DNA of 56,789 nucleotides from Eubacteriales bacterium (GTDB lineage Bacteria > Bacillota > Clostridia > Oscillospirales > CAG-272): the NCBI GenBank assembly GCA_045532575.1, contig JAZSGE010000016.1, forward strand, positions 1 to 56,789, written 5' to 3'. Below, in pieces: positions 1 to 56,789 of the stretch (positions are counted from its first letter, which is position 1; the number at the start of each line of letters is the position of its first letter). Both the position numbers and the translations under genes were made by a program. The notes beneath the pieces are model-generated. The model saw nothing but the letters and a program-made list of their open reading frames with translations. It was not told the DNA's origin and made no database searches.

Positions 1-23
1 TCTTGCTTGATCTGCTTATCCAT
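1..23 (-). CDS. 5' end of a gene running off the window (MDKQIKQ...), probably ribosomal protein S15
   Basis: ATG at 23 with AAAGGTGA RBS, a strong promoter and a ~100-nt structured leader. Only 7 codons are visible, so the rpsO identity is a guess from N-terminal resemblance. Confidence 0.45.
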
Positions 24-126
24 CTTTCTTCACCTTTCTTTTTATTAACCAAAACCCCAGAAAGCGGCGGGTGAAGCAGCGCGGCACGCGCCAGATCTCC
101 GCAACCCGAGGAAAGGTCCGTAGGAC

Positions 127-155
127 ATTATAGCACAACTCTCCCGGTTTGTAAA
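127..155 (-). promoter_or_regulatory. sigma-A promoter TTTACA-17-TGcTATAAT
   Basis: Near-consensus -35 and extended -10 upstream of the gene starting at 23. Confidence 0.75.
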
Positions 156-230
156 GGGGGTAAGCGAAATTTTTTACTATTATTATAAAAGAGGCGTCCC
201 TCGCTAAGAAGGAGCGCCCCTTTTCTAAGG

Positions 231-456
231 CTTATGCCTCTTTTGTGTCAGAATTGCCGATCGCGACCCGAAGGCGTACAAGAGCCGTACGTCGAGAGGG
301 AGCGAGCGGTGGTGACAAAAAAGAGCAGACACCGTCTGCTCTTTTCCTTATGCCTCCCGGCGCACGAATTCGCGGCAGAAATCGCCGATCGCGACCCGAA
401 GGCGTACAAGAGCCGTACGTCGAGAGGGAGCGAGCGGTGATTTATGTGGGAATTCG
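231..456. repeat. Two copies of a 56-bp hairpin-forming element (256-311, 384-439)
   Basis: Identical GCCGATCGCGACCCGAAGGCGTACAAGAGCCGTACGTCGAGAGGGAGCGAGCGGTG twice, each unit preceded by CTTATGCCTC. Confidence 0.9.
317..345 (-). terminator. Intrinsic terminator downstream of pfkA
   Basis: AAAAGAGCAGAC-acc-GTCTGCTCTTTT stem with A/T tails. Confidence 0.75.
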
Positions 457-464
457 AAGCCGTA

Positions 465-1529
465 TCAGAGACAGATCCTGTCGACGCAGGAGTAAAGCTG
501 TGCGAACAGCTCGCGCTTCTTGTCGCCGACGGCCTTCATCTCGGCGATCTCGGCCTCGCTGTAGAGGGCAAGCTCCTCGGGCTTGGCCTTGCCCTTGTAG
601 AGACGGTCGAGGGTCAGGGCGTAGTTGATATCGGCGGTCACGATCTTGCCGGCACGCTCGCAGACCACAAGATTGGAGTTGCCGAGGAAGAGCTCCTCGA
701 CAGCACGCTGACCCATACGGGTGGCCAAGAGACGGTCGCGCAGGGTGGGGACGCCACCGCGCACGATATGCGCAAAGCGGGCAAACTTGGTCTCAACACC
801 GGCCTCGGCCTGGATGCGCTTGGCAAGCTCGGGCGCAAAGTCCGAGCCCATGCCCTCCGACACGATGACGATGAAGGTACGCTTGCCGAGCGCGCGCGAG
901 GCACGGATCTTGGCAATGGCCGCATCGGCATCGAAGGGGATCTCAGGGATGGCCACAGCGGTGGCACCCGAGGCCACGGCCGTCTCAAGGGCGATATCGC
1001 CCGCGCCGCGCCCCATGACCTCGACTACATTGCAGCGCGCGTGCGACTCGCAGGTGTCGCGCAGCTTGTCCACAAGGTCAAGCGTGGTGTTCATGGCGGT
1101 ATCAAAGCCAACGGTGAACTCGGTCGAGGTGACGTCGTTATCGATGGTGCCGGGGATGCCGATGCAGGGGATGCCGTGACGGGTCAGATCCTGCGCACCG
1201 CGGAAGGTGCCGTCACCGCCGATGGCCACGATGCCGTCGATCAGGAACTTTTCGCAGGTGGCGATCGCCTTCGCCATGCCCTCCTTGGTCTGGAACTCGG
1301 GGCAACGGTCGGAATAGAGCATTGTGCCGCCGTGATTCAGGCAGTTGGAGACATCACGCACCGAGAAGGGCTTGATATCCCCGTCGATGAGGCCGCTGTA
1401 GCCACGCATGATCCCCATGACCTCCACGCCGCGGAAGATGGCCTCGCGCGTGACAGCGCGGATCGCCGCATTCATGCCGGGGGCATCGCCACCCGAGGTA
1501 AGTACACCGATTCTTCTGAATTTCTTCAT
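465..1529 (-). CDS. pfkA: ATP-dependent 6-phosphofructokinase
   Basis: LTSGGDAPGMNA, GGDGT, PGTIDND and VEVMGR motifs. Confidence 0.96.
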   Translation of the reverse strand: MKKFRRIGVLTSGGDAPGMNAAIRAVTREAIFRGVEVMGIMRGYSGLIDGDIKPFSVRDVSNCLNHGGTMLYSDRCPEFQTKEGMAKAIATCEKFLIDGIVAIGGDGTFRGAQDLTRHGIPCIGIPGTIDNDVTSTEFTVGFDTAMNTTLDLVDKLRDTCESHARCNVVEVMGRGAGDIALETAVASGATAVAIPEIPFDADAAIAKIRASRALGKRTFIVIVSEGMGSDFAPELAKRIQAEAGVETKFARFAHIVRGGVPTLRDRLLATRMGQRAVEELFLGNSNLVVCERAGKIVTADINYALTLDRLYKGKAKPEELALYSEAEIAEMKAVGDKKRELFAQLYSCVDRICL

Positions 1530-1547
1530 TTTTGCAATTCCTTTATG

Positions 1548-2036
1548 TCAAGTTTTATTTACACGCATAATTTGGAGCTCGGACAGTGCGAGAGTAAGCG
1601 CCCACCGCACCGCCTTTTTGCGCACGCGCCGTCTTCCGCCGCGGAAGCTGAAGCCGAAGGCACGGCTCCCCTCGGCCGTTGCGAGGCCGATAAACACACG
1701 CCCAACGGGGTTGTAGAGCGTTCCGCCGCCGGGACCGGCGATCCCCGTGACCGACACGGCAAGGTCGGAGCCAAAGAGGCTGAGCGCGCCCTCGGCCATC
1801 GCCCTTGCTGTCGCCTCGGAGACGGCGGTATGCTGCTCAAGGGTCTCCTTTGGAACCGAGAGGAGCTCCTGCTTGACAGCATCGGTATACGCGACAACGC
1901 CGCCAAGGAAGACCTCGCTGATCCCGGGACGGGATACCAGGCGATCGGCGACGGCGCCCCCGGTGCAGGACTCCGCGAGGGCGATCGTCCGACCGGACGA
2001 TCGGAGTGCAACGGCAAGCTTTTTCTCAATCTTCAT
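1548..2036 (-). CDS. pncC: CinA C-terminal domain / NMN deamidase (PncC)
   Basis: AESCTGG, AVSE..A.AMA.GA and S.TGIAGPGGG motifs; overlaps the LysR stop. Confidence 0.88.
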   Translation of the reverse strand: MKIEKKLAVALRSSGRTIALAESCTGGAVADRLVSRPGISEVFLGGVVAYTDAVKQELLSVPKETLEQHTAVSEATARAMAEGALSLFGSDLAVSVTGIAGPGGGTLYNPVGRVFIGLATAEGSRAFGFSFRGGRRRVRKKAVRWALTLALSELQIMRVNKT

Positions 2037-2925
2037 GTGTAGTTTCTCCTAACAAATCAAGCATGGTGCGTGCCGCCGCCGACAGGGGCAGGCGAGACGA
2101 GCGCACGAGATAAAAGTGACGGGGTGGCGGCTCCTCCGCAAGATCCAGGCGCACGACCTCGCCGGCCGCCAGCGCATCGGCGGCGAAATCCTCAACGATC
2201 GAGGAGATGCCGATGCCGCGCCGCGCGAAGGAAAGAAGCAGGTCCGAGGTGGCAAGCTCGATGGCGGGGGGCGGGAAGCCCTCACCGAGCCAGGAGGAGA
2301 CGTAGGCCCGTGTTGTCGAGGTCTGGCCCTCCAGCATGATCATCGGATAGGCCGCGAGCTCCTCACGGGTGATGCTTTGCCGCTGTGCTAGGGGGTGCCC
2401 CGGCGCGGCAATGAAAATGTCCTGTACCGGCCGCAGGGGGGTGAGCAGCAGCTCCTCGCTCCCGGGGGCCAGAGGGCCCGAGACCACGCCAAAGTCGATC
2501 GCCCCGTCACGCAGGGCCTCGAGCGTGCGCGGTGTCGGCGCGTTCGTGACGGTCAGGCGGACATTCGGATAGCGCTCACGGAAGACGGCAATATAGTCGA
2601 GAAGGAAAAAGCGGAGGGTCATGTCCGAGGCACCGATGCGGAGGGTCCCGCTTTCGAGACCGGCGAGCTCACGGAGCTTCTCGCGCCCGGTATCGAGGAG
2701 CGAAAAGGCACTGCGGACATAGCCGATCAGCACCTCGCCCGCCTCGGTCAGATGGACACCGCGCCGCGTCCTGGCAAACAGGCGGACGCCGAGAGAGGCC
2801 TCGAGGCTTGCGATCTCGGCACTGACGGCCGGCTGGCTGACAAAGAGCCTGCGCGCCGCCTCGGTCACGCTGCCGGCATCGGCCACCGCAAGGAAGGTGC
2901 GGTACTTGTAGGTAGGGTCATTCAT
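2026..2925 (-). CDS. LysR family transcriptional regulator
   Basis: N-terminal HTH (GSVTEAARRLFVSQPAVS..IASLE..LG.RLF.R) plus substrate-binding domain; ATG 2925 fits the RBS spacing. Confidence 0.93.
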   Translation of the reverse strand: MNDPTYKYRTFLAVADAGSVTEAARRLFVSQPAVSAEIASLEASLGVRLFARTRRGVHLTEAGEVLIGYVRSAFSLLDTGREKLRELAGLESGTLRIGASDMTLRFFLLDYIAVFRERYPNVRLTVTNAPTPRTLEALRDGAIDFGVVSGPLAPGSEELLLTPLRPVQDIFIAAPGHPLAQRQSITREELAAYPMIMLEGQTSTTRAYVSSWLGEGFPPPAIELATSDLLLSFARRGIGISSIVEDFAADALAAGEVVRLDLAEEPPPRHFYLVRSSRLPLSAAARTMLDLLGETTHED

Positions 2926-3137
2926 CGGCACACTCCTCCCTTACGTTACTCTCCTTATTATACTATTCCAACGGGAAAATAGCAAGAGGGATTTTTTGAA
3001 AATGGCGGGCGGCCGCAAAAATTGACGTTCCCTGCGGCAGAATCGCCGAAAATACGAAACATCCGATTGACAAGAGGGGGGTTTTATGCTATACTGAAAG
3101 CACCGGGAGAACCGCGATCCTTGAAGGAGGTGCCGCT

Positions 3138-3536
3138 TTGAATATTGCTGTTATTGCCGACGATGCGAAGAAGGAGCTGATGGCCGAATTCTGCATTGCC
3201 TACTGTGGGATCCTTTGCCGTCATCACCTCTGTGCCACGAGTGCGACCGGCAAGTACATTGCCGATGCCACGGGGCTTGAGATCGAGCTTCTCATGTCGG
3301 GCGAGGACGGAGGGAGCGAGCAGCTGATCTCGCGTGTCGCGTGCGACGAGGTCGATATCGTGTTCTTCTTCCGTGCTCCCGAGCCCGAGGTCTATGTACG
3401 CGAGAACGGGAACACCCTTCTCCGCCTTTGCGATATGCACACGGTGCCGATTGCGACCAACATTGCAACGGCCGAGGCGCTGGTCATGGCGCTTGACCGT
3501 GGCGATCTCTCCTGGCTGGAGGGGCGCCGCATTTGA
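3138..3536 (+). CDS. mgsA: Methylglyoxal synthase-like protein with degenerate catalytic residues
   Basis: MNIA.IA.D.KKELM..FCIAYCGIL and LLRLCD.H..PIATNIATAE typical of clostridial MgsA; promoter TTGACA(3067)-17-TATACT(3090). Confidence 0.85.
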   Translation: MNIAVIADDAKKELMAEFCIAYCGILCRHHLCATSATGKYIADATGLEIELLMSGEDGGSEQLISRVACDEVDIVFFFRAPEPEVYVRENGNTLLRLCDMHTVPIATNIATAEALVMALDRGDLSWLEGRRI

Positions 3537-3586
3537 TCACCCATCCGGGGCACGGGGCATCCCGTGCCCTTTTTTTCGAGGTTTCT

Positions 3587-4003
3587 ATGTCTGAACGCAA
3601 CGTCACCGTTCATCTTGTGACCGCCATCGAGGGGGAGGAGACCATCACCGCCTCGTACGACGGTCTTTTGCGCACGGTCGCCACCGGGGTCAGCCTCACC
3701 TACACCGAGGGGGAGGCGGACGGTGCCACGACCACCCGGCTTGTGATCGAGCCGCGGAAGATGTCGCTCCTCCGCAGCGGCAGTGTCAGCTTCCGCACGG
3801 TGTACGAGGTGGGTAAGCCCTATTCCTCAACCTACCGTCTCGGCGGTATGGCCTTTGATGCTCTTACTGTGACCGAGAGACTGACCGTCCTTTTCGCCAC
3901 GGCGCTCCCTGCCGTGGACTGCACCTACCGTCTGACCCTTGGGGGGGAGGAGCGCCGCTTTTCGCTCTCCCTCCGCCTTTCGGAAAGGGGGGTGACGGCA
4001 TGA
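3587..4003 (+). CDS. DUF1934 (YwiB-like) beta-barrel protein
   Basis: ~138 aa all-beta pattern: LTYTE, TTRLVI, LLRSG, Y.STY..GG. Confidence 0.7.
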   Translation: MSERNVTVHLVTAIEGEETITASYDGLLRTVATGVSLTYTEGEADGATTTRLVIEPRKMSLLRSGSVSFRTVYEVGKPYSSTYRLGGMAFDALTVTERLTVLFATALPAVDCTYRLTLGGEERRFSLSLRLSERGVTA

Positions 4004-5025
4004 CACAGGACGAGCTCCGCCGCGCACTGAAGTCCCCCCCTCTCCCCTGGCTGATCCTTGCGGGCGAGGAGGAATACCTGAAGCGCCACTACCTCTCCGA
4101 GATCCGCCGCACGCTCGTCGGTGACGATCCGATGGCCGCCTTCAATCATCTTCGCTTTGAGGGCGCTGCCCTTGACCTTGAAAAGCTCGAGGAGGCCGTC
4201 AAGGCGCCGCCGATGTTCTCGGACTATAAGCTCATTGAATGGCATCTTTGCGATTTTGAGAAGATGAAGGAGGCCGACCTCAAGGCCTTTTGCGACTTCC
4301 TCTCGGAGCGTGAGAGCTATGAGGGGGTCACGGTGGTCTTTTACGCCGAGGCCGGCCGCCTTACTCCCGGCGCGAACCCCAAGAAGCCGACCAAGCGCTA
4401 TACCGAGATCACGAGGGCGATCGACGTCGTGGACTTCCCGCGCTCGACCGACAGCCAGCTCCTCGGCTGGATCGGCCGTCATCTTTCAAAGGACGGGATC
4501 GCCGCCGATGCCGCCGTTGGCCGCGCGATGCTCGAGCGGTGCGGTCATTCGATGGATGTCCTCGCGGGCGAGCTTGACAAGCTCATCGCCTACGCTCATG
4601 CCGGCGGCAAGGAGGCTCTGACCGTTGCCGATGTCCGCACCGTTACGGCGGCGAATTTTGAGTCCGATGCCTTCGGCCTTGGCAACGCCATCCTGGCGGG
4701 CGACACCGCCTTAGCGCTCGAGAATCTCCGTGATATGAAGAACCGCCGCCTCGACCCGTCTCTCATCTTCGGCTCTGTCTTCCGCCTCTTTTGCGACCTT
4801 TTTTCGGTGGCCCTTTTGCGCGAGGAGGGGCTATCGCCTGCCGCCATCCGCGAAAAGACGGGGCTGCACGAATACAAGGTCACCCTCTATCTGCGCGCCA
4901 CGCAAAGGAAAAGTGCCGCCGACCTCGCAAGGACGCTTGACAAATGCCGCCGTCTCGATCTCGCCGGGAAATCGGGTGCCACCGACTATGCCGGCCTTGA
5001 GCGCCTGATCGCTGAGGAGGCGTGA
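4000..5025 (+). CDS. holA: DNA polymerase III delta subunit
   Basis: L.GEEEYL, PPMFSDYKL, ELDKL.AY and F.L.NAIL motifs; 341 aa. Confidence 0.88.
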   Translation: MTQDELRRALKSPPLPWLILAGEEEYLKRHYLSEIRRTLVGDDPMAAFNHLRFEGAALDLEKLEEAVKAPPMFSDYKLIEWHLCDFEKMKEADLKAFCDFLSERESYEGVTVVFYAEAGRLTPGANPKKPTKRYTEITRAIDVVDFPRSTDSQLLGWIGRHLSKDGIAADAAVGRAMLERCGHSMDVLAGELDKLIAYAHAGGKEALTVADVRTVTAANFESDAFGLGNAILAGDTALALENLRDMKNRRLDPSLIFGSVFRLFCDLFSVALLREEGLSPAAIREKTGLHEYKVTLYLRATQRKSAADLARTLDKCRRLDLAGKSGATDYAGLERLIAEEA

Positions 5026-5058
5026 CCCCTTTTCTATTCCATCATCCAAGGAGTAGTT

Positions 5059-5322
5059 GTGCCAGCATTGAAGTCGGCAAGTTATGTTTACATCAGCTTT
5101 GACGAGAGCGACTACGGGACGGCTGCGCTGATCGCCGAGTGCCTCCGCGAGATCGGATGCGATGCGCGGATCAACGAGTATCTCCCGGGTAACGAGCGCT
5201 GGGCCGAGGCGCTCCGCCGCTTCGGCTTTATGGAGGGCGGCGAGAAGGTCTATACCTTCTCTATTACCAAGGAGGGCATTGATGCCCTCTATGCCAAAAA
5301 CGAGGCCGATGTCTTGTTCTGA
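5059..5322 (+). CDS. Small hypothetical protein with a TIR-like N-terminus
   Basis: AAGGAG RBS, GTG start, followed by a terminator; YVYISF..D..A..I...L...G...I.EYLPG..WAE resembles TIR_2 bA-aA-bB. Confidence 0.6.
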   Translation: MPALKSASYVYISFDESDYGTAALIAECLREIGCDARINEYLPGNERWAEALRRFGFMEGGEKVYTFSITKEGIDALYAKNEADVLF

Positions 5323-5328
5323 GCAAAG

Positions 5329-5364
5329 CAAAAAAGAGAGCAACAGGTGTTGCTCTCTTTTTTG
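5329..5364. terminator. Bidirectional intrinsic terminator
   Basis: 17-bp inverted repeat CAAAAAAGAGAGCAACA/TGTTGCTCTCTTTTTTG between convergent genes. Confidence 0.85.
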
Positions 5365-5405
5365 TATTGCGCCTCGGTGCGCCGAGGTGCGTGGGGGGTG
5401 GGGTC

Positions 5406-6839
5406 TTAGCCCTTGCCGCGAGTCTCGAGAAGCGTCCTTTTGATATCCCAGAGCTTCTGCGAAAGGTCAACATAATAGCGATGGGGGTTTTCAAAGCGGC
5501 GGACCTCCTCCCAGAGGGTCTCCACCTCGCGGCGGCAATACTCCTGGATCTCGCGGACGGTCGGGCTCTTGTAGACGCACTCCCCACCGAGGAAGATCGG
5601 CACCTGTAGGGGGCGGAGGGTGTACTCGTCGAGGGTCTTGCGCTTCCACGTCTCCTCAGGGTCAAAGAGCTCAAGGGGCCGTTCGGTGTCGATGACCTCG
5701 TCATAGACGGTGAGCAGGTCGGCGGTGGCCATCCCGTTCTTATCGAAGACACGGTAGACCTTTTTGTAGTGAGGATTGGTGATCTTGCCCGCGTTCTCGC
5801 TGATCTTGATCTTCGGGATCACGGTTCCGTCAGGCAGCTCCTTGGCCGCCAGCTTATACACACCGCCGAAGACGGGATCGCTCTTGGCAGTGATCAGGCG
5901 CTCGCCGACGCCAAAGGCGTCGATCTTGGCGCCCTGGGCAATGATGTCACGGATGATGTTCTCGTCAAGAGAATTGGAGACGATGATGCGGCACTCGGTA
6001 AGGCCGGCCTCGTCGAGCATCTTGCGCGCCTTTTTCGTGAGGTAGGCGATATCACCCGAGTCGAGGCGGATGCCGCCCTTCGTGATGCCGCATTCGCGGA
6101 AGGCGCGGATGGCGTTCGGCACGCCGCTCCCGAGCACGTTGTAGGTATCAACGAGCAGGGTCGCGTTATTCGGATACATCTTGCAATAGGCGAGGAAGGC
6201 CTCGTACTCGGTATCGAACATCTGCACCCAGGAATGCGCCATCGTGCCCGTTGCGGGGATGCCGTAGTCGCGGTCGCTGATGGTGCAGGCCGTCGAGGAG
6301 CAGCCGCCGATAAAGGCGGCACGGGCGCCGAGCGAGGCACCATCCGCCCCCTGTGCGCGGCGCGAGCCGAACTCGGCCACAGCACGCCCGCCGGCCGCCC
6401 GCACGATGCGGTTGGCCTTGGTGGCGATCAGCGACTGATGGTTTAGGGCCAGGAGAATGTAGGTCTCGATGAACTGCGCCTCGATCGCCGGGGCGCGGAC
6501 GGTCATGATCGGCTCGTTCGGGAAGATGGGCGTTCCCTCGGGAACGGCGTAGATATCCCCGGTGAAGCGGAAGCTGCGGAGATGGTCGAGGAAGCCCTCG
6601 GAGAAGCACCCCTTCCCACGGAGGAAGGCAATGTCCTCCTCGGTGAAATGAAGCGACTTGATGTAGTCGATGACCTGCTCGAGCCCTGCGGCGATCGCAA
6701 AGCCGCCGCCATCGGGGATCTGACGGAAGAAGACGTCAAAATACGCGATCTCCTGTCCCTTGCCGAGCTCGTAATAGCCGTTGGCCATCGTCAGCTCGTA
6801 AAAGTCGCACAGCATGGTGTTGTTCTGCTTGCCGTTCAT
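5406..6839 (-). CDS. pncB: Nicotinate phosphoribosyltransferase
   Basis: DFYELTM, EFGSRRAQG, GTMAHS, LVDTY, RLDSGD and GGVYKL motifs. Confidence 0.96.
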   Translation of the reverse strand: MNGKQNNTMLCDFYELTMANGYYELGKGQEIAYFDVFFRQIPDGGGFAIAAGLEQVIDYIKSLHFTEEDIAFLRGKGCFSEGFLDHLRSFRFTGDIYAVPEGTPIFPNEPIMTVRAPAIEAQFIETYILLALNHQSLIATKANRIVRAAGGRAVAEFGSRRAQGADGASLGARAAFIGGCSSTACTISDRDYGIPATGTMAHSWVQMFDTEYEAFLAYCKMYPNNATLLVDTYNVLGSGVPNAIRAFRECGITKGGIRLDSGDIAYLTKKARKMLDEAGLTECRIIVSNSLDENIIRDIIAQGAKIDAFGVGERLITAKSDPVFGGVYKLAAKELPDGTVIPKIKISENAGKITNPHYKKVYRVFDKNGMATADLLTVYDEVIDTERPLELFDPEETWKRKTLDEYTLRPLQVPIFLGGECVYKSPTVREIQEYCRREVETLWEEVRRFENPHRYYVDLSQKLWDIKRTLLETRGKG

Positions 6840-6865
6840 TGAAATCCAATCCTTTCTTTTTGGGG

Positions 6866-8731
6866 TCATTGCCCCTCGTAGGTGTAAGTGGGGACGAGCT
6901 CGGCGACCAGCGCACGCAGATCGGGAGCATCGGTATCGGCGGCCACGCGGAGCCGCTCGAGGATAGCGGACAGATGTGCTTCATCAATATCAAGCGGCCG
7001 ACCGATCGAGATCGAGTCGTTGGCCGTCCTTGCCATGCCCTCCTCGGCCATCAGGCGCTCCTCGTACAGCTTTTCGCCGGGGCGCAGGCCGGTCACGCGG
7101 ATCTCGATGTCCACATTCGGCTCAAGGCCCGAGAGACGGATGAGGTTGCAGGCAAGGTCGTAAATGCGGACGGGCTCGCCCATGTCGAGGACAAAGATCT
7201 CGCCGCCCTTGGCGTAGGCCCCGGCCTGCAGGACCAGGGACACCGCCTCGGGAATGGTCATAAAGTAACGGATGATGTCCTTGTGGGTCAGGGTGACGGG
7301 CCCTCCCTCCGCGATCTGACGGCGGAAGAGCGGAATGACCGAGCCGTTCGAGCCAAGGACGTTCCCGAAGCGCACGGCGGCGAACTCGGTCCTTGAGTGG
7401 CGCGCCGCCGTCTGCACGATCATCTCGCAGATGCGCTTGGAGGCGCCCATGATGTTCGTGGGATTGACAGCCTTATCGGTCGAGATCATCACAAAGCGGA
7501 GGACACCGTAGCGATCCGAGGCCTCCACCACATTCTTCGTGCCGAAGACGTTATTCTTGATGGCCTCGGAGGGCGAGGTCTCCATCAAGGGCACGTGCTT
7601 GTGCGCGGCGGCATGAAAGACGATCTCGGGACGGTACTCGGCAAAGATGCGGTCGATCTTAGCGGCGTCACGCACGCTGGCGATGAGAGTGACGAGGTCA
7701 AGCTCGGGGAGGGTGCGGCGCAGCTCCTGCTCGATCTCGTAGGCGTTGTTCTCATAAATATCAAGGAGGATCAGGCGGCGCGGCGCATGAGTCGCGATCT
7801 GGCGACAGAGCTCCGAGCCGATCGAGCCGCCGCCCCCCGTGACAAGGACGGTGCGCCCCTCGATGTATCCCATCACCGAGGCAAGGTCAACGCGGGTCTG
7901 CTCGCGCCCGAGGAGATCCTGCACGTCCACCTCGCGGAGGGCCGAGACCGAGACCTGCCCGTTGACGAACTGATAGATGCCGGGGAGGATCTCGACCTTA
8001 CAGGGGGTCTTCACGCAGATGTCGTGGATCCTCTTGATCTCACTCTTGGCGGCCGAAGGGATGGCAATGATGATCCGCTGGATCGCAAAGCGCGCGACCA
8101 GCGTCGGGATGTCGGAGGTGGTCCCCGCAACGCGGACACCCCCTACATAGGTGTTATGTAATGTTTCGTTGTCATCAACAAAAAACACGGGGTGAAGTGA
8201 GAGGTGACTTGAGGTGTGAAGCTCGCGCAGGAGCATCGAGCCGGCATCCCCCGCTCCCACGATGATGGTACGCTCGCCGCTTTCGCTACGGAGGAGGAGT
8301 GCATGGTGGACGAGACGGTAAAGGCGCTTGGCAATGCGGCCGATCCCCGTCAGAATGAGAAGGAAGCCGGCAAGGAGAATGGCGAAGCGCCAATCGGGTA
8401 GCGACGAAGGGACGAGGAGAGTATACGCCACATCAAGGAGGAGCAAGAGCGCAACCCCCGCACCGACACGCATCGCCTCAAGGATCCCGAAGGCCGACAG
8501 CGGGATCGAATAGAGGCGCAGGGCGAAATAGATGCCGAGCAGAAGGACAAGGTTATAGACGAGGAACCAGGGCTCCTCGGTGAAGAGACGGCCAAAAAAG
8601 GTGGCCCCCTCGGGCGTATGGAGGACCGAGGCGAGGAAGAATGCGAGAACGAGGCAGACGATGTCATAGGCGGCGACGATAGCGGCACGCCGGAGCTTAC
8701 GGGGGAGCAGATGACGGGAGGAAGAGCTCAT
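6866..8731 (-). CDS. CapD/PglF-type membrane-bound UDP-sugar 4,6-dehydratase
   Basis: N-terminal TM helices, GAGDAG, TGGGGSIGSELCRQ, HAAAHKHVP, STDKAVNP, RFGNVLGSNGS and GLRPGEKLYEE. Confidence 0.93.
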   Translation of the reverse strand: MSSSSRHLLPRKLRRAAIVAAYDIVCLVLAFFLASVLHTPEGATFFGRLFTEEPWFLVYNLVLLLGIYFALRLYSIPLSAFGILEAMRVGAGVALLLLLDVAYTLLVPSSLPDWRFAILLAGFLLILTGIGRIAKRLYRLVHHALLLRSESGERTIIVGAGDAGSMLLRELHTSSHLSLHPVFFVDDNETLHNTYVGGVRVAGTTSDIPTLVARFAIQRIIIAIPSAAKSEIKRIHDICVKTPCKVEILPGIYQFVNGQVSVSALREVDVQDLLGREQTRVDLASVMGYIEGRTVLVTGGGGSIGSELCRQIATHAPRRLILLDIYENNAYEIEQELRRTLPELDLVTLIASVRDAAKIDRIFAEYRPEIVFHAAAHKHVPLMETSPSEAIKNNVFGTKNVVEASDRYGVLRFVMISTDKAVNPTNIMGASKRICEMIVQTAARHSRTEFAAVRFGNVLGSNGSVIPLFRRQIAEGGPVTLTHKDIIRYFMTIPEAVSLVLQAGAYAKGGEIFVLDMGEPVRIYDLACNLIRLSGLEPNVDIEIRVTGLRPGEKLYEERLMAEEGMARTANDSISIGRPLDIDEAHLSAILERLRVAADTDAPDLRALVAELVPTYTYEGQ

Positions 8732-8906
8732 ACCGGATGTCTCCTTTTCGTTTTCGGACAGAGCTACGCTCTGCATAGGTTGTCTCATTATAGCACAAAA
8801 ATGCTCCTTTGACAAGGGTCAGGGCGCGAAAAGGAGGCAAAAAGCCCTCTCTTTTTGCTTTTTCCTTCGCTTTTTCATTCTTCTTGCTACTTTTTCGGCG
8901 CGCTTC

Positions 8907-8934
8907 TTGACTTTACCGAGAATTGTGCTATAAT
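8907..8934 (+). promoter_or_regulatory. sigma-A promoter of leuS
   Basis: TTGACT-16-TGcTATAAT, with only a ~40-nt leader. Confidence 0.7.
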
Positions 8935-8979
8935 GTAATATTAGTGAAGATTAACGCCTTACGGCGAAGGGAGAGCCTA

Positions 8980-11382
8980 ATGAAATACGATTTTGCCGCC
9001 ACAGAGAAAAAGTGGCAACAGCGTTGGGATGCGGAAGGGGCCTTTCTGGCCGAGGACAAGAGCGATAAGCCGAAGTTTTACGCCCTTGTCGAGTTCCCGT
9101 ACCCCAGCGGCTCGGGGATGCACGTCGGCCATATCAAGGCCTATTCGGGTCTTGAGGTCATCAGCCGCAAGCGCCGGATGCAGGGCTATAACGTCCTCTT
9201 CCCCATCGGCTTTGACGCCTTCGGCCTGCCGACCGAAAACTACGCCATCAAAACCGGGACCCATCCCCGCACGGTGACCGACCGCAACATCCAGCGCTTT
9301 ACCGAGCAGCTCCGCCGTGTCGGCTTCTCCTTCGATTGGAGCCGTGTCGTCGATACCACCGAGGAGGACTACTACAAGTGGACCCAGTGGATCTTCCTCA
9401 AGATGTTCGATGCCGGCCTCGTCTTCCGTGATCAGGCCCTTGTCAACTACTGCCCCTCCTGTAAGGTGGTGCTCTCGAATGAGGACAGCCAGGGCGGCAA
9501 GTGCGATATCTGCAAGAGCGACGTTGTCCAGAAGTCGAAGGACGTCTGGTACCTGCGCATCACGCGCTACGCCGATAAGCTCCTTGCGGGGCTGGATGAC
9601 GTTGACTACCTACCGAACGTCCGTCAGCAGCAGATCAACTGGATCGGCAAATCGACGGGTGCCTTTGTGAACTTCCCGCTTGAGGGGAAGGAGGACATGC
9701 TCCGCATCTACACGACCCGTCCCGATACCCTCTACGGTGTCACCTTCATGGTCGTGGCGCCCGAGCATCCGCTCATCGACAAGTACGCCGCCTCGATCGG
9801 CAACATGGCCGAGGTCGAGGCCTACCGCGAGATGTGCGCCAAGAAGACCGAGTTCGAGCGCACCCAGCTCGTCAAGGACAAGACCGGTGTCCGCCTTGAG
9901 GGCTTCACCGCGAAGAACCCCATCTCGGGCGAGAGCATTCCCGTCTACATCGCCGACTACGTTATGATGGGCTACGGCACGGGTGCCATCATGGCCGTGC
10001 CGGCGCACGACGAGCGTGGCTACGACTTTGCCAAGAAGTTCGGCATCGACATCATCGAGGTCATCAAGGGCGGCGATATTGAGAAGGCCGCCTATACCGG
10101 CGACGGCGAGATGGTGAACTCGGGCTTCCTGAACAGCTACACCAACAAGCAGGATTCGATCGCCCGTATGATCGAGGAGCTTGAGAAGCTCGGCGTTGGT
10201 GAGGGCGGTGTCCAGTATAAGATGAAGGACTGGGCCTTCAACCGTCAGCGCTATTGGGGCGAGCCGATCCCGATCGTGCATTGCCCGACCTGTGGCATGG
10301 TCCCCGTGCCCTATGAGGAGCTTCCCCTCCGCCTGCCCGCCGTTGAAAACTTCGAGCCCGGCGAGGGCGGTGAATCTCCGCTTGCCAAGATCGACTCCTT
10401 TGTGCGGTGCTCCTGCCCGAGATGCGGCAAGGAGGCACGCCGTGAGACCGATACGATGCCCCAGTGGGCCGGCTCCTCGTGGTACTTCCTCCGCTACATC
10501 GACCCGAAGAATGCCGAGGCGCTCGCCGACCCCGAGAAGCTTGCGTATTGGCTCCCCGTTGACTGGTACAACGGCGGTATGGAGCACGTCACGCGCCACA
10601 TGATCTACTCGCGCTTCTGGCATAGTTTTCTTTACGACATCGGCGCTGTTCCGACCAAGGAGCCCTACGCAAAGCGTACGGCGCAGGGTCTGATCCTCGG
10701 TCCCGACGGTGACAAAATGTCGAAGTCGAAGGGCAACGTCGTTGACCCGCTCGACATCGTGAACGAGTACGGTGCCGACGTCCTCCGCACCTACGTCCTC
10801 TTCATGGGTGACTACGCCTCGGCCGCTCCCTGGAACGAGAACTCGGTGCGCGGCTGCCGTCGCTTCCTCGACCGTGTCGCCGATCTGCGCGACCTTACGA
10901 AGGGCGAGGGTGCCACGCCGGCGCTCGAGTCGGCCTTCCACAAGACGGTCAAGAAGGTGTCCTCCGACTTTGAGGAGATGAAGTTCAACACCGCGATCGC
11001 CGCGATGATGGAGCTGCTCAACAAGATCTACGAGGTCGGCACGCTGACGCGCGACGAGCTCCTGACCTTCGCCTCGCTTCTCTGCCCTGTGGCCCCCCAC
11101 CTCGCCGAGGAGCTGAATGAGTGGCTCGGCAACACGACCCTCCTCTCGCTCTCGGCCTGGCCGACCTATGACGAGGCCAAGACGGTGGATGCGACGGTCG
11201 AGGTCGCCGTCCAGATCAACGGTAAGCTGCGCGATGTCATCGCCCTGCCGCTGAACTGCGAGCGCGAGGCCGCCATTGCCGCGGCAAAGGCCCTCCCGAA
11301 GGTCGCCGAGGCGATCGCGGGTAAGACGATCGTCAAGGAGATCGCCGTGCCTAATAAGATCGTCAACATCGTTGTGAAATAA
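8980..11382 (+). CDS. leuS: Leucine--tRNA ligase
   Basis: FPYPSG.GMHVGH (HIGH), YTTRPDT CP1 motif, RQRYWG, KMSKSKGN and C-terminal VQINGKLR. Confidence 0.97.
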   Translation: MKYDFAATEKKWQQRWDAEGAFLAEDKSDKPKFYALVEFPYPSGSGMHVGHIKAYSGLEVISRKRRMQGYNVLFPIGFDAFGLPTENYAIKTGTHPRTVTDRNIQRFTEQLRRVGFSFDWSRVVDTTEEDYYKWTQWIFLKMFDAGLVFRDQALVNYCPSCKVVLSNEDSQGGKCDICKSDVVQKSKDVWYLRITRYADKLLAGLDDVDYLPNVRQQQINWIGKSTGAFVNFPLEGKEDMLRIYTTRPDTLYGVTFMVVAPEHPLIDKYAASIGNMAEVEAYREMCAKKTEFERTQLVKDKTGVRLEGFTAKNPISGESIPVYIADYVMMGYGTGAIMAVPAHDERGYDFAKKFGIDIIEVIKGGDIEKAAYTGDGEMVNSGFLNSYTNKQDSIARMIEELEKLGVGEGGVQYKMKDWAFNRQRYWGEPIPIVHCPTCGMVPVPYEELPLRLPAVENFEPGEGGESPLAKIDSFVRCSCPRCGKEARRETDTMPQWAGSSWYFLRYIDPKNAEALADPEKLAYWLPVDWYNGGMEHVTRHMIYSRFWHSFLYDIGAVPTKEPYAKRTAQGLILGPDGDKMSKSKGNVVDPLDIVNEYGADVLRTYVLFMGDYASAAPWNENSVRGCRRFLDRVADLRDLTKGEGATPALESAFHKTVKKVSSDFEEMKFNTAIAAMMELLNKIYEVGTLTRDELLTFASLLCPVAPHLAEELNEWLGNTTLLSLSAWPTYDEAKTVDATVEVAVQINGKLRDVIALPLNCEREAAIAAAKALPKVAEAIAGKTIVKEIAVPNKIVNIVVK

Positions 11383-11412
11383 GGGCTGCGGATTTAGGCA
11401 TAACCGCAAAGG

Positions 11413-11449
11413 AAAAGAGGTATTTGGTTCTACCAAGTACCTCTTTTTT
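11413..11449. terminator. Bidirectional terminator leuS/deoR
   Basis: AAAAGAGGTATTTGGT-tct-ACCAAGTACCTCTTTT. Confidence 0.8.
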
Positions 11450-11479
11450 ATTGCCTCGCTTTGTTTTTATCTTTCTTAT

Positions 11480-12172
11480 TTACTGTGCTGTAATGATCTC
11501 CACCTCGTCGCTCCGGCAAAGAGTGTAGAGGTATTTCTGCCCAAACTTTCCCTTCTCAAAGAGAAAGACCGAGCGGCGGGCGTTCTTCATTACGGCGAGG
11601 CGGACGCCCCCCTGCTCGGGGGTGCTGTCCGAGATGATGCCGTCCTCGGAAATCCCCTGCGCCGAGAAAAAGCCGATATCGACATTAAGGTCCAGGGCAC
11701 AGCGCTCGGCCATAGGGCCGACGAGGCACATATCGCGCTCGTAATACTCTCCCCCGATCAGAAGGCAGGGGATGTGCAGCTTTTCGGCGCCAAGAAGCGC
11801 CGCCACCGAGTTGGTGATGACGCGGATGCCCTCATGCTTTTTGATATGGGGAAGAAGGTACTGGGCGGTCGAGGAGCTGTCGATGTAGACCGAGAGGCCA
11901 TCGGCAAGGAGAGGGGCGGCGGCAAGGGCGAGGGCGCGTTTTTCCTCCTCCTCGAGATAGTGGCGCTCGGCCACCGGCAGGGTCTCCTTCGGCGGATTGA
12001 GGACGGCGCCGCCGCGATATCGGCGGAGGAAGCCCTGCTGCTCCATTTCGGTCAGGTCGCGCCGCACCGTCATCTCGGAAACATAGAGCGCCGAGGCGAG
12101 CTCGGCGACCGAGACACGCTTTTTCTCACAGAGAAGATCAAAGATCTCCTTCTTCCGTCCGTCCAGCTTCAT
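11480..12172 (-). CDS. DeoR/GlpR family transcriptional regulator
   Basis: VSEMTVRRDL HTH, R.RGGA, IDSSST and VITNS. Confidence 0.93.
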   Translation of the reverse strand: MKLDGRKKEIFDLLCEKKRVSVAELASALYVSEMTVRRDLTEMEQQGFLRRYRGGAVLNPPKETLPVAERHYLEEEEKRALALAAAPLLADGLSVYIDSSSTAQYLLPHIKKHEGIRVITNSVAALLGAEKLHIPCLLIGGEYYERDMCLVGPMAERCALDLNVDIGFFSAQGISEDGIISDSTPEQGGVRLAVMKNARRSVFLFEKGKFGQKYLYTLCRSDEVEIITAQ

Positions 12173-12225
12173 GATGCCCTCCCTTGTTCGGCCAAATGTT
12201 AGTTTTCAAACATTTCGAACAATAC

Positions 12226-12280
12226 TTGCGTTCTTAATGTTCATACGCTATAATTATAGCGTAAATCAAAAGTTTGTCAA
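12226..12280. promoter_or_regulatory. Overlapping bidirectional promoters sharing a palindromic -10 region
   Basis: + strand TTGCGT(12226)-17-TATAAT(12249); - strand TTGACA(12280)-16-TATAAT(12258); 20-bp palindrome 12244-12263. Confidence 0.75.
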
Positions 12281-12292
12281 TAGGAGCCTTCT

Positions 12293-12841
12293 ATGATCAC
12301 CTCCACCGACGCCCCGTGGTACCCCTTTCTCATCGAAGGGCTGGGTGCCATCGGCATTCTCGCCGCCATCATCGCCTTCCAATGCAAAAAGCACCGCGGC
12401 GTAATGTTCTGGCGCACGATGAACGAGACCTTCTTCGGGATCCAATTCCTTCTGCTCGGCGCCTATACAGGGCTGGCCATGAACCTTGTGGGGTGCGTGC
12501 GGAACGTGCTCTTTGCCGTCAATGTCGAGAAGGGGAGGAGCAACCGCCCCCTCATCCTCGTCTTCAGCACGCTCTTCACCGTCTTCGGGATCCTGACGTG
12601 GCAGGGGCCGAAGAGCCTCCTCGTCATCGGTGCCAAGATCATCTCCACAAGCGCCTACGGCAACAAGAACCTTCTCCTCGTCCGCTCGTGCATCCTCATA
12701 ACGGCCACCAGCTGGCTGATCTACGATCTTCTCGTCGGCTCGGTGTCGGGCGCGATCTGCGAATCCTTCACCCTCGCTTCGCTCGTCGTGGGCATCGTGC
12801 GGTGCGATCTTCTCCCTCGTCTGCGGAGAAAGGACACCTGA
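12293..12841 (+). CDS. YgjV family inner membrane protein
   Basis: Multi-TM; AFQCKK, QFLLLGAYTG..MN....RN, WLIYD and G.ICE are characteristic of YgjV. Confidence 0.8.
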   Translation: MITSTDAPWYPFLIEGLGAIGILAAIIAFQCKKHRGVMFWRTMNETFFGIQFLLLGAYTGLAMNLVGCVRNVLFAVNVEKGRSNRPLILVFSTLFTVFGILTWQGPKSLLVIGAKIISTSAYGNKNLLLVRSCILITATSWLIYDLLVGSVSGAICESFTLASLVVGIVRCDLLPRLRRKDT

Positions 12842-12869
12842 TGTTGCGTTTGCGCAGTTCCCATCAAAT

Positions 12870-12901
12870 AAAAAAAGAAGGTGCTTTCGCACCTTCTTTT
12901 T
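12870..12901. terminator. Bidirectional terminator
   Basis: AAAAAAGAAGGTGC-tttc-GCACCTTCTTTTT. Confidence 0.8.
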
Positions 12902-12908
12902 GTTAGGT

Positions 12909-14594
12909 TTAGTTTACAGAAAATTCGAAGATCTCGCGGATGCCCGCCGTATCGGTCGGGAGCGAGGTAATGATGACGGTATCCCCCGCCTCAAGGAGCA
13001 GGAGGATCTCGGCCTCCTTGCGGAAGGCCATTCTGTACAGAGTACGGCTACCACCGGCAGGCGTGCCCACAAGGTAGACCATCGTCATTCCGTCCGTCGG
13101 AAGGAAGCGTACCTCCTCGACCGTAACGGTCTCGGTGACGGCGCTCGAGGCATCCGAGGTGTCGATGCCGGCCTGCGAGAGGAGCCGCGTATAGGCGGCG
13201 ACCGCCTCGGCCTGGGTCTCGCCCGTTGCCACGATGTTGTACTGCTCCACGTTAACGAGGGCATAGAGCTTCACAAGCCCGCCGGCATCCTTGAGCACCA
13301 TGATGTAGGACGGCTCGTTCGCAATGTTGACAAGGGCCGGGAAGGAGGCAACGTAGCGCTTCTCCTGCACCTCACCCTCGGCCGCGGCCATCGCCGAATG
13401 CTCCTCGGCGCCGTTGACGGGGTAGTACTTGTATTCGCCGGTACGGGCATTGGACAGGATGAAGCCGATGTTCGAGGCATCCTCGCTGACCGAGGTAACG
13501 CCGGTGAAGTACCAGACGTCGTTATCGAGCATCAGATAGCCGAAATCGTCGGTCGTCTGCTTACAGCCGCGCTTGGCAAAGAGGCTATTGATAAAGCCGC
13601 CGGCCAGGGTCCCCTGCCAATCGTACTTCCGGCAGACGAGATCGCCGTGATACACGATGTCGATCCAGGTCGGCACCTCGCCGAGGGCCAGCATCTCGTG
13701 CGTGCCGTCGACAGGGTCAAAGAGGATGACCTCGGAGACGTCCATCGCGCCGAAGAGCCCGACCTGCGGCTTCATGCAGGGGACAACGTAGTAGGGGTGC
13801 CCCTCCTCGTTGACCTCAAAACTGAAATTGCCGAAGATCTTGGTGGGATAGGCAAAGCGCAGGGCGCGCTCAAGATCCTGTCCGAAGAGGGCGCTCTCGG
13901 TATAGCGGATGCCCTTCCCCTCGGGGAGCTTCACATACTCGGCAAAGTTTTGGACCGCATCCACCATGATATAGCCGGGGATGCCGGTGTCCTTGTTGTT
14001 GAGCCACTTGAAGAAGCCGTCGTACTCGAGCGAGGCGACCTTCTTCGGGATGCTGTGGTAGTTGATCTGCGTGTAATTCTCGCTGACGATGAACTGCGAA
14101 ACGACATCGGCCAGCTCACCGAGCTTGCGCGTGCCGAGGATGCGTGCCGAATCGGTGTCAAGCAGGGCGATGTTCGTGACCTCGTCGGTCCTCGGCATAT
14201 CGGTGACAAAATCCCGCTCATTGACCGTGATAACGCCGGCATAGCGACGGGCATTGAAGGCAGTCGAGGAGAGGATGCCGCCGACAACGAGGACGAGGAC
14301 AAGCCCTGCGGCGATGCCGATGAAGATCTTCCCCGCAAGCGTCTTGTGCAGGAGGAGCTTGACCTCCTTCTTCCCCTTCTTATCCGTATTTATCTGGAAG
14401 AAGGTGTCACGGAAAAGGGCCAGCCCGAGAGCGGCCGCGAGCAGGACTGTCGAGAAGATCAGAAAGCCCCAGAAGTCCTTGCTGTAAAAATTCAGCGGCG
14501 GCAGGGTCACGTAGAAGATGAGGAATTCGACAAGCAGCCAGGCAACGAGGGCCATGGCCAGCTTGACATAGGTGTTTTTCAGTGCGTTTTTCAT
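12909..14594 (-). CDS. Conserved hypothetical membrane-anchored protein (3 N-terminal TM helices, large extracellular region)
   Basis: Strong RBS, coding-like codon bias, hydrophobic N-terminus; 12 bp downstream of GS-III. Confidence 0.8.
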   Translation of the reverse strand: MKNALKNTYVKLAMALVAWLLVEFLIFYVTLPPLNFYSKDFWGFLIFSTVLLAAALGLALFRDTFFQINTDKKGKKEVKLLLHKTLAGKIFIGIAAGLVLVLVVGGILSSTAFNARRYAGVITVNERDFVTDMPRTDEVTNIALLDTDSARILGTRKLGELADVVSQFIVSENYTQINYHSIPKKVASLEYDGFFKWLNNKDTGIPGYIMVDAVQNFAEYVKLPEGKGIRYTESALFGQDLERALRFAYPTKIFGNFSFEVNEEGHPYYVVPCMKPQVGLFGAMDVSEVILFDPVDGTHEMLALGEVPTWIDIVYHGDLVCRKYDWQGTLAGGFINSLFAKRGCKQTTDDFGYLMLDNDVWYFTGVTSVSEDASNIGFILSNARTGEYKYYPVNGAEEHSAMAAAEGEVQEKRYVASFPALVNIANEPSYIMVLKDAGGLVKLYALVNVEQYNIVATGETQAEAVAAYTRLLSQAGIDTSDASSAVTETVTVEEVRFLPTDGMTMVYLVGTPAGGSRTLYRMAFRKEAEILLLLEAGDTVIITSLPTDTAGIREIFEFSVN

Positions 14595-14606
14595 TGATCT
14601 TCTCCT

Positions 14607-16694
14607 TTAGTAAAAGAGCATCTCCGTATAGGACGGATAGGGGTAGACCCCCTCGGGCATCACGATCTCCATCGCATCGACCTCAGCGCGCAGGGCCTCC
14701 ATCAGAGGCAGGACCTCGTCGGCAAAGGCGCGGGCGGCATCGGCATGATCGGCACGGCGGAAGACCTCGTCGGTCAAGACCTCAAGCTGATCCGAGAGGG
14801 AGGCCGCCTTGGCCAGATGCTCCGAGATGCGCCGGCACAGGGTGCGCTCATAGGCGGCATCCACCCCGATGGTCTCCTTGCGGGCGGCGGCGGCGGCCAG
14901 ATCATCGGAATACGCCACAGCGGCGGGCGCCAGCTCACGGCGGAGCATCTCGACCATCGTCAGCGACTCGATGTGCACCGTCTTGATATAGCTCTCATAG
15001 AGGATCTCGGTGCGCGAGGCCAGCTCCTCCCGCGTGAAGATGCCATGACGGGCAAAGAGGGCTACATTCTCATCATCAAGATAATGCGAGATGGCCTCGG
15101 CTGTCGTGCGGCGCTCGGCAAGGCCGCGGGCGGCGGCCTCCTGTCTCCATTCCTCGGAGTAGCCGTTCCCGTTGAAGATGATACGGCGGTGGGCCTTGTA
15201 GGTATTTCCGATCAGTCGTCCGATGGCGGCCGGGAGGTCCTTCGCTCCCTCAAGCTCATCCGAGAAGCGGTCGAGGATATCGGCAACGGCGGTGTTCAGG
15301 ATGATGTTCGGGCCGGCGACGCTTGCCGACGAGCCGAGCATACGGAACTCGAACTTGTTGCCCGTGAAGGCAAAGGGCGAGGTGCGGTTGCGGTCGGAAT
15401 TATCCTTCGGGATCTTCGGCAGGACCGAGGCCCCGATATCCATCATTGACTTTTTCTTTTTGGTGTATTCGATATGCCCGTCGGCAATATCCTCAAGCAC
15501 GCTCTCAAGGTCCTCGCCGAGGAAGACCGAGAGGATGGCCGGGGGCGCCTCGTAGCCGCCAAGGCGGCAGTCATTCGCGGCCGAGGCCACCGAGATGCGG
15601 AGCAGGTCGGCGTACTCGTCAACGGCGGCGATGACCGCCGTCAGGAAGAGGAAGAAGCGCATGATCTCCTCGGGCGTTTTGCCGGGGCGAAGGAGGTTCT
15701 TGCCGTCGGTCGTCGAGAGCGACCAGTTGTTGTGCTTACCGCTGCCGTTGACACCGGCAAAGGGCTTTTCGTGCAGAAGGCAGACGAGCCCGTGGCGCGC
15801 CGCCACCTTCTTCATCATCTCCATCGTCAGCTGGTTGTGGTCGCAGGCGATGTTGGTGGTGGCAAAGACGGGGGCCAACTCATGCTGGGCGGGCGCCGCC
15901 TCGTTATGCTCGGTCTTGGCCGTTACGCCGAGACGCCACAGCTCCATGTCGAGATCGTCCATAAAGGCCTTGACGTTCGGGCGGATGGCACCGAAATAGT
16001 GATCGTCAAGCTCCTGGCCCTTCGGGGGACGCGCACCGAAGAGGGTGCGGCCGCAGAGGCGCAGGTCGCGCCGCTCGCGGAAGAGCTCGTAGGGGATCAG
16101 AAAATACTCCTGCTCGGCACCGACGGTCGTCGTCACGCGCGCCGGCTGCCCCAAGATCGAAAGCAGGCGCTGGGCGGCACGGGACACGCAGTCCATCGAG
16201 CGGAGGAGCGGTGTCTTTTTATCAAGGACGGCACCGCCGAACGAGCAGAACACGGTCGGGATATAGAGCGTCCCCTCCTTGACGAAGGCAGGCGAGGTCG
16301 GGTCCCACGCCGTGTAGCCGCGCGCCTCGAAGGTCGCGCGCAGACCGCCGTTCGGGAAGGAGGAGGCATCGGGCTCACCCTTGATGAGGGTCTTGCCCGA
16401 GAATTCCATCAGGATCTTCCCCTCGCCCGCAGGCTCAAGGAAGCTGTCGTGCTTCTCGGCGGTGATGCCGGTCATCGGCTGGAACCAATGCGTAAAGTGG
16501 GTCGCCCCGCGCTCCATGGCCCACACCTTCATAGCGTCGGCCACCGCATCGGCGATCTCCCCCGTCATCGGCTCCCCGTTGTCGGTCGTCTTTTTGAGTG
16601 CATCGTAGATCTCGGGCGCGAGGGCCTTTCTCATAGCCTCGTCCCCGAACACCATCTCTCCGAATATCTTAGGAAGAAGGGCGGCGTTTTCCAT
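14607..16694 (-). CDS. glnA: Glutamine synthetase type III
   Basis: THWFQP.TG.TAEKHD, GEPDASSFPNGGLRATFEARGY, HEKPFAGVNGSGKHNNWS and DRNRTSPFAFTGNKFEFR. Confidence 0.96.
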   Translation of the reverse strand: MENAALLPKIFGEMVFGDEAMRKALAPEIYDALKKTTDNGEPMTGEIADAVADAMKVWAMERGATHFTHWFQPMTGITAEKHDSFLEPAGEGKILMEFSGKTLIKGEPDASSFPNGGLRATFEARGYTAWDPTSPAFVKEGTLYIPTVFCSFGGAVLDKKTPLLRSMDCVSRAAQRLLSILGQPARVTTTVGAEQEYFLIPYELFRERRDLRLCGRTLFGARPPKGQELDDHYFGAIRPNVKAFMDDLDMELWRLGVTAKTEHNEAAPAQHELAPVFATTNIACDHNQLTMEMMKKVAARHGLVCLLHEKPFAGVNGSGKHNNWSLSTTDGKNLLRPGKTPEEIMRFFLFLTAVIAAVDEYADLLRISVASAANDCRLGGYEAPPAILSVFLGEDLESVLEDIADGHIEYTKKKKSMMDIGASVLPKIPKDNSDRNRTSPFAFTGNKFEFRMLGSSASVAGPNIILNTAVADILDRFSDELEGAKDLPAAIGRLIGNTYKAHRRIIFNGNGYSEEWRQEAAARGLAERRTTAEAISHYLDDENVALFARHGIFTREELASRTEILYESYIKTVHIESLTMVEMLRRELAPAAVAYSDDLAAAAARKETIGVDAAYERTLCRRISEHLAKAASLSDQLEVLTDEVFRRADHADAARAFADEVLPLMEALRAEVDAMEIVMPEGVYPYPSYTEMLFY

Positions 16695-16734
16695 ACGGTC
16701 TGTCTCCATTATAGCTAATATTTTACTATTATAC

Positions 16735-16819
16735 ATTATAGTGTATTCTCGCGTTTTGTCAAGAGTTTTCGGAAAAGCGGCGGTTTTCGATTGACAAAGC
16801 CTCCCATCTACAGTATAAT
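16735..16819. promoter_or_regulatory. Divergent sigma-A promoters (glnA / exonuclease)
   Basis: - strand TTGACA(16762)-16-TATAAT(16740); + strand TTGACA(16791)-17-TATAAT(16814). Confidence 0.8.
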
Positions 16820-16852
16820 GGATAGGTGAATATTTTTTGATTGAGGAACAGT

Positions 16853-17842
16853 ATGCATTACATCACTCTCGACCTGGAATGGAACCAGGCCTACCTCCAG
16901 CAGGCGCTCTCGGTGCAAAAGCGCATCGGCTCGCACCTGCACGGCGAGGTCATACAGATCGGTGCTGTCAAGCTCAACGAGGCAATGCAGATCGTCGGCA
17001 GCTACAGCATGATCGTCAAGCCGAAATTCTTCTGCAAGCTCCACCGCCATGTGCGCGATCTGACCGGCATCACCCAGAGCATGATCGACCACGGCACCCC
17101 CCTCCCCGAGGCCGCCGAGAGCTTCCGCCGCTTTTGTGGGCGTGACTTCGTGCTCCTGACCTGGGGGCCTGATGATGTGCCGATGCTCCGCGAGAATCTG
17201 ACGGCGCACCGTGTAAATTCCGAGTGGCTCGATTGCGATTACGACCTGCAAAGGATCTACAGCCGGCAGAGGGAGGGTGGCGCACAGAAGCAGCGCTCGC
17301 TCGAGTTTGCCATGGCGGCGCTCGGTGTCGAGCAGACCCTGCCTGCGCACGATGCCCTGAACGATGCCTACTTCACCGCCCTTGTCGGACAGAAGCTCGA
17401 GCTTGCCGAGGGCGTCCGCACGTACGGCGAGCGCGGCGAGGCCTTCCTCCTTGACAAGACCTACGGCGATGCCGATATCGGCGAGGTCGGCTATGAGAGC
17501 GTGGAGGCCATCCTCGCCTCTCCCGAGGCAGCTCTCCCCACCTGCCCCCTCTGCGGTGCCCCCCTGGCCACCATCGGCAAGATGCTCCACGGCCGCAGTC
17601 ACCGCTACCGCACCCTCCTCCATTGTGAGCATGACGGTGATCTCTTCTTAACGCTCAAGCTCTTCCCGAACCACGATGCCACCTTCCGCATGCGGAAGAT
17701 GCTCACGGTGGCCGACCCCGCCGAGTGCGAGGTCTACCGCAAGAAGCTCGAGGATGCCGCCGCCAAGCGCCGCCGCCGTCCGCGCCGCCGCCGTCGCCCC
17801 GCGGGTACCGCCGAGGCGCAGGCCGCCCCTGCGGCAGAATAA
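16853..17842 (+). CDS. DEDDh 3'-5' exonuclease (ERI1/KapD-like) with a C-terminal Zn-ribbon and Arg-rich tail
   Basis: LDLEWNQ, IQIGAV, WGPDD and AHDALNDA; CPLC...CEHD; KRRRRPRRRRR. Confidence 0.85.
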   Translation: MHYITLDLEWNQAYLQQALSVQKRIGSHLHGEVIQIGAVKLNEAMQIVGSYSMIVKPKFFCKLHRHVRDLTGITQSMIDHGTPLPEAAESFRRFCGRDFVLLTWGPDDVPMLRENLTAHRVNSEWLDCDYDLQRIYSRQREGGAQKQRSLEFAMAALGVEQTLPAHDALNDAYFTALVGQKLELAEGVRTYGERGEAFLLDKTYGDADIGEVGYESVEAILASPEAALPTCPLCGAPLATIGKMLHGRSHRYRTLLHCEHDGDLFLTLKLFPNHDATFRMRKMLTVADPAECEVYRKKLEDAAAKRRRRPRRRRRPAGTAEAQAAPAAE

Positions 17843-17944
17843 GGAAAGCCCTCCCACCGGAGGGCTTCTTATGTAAAGTATCGTTTCCATTATAGCAAAA
17901 AAGACGGGGCTACCCGCCTTTTTACAAGCGAAAGGAGCTGTCCA

Positions 17945-18394
17945 ATGAATTACAGGCTGCGCACCGCGACCGCCGAGGATCTGGCCGCCATCGCTCGCCT
18001 TGAGGCCGCCTGCTTTGATGACCCCTGGAGCGAGAGCGCGATTGCCTCGCACCTGGCATCGCCCGCAGGCCTTGCCTTCCTTGCTGTCGAGGGGGACGGC
18101 ACCGTCCTCGGGTACATTCTCGGGCTTACCCTTGGGGAGGAGAGCGAGCTGCTCCGCATCGGCGTCCTCCCCGAGTACCGCATCAAGGGCGTTGGCTGGA
18201 ATCTTGTCGATCACTTCCTTTTTAAGCTGATCCCCCTCGGCACCAAGGTCTGCTACCTTGAGGTGAGGAAAAGCAATTATGCGGCGCAGGCGCTCTACGA
18301 ATCCAACTGCTTCGTCGAGACCGGCACCCGCAAGCGCTACTACAAGAACCCGACCGAGGATGCCGTCATTATGGCCTACCGGTTCGGAAAATGA
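17945..18394 (+). CDS. rimI: Ribosomal protein S18 alanine N-acetyltransferase
   Basis: DPWS, LEVRKSN..AQALY, RKRYY.NP.EDA; adjacent to tsaD. Confidence 0.9.
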   Translation: MNYRLRTATAEDLAAIARLEAACFDDPWSESAIASHLASPAGLAFLAVEGDGTVLGYILGLTLGEESELLRIGVLPEYRIKGVGWNLVDHFLFKLIPLGTKVCYLEVRKSNYAAQALYESNCFVETGTRKRYYKNPTEDAVIMAYRFGK

Positions 18395-18430
18395 AGGAAG
18401 ACGCGCCGCGGCGCGTCTTCCTTCATTTTC
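18387..18430. repeat. Perfect 44-bp palindrome, probably a terminator
   Basis: GAAAATGAAGGAAGACGCGCCG|CGGCGCGTCTTCCTTCATTTTC with no spacer; includes the rimI stop codon. Confidence 0.9.
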
Positions 18431-18605
18431 AAAACGGGAGCTTGCCCTGCGCCCTCACCGAGGGCGCAGTATTTTCATCTTGACACCTCCTTCGCTTTCT
18501 ATTATAATATAAGGTGACTAATTGTCGGGTCGCGCACCGCACGGTGCCCCCCTTGCCATGTCACCGCGGCGCGGCCACCGCCCACCGCCATCTGTGAGGA
18601 TCACC

Positions 18606-19703
18606 ATGTACCTTTTGTCTATCGAAAGCTCCTGTGACGAAACGGCCGCCGCCGTCATCCGGGCCGAGGGCGACCGCCTGACCGTCCTTGCCGACATCAT
18701 TGCCTCGCAAGCCGACACTCACCGTCTCTATGGCGGTGTCGTGCCCGAGATCGCCTCGCGCGCCCACGCCGAGGTCATTTCCGAGATCACCTACCGCGCG
18801 CTGGCCGAGAGCGGCGTGCCCCTCTCCTCGATCGGCGCCGTCGCCGTCACCGACCATCCGGGGCTCATCGGTGCCCTCCTTGTCGGCGTGAACTTCGCGA
18901 AGGCTCTCGCCTTTGCCAACGGCATCCCCCTCGTCGCCGTCGACCATATCCGCGGCCATATCGCCGCCGCGTATTACGATAAGGAGCCGCCAAAGCCCCC
19001 CTTCCTCGCCTTTGTCGTCTCGGGCGGCCACACCGCCATCTATCATGTGCGCGACTATACCGATATCACCGTCATCGGCACGACCCGTGACGATGCGATG
19101 GGCGAGGCCTTCGACAAGGTGGGGCGCCTGCTTGACCTCCCCTACCCTGCGGGTGCCGGCTTTGACGCCTTGGCGACCGAGGGCTTCCTCCGCGCCGTGG
19201 GGGCCGCTCCCCTCCCGGGAGCCGACGGCGAGACCCCGGCCGTTGCGGCCGCCGCCGCACGCTTTCCTAAGACTGTGGCCTACAAGGACTTTTCTCTCCC
19301 CTCCCCCGCCCTCCTCGGCGACACGCTCGACTTCTCCTTCTCGGGGCCGAAGACGGCCGCCGTCAACCTCCTCCACCGCTTTGAGCAGAGCGGCCGCAGC
19401 TTTGACCGCGCCCTCTTTGCCGCCGCCTACACGCACACAGCGACCGAGGCGGCCGCGCGCAAGCTCCGCGAGGCGCTTGACCGCTACCCGGGGCTCCCCC
19501 TCGTGCTCGCGGGTGGTGTCGCCGCCAACTCGCACCTGCGTGCGCGCCTTACCTCTCTGTGCAGCGCCTGCGGCGTCCGCCTTGTGATCCCGCCCCGCTC
19601 GCTCTGTGGGGATAACGGCGCCATGATCGCCGCCGCCGGGTACTACGAATTCCTGGCAGGGCACCGCGCCGATGCCGATCTCAACGCCTCGGCGGCCGAC
19701 TGA
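18606..19703 (+). CDS. tsaD: tRNA N6-threonylcarbamoyladenosine synthesis protein TsaD
   Basis: IESSCDET, YGGVVPEIASRAH, HIRGH, VSGGHT, DDAMGEAFDK, GGVAAN and DNGAMIA. Confidence 0.95.
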   Translation: MYLLSIESSCDETAAAVIRAEGDRLTVLADIIASQADTHRLYGGVVPEIASRAHAEVISEITYRALAESGVPLSSIGAVAVTDHPGLIGALLVGVNFAKALAFANGIPLVAVDHIRGHIAAAYYDKEPPKPPFLAFVVSGGHTAIYHVRDYTDITVIGTTRDDAMGEAFDKVGRLLDLPYPAGAGFDALATEGFLRAVGAAPLPGADGETPAVAAAAARFPKTVAYKDFSLPSPALLGDTLDFSFSGPKTAAVNLLHRFEQSGRSFDRALFAAAYTHTATEAAARKLREALDRYPGLPLVLAGGVAANSHLRARLTSLCSACGVRLVIPPRSLCGDNGAMIAAAGYYEFLAGHRADADLNASAAD

Positions 19704-19767
19704 AGGACAAGTATTCTTTACTTTTGACAGAATAATACGCACTTCAACCGTCTTCGACAAGTTTCGT

Positions 19768-19797
19768 TGTGGAAAACTCGGTTGAAAATGTGCAAAA
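19768..19797 (-). promoter_or_regulatory. Two DnaA-box matches upstream of the dnaD-dnaC operon
   Basis: TTTTCCACA (19768-19776) and TTTTGCACA (19789-19797) on the - strand match TTWTNCACA. Confidence 0.55.
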
Positions 19798-19838
19798 CCT
19801 TTGACATTTCCCGAAATCACACAACGGATGTACGTGAC

Positions 19839-20828
19839 ATGGACAACAAGATCTATACCGTCAAGGGTGGCGAAGCACGCCCCCTCCCCTCGCTCCTCGG
19901 GAGCGAGGCCTTTGCCGAGGCCGGCGCCACCGACCTGCGCGTGCTCTTAGCGCTCAGCGAGCTGGCATCGGCCGATGCCTCCCGTCTTGCCGAGGTGCTC
20001 GGTCTCACGACTGCCGAGGTCGCGGCCTCGCTGGCCTTCTGGCGTGGGGCAGGGGCCGTCACCGCCGCCAAGGAGGGTGCCACACCTGCCCCGTCCGCCG
20101 CGCCCGCCCCTCGGGTGACCCGTACCCCCAAGCGCCGCCATGAGCTCACCTCGCTCGGCGGTGAGGAGATCGCCGCCCTTGTCAAGGAGCACGATCTTAC
20201 AGAGCTCGTCGATGCCGCCGAGCAGCAATGCGGGCGTCTTTTCAATCGCACCGAGCTTTCGATCCTTGTGGGGCTTTCCGAGGAATTGGGGCTTGACGGC
20301 GCCTACATCCTGACCCTGCTCGCCTACTGCGACAGCCTCGGCGATGAGAAGAAGCCGCTCCGCTACGCCGAGCGCGTGGCCTTCCGCCTTGTCGAGCACG
20401 GCATCGACACCATTGAGGCGCTCGAGGCCTACATCAAGGAGCAGGAGGCCCTTCACTCGGTCGAGGGGGGGCTCCGCCGTATGTTCGGCATCGGTACGCG
20501 CAAGCTCACCGAGCGCGAGGAGACCGCCTTCCTTCGTTGGACGCAGACCTACGCCTACGGCGAGGAGGTCATCGGCGCGGCCTACGATGTGACGGTCAAC
20601 GCCACGGGCAAGCCCTCGGTCGCCTATGCCGACAAGATCCTCGCCCATTGGCACGAAAAGGGTGTCCGCACCGCCGATGAGGCCGAGGCGCTTCTCGCCT
20701 CCGAGCGGAACGAAAAAAAGCCGCAACGCACCGCCACCCAAAAGAAGAAGGAGACCGCCTCGAGCTTTGATGTCGGCGACTTCTTCCGCCGTGCTGTTGA
20801 CCGCAGCTACAAATCCGGCAAAGACTGA
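19839..20828 (+). CDS. DnaD/DnaB domain replication protein
   Basis: Two DnaD-like repeats (LLAYC..PLRYAE; Y.DKIL.HWHEKGV.T); paired with a DnaC-like ATPase. Confidence 0.85.
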   Translation: MDNKIYTVKGGEARPLPSLLGSEAFAEAGATDLRVLLALSELASADASRLAEVLGLTTAEVAASLAFWRGAGAVTAAKEGATPAPSAAPAPRVTRTPKRRHELTSLGGEEIAALVKEHDLTELVDAAEQQCGRLFNRTELSILVGLSEELGLDGAYILTLLAYCDSLGDEKKPLRYAERVAFRLVEHGIDTIEALEAYIKEQEALHSVEGGLRRMFGIGTRKLTEREETAFLRWTQTYAYGEEVIGAAYDVTVNATGKPSVAYADKILAHWHEKGVRTADEAEALLASERNEKKPQRTATQKKKETASSFDVGDFFRRAVDRSYKSGKD

Positions 20829-20854
20829 CTTTTACCGAGCGAAAGGAATACGCT

Positions 20855-21820
20855 ATGGGCTACAATATTGAAAATTACCGCCGCGTCCGCACGATGCTGG
20901 AGGAGCGGCGCCTTGAGGCCGTCCGCACGGCCGATGCACGCATGAACGAGATCCACAGACGATCGCCCGAGATCGCCGAGATCGACCGCGCCCTCGCCAC
21001 CACGGGCATGCAGCTCTTTGGGGAGGCCACGCGCGGCGGCCCCGACCTTGCCGAGCGGATCGCCCGTGTCCGCGCCGAGCACGACACCCTCCGTGCCGCC
21101 CGTGCCGACCTGCTCGCATCGCTCGGGCTCCCGGCCGACTACACCGAGCCTGCCTACACCTGTCCGAGGTGCCACGACACCGGCTTTGTCAGCGCCGTGA
21201 TGTGCGACTGCATGAAGCGCGCCCTGATCACCGAGGGCATCCGCTCGTCGGGCCTTGGGGCGCTCATCGGCCGCCAGACCTTTGACAACTTCTCGCTGAA
21301 ATACTATAAGGACGATCCCACCGACTACGAGCGTGCGCGCTATGCCCTCGAAAGAGCCCGGGAATACGCCGAGACCTTCGGCCCCGATACCGGCAACCTG
21401 CTCCTGATGGGGCCGACGGGGCTTGGGAAGACCCATCTCTCGACCGCCATTGCCCGCACCGTCATCGAGCGCGGCTATGACGTTGTCTACGAAACGATGC
21501 AGAACGTCCTTTCGGACTTTGAATACGACCGCTTCAAGAGCGGCTACGGAGAGACGGCCTCGCGCGCCGAGCGCTACCTCGCCTGCGAGCTCCTGATCCT
21601 CGACGACCTCGGCACCGAGCAGACCAACAGCTTTGTGGTCTCCTCGCTCTACCATCTTCTGAATACCCGCCTGAATCACGGGCGCCGCACCGTCATCAAC
21701 ACCAACCTCGGGGGCGAGGAGCTGCGCGAGCGATACAGCGACCGCCTCACCAGCCGCCTGCTCGGCGAATACGAGATCCTGCTCTTTTCGGGCAACGACA
21801 TCCGTATGCAGAAGCTATGA
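20855..21820 (+). CDS. DnaC/DnaI-like helicase loader ATPase
   Basis: CPRCHDTG..CDC Zn site, GPTGLGKTHLS Walker A, LILDDLGTE and YSDRL.SRL. Confidence 0.9.
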   Translation: MGYNIENYRRVRTMLEERRLEAVRTADARMNEIHRRSPEIAEIDRALATTGMQLFGEATRGGPDLAERIARVRAEHDTLRAARADLLASLGLPADYTEPAYTCPRCHDTGFVSAVMCDCMKRALITEGIRSSGLGALIGRQTFDNFSLKYYKDDPTDYERARYALERAREYAETFGPDTGNLLLMGPTGLGKTHLSTAIARTVIERGYDVVYETMQNVLSDFEYDRFKSGYGETASRAERYLACELLILDDLGTEQTNSFVVSSLYHLLNTRLNHGRRTVINTNLGGEELRERYSDRLTSRLLGEYEILLFSGNDIRMQKL

Positions 21821-21825
21821 TCCTA

Positions 21826-21886
21826 TCATAACGTTTGCAAAGCAAACTCATAACGGCGAGCAAAAGCGAGCCTCATAACTCATACC
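21826..21886. repeat. TCATAAC heptamers separated by short hairpins
   Basis: TCATAAC at 21826, 21848 and 21873 (TCATACC at 21880); spacers GTTTGC-aaa-GCAAAC and GGCGAGC-aaaa-GCGAGCC. Confidence 0.75.
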
Positions 21887-21928
21887 TAAACCATAGCATT
21901 TGTGTCACAGATGCCGTGCGTATCAAGA

Positions 21929-21968
21929 AAAAAAGGACGAGGAATTGTAGCAATTCCTCGTCCTTTTC
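21929..21968 (+). terminator. Intrinsic terminator after the dnaC-like gene
   Basis: AAAAGGACGAGGAATTG-tag-CAATTCCTCGTCCTTTT. Confidence 0.8.
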
Positions 21969-22112
21969 CTGTCTTTAGGTGTTGTTCCATTGGATGCTGT
22001 TCTATCGCATGCACCCCTTCCGGGTGCTTCTTTTTTGTCGGACAAGACGGCAACTGCACCAAAGGACGTGCATATACATATATATGTAATAAACCGACAA
22101 GGAGGCTATTTC

Positions 22113-22928
22113 ATGAAGATCTGTGCTGTCGGAGGTGACGGGCGCATTCCCTTCGCCCTCGCCGCCCTGAAGCGCCGTGGGCACGAGGTCAGCCACACGG
22201 CGTACGATGCGCCCCTCTCGGCCGAGCTCCTCGGCGCGGGAGAGGCTGTCCTCCTCCCCTACCCCGCCACCCGTGACGGGCTGACGCTGAACGCCCCCAC
22301 CTCTCCCCTGCCGATCCCCCTCGGGGCCCTCGGCTCGATGCTCCCCGAGGGGGTCCCCGTGCTCGCCGGGCGTGTCACCGAGGCGCTCCGCGCGGTGATG
22401 GGAGACCACCCTCTCTATGACTACGAGAGGGAGGAGAGCTTTCTTTTGAAGAACGCCGCCATCACGGCCGAGGGGGCACTCTCGCTCATCATGCAGAGGC
22501 TCCCCTCCCCCCTTACCGACGTTCCCTGCCTTGTGCTCGGCTCGGGGCGCCTGGCCTCGGCCCTTGCCGACCTCCTTCTCGGTCTGCACGCCCCCCTGAC
22601 CGTTGCCGCCCGCAATGCCGCTGCCCGTCTCCCCGGAGGGCTCCGCCCCCTGCCGCTTGCCGCCCTCCCGGCCGAGCTTGCGCGCTTCGGCGTGATACTG
22701 AATACCGTTCCCGTTCCCCTCTTAACGCCAAGGCTCCTTTCCCGTGCCTCGGAGGGCACCCTTCTCCTTGAGCTCTCCGCGGTCCCCGGTGTCATCGAAA
22801 GCGAGGCCTGCCATGCGGCCGGCATCGAGCTTCTCACCGCCCCGGGGCTCCCCGGCCGCTATGCTCCCAAGGGGGCGGGGGAGGCCCTCGCCGAGGCGGT
22901 TGACACCATTCTCCGGAATTCACTATGA
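22113..22928 (+). CDS. spoVFA: Dipicolinate synthase subunit A
   Basis: GGD.R, N..ITAEGA, NTVP and APGLPG.YAP; directly upstream of spoVFB. Confidence 0.85.
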   Translation: MKICAVGGDGRIPFALAALKRRGHEVSHTAYDAPLSAELLGAGEAVLLPYPATRDGLTLNAPTSPLPIPLGALGSMLPEGVPVLAGRVTEALRAVMGDHPLYDYEREESFLLKNAAITAEGALSLIMQRLPSPLTDVPCLVLGSGRLASALADLLLGLHAPLTVAARNAAARLPGGLRPLPLAALPAELARFGVILNTVPVPLLTPRLLSRASEGTLLLELSAVPGVIESEACHAAGIELLTAPGLPGRYAPKGAGEALAEAVDTILRNSL

Positions 22929-22935
22929 GGTTCTT

Positions 22936-23499
22936 ATGATCGCATACGCTTTTTGCGGCTCCTTCTGCACCCTCTCGCACTCGCTGGCCGCCCTGCGCCG
23001 CCTGCGCGCCGACGGCTATGAGGACATTCTCCCCATCGTCAGCGAGGCGGTCGGTGAGACCGATACACGCTTTTGGCGTGCGGAGGAATTTTGCCGCACA
23101 GTCGAGGGGCTCTGCGGGCGGAGGATCATCCGCTCGATCGTTGAGGCCGAGCCCCTCGGCCCCAGCCTGCATGCCGATGCCCTCGTCATTGCCCCCTGCA
23201 CCGGCAACACCCTCGCCAAGATGGCACGCGCCATCACCGATACCACCGTCACGATGGCGGCCAAGGCGCACCTGCGCTCCGACCGCCCGACCCTGATCGC
23301 CCTCGCCTCGAATGACTCGCTCTCGGCAGGCCTCCAGAACATCGCGACCCTCCTTATGCGCAAGAACGTCTATTTCGTCCCGATGCGCCAGGATGACCCC
23401 GAGCGCAAGCCGCACTCGCTCGTCGCCGACTTCACCCAGATCTCGGAGGCCCTCGAGGATGCTCTGCACGGCCGCCAGCGCCGCCCACTCTTTCTGTAA
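22936..23499 (+). CDS. spoVFB: Dipicolinate synthase subunit B
   Basis: CGSFCT, DTRF, AEPLGP, APCTGNTLAK, AAKAHLR and QDDP..KP.SL. Confidence 0.93.
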   Translation: MIAYAFCGSFCTLSHSLAALRRLRADGYEDILPIVSEAVGETDTRFWRAEEFCRTVEGLCGRRIIRSIVEAEPLGPSLHADALVIAPCTGNTLAKMARAITDTTVTMAAKAHLRSDRPTLIALASNDSLSAGLQNIATLLMRKNVYFVPMRQDDPERKPHSLVADFTQISEALEDALHGRQRRPLFL

Positions 23500-23532
23500 G
23501 CAAAAAAGGAGGCACTGCCTCCTTTTTTGCTT
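23498..23532. terminator. Bidirectional terminator
   Basis: 17-bp arms with a 1-nt centre between convergent spoVFB and pgsA. Confidence 0.85.
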
Positions 23533-23544
23533 GTAAAGTTTCTT

Positions 23545-24153
23545 TTACTTGTTGGGGTCAATGAGCGGCATATAGGCGCGCATGTAGTCGATGCCCGAGC
23601 CGATGGTCGTGATCAGCATCGCCGCCATCGCCACATACGAGGGGATGGGCGGGAAGTCCGCCGGTGCCGCATAAAGGATAACGGGCTCAAAGAGGATGAG
23701 GAGGATCGCCACGCACTGCGTCACCGTCTTGATCTTCCCCCACCACGAGGCGGCCACGACCTTACCGGCCGAGGAGGCCACCACAAGGCGGAGCGAGGTG
23801 ACTGCCAGCTCACGGAGCATGATGATCGCCGCCACAAAGACGAAGATCCTCGCGATATCCGGGCGGGCAACGAGGATCGAGATCAGCGCACCGAAGACCA
23901 TGAACTTATCGGCCAGGGGGTCGATGAATTTACCGAAATCGGTGATGAGATTGTATTTGCGCGCGATCTTACCGTCAAGATGATCGGTATACGCCGTCAG
24001 CCCGAAGATGGCCGCCGGGATGGCCGCAAGGCCAAAGGTCTCCCAAAAGCCGGCGCCCTCGGGGATCTTCACAAAAATGACCGCCACCATAAACAGGGGC
24101 ACAAGCACAACGCGCACAAGCGACAGGGTATTCGGAAGGTTCAGCTTCTTCAT
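23545..24153 (-). CDS. pgsA: CDP-diacylglycerol--glycerol-3-phosphate 3-phosphatidyltransferase
   Basis: NLPN.L, TD.LDG.IAR..N..T.FGKF.DPLADK, RE..V and GK.KT. Confidence 0.93.
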   Translation of the reverse strand: MKKLNLPNTLSLVRVVLVPLFMVAVIFVKIPEGAGFWETFGLAAIPAAIFGLTAYTDHLDGKIARKYNLITDFGKFIDPLADKFMVFGALISILVARPDIARIFVFVAAIIMLRELAVTSLRLVVASSAGKVVAASWWGKIKTVTQCVAILLILFEPVILYAAPADFPPIPSYVAMAAMLITTIGSGIDYMRAYMPLIDPNK

Positions 24154-24162
24154 CGCACTACC

Positions 24163-25500
24163 TCATTTCTTTTTGGGAAGGATGGCACGGCCGAGGAGGT
24201 CGTAATCGAGTGCCTCCTCGATCTTCACACGGTAGAATTCACCGACCGCAAGGCGGCGCGGTGCCTGAAAATAGATCTTACCGTCAACGTCGGGCGCATC
24301 GGCCTCGCTGCGGCCGTAATGCGTCTCGGCCACGGGATCAAAGCCCTCGCAAAGCACCGTCAGGGTCTTGCCGATCTTGGCGGCGTTCTTCGCCTCGGCG
24401 ATCGGCAGCTGGGTCGCCATCACGGTGTCATACCGATCCTGCTTCTCCTGCTCGTCGATCTGATCGGGGAGGGTGGCCGCCGGGGTGTCCTCCTCCGGCG
24501 AATAGCAGAAGGCGCCAAAGCGGTCGAATTGCGCCTCCTTCACGAATTCGCAAAGCTCGGAGAACTCCTCGGGGGTCTCTCCGGGGAAGCCGACGATCAC
24601 CGTCGTGCGGAGCGTGATGTCGGGCACAGCGGCGCGCAGGCGTGCGATCGCCTCGCGGATGGTCGTGCTGTCACCGTGGCGGTTCATCGCCGAAAGGACA
24701 CGGTCCGAGATGTGCTGGATCGGGATGTCCATGTACTTGACAAGGCGGGGGTTCGTGCGGAGCTCGTCGATCAGGGCATCGGTGATCTTATCGGGATAGC
24801 AATAGAGCAGGCGGATCCAGGGAATGCTCGTCGCCTCGGTGATGGCACGCACAAGGTCGGCGAGGCGGTAGTCGCCGTAAAGATCGAGCCCGTAGCGCGT
24901 CGTATCCTGCGCGATCAGGCACAGCTCCTTGACCCCCAGCTCCTCGAGCCCCTGCGCCTCCTTGACGAGGTCCTCGATCGGGCGACTGCGAAAGCCGCCG
25001 CGAATGAGGGGGATGGCGCAATAGGTGCAGCGGTTGTCACACCCCTCGGCGATCTTCAGATACGCCATGTGCTCGGGCGTTGTCAGAACGCGGTCGCCGC
25101 CGAGCGGCGAGGTGTTCGGGTCGAGAAGGGCGGAAAAGCGCTCGCCGCGCTCGACCGCGCGGACGGCATCCACAATGCGGTCAAGACTGCCGACCCCCAC
25201 AATGGCATCCACCTCGGGGAGCTCACGGAGGACCTCCTCACGGTAGCGCTCGACCATACAGCCCGTGGCAATGATGCCGCGCAGGCTCTTGTGCTCCTTG
25301 AGCCAGGCAATGTCCAGAATGTTATCGATCGACTCCTGCTTGGCATCTCCGATGAAGCCGCAGGTATTCACGATCACAATATCCGCCTCGGTCTCCTCGG
25401 GGGTGATCTCGTAGCCCGCCGAGATGAGCTTGTGCAGCATCACCTCGGTATCCACGAGATTCTTCGAGCAGCCGAGCGAAACAAATCCGATCTTCGTCAT
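24163..25500 (-). CDS. rimO: Ribosomal protein S12 methylthiotransferase
   Basis: SLGCSKN.VD.E, YLKIAEGC...C.YC, LYCYP and TRAM with DAPDVDG. Confidence 0.95.
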   Translation of the reverse strand: MTKIGFVSLGCSKNLVDTEVMLHKLISAGYEITPEETEADIVIVNTCGFIGDAKQESIDNILDIAWLKEHKSLRGIIATGCMVERYREEVLRELPEVDAIVGVGSLDRIVDAVRAVERGERFSALLDPNTSPLGGDRVLTTPEHMAYLKIAEGCDNRCTYCAIPLIRGGFRSRPIEDLVKEAQGLEELGVKELCLIAQDTTRYGLDLYGDYRLADLVRAITEATSIPWIRLLYCYPDKITDALIDELRTNPRLVKYMDIPIQHISDRVLSAMNRHGDSTTIREAIARLRAAVPDITLRTTVIVGFPGETPEEFSELCEFVKEAQFDRFGAFCYSPEEDTPAATLPDQIDEQEKQDRYDTVMATQLPIAEAKNAAKIGKTLTVLCEGFDPVAETHYGRSEADAPDVDGKIYFQAPRRLAVGEFYRVKIEEALDYDLLGRAILPKKK

Positions 25501-25509
25501 GCTTTCTCC

Positions 25510-26283
25510 TTATGTATCGTCATCCAGTCCGAGCGCCGCGAGGATCCCCTGCCACAGGGAGGAAAGGAGGCCGCGCCGCTTCTTCTTTTCGGGTCTTGCC
25601 GTGCTTCCGGCGACCGTCCGCCGCATCTCGTCACGCGCCCGACGGTATTCCTCGTTCTTCTTGTCGGTACGGCAGGCGATCTCGACCTCGACCAGGGCAT
25701 CGTGCAAATGGCGACAGCCGAGGTGGGCCAGCCCCGCAAGATAATGCCACTCGGCGCTCCGCTCGGCCATCGCAACACGGGAAAGCTCGCCAAGGGCGGC
25801 CATATAGCTCTCCTCGTTGATCATCTCACGGACACGCCGATACCCAACAAAGGTGCGCGGTGCCTCCTGCCCGGCCTCCTCCCACACGCTCCGTGGGCGG
25901 TAGCGCGCCTCGGCGGCGGTACGCTCGGCCTCCTTGCGGCGGCGGCGCTCCTCGGCTCGCTCGGCACGTGACGGGCGCTCGTAATCGCTCTCCCTGTACT
26001 TGTAGTGCGGCTCCTCGGCTCTCCCGGTCGGCGCGCTCGGGCGATTTTGCGGTGGGGGCGGTGCCGCATACGCAGAGGGCCCGCGGATGCCGCGCTCGCG
26101 GTCGGCAAGGATCCGCTCGTAGGCCTCGTTGATCTCGCGCATCTTGCGGTTGGCAAGCTCGCCCTTCACGGGGTCATCGGCAAAATTATCGGGGTGATAC
26201 GCCTTCGCAAGGGCATGGTAGGCCTTCTTGATCTCGGCATCGGTCGCGGTATACGCCACGCCGAGCAGCTTATAAGGATCCAT
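25510..26283 (-). CDS. DnaJ (J-domain) protein with a C-terminal TPR-like region
   Basis: DPY..LGV, YHPD, EINEAYE.I; RSAEWHYL.G. Confidence 0.88.
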   Translation of the reverse strand: MDPYKLLGVAYTATDAEIKKAYHALAKAYHPDNFADDPVKGELANRKMREINEAYERILADRERGIRGPSAYAAPPPPQNRPSAPTGRAEEPHYKYRESDYERPSRAERAEERRRRKEAERTAAEARYRPRSVWEEAGQEAPRTFVGYRRVREMINEESYMAALGELSRVAMAERSAEWHYLAGLAHLGCRHLHDALVEVEIACRTDKKNEEYRRARDEMRRTVAGSTARPEKKKRRGLLSSLWQGILAALGLDDDT

Positions 26284-26459
26284 GCGCTCACCCCCTTTAT
26301 CCAATCTTCTTTCATTATATTCTATTTTTATGACAAAAGCAAGAGAAAAACTCGACTCTCGCGCGAAAGAGGGCGAAAAAGGCAAAAAGGCGCACCGCCC
26401 CTTGCATTTTTTGGGAAAGGGAGGTATAATAGCAGTGAAAAAAGAAAAAGGAGCCGCTT

Positions 26460-27014
26460 ATGACCTACGAAATGAAGCTGCCGGGCGTTGTGCGCCAGCT
26501 GCCCATCTGCCCTGTGAACGATACCCTCTCGATCGGTGCCTTCGTCCTCTTCGGCGACGTTGAGCTGACCGAAAAATGCGCCGAGGCGCTGGCCGCCATC
26601 GCACCGCCGCATGACGTCATGATCACCGCCGAGTCCAAGGGCATTCCCCTCATCTGCTCGATGGCGCGCCTCCTTGGCGAAAACCGCTATATCCTCGCCC
26701 GCAAGGGGCCGAAGCTCTATATGCGTGACGTGATCCGCTACGAGGTGCAGTCGATCACCACCGTCGCACGCCAGGCCCTCTACCTTGACGGGTACGATGC
26801 CGAGTATATGAAGGGCAAGCGCGTCCTGATCGTGGATGACGTCATCAGCACGGGCGAGTCGCTCGCCGCCCTCCGTGGCCTTGTCGAGAGCGCCGGCGGC
26901 ATCGTCGTCGGTCAGATGGCCGTCCTCGCCGAGGGCGATGCCATCGGGCGGGAGGATATCACCTACCTCGCCCCGCTCCCCCTCTTCCATCCCGACGGCA
27001 CCCCGATGGCATAA
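26460..27014 (+). CDS. Adenine/xanthine-type phosphoribosyltransferase
   Basis: AESKGIP, ARK and the PRPP motif VLIVDDVISTGES. Confidence 0.88.
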   Translation: MTYEMKLPGVVRQLPICPVNDTLSIGAFVLFGDVELTEKCAEALAAIAPPHDVMITAESKGIPLICSMARLLGENRYILARKGPKLYMRDVIRYEVQSITTVARQALYLDGYDAEYMKGKRVLIVDDVISTGESLAALRGLVESAGGIVVGQMAVLAEGDAIGREDITYLAPLPLFHPDGTPMA

Positions 27015-27046
27015 GAAACACGCCCCCAAGGGCGTTTTTCTTATGC

Positions 27047-27877
27047 TTATTTCTTTCTCTTGAATTCCTTCATTGCCGTCGTGCTGCCGCCGTCGCAGAG
27101 GATATCGACCCCGGCGAGGTAGCCGTTGCGCTCGTCGGCCACGGTCGCCAGCGCATACCCGAGCTCCTCGGGGCGGCCCATTCTCTTCTCGGCCGTCAGG
27201 GGGATCAGCATGCCGCCGTCCTCCTTCTCGAGGTTGCCCATGTCGGTGGCGATCAGCCCGGGGCTGAGCGAGACCACGCGGATGCCGCGCTCGCCAAGCT
27301 CAAAGGCGCACTTCTTGGCGTACCACACCACAAAATTCTTGGAAAGGGCGTAGGCAAAGCCCTTGCGCTGATACTCGCCCTTCGGCAGACTGCTCTTCTT
27401 GATGAGCTTCTTGAGGAAGAGGGCCTCATCGGTCTCGGCCAGCGCATAGACCTTCTTATTGATGAGGAAGGAGGGCAGGACGTAGGCCGAGTTCGAGGCC
27501 ACATCCACGATCACGCTCCCCGCCTCCATGACCTTGGCAAATTCCTGGTTGATGTACACGGTGCCAAGGGCGTTGATGCGCAGGATGCTCTCCTGCGTGC
27601 CCTTCATCGCCGGCGAGACCCCCGCCGAATTGATGACGTTCTTTACCGTACCGAGCGAGGCAGCAAAGGCCGCCAGCTCCTGCACGCTCTCGCGGCTCGA
27701 GGTATCGCACGCCTTGGCGTAGGCCGTAAAGCCCAGCGCCTTCAGCTGTTCGACCGCCCCCTCCAGCTTCGCGACCGTTCTCCCCGAGAGTACAATGATC
27801 TTATCCTTGGGCATCAGCTTGGCGGCCTCAAGACCCATACCGCTGCCGCCGCCCGTAATCACGCATACGTTTGCCAT
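27047..27877 (-). CDS. Short-chain dehydrogenase/reductase
   Basis: TGGGSGMG, NSAG, YALSK and SPG.I.T. Confidence 0.9.
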   Translation of the reverse strand: MANVCVITGGGSGMGLEAAKLMPKDKIIVLSGRTVAKLEGAVEQLKALGFTAYAKACDTSSRESVQELAAFAASLGTVKNVINSAGVSPAMKGTQESILRINALGTVYINQEFAKVMEAGSVIVDVASNSAYVLPSFLINKKVYALAETDEALFLKKLIKKSSLPKGEYQRKGFAYALSKNFVVWYAKKCAFELGERGIRVVSLSPGLIATDMGNLEKEDGGMLIPLTAEKRMGRPEELGYALATVADERNGYLAGVDILCDGGSTTAMKEFKRKK

Positions 27878-28048
27878 ATCCTTCTCCTTTTGTTTTTTTC
27901 TATATTATAACGGAAATCCGTCCGCCTGTCAACCGTTGCCGGAAAAAGAACCGGGCGCCGTCCCTCTCTTCCCAAAAGTCGCGCCGCCCCCTTGACATTA
28001 CGGCGTTTTTCGGTATAATAGAACTATCAAATATAAAGGAGACTACAC

Positions 28049-28813
28049 ATGGGAAGACTGGAAGGCAAGGTTGCCATTATTACCGGCGGTAACTCGGGCG
28101 TTGGTGCCGCTACTGCCGAGCTGTTTGCCAAGGAGGGGGCCAAGGTCGTCATCACGGCGCGCCGCGTCCCTCAGCTTGAGGAGGTCGCCGAAAGGATCCG
28201 CGCGGCGGGCGGCGAGGTGCTCCCCGTTCCTTGCGACGTTTCAAAGGTCGAGGAGGTCGAGGCCATGGTCCAAAAGGCGGTCGAGACCTACGGCAGAGTC
28301 GATGTCCTCGTCAATAACGCCGGTGTGCTTGAGGCGGGCCTCAAGCCGATCGACTGCTTCCTCGAGGAGGACCTTGAGCGCGTCCTCGCCATCAACACCA
28401 AGGGCTGCCTCTATTGCACAAGAGCCGCCGTCAAGGAAATGATGAAGACGGGGCAGGGCTCGATCATCAACCTCGATTCGGTTGCCGGTGCCTTTGGCAC
28501 GGGCGGTGCCTCGTACGTCACCTCGAAGGCCGCCGTCATCGGTATTACCAAGCACACCGCTATGCGCTTCACGGGGACGGGGATCCGCTGCAACTCGGTC
28601 AACCCGAGCACGATCATCACCCCGATGACCATGACGACCGACCCTGCAAGCCTCAATCCCGATATGATGGGCCAGATGAAGAAGCACATGAACCTCACGG
28701 TGCCCCCCTGCATGCCTGCCGACGTTGCCAACGTCCTCCTCTTCCTGGCGAGCGACGAGTCGCGCGCCATCACGGGGCAGGTGCTTGTCACCGATTTCGG
28801 CGCCACCCTCTGA
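28049..28813 (+). CDS. Short-chain dehydrogenase/reductase (classical)
   Basis: TGGNSGVG, NNAG, YVTSK and ITGQ...D.G. Confidence 0.92.
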   Translation: MGRLEGKVAIITGGNSGVGAATAELFAKEGAKVVITARRVPQLEEVAERIRAAGGEVLPVPCDVSKVEEVEAMVQKAVETYGRVDVLVNNAGVLEAGLKPIDCFLEEDLERVLAINTKGCLYCTRAAVKEMMKTGQGSIINLDSVAGAFGTGGASYVTSKAAVIGITKHTAMRFTGTGIRCNSVNPSTIITPMTMTTDPASLNPDMMGQMKKHMNLTVPPCMPADVANVLLFLASDESRAITGQVLVTDFGATL

Positions 28814-28816
28814 TAC

Positions 28817-28854
28817 AAAAAGAAAAGGACCGCTCTGCGGTCCTTTTCTTTTTT
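28817..28854. terminator. Bidirectional terminator
   Basis: AAAAAGAAAAGGACCGC-tct-GCGGTCCTTTTCTTTTT. Confidence 0.85.
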
Positions 28855-28874
28855 ATTCAAACGAATCAAAAAGG

Positions 28875-29972
28875 TTACTCGAACGAATCGAAAAGACGGA
28901 CAAAGAGCAGAATGCCGAGGATCGCCGCGATCAGGACAATGGCCCAGACCACCCCGGGCCACTCGGCGAGGGGCGCCATTTGGATCTCCTCGCCCTCCTC
29001 GATCAGCTCGCCGCAATCGGCGCAAAAGACATCGCCCGTGTACCCGTCACCCAAAAACCACGGCGTTTTTTGATTTTCGATGACGGTCTCGCCCTTATGA
29101 TTGTCAGAACGGAGGCTACCGTATTCCGTTTGGCAGACATCACACGCCGCCTTCCGTGTGCACGTGGCCTCGCCACCGATATGCGCGGCATACTCCGCCC
29201 TCTCGCCGCACGCCGTGCATTCGTACCAATGCCCGAGGGTGTTGACGGTCAGGGTCTCGGCGAAAAGGTGCGCGCGGTCGGTGTACGGCACACCGGCGAT
29301 CATCCGCTCACCGCTCGCATCAAAAACGGCATCGCACCCGTCGCAGTCACAGTAGGCCTCCCAGCCCTCCTCAAGGCAAGTGGCGGTCTTCGCCTCCACC
29401 GGGGTCTTGCTCGCATGCGTGCACCCACTGTCGATCAACACATGAAGCGGCTGCTTTCTGACAGAGACGGCCCGATGCTCGCCGTCAAAGGCGTAGACCT
29501 CGCTGTTGTAGACCATGCCGCTCCCCCCATCCCCTATGACACGGAGACGGAAGCTGCAAAAGACCATCCTGGCCTCATAGGCGCTCCCCATGCTCTGGCA
29601 TTGGAGGATCTCGCCGTGGGTAAGGCTCGTTTGCTTTTTGGCTGTGGCATTCCCCGTATCGTAGCAGAGGATGCTGTCCTCGACAAGCTCGAAAAACGAA
29701 AGGTCATAGTGGATGTAGTTCTGGAATCCGCTCGTCGCATACCCCTCGTCCGAGTCGGTACGGCGCAGAATGAAGGAGACGGTGATCTCGTCCCCCGTCT
29801 CGGCCATAACGACAGAGCTCCCCTCCCCGGCCGTCAGCACAAAGTCGAGTGCAAGAGGCTCGCTTGGCGCCTCGGCGCCCACCGTCATGCCGAAGGAGGT
29901 CACAAAGGGAAGAAGCAGCGCTATAAGGAGGAGAAGATAGCAAAGGAGGGTGATCGGTTGTTTTGTCTTCAT
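28875..29972 (-). CDS. Secreted, C-terminally membrane-anchored protein with a cohesin-like domain and Cys/His-rich repeats
   Basis: Signal peptide; GDEITVSF..GFQNYIHYD..FFELV..FCSFRLRV cohesin-like pattern; ATC..EG and CxxCG repeats; TM VVWAIVLIAAILGILLFV. Confidence 0.75.
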   Translation of the reverse strand: MKTKQPITLLCYLLLLIALLLPFVTSFGMTVGAEAPSEPLALDFVLTAGEGSSVVMAETGDEITVSFILRRTDSDEGYATSGFQNYIHYDLSFFELVEDSILCYDTGNATAKKQTSLTHGEILQCQSMGSAYEARMVFCSFRLRVIGDGGSGMVYNSEVYAFDGEHRAVSVRKQPLHVLIDSGCTHASKTPVEAKTATCLEEGWEAYCDCDGCDAVFDASGERMIAGVPYTDRAHLFAETLTVNTLGHWYECTACGERAEYAAHIGGEATCTRKAACDVCQTEYGSLRSDNHKGETVIENQKTPWFLGDGYTGDVFCADCGELIEEGEEIQMAPLAEWPGVVWAIVLIAAILGILLFVRLFDSFE

Positions 29973-29998
29973 ACACTTAATTCCCAACACTAATATTC

Positions 29999-30035
29999 AG
30001 CAATTCCCCTGCATTGAAAACGCAGGGGAATTGCT
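29999..30035. terminator. 14-bp stem-loop between the two surface-protein genes
   Basis: AGCAATTCCCCTGC/GCAGGGGAATTGCT; no U-tract follows on the coding (-) strand. Confidence 0.6.
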
Positions 30036-30061
30036 TTTAGCTTTGATTTTCGACCTTGGTC

Positions 30062-32806
30062 TTAGTGGCTGTACGCCGCAGAAACGGCATTGATGTCGAC
30101 CATATTGACGACCCAGTCACCGTTCACGTCGGCGCGGAGATACAGCTCTACATAGGAGAGAACGTCGAAGTCGAGGACCGAGCAGGCGTAGACCGCCGTC
30201 GCATCCTTGAGATCGACCACACCGTCGTCCACGTAGCCGGCGTTCACGTCATAGGAGGGGCGGAGGGTCGTGCAGGCATCCGACTTTGAAAGCGCCGCAT
30301 CGATCTCCTCGGCCGTCACCGCTCCCTCAACGAGGGTCGCGTACGCACCGTAGGCCTCAACGTAGAACATCGGGATGCCGCCAAAGGCATAGCCGGCATC
30401 ATCACCCTCGATGAGGACGAGAGAATAGCCCTGGACATAATCGGCCTTGACCGTAGCCGTATAGCTCAGCGAGACCAGGATAGCCTCGGTGTCGCCGACC
30501 ACCGTGCTCTCGATGCTGTTAAGGAGCTGCTCCTTGTACTGGATGACATTCCCCTCAAGCGAGAGATGACTCACCGTGGCCGCGGTGATATCGTTCTTGG
30601 CCGAAAGCGTGTAGGTCGCGAGCTCGCCCGCCGTACCGCGGAAGAGATTCGTGACAAGGACCCTGCCGTCGCCATCGGTATCGGCACCGCAGGTGAAGAT
30701 CGCCGTATCGTAGGTGAAGGTGTATTCGGCGGCATAGTAGTCCTTATCGATCGCCACCGTGACATGCAGGGTGTCGCCTGCCTGCAGCTCGGTCTTATCG
30801 ACCGAAAGCGTCAGAGCATACGTGTCCATCCGATAGAAGAAGGCCTCGTCGTACTGCACGTAGGTGCCGGTCTCCGTGATCTCTTCGCCACCGGCGACCA
30901 GCTTGCCGGTAAATTCACCGCCGTTCTCGTCGGTGAGCTCAACTCCACCAATGACCTTGGTGTTCTCGAGCGTTACGCTCGCATTCCCGTAGGCGCCCGA
31001 CTCACGCACGTCAATGGCCGTGCCGTCGGCAGCCGCAATGACCGTCGAATCCTTAACGCTCGTCGCCCCCGCCTCGGCGGACAGCACGCGCTTGTCACCG
31101 CCAAGCTCTCTGCCGTCGAGCGTGACATTTTCAAGAGTGAGATCGCCGTAGTTCTGCACAAGGGCCCCGTCAATATCGCCGGCGATCGTGCCGTTTTTCA
31201 CGGTAACGCTCGCACCGGGGAGGATCTGCAGACCGCCGACCGCCGCTCTGGCAAGAGGGGAGGCGGCGCCGACCGTATAGGTACAGCCGCCAAGGTCGAT
31301 CGTAATATCCTTGTCGATCACAAGGCCCTGCGCCGCAATATCGGCGCCAAAGGTGATGGTATCGCCGGCGGCGGCCCTGCCGTACGCCTCCTCGAGCGTA
31401 ATGAACTTAGCATAGAAAATACCGCTGTCATTACCGCCGTTATTGAAGGTAACGCTCTCACCGCTGAAATCCGCGGTGGTATACCAGCCGTCAAAGAGAT
31501 AGTTCTCCTTGCTAACGATGTTCTTCTCCGCCTTACCGCCGGATTCCCCGAAGGTAAGGATCTTTGGCGCCTTAGCACCGTTGAGGTACAGGAGGGCCCT
31601 GGCATCCTCGTTGATCTCGACCCCGGGCTGCTCCACAAAGAGCATCCTCGAGACCCCGCCGTACAGCTTCTTGTAATCGGTCACCGTGCAGTTCTCGATC
31701 ATAGCATAGCCCGAGCAGGCCAGGATCTCACCGCAGAAGGCAACGTCACTGCCGACCGTGGCAACAGCGCCCTCGTTCGTGCAGTTTTTGACGGCGGCCG
31801 TCATACCGCCGACATTGTACACCGTCCCCATACCGGAGGCATGGATCTCGTCACCGGGGTTGCCGTACGCCGTGACCGTGCCGCTGTTATAGCAGCCGTC
31901 AAACACGATCCGACCGCCGAAATACCAAAGGGCCCCCGTGTTGTCTCTGCCAAAAATACCGCCGGCACAGGAGTTCCCGGCATTGCTGGCCTCGGCCGTG
32001 ACCGTCCCGTAGTTCTTGCAACCGTCAAAGAGAAGATCCCCCTTCACCTTGAGCGAACGGTCAGCCGCCATATCAAAGAGACCGAGAATACCGCCGACCT
32101 CGCGCTTTTTGGTGATGACGGTAGCCTTGTTCGTGCAATTGACAAAGCGGCCGTCAAGGAGGAAGGTGTAGTTCTCCGCGGCAAGGGCGTAGCCGTACAT
32201 ATAGCCGACAAGGCCGCCCATGTTGTTCGTGGCGTAGACCGAGCCGCTCTCAAGATGACAGTTCTCAAAAGCGAAGGGAGTGCCGTTCTTGATGCGGTAA
32301 TAGCCGACCAGGGCAGCAACGCCCGCGCCGTCGCCCTCGCTCAGACCGTCGGCGTGGATGCTGACGTTCGCCAGAGTGACATTCTTGAAGGTCGCGCCGT
32401 ACGCATAGCCGAAAAGGCCAAAGCCGTATTCGCCACCCGTCACGATCGTGGGAACGTACCCCGCATCCGTCAGATTCGAGACGGTGTGCCCACGCCCGTC
32501 AAAGGTACCCCGGAAGCAGACCGCCTCCTCGGGATCCGTGCCGTAGGAATCGTAGCCGATCGGGGTCCAGGCCATCCCCTCAAGGTCGATATCATCGGTC
32601 AAAACGACCAGCTTTCCCTCAAAGGTCTCACCGCCGTTGACACGCTCGGCAAAGGCGATCAGCTCGGCCTTCGTGCCGATCTCAAGATCCGGCGCCGCAG
32701 GAGCCGCGCTCTCCTCGGCCAGCACCGCCACGGGGAGCACGCTCCCAAGGAGCAGCACCGAGAGGAGGAGCGAGAGAAGCCTTGTTGCTTTTCTTGTTTT
32801 TCTCAT
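30062..32806 (-). CDS. Large secreted protein: GLUG/beta-helix-like region, InlB B-repeat-like motif, cohesin-like domain and C-terminal dockerin-like domain
   Basis: Signal peptide; LTDDIDL..WTPIG..F.GTFDG.GHTVSNL; C.N.G.V repeats; KENYLFDGWY; DVN..DG.VDLKD and ADVNGDW.VNM.D Ca-loop pair. Confidence 0.8.
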   Translation of the reverse strand: MRKTRKATRLLSLLLSVLLLGSVLPVAVLAEESAAPAAPDLEIGTKAELIAFAERVNGGETFEGKLVVLTDDIDLEGMAWTPIGYDSYGTDPEEAVCFRGTFDGRGHTVSNLTDAGYVPTIVTGGEYGFGLFGYAYGATFKNVTLANVSIHADGLSEGDGAGVAALVGYYRIKNGTPFAFENCHLESGSVYATNNMGGLVGYMYGYALAAENYTFLLDGRFVNCTNKATVITKKREVGGILGLFDMAADRSLKVKGDLLFDGCKNYGTVTAEASNAGNSCAGGIFGRDNTGALWYFGGRIVFDGCYNSGTVTAYGNPGDEIHASGMGTVYNVGGMTAAVKNCTNEGAVATVGSDVAFCGEILACSGYAMIENCTVTDYKKLYGGVSRMLFVEQPGVEINEDARALLYLNGAKAPKILTFGESGGKAEKNIVSKENYLFDGWYTTADFSGESVTFNNGGNDSGIFYAKFITLEEAYGRAAAGDTITFGADIAAQGLVIDKDITIDLGGCTYTVGAASPLARAAVGGLQILPGASVTVKNGTIAGDIDGALVQNYGDLTLENVTLDGRELGGDKRVLSAEAGATSVKDSTVIAAADGTAIDVRESGAYGNASVTLENTKVIGGVELTDENGGEFTGKLVAGGEEITETGTYVQYDEAFFYRMDTYALTLSVDKTELQAGDTLHVTVAIDKDYYAAEYTFTYDTAIFTCGADTDGDGRVLVTNLFRGTAGELATYTLSAKNDITAATVSHLSLEGNVIQYKEQLLNSIESTVVGDTEAILVSLSYTATVKADYVQGYSLVLIEGDDAGYAFGGIPMFYVEAYGAYATLVEGAVTAEEIDAALSKSDACTTLRPSYDVNAGYVDDGVVDLKDATAVYACSVLDFDVLSYVELYLRADVNGDWVVNMVDINAVSAAYSH

Positions 32807-32884
32807 GTTTTACCTCGTTTTCCTTTTTCGTATGCTTTCGCAAATTCTTGTGTGCCAGGAGAATATCTCCGAGCGCATACGCCC

Positions 32885-32939
32885 ATTATAGTACAAATGT
32901 TTACTAATGTCAATAGTAAATTTTTTTACTCATTATAAT
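32885..32939. promoter_or_regulatory. Consensus sigma-A promoter with an overlapping inverted-repeat operator candidate
   Basis: - strand TTGACA(32913)-17-TATAAT(32890); TTTACTA-N7-TAGTAAA (32900-32920) flanks the -35; + strand TATAAT at 32934. Confidence 0.7.
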
Positions 32940-32962
32940 GGGGGTGAAGGGGGTATAACCGT

Positions 32963-33208
32963 ATGGATGCAGTATGGATAAAACGGATCCGCGACCTTCG
33001 CGAGGATCACGATAAGACCCAACAGGAGATCGCCGATCTTCTCGGTACGTCTCAAACCATGTACGCGCGCTACGAGCGCGGCGCCAACAGCCTTCCCCTC
33101 CGCCACCTGATCGCGCTCTGCCGCTACTATCACGTCAGCGCCGATTATATCCTGGGGCTTGAGGCGGACGGCCTTGACGGGGCCCCGTCGGTCCTCGGGA
33201 GCTCTTAG
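32963..33208 (+). CDS. Small XRE/Cro-family HTH regulator
   Basis: RIRDLRED.D.TQ..IA..LG.SQT.Y.RYERG...Y.VS.DYILG. Confidence 0.92.
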   Translation: MDAVWIKRIRDLREDHDKTQQEIADLLGTSQTMYARYERGANSLPLRHLIALCRYYHVSADYILGLEADGLDGAPSVLGSS

Positions 33209-33274
33209 GGGGATTGACAAATAAAAATAACGGCTATATAATAGGCTTAATATCGCCCCCAAAAGGAGCTTTTT

Positions 33275-34336
33275 ATGTGTAATATTGCAGGCTATATCGG
33301 AAAACGCCAGGCCGCCCCTATCCTTATCGAGATGATGCGGCGCGAGGAGGGCTTTGCCGCCGGCTACTATACCGGCATGACGGTGCATGACGGCACCCGT
33401 CTTGTGACGGACAAGGTCCTCGGTGGCCTTGACCGCCTTCTCGCCGAGACCGACTGCCAGCGTTTTTTGGGCACCTGTGGCTTTATCCACAGCCGCTCGA
33501 AGTCGGGCGGCGGCCGCGAATGGGGGCAACCCTTCCTGTCGGCGGACGGGTGCACCTCGCTGATCGCCAACGGCATGGCGGGTGTCTTCCTGACCCCCGA
33601 GATGAAGGAAAAGCGGTGCAAGTATGCCGCAAGCCTTGAGGAGCTTGGCTATACCTTCCCATCGCGCGCGCCGGGGACGATCGGCGATTACCCCGCCCTT
33701 TCCGACGGCACGGCCATCCATTCGACCGATCTTATGTGCCAATACGTCACCTCGCTGATCGACGGCGGTATGCCGATCGGGGATGCACTCACCGCGATGA
33801 TGAACGAGCTCCCCTGCGAGGTGGTCACCCTCCTGATGCGAAAGGAGGCGCCCGACAGCATCTTTGTCTCGCGCATCAATTTCCCGATGACGGTCGGCAT
33901 CGCCGCCGACGGCGACATCTACCTCGCCACCACGCGCCTCGCCTTCCCCGAGGATGTAGACTTCAAGGAGATCCGCCTCCTGCCTGCCGCCGCGACCTAC
34001 GAATTCCGTCGGGGCGCCGGGATCCCCGAGGGGGCTCCCCTCTCGCTCCCCCGCGAGGTCACAGCGATCACCGAGGAGCTGATCGAGGAGGCCCTCCCGC
34101 TCTTCGTTGACCGCCTCCGCGCGCTTAACGGGGAGCCGACCTTAGCCGGCCCGCTCCTCTCCTCCTACGCCTCCATCTGGCCGAAGGATAAGCTGAACCA
34201 GGAGGAGCCGATGTTCTACGAGCTCTGCACACGCCTTGAGGCAGAGGGCCGCCTCGGCATTGCCACAATGCTCCTCGAGGGGGCCGCCCCCGGCTATACC
34301 GCCACCCGCTTCGGTGTCTATCTGAAAGAGGCTTGA
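33275..34336 (+). CDS. Class II glutamine amidotransferase-like (Ntn) protein without a synthase/SIS domain
   Basis: N-terminal Met-Cys (MCNIAGYIG), HSR...QPF, ANG; promoter TTGACA(33214). Confidence 0.72.
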   Translation: MCNIAGYIGKRQAAPILIEMMRREEGFAAGYYTGMTVHDGTRLVTDKVLGGLDRLLAETDCQRFLGTCGFIHSRSKSGGGREWGQPFLSADGCTSLIANGMAGVFLTPEMKEKRCKYAASLEELGYTFPSRAPGTIGDYPALSDGTAIHSTDLMCQYVTSLIDGGMPIGDALTAMMNELPCEVVTLLMRKEAPDSIFVSRINFPMTVGIAADGDIYLATTRLAFPEDVDFKEIRLLPAAATYEFRRGAGIPEGAPLSLPREVTAITEELIEEALPLFVDRLRALNGEPTLAGPLLSSYASIWPKDKLNQEEPMFYELCTRLEAEGRLGIATMLLEGAAPGYTATRFGVYLKEA

Positions 34337-34337
34337 A

Positions 34338-35900
34338 ATGCTTTCACTCGAACAAATGACCCCCGAGCAGAAGCTCGGCCGTGTTCTCTGCTTCCGCCGC
34401 ACCCACATCGCGGAGGATCTCGACTTCACTCTGGACATGATCCGCAAGGAGGCCTGTGGCTGTGTGCAGATCGTCATCAACGATAAGACAGCCGCCCTCG
34501 CCAAGCGACTGCGCGAGGCGGCCGACTACCCCCTCCTGATCGTTAACGATACCGAGCGCGGCTATCCCCCCTCGGGGCTTCCGCTCCTCTCGCCGATCAC
34601 GCTGGCGGCCTGCGGCAACCCCGAGTACGTACGTCTTTTCGGGGCGGCCATCGCCAAGGCGGCCCGCGCCGACGGGCTGACCGGCACCTGGAGTCCCGTC
34701 GTTGACATCCATCACACCCCCGACGATATCCTCAGCACCGCCCGCCACGCCGGCGACTCGCCGGAGGCGGTCACGGCCTTCGCCCGTGAGCTCCTGACAG
34801 CCTTCCGCTCCTACAACTTCGGCGGTAGTGCCAAGCATTACCCCGGCGGCAATTATGTGGGAAGCGACACACACATGACCGAGGCGGTCAACGATGTCTC
34901 GGAGGAGGAGCTCGTCAAGGTCGATCTTGTTCCCTATCTGACCCTGTGGCGCGAGGGACTGCTCACGTCGATCATGGTCGATCACAGCATCTTCCCGCAG
35001 ATCGACCCCGACTATCCCGCGAGCCTTTCAAAGAAGGTGATCAACCTCATCCGTCGCGAGGGCTTTGACGGATTGCTGTACACCGACAGTCTGGCTATGA
35101 TGGGCATTTTACAGAAGTACGGCGAGGCGGGTGCCATGGTGCTGGCGCTGAACGCCGGTAACGACATCATCCTGCCGAACTACCGCACGCCGTCGCGCGA
35201 GGTCTACGATATGATGGTCAAGGCCTACTACAATGGCGAGATCGACGAGGATCGCCTCAACGAGGCCGTCCGCCATGTAATGGCCGAGGAGGCCCGCTGT
35301 GCCGCGGTCCCCGAGGCGCCGATCGAGGTACCCGACACCATGGCCGACATCCTCGATGCCGTCGTGCGCGATTCGATCACGGCCGATTGCCTGCCGGGCT
35401 TTACTCCGGCGATCGACCCCGAGGCGCGCCGCCTCTTTCTCCTGCTCACTCCCCAGGATTACGTCGAGGGACCGGTCGGCGAGATCTCGGCCGGGCAGTG
35501 GTATTACCCCGAGATCGTAAGGCAGGCGATCCTTGATAACTTCCCAAGGGCCGAGGTCGTGACCCTGCCCGAGTTCCCGAACGCCAAGCAGAACGACCTC
35601 GCTCTCACGGCCGCCACGAGGCACGATGAGATCGTTTTCATCTCCTTCTGCCAGGCGGGCTGCTATCTCGGCTCGGACGGGCTCACCCGCCGCGTGGAGA
35701 CCGTCTTCCGCGCTCTGGCCGTCTCGGGCAAGGTATCGGCGCACATCCACTTCGGCAATCCGAATGCCCTCCGCACCCTGCCTAGGGTCGCACGGCGTCT
35801 CTATGGCTACAACGCGACTCCCGCCCAGCGATATGCCCTCGAGGTCCTCGCCGGCAAGCTCCCGGCCAAGGGCGTCAAGCCCTTCCCGAAATTTATGTGA
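34338..35900 (+). CDS. GH3 glycoside hydrolase, NagZ-like
   Basis: D.E.G, SPVVD, KHYPG....SDTH dyad motif, TDSL.M nucleophile and NAGND. Confidence 0.85.
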   Translation: MLSLEQMTPEQKLGRVLCFRRTHIAEDLDFTLDMIRKEACGCVQIVINDKTAALAKRLREAADYPLLIVNDTERGYPPSGLPLLSPITLAACGNPEYVRLFGAAIAKAARADGLTGTWSPVVDIHHTPDDILSTARHAGDSPEAVTAFARELLTAFRSYNFGGSAKHYPGGNYVGSDTHMTEAVNDVSEEELVKVDLVPYLTLWREGLLTSIMVDHSIFPQIDPDYPASLSKKVINLIRREGFDGLLYTDSLAMMGILQKYGEAGAMVLALNAGNDIILPNYRTPSREVYDMMVKAYYNGEIDEDRLNEAVRHVMAEEARCAAVPEAPIEVPDTMADILDAVVRDSITADCLPGFTPAIDPEARRLFLLLTPQDYVEGPVGEISAGQWYYPEIVRQAILDNFPRAEVVTLPEFPNAKQNDLALTAATRHDEIVFISFCQAGCYLGSDGLTRRVETVFRALAVSGKVSAHIHFGNPNALRTLPRVARRLYGYNATPAQRYALEVLAGKLPAKGVKPFPKFM

Positions 35901-35954
35901 CGACCGGCACAATGCAAAAAGAGCCCCCGCACAACGGGGGCTCTTTCTTTATGA

Positions 35955-36611
35955 TCAACGATCGCCGAGCTGCTCCATGATTTGGTGGAAGATCTGCTCC
36001 ATCCCGCGCTCGGTGGGGTGGGCACCCCTTTTATCGATATCGGTAAGCCCGATATAGGTGTGCCCGTAGCGGCGGCAGGCGTCCTGCATCGCCTCGGTGA
36101 TCGCGGTCTTGATCCCACAGTTCCCGAGGAAGATCACGCGCGCTGTGGGCAACACCTCGCAAAGGCGGGCCGCCAGCCGGCCAATGGCCGGGAGCACACA
36201 GTAAAGATCCTCGCGAGTGATGCCGTCGTACTTGATCTCACCGAGCGGCGCGCCCGACCAGCTGTCGTTTGTACCGCCGAAGACGATCACGGTATCCACG
36301 GCATTGTCCTTGAAAAAGCCGCTCTCGACCTTCTCCTCAAGACGGACAAGGAAGGAGGAATCACCCGAGCAATCCCTTCCGTTATAGCCGGTATAGCCGA
36401 TCGTCGAGCCCGACCAGCTGTTGTTCTCAAGAAGCGTCGCCCCCGTCGCCTCGATCAGCCGCCACCACCAGGTAAGGCGGACGTTGCGGACGGTGGCGTG
36501 TGGGGAGTCGGCCTCGCGGGGGCCGATATAGTAGCAGTCGTACCCATCGGGAATATAGCCCGTAAAGGTCGAATAGCTGTCACCGAAGATCACAAGATTT
36601 CCAAGCGTCAT
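35955..36611 (-). CDS. SGNH/GDSL hydrolase
   Basis: FGDSYS, SGST, GGTND and D...HP blocks. Confidence 0.88.
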   Translation of the reverse strand: MTLGNLVIFGDSYSTFTGYIPDGYDCYYIGPREADSPHATVRNVRLTWWWRLIEATGATLLENNSWSGSTIGYTGYNGRDCSGDSSFLVRLEEKVESGFFKDNAVDTVIVFGGTNDSWSGAPLGEIKYDGITREDLYCVLPAIGRLAARLCEVLPTARVIFLGNCGIKTAITEAMQDACRRYGHTYIGLTDIDKRGAHPTERGMEQIFHQIMEQLGDR

Positions 36612-36636
36612 AGCGTCTCCTCTGCCTTCTCTTTCT

Positions 36637-37338
36637 TTATTTTGCCGCCGGCGGAGTCACGACCACATAGCCCGACTGTTCGCCAAGGCCGTCAAGGATG
36701 CCCCAGGTCAGCCCCTTGCCGTTCGGCTCGGCGCCGTGGGGGAACATCGCCGCCTCGATCTCGGCCGCCGTCACGGTCTGTGCCCCGGGGGTATCGGTGC
36801 GGGCACGGAGCGAGCTGTTGGCGACCGCCACGCGGCCGTCCTCGGTGAGTCCCACGAACAGCACATAATGTGCCCCGCTTGAGAAGGGATTGTCGGGGGT
36901 CAAGGGGAATGAGATGAAGATAACGAGCTTTCCTTCAGAAAGTTCTCGATAGATATGCTCGACCGCCGCCGCCCGTCCCCCCACGGGGATGCCGTAGGCC
37001 ACCGACTCAACGCCGTAGCTTTTGAGCGACTCGACGACACCGCCGGTGCTGAGCCAATGGTAACGCCCCTCATCGGCATTCGGGAGCCCCCACAGCGCGC
37101 GGCAATTCTCATACTCGGTATAGGGCGTGATGTCGGGAACGCCCGCAAGGCGCGCCGCCATTGTGACGCAGCAATGCCCACAGCCGTTCTTCTGAATGTA
37201 GGGGGCGAGCTCGCCCTCCTCCCACGCAGTCTGGATCCAAACGGGAGTCGAATACTCACCCTTCTTGACCGTCACGGGGATCCTTTCATCGTCTTCAAAG
37301 ATGAATTCATAGGCCGCAGGGCTGCTTATTACCGCCAT
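36637..37338 (-). CDS. Peptidase C39-like (papain-fold) protein
   Basis: Q...GCG.C...M, GAHYVL and VANS catalytic Cys/His/Asn pattern. Confidence 0.65.
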   Translation of the reverse strand: MAVISSPAAYEFIFEDDERIPVTVKKGEYSTPVWIQTAWEEGELAPYIQKNGCGHCCVTMAARLAGVPDITPYTEYENCRALWGLPNADEGRYHWLSTGGVVESLKSYGVESVAYGIPVGGRAAAVEHIYRELSEGKLVIFISFPLTPDNPFSSGAHYVLFVGLTEDGRVAVANSSLRARTDTPGAQTVTAAEIEAAMFPHGAEPNGKGLTWGILDGLGEQSGYVVVTPPAAK

Positions 37339-37477
37339 TTTCTTACCTCCTCGGGAGCTACGCTCAGTATACCACACAGGCCGGGGGCTGTCAAGGCCTC
37401 GGCGCACCGCAGATCACGCTTGACTTTCCTCTCATTTTATCATATAATGAAGAAAATGAAGATGAAAGGATCCCCGT

Positions 37478-38980
37478 ATGCTCCGCACCGTCATTTTTTC
37501 CGATGAGATCACCGTCTTCTGGGACAAGCAATGGGAGCTGCCCGACGGCGTTCTCTACCGTGCGACCCTCGGTGATACCATCATCGAGACCACCTATACC
37601 CACGTGACCTTCGCCCCCCTGACCCCCGCGACCGACTACACGCTCAAGGTCGAGCGGATCGAGGACGGCTGTGCCGTCGAATGCCTCGGCGCCCTGCCCC
37701 TCTCGACCCCGGCCGCCAAGCGCCGCATTGACGTGACCGCCGCGCCCTATTCCGCCGTGGGTGACGGGGTGACCGTCAATACCGCCGCACTCCAGGCCGC
37801 CATCAACGCCTGCGGCGAGGGCGACTGCGTCTATTTCCCGGCCGGCGACTTTCTTTCGGGCGCGCTTGATCTTCACAGCGATATGGAGATCTATCTTGAG
37901 GAGGGCGCGACCCTGCGCGGCACCGCCGCCATCGAGGATTACCTCCCGCGCATCCTGAGCCGCTTCGAGGGGATCGAGGGAATGTGCTACCGCTCACTCC
38001 TGAATATGGGCACGCTTGATCACGCCGGCGGCGTGAATTGCCGCAATATCGCGATCCGCGGTAAGGGCGCGATCCTTGGTGGCGGTGCCGCCCACGCCGA
38101 GGCGATCCTCGCCGACGAGCGCGAGCGCCTCAAGAAATTCCTCGAGGAAAACGCCGCTTACGTCAAGACCTGCGAGAACGACAACACCATCCCGGGGCGT
38201 GTCCGCTCGCGTCTTCTCCATATCGCCAACTGCGAGAACGTCGTGATTGCCGGCCTCACCCTCGGCTACGCCGCCTCGTGGAACGTCCACATGATCTACT
38301 CGAAAAGCATCGTGACCTACGGTTGTCGTATCCTTTCACGCGGTGTCTGGAACGGTGACGGCTGGGATCCCGATTCCTCCGAGGATTGCGTCATCTTCGA
38401 TACCCACTTTGAGACGCACGACAACTCGATCGCCATCAAATCAGGCAAGAACCCCGAGGGCAATATCATCGGCCGCCCGACGGTCGGCGTCCGCATCTTC
38501 CATTGTGACGGCGGCGAGTGCATGGCCGTTGGGAGTGAGATGTCGGGCGGTGTCAGCGATGTCTACATCTGGGACTGCGACTTCACCGAATCCAATGCCG
38601 GCATCGGGCTTAAGGTCACCGACAAGCGCGGCGGCTATATCCGCAACGTGCGCGTCCGCAACTGTCGCTTCGTCAATCTCCGCGCCCGCCGCGTCTCCTT
38701 CAACGATGACGGCGAGCCTGCCCCCACCCTCCCGATCGTCGAGGATATCCTCTTTGAGAACGTGGAATTCACAGGGCTTTCCATCAACCACGATGGCACC
38801 CGCAAGCCGACCGAGGTCCTCTTCCTCATGGGCCCCGAGGACGAGGCGCACTACTTCCGCCGCCTGACCTTCCGCGGTCTTCGCATCCCCTGCCGCGCGG
38901 ACGGTAAGACCGCCCCCCTCGCGATCCGCAACGTCAAGGACCTCACGATCGAGGGCCTCACCTTTTTCCCCGAGACCTAG
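37478..38980 (+). CDS. GH28 polygalacturonase-family protein with an N-terminal FN3-like domain
   Basis: A.GDG...NT.ALQ.AI, NGDGWDP, IAIKSG, GSEMSGG and RGG.I.NV; catalytic motifs partly altered. Confidence 0.88.
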   Translation: MLRTVIFSDEITVFWDKQWELPDGVLYRATLGDTIIETTYTHVTFAPLTPATDYTLKVERIEDGCAVECLGALPLSTPAAKRRIDVTAAPYSAVGDGVTVNTAALQAAINACGEGDCVYFPAGDFLSGALDLHSDMEIYLEEGATLRGTAAIEDYLPRILSRFEGIEGMCYRSLLNMGTLDHAGGVNCRNIAIRGKGAILGGGAAHAEAILADERERLKKFLEENAAYVKTCENDNTIPGRVRSRLLHIANCENVVIAGLTLGYAASWNVHMIYSKSIVTYGCRILSRGVWNGDGWDPDSSEDCVIFDTHFETHDNSIAIKSGKNPEGNIIGRPTVGVRIFHCDGGECMAVGSEMSGGVSDVYIWDCDFTESNAGIGLKVTDKRGGYIRNVRVRNCRFVNLRARRVSFNDDGEPAPTLPIVEDILFENVEFTGLSINHDGTRKPTEVLFLMGPEDEAHYFRRLTFRGLRIPCRADGKTAPLAIRNVKDLTIEGLTFFPET

Positions 38981-39041
38981 GAAAAGCGCATCCATTTTCA
39001 ACCGCTCACAAAAACCATACGCATTCATAAGGAGAACCGCC

Positions 39042-39329
39042 ATGTATACGATCAGTGTTACCTTCAAGTGCCTTCCCGGCAAGCGCGAGGCCTTCCTCGA
39101 GAGAGTCGAGGCCGAGGGCATCCGCGATGCCGTCCTCGCCGAGGACGGCTGCCACCGCTACGATTACTACGCCGCCGCTGCCGATCCCAATGAGCTCCTG
39201 CTCATCGAGGCGTGGGAGACGAAGCACCACCAGGAGGTGCATATCGAGCAGCCGCATATGGCGCGTCTGCGCTCCTTCAAGGGCGAGTACATCGAGACGA
39301 CGACTCTCAAGGAATTTGAGCTGAAATAA
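39042..39329 (+). CDS. ABM-domain (putative quinol monooxygenase) protein
   Basis: EDGC..YDYY, LLIE.W, H...PHM. Confidence 0.85.
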   Translation: MYTISVTFKCLPGKREAFLERVEAEGIRDAVLAEDGCHRYDYYAAAADPNELLLIEAWETKHHQEVHIEQPHMARLRSFKGEYIETTTLKEFELK

Positions 39330-39480
39330 AGAAAAACCGCGGCATCTGCCGCGGTTTTTCTTTGCCTTGCATCGCACGCTGCCGGGGTGCACACGGTTGC
39401 TTTCGGCGAGGGCTTATCCCGGATTGACCCAAAAGGCCCACGCGCCGATCACAGCGCGTGGGCCTTATAGGCAAGGAGCC

Positions 39481-41097
39481 TCAGTTATTCCAGGTGTAGA
39501 AGCGGCGCACTCCGCCATACTCCCGGTACCAATCGAAGGTGAAACGGAAGCCGTCGGCAGTCTCAAAGATCGAGGGCTCCTGATGGCCGAGCCAATCAAC
39601 GGGGATCGCGCCGTTGCCTCCCTCCGAGGCGACCCTGTAGATCCCCCGGATGCGCCCCATCTCCTCCTGTGTCAGGGTACCGGGCGTGACCGAGGCAAGC
39701 GTCGCCGCCCCCGTGATGGCGGCCGCCTCGAGAAAGTCGAGGTTCGCCCTATGCGACACCTTATCGGTAAAGGCCGCACAGTCGGGATCGTGCGAGAAGA
39801 AGGTACCGTTCTGCGGTAGGCGGACAAAAGTCCCCACGCCGTCGGCGCGCGTGATCTCAAAGTTTCTCCCCGAGGTATCGTCTCCCACACGCTGAACGGC
39901 GTGGATCCCTGCGGCAAGATGGCCGAAGGTGTTGCATCCGATGACCGTGGCGCCGCCGGCGGCCACCTCGATCGTGCGGTACAGCTCACGCATGATGTAG
40001 GCGGTCGGGTGATGCCTGTCATAAAAGGCGGGGAGGCCCTTCGAATCAAAGACCGAGTTCACGGTATCCATCGTGGTGAAATCGTGCTTGATGAGATCGT
40101 ATCCCCACGAGCGGATACGCGCGATATCGGCGGCGACAAGCTCAAGCGTATAGGGATGCGACGGGTCGAGGACGGTGCCGCCATCGCCCTTGCGGATGCC
40201 GACTGCCTCCTCCGGCACGGGCAGGCAGGTCAGAAGCGGGCGCATCCATAGGCCGGCCTTAGCGCCCCTCGCGCGGATGGCGGCGGCCGTCTCGGCCATC
40301 GAGGCAAAGCCTGCGTTGGTCTTGTCCCACGGGCCGCCGTTATAACCGCCAAAGCGATGGGAATAGCGGTTCAGCTGCCAGCCGTCGTCAATGATCATAT
40401 GTGGGCGTGTCGCGCTATCAGCGGTCATCTCCATCAGGTAGTCACATTCGTCGAGCACGCTCCCGTGCGTGATGTTGCCGTACGCCCAGTACCAGTTGTT
40501 GACACCGAAGACCGGCTCCTTCGGGAGATTCGGCCGAGGACACATCAGGCGGCAGAATTCCTCGGCAGCGCGGTAGGGCAGCTCGTCCTCGCGCCCACGG
40601 CGACAAACGATCTCACAGGCAACCAGAGGCTCAAGGAGCTCAACGGCCTGACCGCCGGTGCGGACGTCGATCCACGCCGTAATGCCAAAGGGATCGCATT
40701 CAAACCAAACGAAGGTCGAGGCACCCGTCTTCACCCCGAAGGAGTGCAGGGCCGTCCCGTCGTACAGATGGAAATACCAGGGCATCCGACGGCGAGGCTC
40801 AAGGCCCGTCCACACGCATTCGAGGTCCGCCTTCTTGGAAATGCCGATGCGCTCCCAGCCGTCACCTAGGCAAAGGAGTCCTGCGGTGAGGTCACCGTCC
40901 CAACGGAGCTTAACGCGCAGATAAGGGCGCTCCGTAGGATATAAGGTGACGGCAAGGGCGTTGCCGTTTTTTGAAAAATCAATCCTCTCACGCCGCTCCT
41001 CAAGGCTATCGGGCTCCTCAAAGCGGACGGCGCTGTCAGCATACTGAAACAGGATATGATCGGGCGCGCGGCAGATATCGAAAAAGGCGTGCTTCAT
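39481..41097 (-). CDS. Clan-D (GH27/GH36-like) alpha-glycosidase
   Basis: NNWYWAY, IDDGWQ, GLW.RP, IKHDF nucleophile and RVGDD acid/base. Confidence 0.78.
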   Translation of the reverse strand: MKHAFFDICRAPDHILFQYADSAVRFEEPDSLEERRERIDFSKNGNALAVTLYPTERPYLRVKLRWDGDLTAGLLCLGDGWERIGISKKADLECVWTGLEPRRRMPWYFHLYDGTALHSFGVKTGASTFVWFECDPFGITAWIDVRTGGQAVELLEPLVACEIVCRRGREDELPYRAAEEFCRLMCPRPNLPKEPVFGVNNWYWAYGNITHGSVLDECDYLMEMTADSATRPHMIIDDGWQLNRYSHRFGGYNGGPWDKTNAGFASMAETAAAIRARGAKAGLWMRPLLTCLPVPEEAVGIRKGDGGTVLDPSHPYTLELVAADIARIRSWGYDLIKHDFTTMDTVNSVFDSKGLPAFYDRHHPTAYIMRELYRTIEVAAGGATVIGCNTFGHLAAGIHAVQRVGDDTSGRNFEITRADGVGTFVRLPQNGTFFSHDPDCAAFTDKVSHRANLDFLEAAAITGAATLASVTPGTLTQEEMGRIRGIYRVASEGGNGAIPVDWLGHQEPSIFETADGFRFTFDWYREYGGVRRFYTWNN

Positions 41098-41343
41098 ACA
41101 ACTTCTCCTTGTGTTTTTCTTCTACTATACAAAAATTATACAAAAACCCCACCCTCTTGTCAAGCGCATCACGCAATTTGCGTCATCCATCCCCCCTCTC
41201 CCTGCCGGGAGCACACGAAAAAACCTCCCTTCGCCCTCAGCTGCCTGCGGATCCGATATCAAATCCTGCTGTGAAGCTCGCAAAAGCGTTGCAAATCGCC
41301 CGTCTTTGTGCTATAATAGGAGCTATCGGAGGAAGTCTTCACC

Positions 41344-42711
41344 ATGGAAAAAAGCAAGGAATTTTTAGGTACCGCGCCGGTCGGACGGCTCTTATTCAAG
41401 CTGGCGATCCCCACCGTCATCGCCCAGCTTGTCAATATGCTCTACAATATCGTTGACCGTATCTACATCGGCCACATTCCCGAAAACGGCAATCTCGCCC
41501 TGACGGGGGTCGGGGTCTGTATGCCGCTCATTATGCTCGTCTCGGCCTTCGCCGCCCTCGTCAGCTCGGGTGGTGCTCCGCGCGCCTCCATCTTCCTCGG
41601 GAAGGGGGATAAGGTGAGCGCCGAAAGGACCCTTGGCGCCTGCTTCGGTCTCCAGCTCGTCCTCTCGGCGATCCTGACCGCCGTCCTCTGCCTCTGGAGC
41701 CGTGACCTGCTCCTCGCCTTCGGCGCCAGCGAAAACACGATCGGCTACGCCACCGACTATATGCGGATCTACGCCCTCGGCACCGTCTTCGTCCAGCTGA
41801 CCCTCGGCATGACGGCCTTCGTCTCGGCGCAGGGCTTCACCGGGATCTCGATGCTCTCGGTCATCCTCGGCGCCGTCGCCAATACCGCCCTCGATCCCCT
41901 CTTCATCTACGGCTTTGACATGGGCGTCCGTGGGGCGGCCCTGGCCACCGTCCTCTCGCAGGCCCTCTCCTCTGCCTTTCTGCTTACCTTCCTCTTTGGG
42001 AAGAAGACCCTCCTCCGCATCCGCCGTGAGCATCTCATCGCCTCCCCGGGGGTCATCCTGCCCTGCCTCGCGCTCGGCACCGCCTCCTTTATCATGCAAT
42101 CGAGCGAAAGCGTGATCTCCATCTGCTTCAACTCCTCCCTGCTCGGCTACGGCGGCGATATCGCCGTTGGCGCTATGACGATACTGACAAGCATCATGCA
42201 GTTCGCCATGCTCCCCCTCCAGGGCTTTGCCCAGGGGGCCCAGCCCATCCTCAGCTATAACTACGGCGCAAGGAACCGCGAGCGGGTCAAGCGGACCTAT
42301 TTTCTTCTCCTCGCCGTCTGCCTTGCCTATTCGGCACTTCTCTGGCTCGCCGTCATGCTCTTCCCCCGGGCCTTTGCCGCCATGTTCACCACCGAGCGTG
42401 CGCTCCTTGACTTCACCGAGGGGGTCCTTCGCCTCTATTTTGGCGGCATGCTCCTCTTCGGCATCCAGGTCGCCTGCCAGATGACCTTCGTCTCGCTCGG
42501 CAACGCCGCCTCCTCGGTCCTCGTGGCCGTTGTCCGCAAATTTGTCCTTCTCCTTCCCCTCATCTATCTTATGCCCCACCTCGTCAAGGACCCCACCGTC
42601 GGTGTCTATATGGCCGAGCCCATTGCCGATGTCCTCGCCGTCACCTTCACGGGGATCCTCTTCCTCTTCCGCTTCCGCCGTGCCCTCCTGCGCATCGCAC
42701 CGCAGCCTTAG
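41344..42711 (+). CDS. MATE family efflux transporter
   Basis: NMLYNIVDRIYIG, LDPLFI.GF.MGV.GAALAT, GAQP..SYNYGA and AEPIAD. Confidence 0.93.
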   Translation: MEKSKEFLGTAPVGRLLFKLAIPTVIAQLVNMLYNIVDRIYIGHIPENGNLALTGVGVCMPLIMLVSAFAALVSSGGAPRASIFLGKGDKVSAERTLGACFGLQLVLSAILTAVLCLWSRDLLLAFGASENTIGYATDYMRIYALGTVFVQLTLGMTAFVSAQGFTGISMLSVILGAVANTALDPLFIYGFDMGVRGAALATVLSQALSSAFLLTFLFGKKTLLRIRREHLIASPGVILPCLALGTASFIMQSSESVISICFNSSLLGYGGDIAVGAMTILTSIMQFAMLPLQGFAQGAQPILSYNYGARNRERVKRTYFLLLAVCLAYSALLWLAVMLFPRAFAAMFTTERALLDFTEGVLRLYFGGMLLFGIQVACQMTFVSLGNAASSVLVAVVRKFVLLLPLIYLMPHLVKDPTVGVYMAEPIADVLAVTFTGILFLFRFRRALLRIAPQP

Positions 42712-42809
42712 GATTGTAAAGAAAACATAGCAAAAAAGAGCGTCCCCCGGGGGATGCTCTTTTTTATCCGCACATTGGTTCAAGGGAGGGCGATCCCCCC
42801 GAAGCCCCT

Positions 42810-43646
42810 CTATATCTGATGCTTTTTGCGGTATTCCCCGGGCGAAAGCCCAAGGCTCCTTTGAAAAAGACGGCAAAAGTAGACCGAGGAGCCGAAGCCG
42901 CACTCGGCGGCGATCCGTTTGATGCTCTTTCTCGTAAAGCGCAGCTCCTCGGTGGCGCGCTGCAGCTTTTGTGCATTGACATACTCGATAACCGAAAGCC
43001 CGGTCTTCCGCTTGAAAAGGCGGCAAAGATAGGACTTCGTGATAAAAAAGCGTGAGGTCAGCTCATCCAGCCCCGTGAAGGTCAGGGCATGCTCGCCAAG
43101 ATACGCCGTGATCCCGGCGATCAGACTGCTCTCGCGGCCATCGCCGAGGGAGGGGATATCCCGGCAGGCAAACAAGAGACGGAGGATCGCGCCGAGGAGG
43201 AGAAAATCCTCCGGCGATCCGTTCAGCTCGGTAAGGAGCGAGACGATCCGGACGTAGCTCCCCTCGTCAAGCGTCAGCTTCTTCCGCTCAAACAGCGAAA
43301 GGATCGCCGCCTTTCCCTCGGGCGCAAAGTACCGATCAAGATAGGTCTCCTTGAAGTAGAACACGTAGCGGCTGTACGCGCTCCCCTCGGTCGAGTGCAG
43401 CTCAAAGGGGCGGATCAGAGCGACCTCGCGCGCCGAGAGCGAGATCAGCGTGCCATCAATGAGATACTTGCGCTCACCCTTTTCGAGAATGTAGATCTCG
43501 TAGGCATCGTGATAATGCACCTCGCTCATCTTTCCGCCGCGGTGGTCGGCGGTATAGTCAACGCGTAGCTCGCTGGCGGTGTCGGTGTAAAGCTCGTCCA
43601 TACAGCAGGCGCTCCTTTTTGGCAGGATGTCAATATCATATAACAT
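42810..43646 (-). CDS. AraC family transcriptional regulator
   Basis: Cupin HYH..YEIY; YLCRLFK..TG; IA.ECGF.S..YF.R.F....G.SP.EYR. Confidence 0.92.
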   Translation of the reverse strand: MLYDIDILPKRSACCMDELYTDTASELRVDYTADHRGGKMSEVHYHDAYEIYILEKGERKYLIDGTLISLSAREVALIRPFELHSTEGSAYSRYVFYFKETYLDRYFAPEGKAAILSLFERKKLTLDEGSYVRIVSLLTELNGSPEDFLLLGAILRLLFACRDIPSLGDGRESSLIAGITAYLGEHALTFTGLDELTSRFFITKSYLCRLFKRKTGLSVIEYVNAQKLQRATEELRFTRKSIKRIAAECGFGSSVYFCRLFQRSLGLSPGEYRKKHQI

Positions 43647-43740
43647 TTTTGCGTTTTAGTCAAGATTGTTCCTTGATTTTACTACTTTTTTGTTGTATTA
43701 TGAGGTTGAAATCACCCAAGAAGGGCAAAAAGGAGACGCT

Positions 43741-45135
43741 ATGTATTACGAAAACAAAACGGCCAAGGACCTGAAGATCGCCTATATCGGCGGCGGCTCG
43801 CGCAGCTGGGCACGGAATATGATGAGCGACCTGGCGCTTGAGCCCGCGCTCTCGGGCACCGTCTATCTCTACGATATCGACCGCGCCTCGGCGGAGCAGA
43901 ACGCCATCATCGGGAACGATATCTCCTACCATCACCCCGAATACAACAACTTCAAATACGTCGCCACCGATACCGCCGAGGAGGCGCTGGACGGTGCCGA
44001 CTTCGTCGTGATGTCGATCCTCCCCGGCACCTTTGACGAAATGGAGTCCGACGTCCATACCCCCGAGAAGTACGGCATCTATCAGGCCGTTGGCGATACC
44101 GTCGGTCTTGGCGGCCTCGTCCGCGCCCTGCGTACCCTGCCGATCTTCGAGGACTACGCCCGTCTGATCGAGCGCTACTGCCCGAAGGCGTGGGTCATCA
44201 ACTACACCAACCCCATGACCGTCTGTACCGACATCCTCTACAAGACCTTCCCCGGCATCCGCGCGATCGGCTGCTGCCATGAGGTCGCGGGCACGCAGAT
44301 CGTGCTTCGTGATGCCCTTGAGGACATCCTCGGTCTTACCAATGTCTATTTCCCGGATATCAAGGTCAACGTGATGGGTGTCAACCACTTCACCTGGCTG
44401 ACCTCCGCCACCTACCGTGATATCGACGTCTTCCCCGTCTTTCGTGCCTTCTGCGAAAAGTACCAAAAGACCGGTCACGGCCGTGAAAAGTCGAATCAGA
44501 ACTGGATGAACCGCTTCTTCAAGTGCGATCAGCGCGTCAAGATCGATCTCTTCCTCCGCTACGGCTATATCGCCGCGGCGGGCGACCGTCACCTCGCCGA
44601 GTTCTGCCCGGCCGCGTGGTATATGAAGGATCCCGAGACCGTGGAAAGCTGGGGCTTCAGCCTGACCCCTGTCAGCTGGCGCCGTGAGCGCACCCGTGAG
44701 CTGGCGGAGCGAGGCGCGCGGATGGCGAGGCGCGAGGAGCCCTTTAAGATCACGCCGTCCGGCGAGCTGGGTGTCGCCCAGATGAAGGCTCTCCTCGGCC
44801 TTGGCGACCTTGTCACCAACGTCAACCTCCCGAACCGCGGGCAGATCCCGAACCTGCCCCTCGGCGCCGTCGTTGAGACCAACGCCTACTTCACCTCGGG
44901 GAGCATGGTACCGATGTTTGCCGGCGAAATGCCCGGCCCGATCCTCGGTCTTACCGAGCGCATCGTCGCCAACCAGCAAATGCTGGTCGAGGCGGTCATG
45001 AAGCGCGACCTTGACCTCGCCTTTGAGGCCTTCCTCGCCGATCCCCAGAACACCCTCGACATCCCCACCTCGAAGAAGCTCTTCCGCGAGATGCTCGAGA
45101 ACACCAAAAAGTACCTCGCAATGTACGACCTTTGA
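43741..45135 (+). CDS. GH4 alpha-galacturonidase (LplD-like)
   Basis: IGGGSR.W, INYTNPM, CCHEV (CHEV subfamily signature), NHFTW and AGDRHLAEF. Confidence 0.9.
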   Translation: MYYENKTAKDLKIAYIGGGSRSWARNMMSDLALEPALSGTVYLYDIDRASAEQNAIIGNDISYHHPEYNNFKYVATDTAEEALDGADFVVMSILPGTFDEMESDVHTPEKYGIYQAVGDTVGLGGLVRALRTLPIFEDYARLIERYCPKAWVINYTNPMTVCTDILYKTFPGIRAIGCCHEVAGTQIVLRDALEDILGLTNVYFPDIKVNVMGVNHFTWLTSATYRDIDVFPVFRAFCEKYQKTGHGREKSNQNWMNRFFKCDQRVKIDLFLRYGYIAAAGDRHLAEFCPAAWYMKDPETVESWGFSLTPVSWRRERTRELAERGARMARREEPFKITPSGELGVAQMKALLGLGDLVTNVNLPNRGQIPNLPLGAVVETNAYFTSGSMVPMFAGEMPGPILGLTERIVANQQMLVEAVMKRDLDLAFEAFLADPQNTLDIPTSKKLFREMLENTKKYLAMYDL

Positions 45136-45224
45136 TCCTGCCTCGGGATCGCCGAGAGAAAATCAAAAAAGAGCATCCGAGAGGGGTTCCTACCATAAAG
45201 CAGATTTTGACCTGCCGAAAAAGC

Positions 45225-45260
45225 AAAAGGAGTACGAGCAACGTTGCTCGTACTCCTTTT
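45225..45260. terminator. Perfect 36-bp palindrome / terminator
   Basis: AAAAGGAGTACGAGCAAC|GTTGCTCGTACTCCTTTT. Confidence 0.8.
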
Positions 45261-45329
45261 CGCACACCTTGCCTGCAAGGTATGGTGTGTTGCACCTCTT
45301 AGGTGTACTGTCGGGTGGTAAGCATATAA

Positions 45330-45507
45330 GTGAAATGTTTTGCTGTCGCGAAACGTGAAATAATATGCTGCTCGCATATTGTGAAATATCTCACTGCGTT
45401 CGATGTGAAATGAAATTTGCCCACGTTCGCGTAGCGAACATTTCACATTTGCAAGGCAAATATTTCACCGCGAAGCGATTTCACTTGCCCGAATGAGCAA
45501 ATTTCGT
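45330..45507. repeat. Mirror-symmetric GTGAAAT/ATTTCAC heptamer-hairpin array
   Basis: GTGAAAT at 45330, 45355, 45381, 45405; ATTTCAC at 45440, 45462, 45478 (ATTTCGT at 45501); a different small hairpin in each spacer. Confidence 0.85.
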
Positions 45508-45508
45508 T

Positions 45509-45536
45509 GGGGCACCTGCTTTATCGCAGGTGCCCC
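45509..45536 (-). terminator. Stem-loop downstream of ftsZ
   Basis: GGGGCACCTGC-tttatc-GCAGGTGCCCC. Confidence 0.65.
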
Positions 45537-45560
45537 GAGGGGCGGCTCTTCTTTTTTCGT

Positions 45561-46715
45561 TTAAATGTCGCGCTTAGCGCCCTTGAAGGGCTTATGGAAG
45601 ACGCTCAGGGCATCCTCGAAATCGGCATCCGAAAGGGTCGCTGTCGGTGTCTGGCGCGGGGTGGGTGCCTCGGCAGGTGTTTCAGCGATGCCGGTAAAGA
45701 TCGGCTCCTCTGCGGTCACGGCCGCGCGGCGCTCGAGGGTACCGAGGGGCTTCTTGGCTCCCTCAAAGCCGGTGGCAATGATGGTGATGCGGAGCTCGTC
45801 CTCAAGGAGGGGATCGAAGGTCGCACCCCAGATGATGTTGGCATCGGGATGGCTCTCGGCCGCGATGATGTTCGAGGCGAGATAGATGTCGTCAAGCGGC
45901 ACATCGGGCGCGCCCGTGATGCTGGCGAGGATGCCGGTCGCCCCGGCGATCGAGGTCTCGAGCAGGGGAGAGCAGATGGCCTGCTTGGCCGCGATCTCGG
46001 CCTTGTCGGGCCCCTTGCCGCAGCCCATCGCCATGTGGGCAAGGCCCGCATCCTTCATGATGGTGCTGACGTCGGCAAAGTCGAGGTTGATAAAGCCCGG
46101 GACATTGATGAGCTCGGAGACCGAGCGTACGCCCTGCAGGAGGACGTCATCGGCGATCGCAAAGGCGTTGGCCAGCGTGATCTTGGCATCCGAGACCTGC
46201 TTCAGGCGGTCGTTCGGGATCACGATCAGCGAATCGACCACCGAGCGGAGGGTCTCGACCCCCATCTCGGCCTGGGCGATACGCTTTTTGCCCTCAAAGG
46301 CAAAGGGCATCGTCACGATACCCACGGTCAGGATCCCCATGTCATGGGAGGCCGCGGCAATGACGGGAGCGGCGCCCGTGCCGGTTCCGCCGCCCATGCC
46401 GGCCGTCACAAAGACCATGTCGGCACCCTTGATCTGCTCGCGGATCTCATCGAGGTTCTCCTCGGCCGCGAGGCGCCCGATCTCGGGGTTCGAGCCGGCA
46501 CCGCGACCGTTCGTCGTCTTCTGCCCGATCTCGATCTTGGTCGAGGCGCGCGAGGCGCGGAGCGCCTGCCCGTCGGTATTCACGGCGATGAACTCGACCC
46601 CGTGGATGTTGCTCGATATCATGCGGTCAATGGCGTTGTTGCCACCGCCGCCCACACCGAACACCTTGATCACGATGCCGGCGCTTGCTTCTCTTTCGTT
46701 CATTTCAAAATCCAT
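45561..46715 (-). CDS. ftsZ: Cell division protein FtsZ
   Basis: [22 protein letters not shown] tubulin signature and INLDFADV. Confidence 0.97.
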
Positions 46716-46824
46716 GATGACCCTCCGTTTTGTAAGGTGAGGTTTACAAGAAATAACGGTGTGTGCCGTGTGTGGCGGAAAAACCGACGGCAAAGGGAGG
46801 CTTGCCTCCCAACACCTATATATA

Positions 46825-46852
46825 ATTATACCATTTTCGACACCGATTGCAA
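46825..46852 (-). promoter_or_regulatory. ftsZ promoter with an embedded Spo0A-box match
   Basis: TTGCAA-16-TGgTATAAT with TGTCGAA (46842-46836) in the spacer. Confidence 0.6.
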
Positions 46853-46870
46853 GCCCCAACACCAATTTTT

Positions 46871-47311
46871 TTATTTTTCTTCAGAGGGGAGGCCACGGCC
46901 GCGCTCGTTATAGACGGGGATGCCGGCCGCCGCAAGGAGGGCGGCGGTAACGCCCATACCCGTGCGGCGTGTCCGCGTGAAGCTGCCGTCATAGATCCCC
47001 TCGGTGCCGCAGGAGGGGCTCATGTCCTTGAGGATAACGCCGTCAGCTCCCATGCGGCGGCAAAGGGCGAGGGTCGCCTCGGCACCGCGCCGGTAGGCGG
47101 CTGTGACGTCCGTCCCCTCGCAATTCACGACCCGCTCCCCCTGCCGCTCGGCCGGCGGGCGCGGGGTCGGCAGTCCGCCCATCACCTCGGGGCAGATGGG
47201 GATGAGAGTGTGGTGCGCGGCGATCGCCGCGATCTCGGGGCTTATGGGGCGGCTTTTGCCGTCATAGCGGCAGGCCTCGCCCAAAAGACACGCGCTGATA
47301 AGAAAGGTCAT
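46871..47311 (-). CDS. DUF523 / 2-thiouracil desulfurase (TudS)-family Fe-S protein
   Basis: SACLLG..CRYDG, CPEV.GGL.TPR, LK..SPSCG and G.GVTA. Confidence 0.9.
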
Positions 47312-47400
47312 AGTACCTCCGGAGCGAACGGTTGACATTATGGGTGTTGTATGCTACAATGAAAAGGCATCAAAAAACGACACGGGGAGGAGGGAAGAGC

Positions 47401-48237
47401 ATGCAACGACTGCTTCTCGATATCCGGCGCCATCGGCGCGGCATCACCGATCTTTTCGTCTTGGCGCTCTTTGGCGCCGTCGGACTGATCCTTGCGCTCT
47501 CGGAGTCCTCCTTTTACCTGATCTTTGCCCCCTTCGCTCCGCGCATTGTGTATGAGGTCTTCCGCGCGGTCTCGGGGGAGGTGGGCGAGCTTACCCTTCT
47601 GACGGTCGGCATCTTTTTGGCCCTTTGCCTTGCCGCCCTTTGGTTTTTCCTCTGGTATTACGCGCGCCGCAGTCGCCGCGCCCTCGGGCTTGCCGCCGCC
47701 CTTTATGCGCTCGATACCCTCGGGCTCGCGCTTTTTTCCTTCCGCACCTCGTATGCCTACGGGATGGCGGACACCCTCTTTCATCTTCTGGCCTTGGTGT
47801 CGCTCCTCCGCGCTCTTGCGGCCGCACGCCGTATCGAGACGGCGCCCGCGCCCGAGGCGGCCGAGCTTGCGGCCATGCTGACGAGCCTTGCCCCCCTGCC
47901 CCCCGAGCTTTCCCCCGGGGATGCGGTCGGGGATGCGCCTGCCGATGTGGCCGATACCGTGCCGCTCCGCGAGGCGGTGCCGCGCCGCCGCGTCCTCTTT
48001 GCGCGACAGCACGAGGGACTTTCGATCCTTGTGACCCGCTCCTACGGACTCACCGAGCTCACTGTCAACGGAAAGGTATATGCCGAGGTGCGTGGCGTTA
48101 TAGAGCTTGCCTATACGCTCTCAGCGACCGTTGAGGGGCACAGGATCACGGTGCGCTTTCATCCAGGGGCCTTCTTCGCCACGATGCTGCTCATCGTGGA
48201 CGGGTGCCTCGTTGCCGTATTGCGGCGCTATCATTGA
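47401..48237 (+). CDS. Hypothetical membrane protein (multi-TM N-terminus, soluble beta C-terminal domain)
   Basis: GGAGG RBS, TTGACA/TACAAT promoter at 47332-47360, hydrophobic segments. Confidence 0.7.
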   Translation: MQRLLLDIRRHRRGITDLFVLALFGAVGLILALSESSFYLIFAPFAPRIVYEVFRAVSGEVGELTLLTVGIFLALCLAALWFFLWYYARRSRRALGLAAALYALDTLGLALFSFRTSYAYGMADTLFHLLALVSLLRALAAARRIETAPAPEAAELAAMLTSLAPLPPELSPGDAVGDAPADVADTVPLREAVPRRRVLFARQHEGLSILVTRSYGLTELTVNGKVYAEVRGVIELAYTLSATVEGHRITVRFHPGAFFATMLLIVDGCLVAVLRRYH

Positions 48238-48310
48238 AATGACCAAGGGGGCGCAGGAAAAGTCCCCCGGAAAAGGGAGTTACACCGATTTTTGGGTGTA
48301 ATTCCTTTTT

Positions 48311-48850
48311 TTACGGCGTTTCCTCGAGGTGGTCGAGGATGGCGACGGGGTCGTCACTGACAAAGAGAAGCGCGAGATCGCCCGCGGGCAGGAAGGCCTC
48401 CCTCTCCATATGGCAAAGGAGCGCCAGGAGAGAATCGTAAAAGCCGTCGGTATTCAGGACGGCGATCCTCTTTTGGATGCGCCCGAGGTGGCGGAGGGTG
48501 AAGATCTCGAAGAATTCCTCGAGCGTGCCGATGCCGCCGGGCGTGACGATGAAGGCATCCGAAAGGTCCTCCATCAGCTGCTTGCGCTCACGCATCGTTT
48601 CGGTCGAGTGGAAGGCGGTGCAATGGGGCGAGAAGGCGCCGTCGGGAAAGAAGGTGGGGGCAACGCCGATGATCTCGGCAGAGGGGATGCGCGAGGCGCC
48701 CCGTGCCGTGGCCCCCATCAGCCCGCGGCCGCCACCGCCGAAGACGAGGCCGTGGCCGCGCCGTGCGATCTCCTCGCCAAGCGCCTCGCCCGCCGCGAGA
48801 AAGTCGGCGCGGATCTCATCGCTGGCCGAGCCGTAAATGCAGAATCTCAT
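48311..48850 (-). CDS. LOG family nucleotide phosphoribohydrolase (TIGR00730)
   Basis: FGGG..GLMG, M.ERK.LM...SDAF...PGGIGTLEE. Confidence 0.92.
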   Translation of the reverse strand: MRFCIYGSASDEIRADFLAAGEALGEEIARRGHGLVFGGGGRGLMGATARGASRIPSAEIIGVAPTFFPDGAFSPHCTAFHSTETMRERKQLMEDLSDAFIVTPGGIGTLEEFFEIFTLRHLGRIQKRIAVLNTDGFYDSLLALLCHMEREAFLPAGDLALLFVSDDPVAILDHLEETP

Positions 48851-48981
48851 AGGTCTCTCCTTGCATGGGGCGCGCCTCTTGGCGCCGTTCCACGGCGCCC
48901 TTGGGCGACACGCCCTTTTCTTTTTTCTCATATTGTAAGTATACCCGAAAGCGGCGCGCTTGTCAATTACCTCGCCTGTCC

Positions 48982-49140
48982 CCTTCGCACGGCGGCGCGC
49001 CTTTCCTCCGCGCATTACCCCCCGCGCGGTGGCGCAGCCTTCACTCTGAGCCTTGCCCCCCTGTGCCCACATCCTCGCGCGGCGCGGCCTTCACTTCACG
49101 TATTACCCCCCTCGCGCGGCGCGCCTCTCTCACGATTTTT
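48982..49140. repeat. About four degenerate GC-rich ~37-50 bp tandem units
   Basis: Recurring CC(T)CGCGCGG..CGCGCCTT...ATTACCCCC at about 48982, 49021, 49073 and 49110. Confidence 0.5.
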
Positions 49141-49208
49141 TCGCGCCGGGAGGCGAGAAATAGCGGCGACATCCGTCGCGAGTCTTCAAAAATAAAAAGA
49201 AAACTATA

Positions 49209-49251
49209 CAAAAATATGCGTCACACAAAAGCTGTGTGACGCATATTTTGT
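49209..49251 (-). terminator. Terminator after spoVG
   Basis: AAAATATGCGTCACACA/TGTGTGACGCATATTTT stem with a U-tract on the - strand. Confidence 0.8.
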
Positions 49252-49263
49252 TAGAGCGCCCGA

Positions 49264-49575
49264 TCAAAGATATTCGGGAGCCTCCTCGCGCTCGGCCTCG
49301 GCCTCGTTCTCGCGGTAGGCGATCAGCTGCACATTGTAGGCATCGATAACGGCGTTTTCAAGCTCGGCACGGAAGGCGGCGTTGATGGGGTGCACGATAT
49401 CACGGTAGGTACCGTCGGGATTCTTTCTTGAGGGCATCACGATAAAGTAGCGATCTCTTGCGTAGATCACCTTGATGTCGTGTACGGCAAGGGCCTCGTC
49501 AAAGGTGACGGAGACGACCGCCTTCATCGGGCCGTCGTCAAAGAATTTGCGGATTTTGATGTCTGTGATCTGCAT
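49264..49575 (-). CDS. spoVG: Septation regulator SpoVG
   Basis: MQITDIKIR..MKAVVSVTFD..VHDIKVI..MPSRK..DG.YRDIVHPIN. Confidence 0.95.
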   Translation of the reverse strand: MQITDIKIRKFFDDGPMKAVVSVTFDEALAVHDIKVIYARDRYFIVMPSRKNPDGTYRDIVHPINAAFRAELENAVIDAYNVQLIAYRENEAEAEREEAPEYL

Positions 49576-49753
49576 GGGTTCGATTCCTTTCGTTTGAAAC
49601 GTATGCTTCTTGATTTTTATTATACTCCGAGAATATGACCTGGGGGAGACAACATTGTGAATTTTTTCCACAGAACTTGTTAAGAAGTTAACGCATTCCG
49701 GGCTGTTTACGTGTCTTTTTCTTGATCTTTGATGAAGGAAGGCGGTTTTTGCG

Positions 49754-51157
49754 ATGGACAATACGATGTACGGAAAAACGGGAGAGCTTTCGGTATGGCT
49801 CCGCGGTGCGCGGCGCCTGCATATGATCGGGATCCTCGGCGCGGGGATGCGTCCGCTTGCGCGCATGGCGCATGACCTCGGGTATACCGTGACGGGGTCG
49901 GATGACCGCGCGACCGAGGGGATGAGCCTTGAGGAGGGGGCGATCCCCGTCTCGCCTCCCTCGGCGGACGGTGCTATTATAGACGCGGAATTGGCGGTTT
50001 ATTCAACCGCCGTCACAAAAGATCATCCCGAGGTCGCGGCGGCGACGGCGCGCGGCATTCCGCTTGTGTCGCGGGCCGATCTCTTCGGTGAGCTAATGCG
50101 CGCCTATCCCACCCGCATCGGGGTGGCGGGCACCCACGGCAAGAGCACGACGACGGCGATGTGCGGCGCCCTGCTGGCGGCGGGGGGACTGCATCCGACG
50201 CTGACCGTGGGGGCGCCCCTTGCGGGTGAGAGTGACGGCTATCGTCACGGGGGCGGAGAGGCTCTCGTATTTGAGGCGTGCGAGTACGGGAGGGCCTTCC
50301 TTTCCTTTGCCCCGACGGTGGCTGTCCTGACCAATGCGGCGTGGGATCATCCCGATTGCTTCCGTACGCCGGGAGAGGCGCTTGAGGCCTTTGGGGCTTA
50401 CCTGTCGCTCCCCTCGGTCGAGGCCGCCGTCATCAATTTTGACGATCCGGGAGCACGCCGCGCGGCGGCCACCCTCTCGGTGCCTGTCATCACCTTTGGC
50501 CTTGGGGAGGAGGCGGACGTCCGTGCCACAGGGCTTGCGGTGGGGGAGGGGGGATGCGTGAGTTTTACCCTCCTTGACCGTGGGAAGGCGCTCGGACGGG
50601 TGACATTGGCCATCCCCGGGCGGCACAATGTCGAAAACGCCCTGGCGGCGGCGGCCGCCGCGCGTGTCGCCGGTGTTCCGGAGGAGGCCATCGTCCGTGG
50701 GCTTTCCTCCTTTGCGGGGGTCGGGCGCCGCACGCAGTATCGCGGTACGGTGGACGGTGTCCGCTATTACGACGACTATGCCCATCACCCGACCGAGATC
50801 GAGGCCTCGCTTGCGGCGGTGCGGGGGCACGGGCGTCTCTTTTGCGTGTATCAGCCGCATACGTACAGCCGTACAGCCGGCTTTTTTGATGAGTTCTGCC
50901 GCGCGCTTTCCCTCGCCGATCGGGTCATTGTGACCGAGACCTACGCCGCGCGCGAGAGCGAGGAGGCGGGGGTGGGGAGCCGCGCCCTTGCGGCAGGCAT
51001 CGGCAGGGGGGCGGTGTATCTGCCGACACCCGAGGTCGCCGCGCTTTGGCTCCGTGGGCATCTCGCCCCCGGGGATACCGTCATTGTGATGGGGGCGGGG
51101 GATGTGGCCGAGCGCTTCTTCGGGCGGGGCTCCCCCCTTGCCTGCCCGAAGGAATGA
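49754..51157 (+). CDS. murC: UDP-N-acetylmuramate--L-alanine ligase
   Basis: IGI.GAGM, GTHGKSTTT, EACEY, DH.D, DDYAHHPTEI, QPHTYSRT and MGAGD. Confidence 0.95.
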   Translation: MDNTMYGKTGELSVWLRGARRLHMIGILGAGMRPLARMAHDLGYTVTGSDDRATEGMSLEEGAIPVSPPSADGAIIDAELAVYSTAVTKDHPEVAAATARGIPLVSRADLFGELMRAYPTRIGVAGTHGKSTTTAMCGALLAAGGLHPTLTVGAPLAGESDGYRHGGGEALVFEACEYGRAFLSFAPTVAVLTNAAWDHPDCFRTPGEALEAFGAYLSLPSVEAAVINFDDPGARRAAATLSVPVITFGLGEEADVRATGLAVGEGGCVSFTLLDRGKALGRVTLAIPGRHNVENALAAAAAARVAGVPEEAIVRGLSSFAGVGRRTQYRGTVDGVRYYDDYAHHPTEIEASLAAVRGHGRLFCVYQPHTYSRTAGFFDEFCRALSLADRVIVTETYAARESEEAGVGSRALAAGIGRGAVYLPTPEVAALWLRGHLAPGDTVIVMGAGDVAERFFGRGSPLACPKE

Positions 51158-51244
51158 GCCTTTGCTTCTTTTTTGGCCTTCTCCCCTTGATTTTTAACTA
51201 TAACTATGGTATGATTTATAAGTAAAAAATATTCGGAGACCGAA

Positions 51245-52633
51245 ATGGAAATTCTAAAGGCACCGCTCCCCCTTGAGGCGATCGAGCGTGTACGACAACT
51301 GAATACCGCGCGTGCCGCCTGCGGCAAGTGCGTCGGCGTGTGCGTTCTGACCTTCGGCTGTCAGCAGAACGAGGCGGACAGCGAGTCGCTCCTCGGCCTT
51401 GCCTCGATGATGGGCTATATCCCCGTCGAGCGGCCCGAGGAGGCCTCGCTCATCCTCGTCAATACCTGCGCCATCCGCGAGCACGCCGAGCAAAAGGTGC
51501 TCTCGGTCATCGGCGGCCTCAAGCGCTACCGTGAGAAGGGCGAGGTGCTGATCGGTGTCCTTGGCTGTATGACGGCCGAGGAGCACCGCATCGAGCAGCT
51601 GAAGAAGAGCTATCCCTACGTGGATTTCACGCTGGACCCTGCCTCGCTCTCGCGCCTGCCCTCGGCGGTGGCCGATCGGCTTGCGGGCGGCCCCCGTGCC
51701 TTTTTGCGGAGCGATGCCCCGACGGTGACCGAGGGGATCGAGCCCTATCGGCGTGATGTGCGCCACGCCTCGGTCAGCATCATGTACGGCTGCAATAACT
51801 TCTGCTCCTATTGCATCGTGCCCTATGTGCGCGGTCGTGAGAGGAGCCGCTCGGCCGAGGACATCGTGCGTGAGGTCAAGGCGCTCATCGAGCGCGGTGC
51901 CCGTGACATCATGCTCCTCGGGCAGAACGTCAACTCCTACGCCGGCGAATGCGATTTTGCTGCCCTGCTTGACCGCCTGGCGGCGCTTGACGGCGACTTC
52001 CTCCTGCGCTTTATGACCAGCCATCCGAAGGATGTCTCGGATCGCCTGATCGAGGTCATCGGGAAAAGAGAGAAGATCGCCCCCGCCTTTCATCTCCCTC
52101 TGCAATCGGGGAGCGACCGCATCCTGCGCGCCATGAACCGCCGCTACGATACCGAGCGCTATCTCGGCATCGTCGATAAGCTCCGCGCGGCGCGCCCCGG
52201 GATCGTCCTGACGAGCGATATCATCGTGGGGTTCCCCGGGGAGGAGGAGAGCGACTTCGAGGCGACCCTCGAGATCCTCCGCCGGGTGCGCTACGATATG
52301 GTCTATTCCTTCCTCTATTCACGGCGCCGCGGCACCCCCGCCGCCACGATGGAGGGGTATCTCTCCGAGGAGGTGCGGGCCGACCGTATGCGCCGCCTCC
52401 TCTCGCTCTCGACCGAGATCGCGGGTGAGATCGGTAAGACCTATGAGGGTAAGACCCTCCGCGTTCTGGTGGACGGGCCCTCAAACGCCGATAAGGCGAT
52501 CCTTTCGGGGAGAACGGCGGGCGGTAAGCTCGTGCATTTCCCCGGTGACCCCACGCTTTCGGGTGAATGGAAGCAGGTACATATCGAAAGAGCCGATGCC
52601 TATGCCATGCACGGCACGATTCAAGAAAAGTGA
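51245..52633 (+). CDS. miaB: tRNA-i6A37 methylthiotransferase
   Basis: TFGCQQN..DSE, NTCAIRE.AE.K, GCNNFCSYCIVPYVRGRERSR, TSHP and TRAM domain. Confidence 0.96.
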   Translation: MEILKAPLPLEAIERVRQLNTARAACGKCVGVCVLTFGCQQNEADSESLLGLASMMGYIPVERPEEASLILVNTCAIREHAEQKVLSVIGGLKRYREKGEVLIGVLGCMTAEEHRIEQLKKSYPYVDFTLDPASLSRLPSAVADRLAGGPRAFLRSDAPTVTEGIEPYRRDVRHASVSIMYGCNNFCSYCIVPYVRGRERSRSAEDIVREVKALIERGARDIMLLGQNVNSYAGECDFAALLDRLAALDGDFLLRFMTSHPKDVSDRLIEVIGKREKIAPAFHLPLQSGSDRILRAMNRRYDTERYLGIVDKLRAARPGIVLTSDIIVGFPGEEESDFEATLEILRRVRYDMVYSFLYSRRRGTPAATMEGYLSEEVRADRMRRLLSLSTEIAGEIGKTYEGKTLRVLVDGPSNADKAILSGRTAGGKLVHFPGDPTLSGEWKQVHIERADAYAMHGTIQEK

Positions 52634-52642
52634 GGAACGATC

Positions 52643-53035
52643 ATGACTGTCAAGGAAGCATCCAAGATTCTCGGTGAGGCACTCGCCAAGGAGAGCGCCG
52701 TCATCACCTTCAACGCCGCCAAGCAGGCCTACGATGCCGACGGCGAGCTTTCGGCCATGCTGGCCGAGTACCGCACGGCGCGCACCCTCCTTGGGGAGCT
52801 GTACGCCAAGCCCGAGTCCACCGAGGAGGAGGCTCGCTCGGCCGATGCGCTCAATACCCGTGTTGCCGAGCTGACCGATGCGATCCGCTCGCATCCCGTC
52901 TACCGCGCCCTTGAGGAGGCACAGGGGGCTGTGAATGAGCTGATGGCCGCCGTCAACGCCGATCTCTCCTTCTACGCCTTTGGCGAGACCCCCGGCTGCT
53001 CGCACGACTGCTCGCATTGCAGCGGCTGTCACTGA
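52643..53035 (+). CDS. YlbF/YmcA (Ric) family regulator with a Cys-rich tail
   Basis: Helical 130 aa ending GCSHDCSHCSGCH; miaB-ymcA-mutSL synteny. Confidence 0.8.
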   Translation: MTVKEASKILGEALAKESAVITFNAAKQAYDADGELSAMLAEYRTARTLLGELYAKPESTEEEARSADALNTRVAELTDAIRSHPVYRALEEAQGAVNELMAAVNADLSFYAFGETPGCSHDCSHCSGCH

Positions 53036-53036
53036 G

Positions 53037-55661
53037 ATGTCGAACGTGATCGCGGTGGCGGCCGAGCTCGAGCGGCCGTCGCCCATGATGGCGCAGTACC
53101 TCGAGATCAAGGGGCAATACGCCGATTATATCCTCCTTTACCGCCTTGGCGACTTCTTTGAATGCTTTTTCGAGGATGCCGTCACGGTCTCGCGCGAGCT
53201 TGAGCTCACCCTGACGGGGCGCGACTGCGGAGAGGGCCTGCGCGCCACGATGTGTGGCGTTCCCTTCCATAAGGCCGACGTGTACATCGGGAAGCTCGTG
53301 GAGCTTGGCCATAAGGTCGCGGTCTGTGAGCAGACCGAGGACCCGGCGACCGCCAAGGGCATCGTGCGCCGCGAGGTCGTGCGTGTCGTCACGCCCGGCA
53401 CCGTCACCGATTCGGATGCCCTTGAGGAGGGGAGCAACAACTACCTGGCCGCCCTGGCCTACGGGGCGACGGGGGTCGGCCTTGCTGTGGCCGATGTCTC
53501 CACGGGCCAGGTGCACGCGACCCTGATCGCCGGGGAGGACAGGCTCACGCGCTTAAAGAACGAGCTGGCGGTCTTTTCGCCCCGCGAGGCCATCCTCAAT
53601 ATCGCGGCCGACGGCTGTCGCGAGATCGTCGAGTTCCTGACCGAGCGCTTCCATACGCGCATCGAGGAGCGCGCGACTCGCCTTTTTGACCTTGAAAAGG
53701 CCCATGCCGAGGCCGAGCTCTGCTTTGGCGAGCGTGCCGCGGCTCTCGATAACGATACGACCCTCTCGGCCGTCGGCGCACTGCTCAGCTACATCCGCGA
53801 GACCCAGAAGTGCGCCCCGACCTTTGCCCGTGAGCTGACCGTCTATACCGACGGACAGTATATGGAGCTCGATATGGCCACGCGGCGCAACCTTGAGCTC
53901 GTTGACAGCATGCGCTCGAAGGAGAAGCGAGGCACTCTCCTCTGGGTCCTTGATAAGACCAAGACCTCGATGGGGGCGCGCCTGCTCCGCTCGTGGGTGC
54001 TCCGCCCCCTCATCTCGGTGAACGATATCCGCCGCCGCCAGGGCGCTGTCGGCGATTTCGTTACCCGGTATCTCCTCCGCGAGGAGCTGCGCGAGATCCT
54101 TTCGCACGTCCTTGACCTTGAGCGCCTGTGCGCCCGTGTGGTGTACGGGAGCGCCAACGCGCGCGATCTGCGCGCTATCGCCACGAGCCTTGCCGAGCTC
54201 CCCACCCTCCGCGCACTCCTTGACGGCTGTACGAGCGCCGGCATTACCGAGCTCGCCACCGATCTTGATCCCCTCTACGATGTCTTTTCCCTGATCGAGG
54301 AGGCGATCGTCGATACGCCTCCCGCCACCGTCCGTGAGGGCGGCATGATCAAGCCGGGCTATCATGCCGATGTGGATTACCTCCGCGGCATCCGTGAAAA
54401 CGGCAAGGGCTGGCTCGAGGAGATCGAGGCGAGAGAGAAGGAGGCCACGGGCATCAAGGGGCTGAAGGTCGGCTATAACAAGGTCTTCGGCTATTATATC
54501 GAGGTCACCAAGTCGAACACCGATCAGGTGCCCGACCGTTACATACGCAAGCAAACGCTCACCAACTGCGAGCGGTATATCACCGAGCAGCTCAAGGAGA
54601 TGGAGACCACCATCCTCGGCGCCGCCGATAAGCTCGCGGCCCTTGAGTACGAGCTCTTTACCGAGATCCGCCTGGCGACCGCCGCGGCCGCCGCCAGGAT
54701 CCAGGATACCGCCGCCCGTCTCGCCGCCCTCGACTGTTATCTGTCGCTCGCCGAGGTGGCCTCGAAGAACAACTACGTGTGTCCCGAGGTCGACGGGAGC
54801 GGTGAGCTCACGATCCGGGATGGCCGCCATCCTGTGGTCGAGCGCTTTGTGAAGAGCAGCTACTTCGTCCCGAACGATACCGACCTTGACGTTGAGGGCG
54901 AGCGCCTCTATCTCATCACAGGCCCGAATATGGCGGGTAAATCCACCTATATGCGCCAGGTGGCGCTCATCACGCTGATGGCCCAGATCGGCTCCTACGT
55001 GCCGGCGCGCGAGGCCGTCATCGGTATTGCCGACAAGATCTTCACCCGTGTCGGCGCCTCGGACGACCTGGCCTCGGGGCAATCGACCTTTATGCTCGAG
55101 ATGAACGAGGTGGCGCACATCCTTGAGAACGCAACACCGCGCTCTCTCATCATCTACGACGAGGTCGGGCGCGGCACCAGCACCTATGACGGTATGTCGA
55201 TCGCGCGTGCTGTGGTCGAATACACGCACAAGCGGATCGGTGCCCGTACCCTCTTTGCGACGCATTACCATGAGCTGACGTCGATGGAGGCCGAGTTCCC
55301 CGGCATCGTCAACTACAATATCGCCGCCAAGAAGCGCGGCGACGGCATCGTGTTCCTCCGCAAGATCGTGCGCGGTGCGACCGATGACAGCTACGGCATC
55401 GAGGTCGCTAAGCTCGCCGGTGTCCCCGGCGAGGTCATCCGCTCGGCGCGAAAGATCCTTGCGGACATTGAGGCGGGCACCCCCGGGGGTAAGCCCGTGG
55501 CAAAGGCGGCGACCGAGGCACCGCTCGACCTCTTCTCAACGGTCAAGAGCAGTGAGGCCGATGAGGCCGCCGAGCGGATCCGTGCCGTCGATCTGAACAC
55601 CCTGACCCCGATCGAGGCCATGAATCTTCTGTTCGAGCTCAAGCGGATGCTCGGAAACTGA
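53037..55661 (+). CDS. mutS: DNA mismatch repair protein MutS
   Basis: PMM.QY, RLGDFFECF, MCGVP, TGPNMAGKSTYMRQ, SGQSTF, DEVGRGTST and SYGIEVA. Confidence 0.97.
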   Translation: MSNVIAVAAELERPSPMMAQYLEIKGQYADYILLYRLGDFFECFFEDAVTVSRELELTLTGRDCGEGLRATMCGVPFHKADVYIGKLVELGHKVAVCEQTEDPATAKGIVRREVVRVVTPGTVTDSDALEEGSNNYLAALAYGATGVGLAVADVSTGQVHATLIAGEDRLTRLKNELAVFSPREAILNIAADGCREIVEFLTERFHTRIEERATRLFDLEKAHAEAELCFGERAAALDNDTTLSAVGALLSYIRETQKCAPTFARELTVYTDGQYMELDMATRRNLELVDSMRSKEKRGTLLWVLDKTKTSMGARLLRSWVLRPLISVNDIRRRQGAVGDFVTRYLLREELREILSHVLDLERLCARVVYGSANARDLRAIATSLAELPTLRALLDGCTSAGITELATDLDPLYDVFSLIEEAIVDTPPATVREGGMIKPGYHADVDYLRGIRENGKGWLEEIEAREKEATGIKGLKVGYNKVFGYYIEVTKSNTDQVPDRYIRKQTLTNCERYITEQLKEMETTILGAADKLAALEYELFTEIRLATAAAAARIQDTAARLAALDCYLSLAEVASKNNYVCPEVDGSGELTIRDGRHPVVERFVKSSYFVPNDTDLDVEGERLYLITGPNMAGKSTYMRQVALITLMAQIGSYVPAREAVIGIADKIFTRVGASDDLASGQSTFMLEMNEVAHILENATPRSLIIYDEVGRGTSTYDGMSIARAVVEYTHKRIGARTLFATHYHELTSMEAEFPGIVNYNIAAKKRGDGIVFLRKIVRGATDDSYGIEVAKLAGVPGEVIRSARKILADIEAGTPGGKPVAKAATEAPLDLFSTVKSSEADEAAERIRAVDLNTLTPIEAMNLLFELKRMLGN

Positions 55662-55680
55662 CCGATAGTAAGGAGTAACA

Positions 55681-56789
55681 ATGGGAAAGATCAACCTCTT
55701 GACCGAGGAGGTCGCTAATCTGATCGCGGCGGGCGAGGTCGTTGACCGCCCTGCCTCGGTCCTGAAGGAGCTGCTCGAGAATGCCATCGATGCGGGGGCT
55801 ACCGAGGTCACCGCCGAGATCGGCCGTGGCGGCGTTGGTCTCATCCGTGTCAGCGACAACGGGTGCGGCATCGCCTCCGAGGATCTCCCCGTGGCCCTTC
55901 AGCGCCACGCGACGAGCAAAATACGGAATGCCGAGGATCTCGATGCGATCCTGACGCTCGGCTTCCGCGGTGAGGCGCTGGCCGCGATTGCCGGTGTCTC
56001 CTGCCTTGAGATCGTTACCCGCACCGAGGAGGCCGCCGCCGGCACCATCCTTGTGGCCGAGTACGGCAGGATCACCGAGGTCTCGGAGGTCGGCTGTCGT
56101 GTCGGCACGACGGTCGTTGTGCGTGAGCTGTTCGGCAATGTGCCCGCGCGCCGTAAATTCCTGAAGAAGGATGCCACCGAGGCGATGGCGGCCACCGCCT
56201 ACGCCGAGAAGGTGGCCCTCTCCCACCCCGAGATAGCGCTCGAGCTGATCGTCGACGGGGTCACGAAGTTCCGCACCCCGGGGGACGGCGACCTTCTCGC
56301 TGTGCTCCACGCCGTTGAGGGGCGCGAGTTTGCCAAGAAGCTGCTTCCCGTCAAGGGCGAGATGGCGGGGATGACCCTCCATGGCTTTGTCGGTCGGAGC
56401 GACAACGTGGCCGGCACGCGCAACCGCCAGAGCTTTTTTATCAACGGCCGTTATATCCGCAGTAAGACCATGCAGGCCGCCGTCGAGCAGGCCTTCACCT
56501 CCTATATCGCCCCCGGGAAGTTCCCGGCGGCCGCCCTCTTCCTGACCATTGCGCCGGGGGCGGTGGACGTTAACGTCCACCCCGCCAAGCTCGAGATCCG
56601 TTTCTCGGACGAGCGCCCGGTCTTTGAGATCGTCTATCACGCTGTGCGCGGCGCCCTCTCCGAGGCGGCCTACCGCCCCGAGCTGACACCGCCGCCCACA
56701 GCGCACCCCCCGCGGGAAAACCCTGTGCCGAGGAGTGAGCCGATCCGCATGGCGATCCCGCCGATGGCGGAACGGCCGACGCCCACCCC
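55681..56789 (+). CDS. mutL: DNA mismatch repair protein MutL (5' part, runs off the window)
   Basis: Own translation: MGKINLL..IAAGEVVDRPASVLKELLENAIDAG, DNGCGI, RHATSKI, TLGFRGEAL and VDVNVHPAK. Confidence 0.96.
   Translation, partial: MGKINLLTEEVANLIAAGEVVDRPASVLKELLENAIDAGATEVTAEIGRGGVGLIRVSDNGCGIASEDLPVALQRHATSKIRNAEDLDAILTLGFRGEALAAIAGVSCLEIVTRTEEAAAGTILVAEYGRITEVSEVGCRVGTTVVVRELFGNVPARRKFLKKDATEAMAATAYAEKVALSHPEIALELIVDGVTKFRTPGDGDLLAVLHAVEGREFAKKLLPVKGEMAGMTLHGFVGRSDNVAGTRNRQSFFINGRYIRSKTMQAAVEQAFTSYIAPGKFPAAALFLTIAPGAVDVNVHPAKLEIRFSDERPVFEIVYHAVRGALSEAAYRPELTPPPTAHPPRENPVPRSEPIRMAIPPMAERPTPT

Follow-up and report, generated by a model that had tools for sequence, protein, structure and literature searches.

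What is the mirror-symmetric series of heptamers and small hairpins that lies between two convergent genes in this window (the whole stretch of DNA analysed, 56,789 nt), and what does it do there? An earlier note, made from the letters alone, described it as a candidate structured RNA or non-autonomous mobile element. Direct reading of the plus strand gave the same arrangement: GTGAAAT starts at 45330, 45355, 45381 and 45405, its reverse complement ATTTCAC at 45440, 45462 and 45478, and a degenerate ATTTCGT at 45501, with all five of the short hairpins listed in that note present between the heptamers. Apart from one mismatch, the 11-mer at 45412-45422 is complementary to that at 45495-45505, as had been noted, and in other copies of the element the pair has no mismatch. 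Over both strands the window holds 11 GTGAAAT sites against 4.04 +/- 1.96 expected (maximum of 9 in 100 shuffles), and seven of the 11 are packed within 155 nt. The array region also folds far better than shuffled sequence, with z-scores of -6.5 and -6.0 on the two strands and none of 200 shuffles equalling it. Minimum free energy folds of the region pair the left with the right heptamers into a rod; as any mirrored repeat shows such complementarity, this pairing was not counted as evidence. The array is thus real, but the repeated unit proved larger than first noted: it measures 405 nt (45162-45566) and is 95% identical by blastn to C9:26029-26426 of the same genome. The features of the locus are as follows.

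43666..45135, plus strand: family-4 glycoside hydrolase (GH4) gene, convergent with ftsZ (Pfam Glyco_hydro_4, 4.7e-57; Glyco_hydro_4C, 1.5e-43)
45162..45566, no strand: entire repeated unit, occupying the space that separates GH4 from the convergent ftsZ (blastn against own genome)
45165..45321, no strand: right-hand module, itself repeated (blastn)
45225..45260, no strand: perfect palindrome of 36 nt that, with its T-rich tail, resembles a terminator on the minus strand (terminator scan, blastn self-match)
45328..45416, plus strand: weak arm, four GTGAAAT linkers with longer hairpins (Rfam RF01706, below cut-off)
45342..45349, minus strand: motif-scan site inside the weak arm (motif scan)
45412..45422, plus strand: inner 11-mer, pairs with 45495-45505 in competition with the strong arm's first local hairpin (sequence)
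45425..45439, no strand: central hairpin at the dyad, with the mini-hairpin core GCGTAGC at 45429-45435 on the plus strand (sequence and motif scan)
45435..45509, minus strand: strong arm, with short triloop hairpins separating four linkers, of which the first is degenerate and the other three are GTGAAAT (Rfam RF01706)
45470..45476, plus strand: mini-hairpin-DNA core GCGAAGC in the strong arm (motif scan)
45495..45505, plus strand: outer 11-mer, partner of 45412-45422 (sequence, comparison of copies)
45509..45536, no strand: GC-rich 11-bp hairpin beside the ftsZ stop codon, a recurring module (sequence)
45561..46865, minus strand: ftsZ (Pfam Tubulin, 1.9e-50; FtsZ_C, 1.1e-28)

The unit is modular. 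By blastn, sub-modules of it recur on contigs C30, C31, C70, C53, C71, C72, C98 and C145, and the right-hand module 45165-45321 matches C9, C70, C53, C72, C71, C98 and C145, where it accompanies both GTGAAAT arrays and arrays with the linker GTGATAT. The hairpin at 45509-45536, either the same or with compensated changes, precedes the array on C9, C31, C30, C70 and C83; the A-run before it on the minus strand is the T-run after it on the plus strand.

The earlier note saw no named family to which the array could be assigned, which was wrong. An Rfam scan identified the minus-strand arm (45435-45509) as Gut-1 (RF01706; 60.4 bits, E 2.6e-11, full model 1-77; gathering cut-off 50 bits), a family of the type 'Gene; sRNA', while the plus-strand arm (45328-45416) scored 38.8 bits (E 7.5e-06), below the cut-off. 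The novelty of the motif itself, which the note had made dependent on there being no such match, is therefore gone. Three hairpins with compensatory changes joined by GUGAAAU are indeed found in the array. Spd-sr07, mir-4818, SdsR and the other Rfam matches in the region (E 0.36-8) lay far under their cut-offs, and no rRNA was matched in the window at Rfam cut-offs. Weinberg et al. listed Gut-1 in 2010 as a probable non-coding RNA with 43 representatives, all from human-gut metagenomes, and no function (PMC2864571). Its three small covarying hairpins, GUGAAAU (also GUGAUAU) linkers and gut bacterial origin are shared by our array. The available text of that description is silent on convergent pairs, multi-copy dispersal and a protein partner (PMC2864571), whereas here a mirrored pair sits in a 405-nt modular repeat. 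The carriers of Gut-1 in our data are ruminant, horse, chicken and human gut MAGs.

Following the original description, the arms could be transcribed towards the centre, giving a GUGAAAU-linked three-hairpin RNA that would act in trans, for example as a sponge for a heptamer-reading RNA-binding protein. The Rfam model was built on covarying hairpins, and the stems agree with it. As the earlier note suggested, the arms are conserved in structure, with stems kept by compensatory change and linkers fixed. The A-type linkers are exact in 169 of 175 cases (left 73/75, right 96/100), and the five hairpin slots hold 19-25 distinct sequences among 27 unique elements. Across these 27, most stem positions show two to five Watson-Crick pair types, with a single invariant position; at nearly all stem positions there is more pairing than in the mean of 500 shuffles. 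Covariation was counted unit by unit because a MAFFT alignment of whole elements mis-registers the left arm. The long-range 11-mer pairing changes on both sides as well, between linker families and between copies (TTGCCC, AAATCC, TCGCC and CCACCC types). Further in favour of an RNA, G.U exceeds A.C by 15 to 6 on the canonical strand, which is that of the upstream gene. In one hairpin, tandem G.A pairs occur in 10 of 21 distinct sequences. Both the G.U excess and the tandem G.A pairs would also fit RNA read from the upstream gene.

The loops point in another direction. On the strand that carries the linker as ATTTCAC, opposite to the Rfam Gut-1 orientation, those of both arms have the form C(GNA)G or C(GNNA)G, and in the GUGAAAU sense they are triloops of the type UNC. 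The core of a mini-hairpin, GCG(N1-2)AGC, was found in 35 of 103 distinct spacers on the ATTTCAC-sense strand and in 0 of 103 on the other, and a relaxed form of the motif in 72 versus 2; the copy in the window holds three cores. The same core defines the mini-hairpin DNA d(GCGNAGC)/d(GCGNNAGC), which is reported to melt at about 70-76 C as DNA and at 39 C as RNA (PMC13037366). In the available text of that source the known mini-hairpins occur singly, at phage origins, ssiA and N4 promoters, whereas here they form arrays joined by a constant heptamer. The stable mini-hairpins lie on opposite strands, each running 5' to 3' outward from the dyad. This dyad symmetry of the GNA/GNNA loops points to folded DNA and not to a single RNA, and it tells against the small-RNA reading, whose strand lacks the core motif in both arms. 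Furthermore, that the linkers are identical while the hairpins differ argues for a reader built of several identical subunits. GNA and GNRA loops are known to stabilise RNA too.

A folded DNA could be read by host proteins alone. The arrays would then be paired single-strand initiation or priming sites, or an attC-like folded recombination site, recognised by replication or recombination proteins of the host. The outward 5' to 3' mini-hairpins have the geometry of lagging-strand templates at a centrally opened bubble, and such mini-hairpins occur at single-stranded phage origins and ssiA (PMC13037366, in part). Some arrays flank small accessory genes (locus L075), and together with the folded single strand and the 7-nt boxes this resembles integron attC, by analogy only. 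Dozens of ectopic priming sites would be costly, however, and neither the private heptamers of each lineage nor the gene association described next would be explained. We consider this reading quite improbable.

The gene association concerns the PF05635/TIGR02436 family. Three full-length arrays of the genome each lie directly upstream of the promoter of a gene of this family, and the linker differs at all three: GTGAAAT on C99, ATGAAGC on C79 and GTTATGA on C12. The gene-bearing copy (master) on C99, located behind a tRNA-Gln gene, has GTGAAAT/ATTTCAC and the same long-range 11-mer as the window array, to which it is 83.6% identical over 183 nt. The window copy has no PF05635 ORF, with GH4 and ftsZ as its neighbours, and so can at most be a gene-less derivative (orphan). 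When the right-hand module 45165-45321 was compared with 32 PF05635 loci, to see whether it is a decayed promoter, RBS or terminator of a master, blastn returned no match. At these 32 loci (27 genomes) a mirrored array lies upstream in 22 cases by an exact-7-mer rule and in nine more by eye, leaving one with none, and at least 15 different heptamers are represented. In the masters the -35 box abuts the last linker, and the array sits between a terminator and a promoter, a position that speaks against a small-RNA gene. Across species the PF05635 protein clades follow the linker class. This correspondence could be mere co-inheritance of neighbours.

Gut-1 and PF05635 also occur together at the level of genomes. 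Among 41 relatives both were found in 25, Gut-1 only in three, PF05635 only in two and neither in 11; among 151 genomes of the order the corresponding numbers were 56, 7, 16 and 72. Within two families (f20, 6/8; f21, 5/8) the same genomes are positive for both. The protein, of about 116 aa, matches PDB 2RLD (5 chains) with an E-value of 4e-22, and homology to 2RLD predicts a four-helix bundle. Its relatives are described as homopentameric toroids (PMC4990558, in part). The three PF05635 proteins of this genome are not basic, unlike typical nucleic-acid binders (K+R versus D+E 15/15, 14/14 and 19/16), and gave no match in PADLOC or PHROGs, that is, among defence and phage families. The loop asymmetry together with the adjacency and co-occurrence of PF05635 makes plausible both suggestions of the earlier note, a fold of single-stranded DNA and a protein partner that binds multivalently. 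Two observations count against a protein reader of this kind. For GTGATAT, the second most abundant linker type of the genome (about 11 copies), the assembly contains no cognate gene, and tblastn with three such proteins of other genomes returned only the three known loci; moreover, seven of the 63 Gut-1-positive genomes have no PF05635.

Copy number and position were then considered. The element is a multi-copy, gene-less, modular repeat, in line with the non-autonomous element first proposed: the 2.0-Mb genome has 36 Gut-1 matches, 13 of them exceeding the cut-off and many at contig ends, about 28 arrays with at least four linker heptamers, and nine places where a strong and a weak arm converge. 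The abundance of copies at contig ends would explain assembly breaks in gut Clostridia MAGs. For 12 of the 25 elements listed in the genome, the strong arm begins 30-60 nt past the stop of a co-oriented, high-GC3 ORF (51 nt in the case of ftsZ), and two more of the 25 follow tRNA genes. Orphan copies are bracketed by GC hairpins or terminators.

Such positions, and the very stable fold on both strands, would suit a host-serving element of gene 3' ends, namely a bidirectional insulator, a terminator or an mRNA-stabilising block between convergent transcripts, with common descent alone behind the link to the four-helix-bundle gene. Of nine ftsZ loci taken from relatives, eight could be read downstream (at L140 the computed stop fell off the locus), and all eight have ordinary terminators, no array and no synteny with GH4, which indicates that ftsZ does not need the array; these loci are too distant to serve as empty sites. 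Copies of the element are 87-96% identical across species, whereas ftsZ is 65-82% identical, so the element is better conserved than the genes it flanks. Stability would, in addition, leave unexplained the invariant heptamers, the private linker types and the near-perfect co-occurrence with PF05635. A host-serving role is therefore rather unlikely in our view.

Transcription of the locus bears on the same question and on that of a small RNA. The earlier note placed the array between two terminators, which is half right: the palindrome at 45225-45260 is terminator-like, but on the ftsZ (minus) strand no U-run follows the hairpin at 45509-45536. The terminator scan accepted 45225-45260 on the minus strand and, weakly, 45531-45551 on the plus strand, but not the array itself. 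On the plus strand, the palindrome is probably the GH4 terminator. Owing to the missing U-run the array may well be transcribed as part of the ftsZ 3' UTR, which would provide a small-RNA reading with a transcript. On the other hand, no promoter-like site was found on either strand in 45050-45700, and a regulator gene would not be expected in about 28 copies and at least four linker types within 2 Mb. With the stable loops on the opposite strand, this leads us to regard an RNA acting in trans as unlikely.

The spread of the copies could be due to a dedicated enzyme. The earlier note had proposed a REP/REPIN- or MITE-like element moved by an HUH enzyme (Y1 transposase/RAYT) or another one, and the mirrored arms, the hairpins, the extragenic position at gene ends, the many near-identical copies and the contig breaks at the element all resemble such elements; a strand-specific single-stranded fold is, moreover, what HUH enzymes use. 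REP, BIME and REPIN elements are palindromic units outside genes, paired in inverted orientation at gene 3' ends, present in tens to hundreds of copies and associated with RAYT transposases, and REP/BIME have been proposed as insulator, terminator or mRNA-stabilising blocks. The REP unit is a single imperfect palindrome with a GTAG-type head, whereas here we have an array of heptamers and mini-hairpins and no RAYT/Y1. The search for PF01797 gave 0 matches in this 95.7%-complete genome; the family did turn up in 16 of 41 relatives and 6 of 14 control genomes, and PF01797 does not track Gut-1, as six genomes (G003, G018, G020, G023, G027 and G036) have 22-34 Gut-1 matches and no PF01797. Reverse transcriptase (PF00078), an Avd-like partner, was not found in this genome either. 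Of 35 ORFs downstream of PF05635 genes, 19 matched unrelated Pfam families and 16 had no Pfam match, and no conserved partner or enzyme gene emerged. At the ends of the 405-nt unit, compared with C9, no target-site duplication was seen, and a search of metagenome contigs for an empty site with the exact 31-nt pattern of the ftsZ end gave no match. Movement by an HUH or similar enzyme is hence hardly credible.

The explanation we prefer is that the block is a non-autonomous copy of a small selfish cassette, the heptamers being putative sites of the cognate pentameric protein (probability roughly 45%). The block would be an orphan of a dyad-symmetric DNA element, each arm of which is what Rfam calls Gut-1, and the heptamers would be read by the cassette's own homopentameric protein, with one protein lineage per linker. 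Upon opening of the duplex, the C(GNA)G and C(GNNA)G mini-hairpins may fold on the outward strands and leave the heptamers exposed. As the last heptamer abuts the -35 box in masters, the putative binding would also regulate the protein's own gene. Orphans could then be non-autonomous derivatives that survive in harmless sites just past gene ends.

A wider form of the proposal is possible, and we put it forward tentatively. Gut-1 would be not an RNA gene but the cis half of an undescribed two-part selfish cassette, made of a homopentameric four-helix-bundle protein (S23p/Avd fold) and a dyad-symmetric DNA array; on its outward strands, ultra-stable mini-hairpins would display a private heptamer as an 'address', with about five heptamers to an arm and one to a subunit. 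Each lineage would have its own heptamer-protein pair, gene-less arrays would be parasites of the cassette, and the same logic would hold for the 23S rRNA intervening sequences and for the heptamer arrays of Xanthomonas and Nostoc.

The intervening sequences of Coxiella and Leptospira share with the present arrays the S23p/PF05635 family, inverted-repeat arms and heptamer repeats beside an ORF; that of Coxiella has three tandem GACAGAT, and the intervening sequences are regarded as selfish elements whose mechanism is unexplained in the available text (PMC4990558). In those elements the arms stand on either side of the ORF within rRNA, where RNase III cuts them (PMC4990558, in part), whereas here both arms precede the gene, are interrupted by hairpins and follow tRNA or protein genes rather than lying in rRNA. 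The window copy has no ORF and is intergenic between protein genes and not in 23S rRNA. The GGGAATC/GGGGAYT arrays of Xanthomonas and Nostoc are dispersed and intergenic, with about 186 sites in Xcc and 70-75 convergent pairs on opposite strands (PMC4692102, in part). Their heptamers are directly tandem without hairpin spacers and are read as G-quadruplex formers, and S23p/four-helix-bundle genes go unmentioned in the available text of that study (PMC4692102); kinship with the present class would be by analogy. The Avd protein of diversity-generating retroelements (DGRs) has a homologous pentameric four-helix-bundle fold and works with a nucleic-acid template (PMC10053308, in part). Unlike that system, ours has no reverse transcriptase and no pair of template and variable repeats, and its protein is not basic.

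As for the window, the conclusion is modest: neither ftsZ nor the hydrolase gene has a dedicated regulator in this block, which most likely does nothing specific for either, beyond lying in the 3' region of ftsZ. For the family, Gut-1 has been in Rfam since 2010 without a function, and both PF05635 proteins outside DGRs and rRNA intervening sequences that carry an ORF have been puzzling since the 1990s. Should the neighbouring pentamer recognise the heptamers, Gut-1 and PF05635 would each gain a partner at once, and one genome offers three natural protein/heptamer pairs as mutual controls. If true, a catalogued 'sRNA' would be re-labelled as a DNA-level element, and a class of mobile DNA without a recognisable transposase would be defined.

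The sequence of 45000-45900 bears out the array described in the earlier note, which lies between two convergent genes:

43666-45135, plus strand: family-4 glycoside hydrolase gene, convergent with ftsZ
45328-45416, plus strand: weak arm of the array
45435-45509, minus strand: strong arm of the array
45561-46865, minus strand: ftsZ, convergent with the glycoside hydrolase gene

The heptamer GTGAAAT stands at 45330, 45355, 45381 and 45405, ATTTCAC at 45440, 45462 and 45478, and a degenerate copy at 45501, and these constant heptamers (linkers) are separated by short hairpins that are unlike in sequence. The imperfect pairing proposed between the 11-mers at 45412 and 45495 is also present, with one mismatch. 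On both strands of the window GTGAAAT was observed 11 times versus 4.04 ± 1.96 expected (100 shuffles; maximum 9), and seven of these sites are clustered inside 155 nt. When 45322-45565 was folded as RNA, none of 200 shuffles was as stable as either the plus strand (−94.1 kcal/mol, z −6.5) or the minus strand (−86.8 kcal/mol, z −6.0). No sigma-70-like promoter was found in 45050-45700 (shuffle average 0.5). The hairpin at 45509-45536 is without a U-run on the ftsZ strand, where a good terminator is first reached at a palindrome read from 45260 to 45225, so the array possibly lies within the ftsZ 3′ UTR, which may carry it as a whole.

The earlier note could assign the array to no named family, a statement that fails: in a scan with all Rfam families, the sole match over a curated cut-off in the window was Gut-1 (RF01706) at 45435-45509 on the minus strand, with 60.4 bits (cut-off 50). 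The plus-strand arm, 45328-45416, scored 38.8 bits with the same model, and thus the mirror symmetry is that of two convergent Gut-1 units. Gut-1 was described by Weinberg et al. 2010 as a probable non-coding RNA from human-gut metagenomes only, with 43 representatives (PMC2864571); the passages on Gut-1 in that paper give no function and do not mention pairs, copy number or a protein partner. A full-text literature search for Gut-1 or RF01706 returned only this paper and a 2026 structure-prediction benchmark. The motif is therefore already catalogued, and the window element adds one more member to a known, unexplained family.

The assembly of this genome, 2.0 Mb in 148 contigs and 95.7% complete, contains 36 Gut-1 matches at E ≤ 1, of which 13 exceed the cut-off, and in nine places a strong and a weak arm converge about 20 nt apart. 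Many matches lie at most 150 nt from contig ends, indicating that assembly breaks at the element. The repeat in which the array lies was delimited by blastn to 45162-45566 (405 nt), with 95% identity to C9:26029-26426 on another contig of the genome, and two sub-modules, the GC hairpin 45509-45536 and the right module 45165-45321, recur on their own. Within the right module, 45225-45260 is a perfect 36-nt palindromic terminator found in eight or more places (contigs C9, C70, C53, C71, C72, C98 and C145). It accompanies GTGAAAT and GTGATAT arrays alike, so the terminators here are themselves repeated modules. Side by side, the copies of this genome display a single architecture with several linkers.

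Linker types in the window's own genome
GTGAAAT: about 12 copies
GTGATAT: about 11 copies
ATGAAGC: 3 copies
GTTATGA: 1 copy
TCGATAT (fifth type): C36:15123-15237, four times in one direction, with unlike hairpins and terminators on both sides

In each mirrored type the linker appears as its reverse complement in the second arm, and both sides of the long-range pairing between the 5′ end of the strong arm and the centre change between linker types. Among the 25 elements listed for the genome, the strong arm begins 30-60 nt past the stop of a co-oriented, high-GC3 ORF in 12, and two further ones follow tRNA genes. Contig C144 has two ATGAAGC arrays (815-1100 and 2500-2720), 1,685 nt apart and with an identical stretch of about 120 nt upstream of both; the second is cut off past its first arm. 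The stretch C79:4248-4330, just 5′ of the terminator preceding the GTGAAAT array at C79:4368, has an end resembling the 3′ end of a structured RNA (...CCA).

The suggestion that fixed linkers with variable, structure-conserved arms reflect selection on a fold was borne out in a set of 27 complete and unique elements, drawn from this genome and public MAGs. Of 175 A-type linkers, 169 are exact (left 73/75, right 96/100), and each of the five hairpin slots holds 19-25 distinct sequences. Most stem positions show two to five Watson-Crick pair types, one position being invariant, and at nearly every position more sequences are paired than in the average of 500 partner shuffles, mostly by a wide margin. 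Arm-arm pairing alone would not account for the identity of the linkers, because pairing needs complementarity of partners and not sameness of all linkers. Identical linkers joining unlike hairpins would instead be expected of a reader factor with identical subunits.

Of 41 relatives sampled, 28 have Gut-1 matches, at most 39 per genome, and the matches extend over several families of the order. An exact-pattern scan of public species genomes matched at least 122 stretches; among the matches listed, the mirrored elements are from many uncultured Clostridia of ruminant, horse, chicken and human guts, and unrelated tandem heptamers of other phyla were matched as well. In other species of the genus the window unit is 87-96% identical (96% over 236 nt in genome G003; 87% in G019 and G044), versus 65-82% for ftsZ in the same set, implying that the element is younger than the species or moves between them. 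The region downstream of ftsZ was retrieved from nine relatives, and the eight in which it was readable have ordinary terminators and no array there; the element is thus not required by ftsZ.

In L181:312-829 (minus strand; contig C68 of genome G023), a one-directional GTGATAT array lacks a mirrored arm. Its roughly 24 units are about eight repetitions of a 64-nt block made up of three different hairpin units; the array starts at the stop codon of the upstream gene, whose TGA falls inside the initial linker, and stops short of the next gene. Two near-identical GTGAAAT arrays at L075:379-1267, each after its own terminator, flank one small ORF in a gene-cassette-like layout. Three loci from Akkermansia/Akkermansiaceae records (L012, L017 and L074) carry GTGAAAT-plus-hairpin arrays of three or four units in Verrucomicrobia gut MAGs. 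In L030, an Oscillospiraceae MAG record, tandem GTGAAAT/GAGCAAT is mirrored by ATTTCTC/ATTTCTA at the 3′ rather than the 5′ end of a reverse-strand ORF that looks four-helix-bundle-like by eye.

The genome has exactly three matches to PF05635, a family of small four-helix-bundle proteins, with no additional ones by tblastn, and a mirrored array with a private linker lies directly upstream of all three genes:

Contig C99: GTGAAAT, after tRNA-Gln and a terminator
Contig C79: ATGAAGC, after tRNA-Cys and a terminator
Contig C12: GTTATGA, after a protein gene and a hairpin

In a wider sample of 32 PF05635 loci from 27 genomes, an upstream mirrored array was found by an exact-7-mer rule in 22 and by eye in nine of the remaining ten (degenerate linkers, a single arm or contig-end truncation); only L154 had none by rule or eye. 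At least 15 heptamers occur in these loci. At L169 (CTTACTT-like) and L180 (ATTATTC-like) about five or six mirrored heptamers per arm follow one another directly, without hairpin spacers, which suggests that the heptamer may be the essential unit and the hairpins optional. The predicted promoter of the PF05635 gene, often with an extended −10, falls between the last linker and the ribosome-binding site, and its −35 box abuts or overlaps that linker. Immediately upstream, 20 of the 32 loci have a co-oriented tRNA gene (nine tRNA identities), and the terminator hairpin before the array is nearly identical after different tRNAs (C99, L165 and L160), so the hairpin travels with the cassette. The site after tRNA-Cys holds an ATGAAGC cassette in this genome (L149) and TATGnAAT-type cassettes in three other species (L173, L174 and L176), and related cassettes are also found after different tRNAs. 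Sites of the tRNA-terminator kind appear to be places where cassettes are exchanged or to which they are directed. Of 35 ORFs scanned downstream of PF05635 genes, 16 had no Pfam hit and 19 matched unrelated families, none a transposase. The idea of an HUH-enzyme substrate gained no support, as no transposase, HUH enzyme or reverse transcriptase explaining mobility was found in this genome.

Co-occurrence of Gut-1 and PF05635 was assessed in the 41 genomes (both 25, Gut-1 only 3, PF05635 only 2, neither 11), where one of the three Gut-1-only genomes is 63% complete and the other two have one or two weak hits. A single draw of 151 genomes of the order at E ≤ 10−5, 150 of which have ≥ 90% completeness and ≤ 5% contamination, gave 56 with both, 7 with Gut-1 only, 16 with PF05635 only and 72 with neither, an odds ratio of 36 for which no P value is given because relatives are not independent. 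Family by family, the genomes positive for one are nearly those positive for the other (an identical six out of eight in f20, an identical five out of eight in f21, none of eight for either in f27). As the Rfam model detects only some linker types, linkers that it does not see can explain PF05635-only genomes. In nine further places of this sample a Gut-1 match lies about 140-390 nt upstream of a same-strand PF05635 match.

The clades of the 32 proteins track linker class over species and families, and the position preceding the invariant Arg of a conserved helix-2 motif has a clade-specific residue.

Linker class and helix-2 motif
xTGAAAT: NQLERS
TGAAG-type: NQIGRS
GTGATAT and GTTATGA: NQL(L/M)RS
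TATGnAAT: FQLRKS

This correspondence shows long co-inheritance, short of proof of recognition. The proteins are TIGR02436 four-helix-bundle proteins with a match to PDB 2RLD (five chains; E 4 × 10−22); a Xanthomonas homologue is cited as a homopentameric toroid in passages of PMC4990558 and PMC3936711, and PF05635 is equated with DGR Avd in one of PMC10053308. A net positive charge is absent from the three proteins of this genome, which counts against easy nucleic-acid binding. The weakest point of the reading is the GTGATAT family, since its cognate gene is absent by tblastn from the assembly that holds its approximately 11 copies; the protein of this genome closest to the GTGATAT-associated ones of other genomes is the GTTATGA protein (64-65% identity).

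As to which strand folds, G.U exceeds A.C on the strand of the upstream gene (strong arm 5 vs 3, weak arm 10 vs 3) and tandem G.A/A.G is seen in 10 of the 21 distinct sequences of one hairpin, both weak hints; the loop signal is much stronger. On this strand the loops are T..C in 25 of 35 strong-arm cases and G..A in 39 of 46 weak-arm cases, with C-G closure in nearly all. The core GCG(N1-2)AGC occurs in 0/36 strong-arm spacers on the upstream-gene strand versus 16/36 on the opposite one, and in 19/67 versus 0/67 weak-arm spacers; for the relaxed CG(N1-2)AG the counts are 0 versus 25 and 47 versus 2. The favourable loops of both arms are therefore on the strand where the linker reads ATTTCAC, which runs 5′ to 3′ outward from the mirror centre, opposite to the Rfam orientation. 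The same direction prevails, 52 versus 19, in 20 array-plus-gene loci with other linkers, one lineage being reversed. The window copy has three such mini-hairpin cores:

45429-45435, plus strand
45470-45476, plus strand
45342-45349, minus strand

According to passages of the review PMC13037366, the melting temperature is about 70-76 °C for d(GCGAAGC) and d(GCGNNAGC) and 39 °C for r(GCGAAAGC), hairpins with TTC or TTTT loops have ordinary stability, and mini-hairpins of this kind are known from ssiA, N4 promoters and single-stranded phage origins. With its dyad symmetry, strand specificity and DNA-stable motif, the design fits folded DNA better than a single transcript. The loop asymmetry is also compatible with RNA, because GNA and GNRA loops help RNA too.

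Most likely, the window element is a gene-less copy from a family in which gene-bearing members combine a private array of heptamers with a four-helix-bundle protein that is pentameric. The heptamers would be putative sites of the cassette's own protein, and the element would act as DNA, whose outward-running strands could fold into mini-hairpins. Array-plus-gene copies may autoregulate via the linker at the −35 box, and we infer that gene-less copies could be non-autonomous derivatives parked after gene ends. Known systems offer parallels. The protein family and the inverted arms are shared with ORF-bearing 23S rRNA intervening sequences, and the Coxiella ORF is preceded by three tandem heptamers (in a passage of PMC4990558), but the window-type element differs from them in place and layout. 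It resembles REP/BIME in location, although no RAYT was found to go with it. A probable published cousin is the Xanthomonas family of GGGAATC heptamer arrays, with about 186 sites and 70-75 convergent opposite-strand pairs, read as G-quadruplex DNA in passages of PMC4692102, a paper in which a term search for S23p, intervening-sequence or four-helix-bundle proteins gave no hit. No literature linking Gut-1 or hairpin-heptamer arrays to PF05635 was found in a search with bioRxiv supplements and subscription journals outside its range.

The window's own genome offers three natural protein/heptamer pairs and about 25 gene-less copies. To the catalogued motif the window adds quantitative co-occurrence, a correspondence of protein clade and linker, and a loop-strand asymmetry arguing for DNA. 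The significance lies in a testable hypothesis that is now supported by the family, rather than in the window copy as such.
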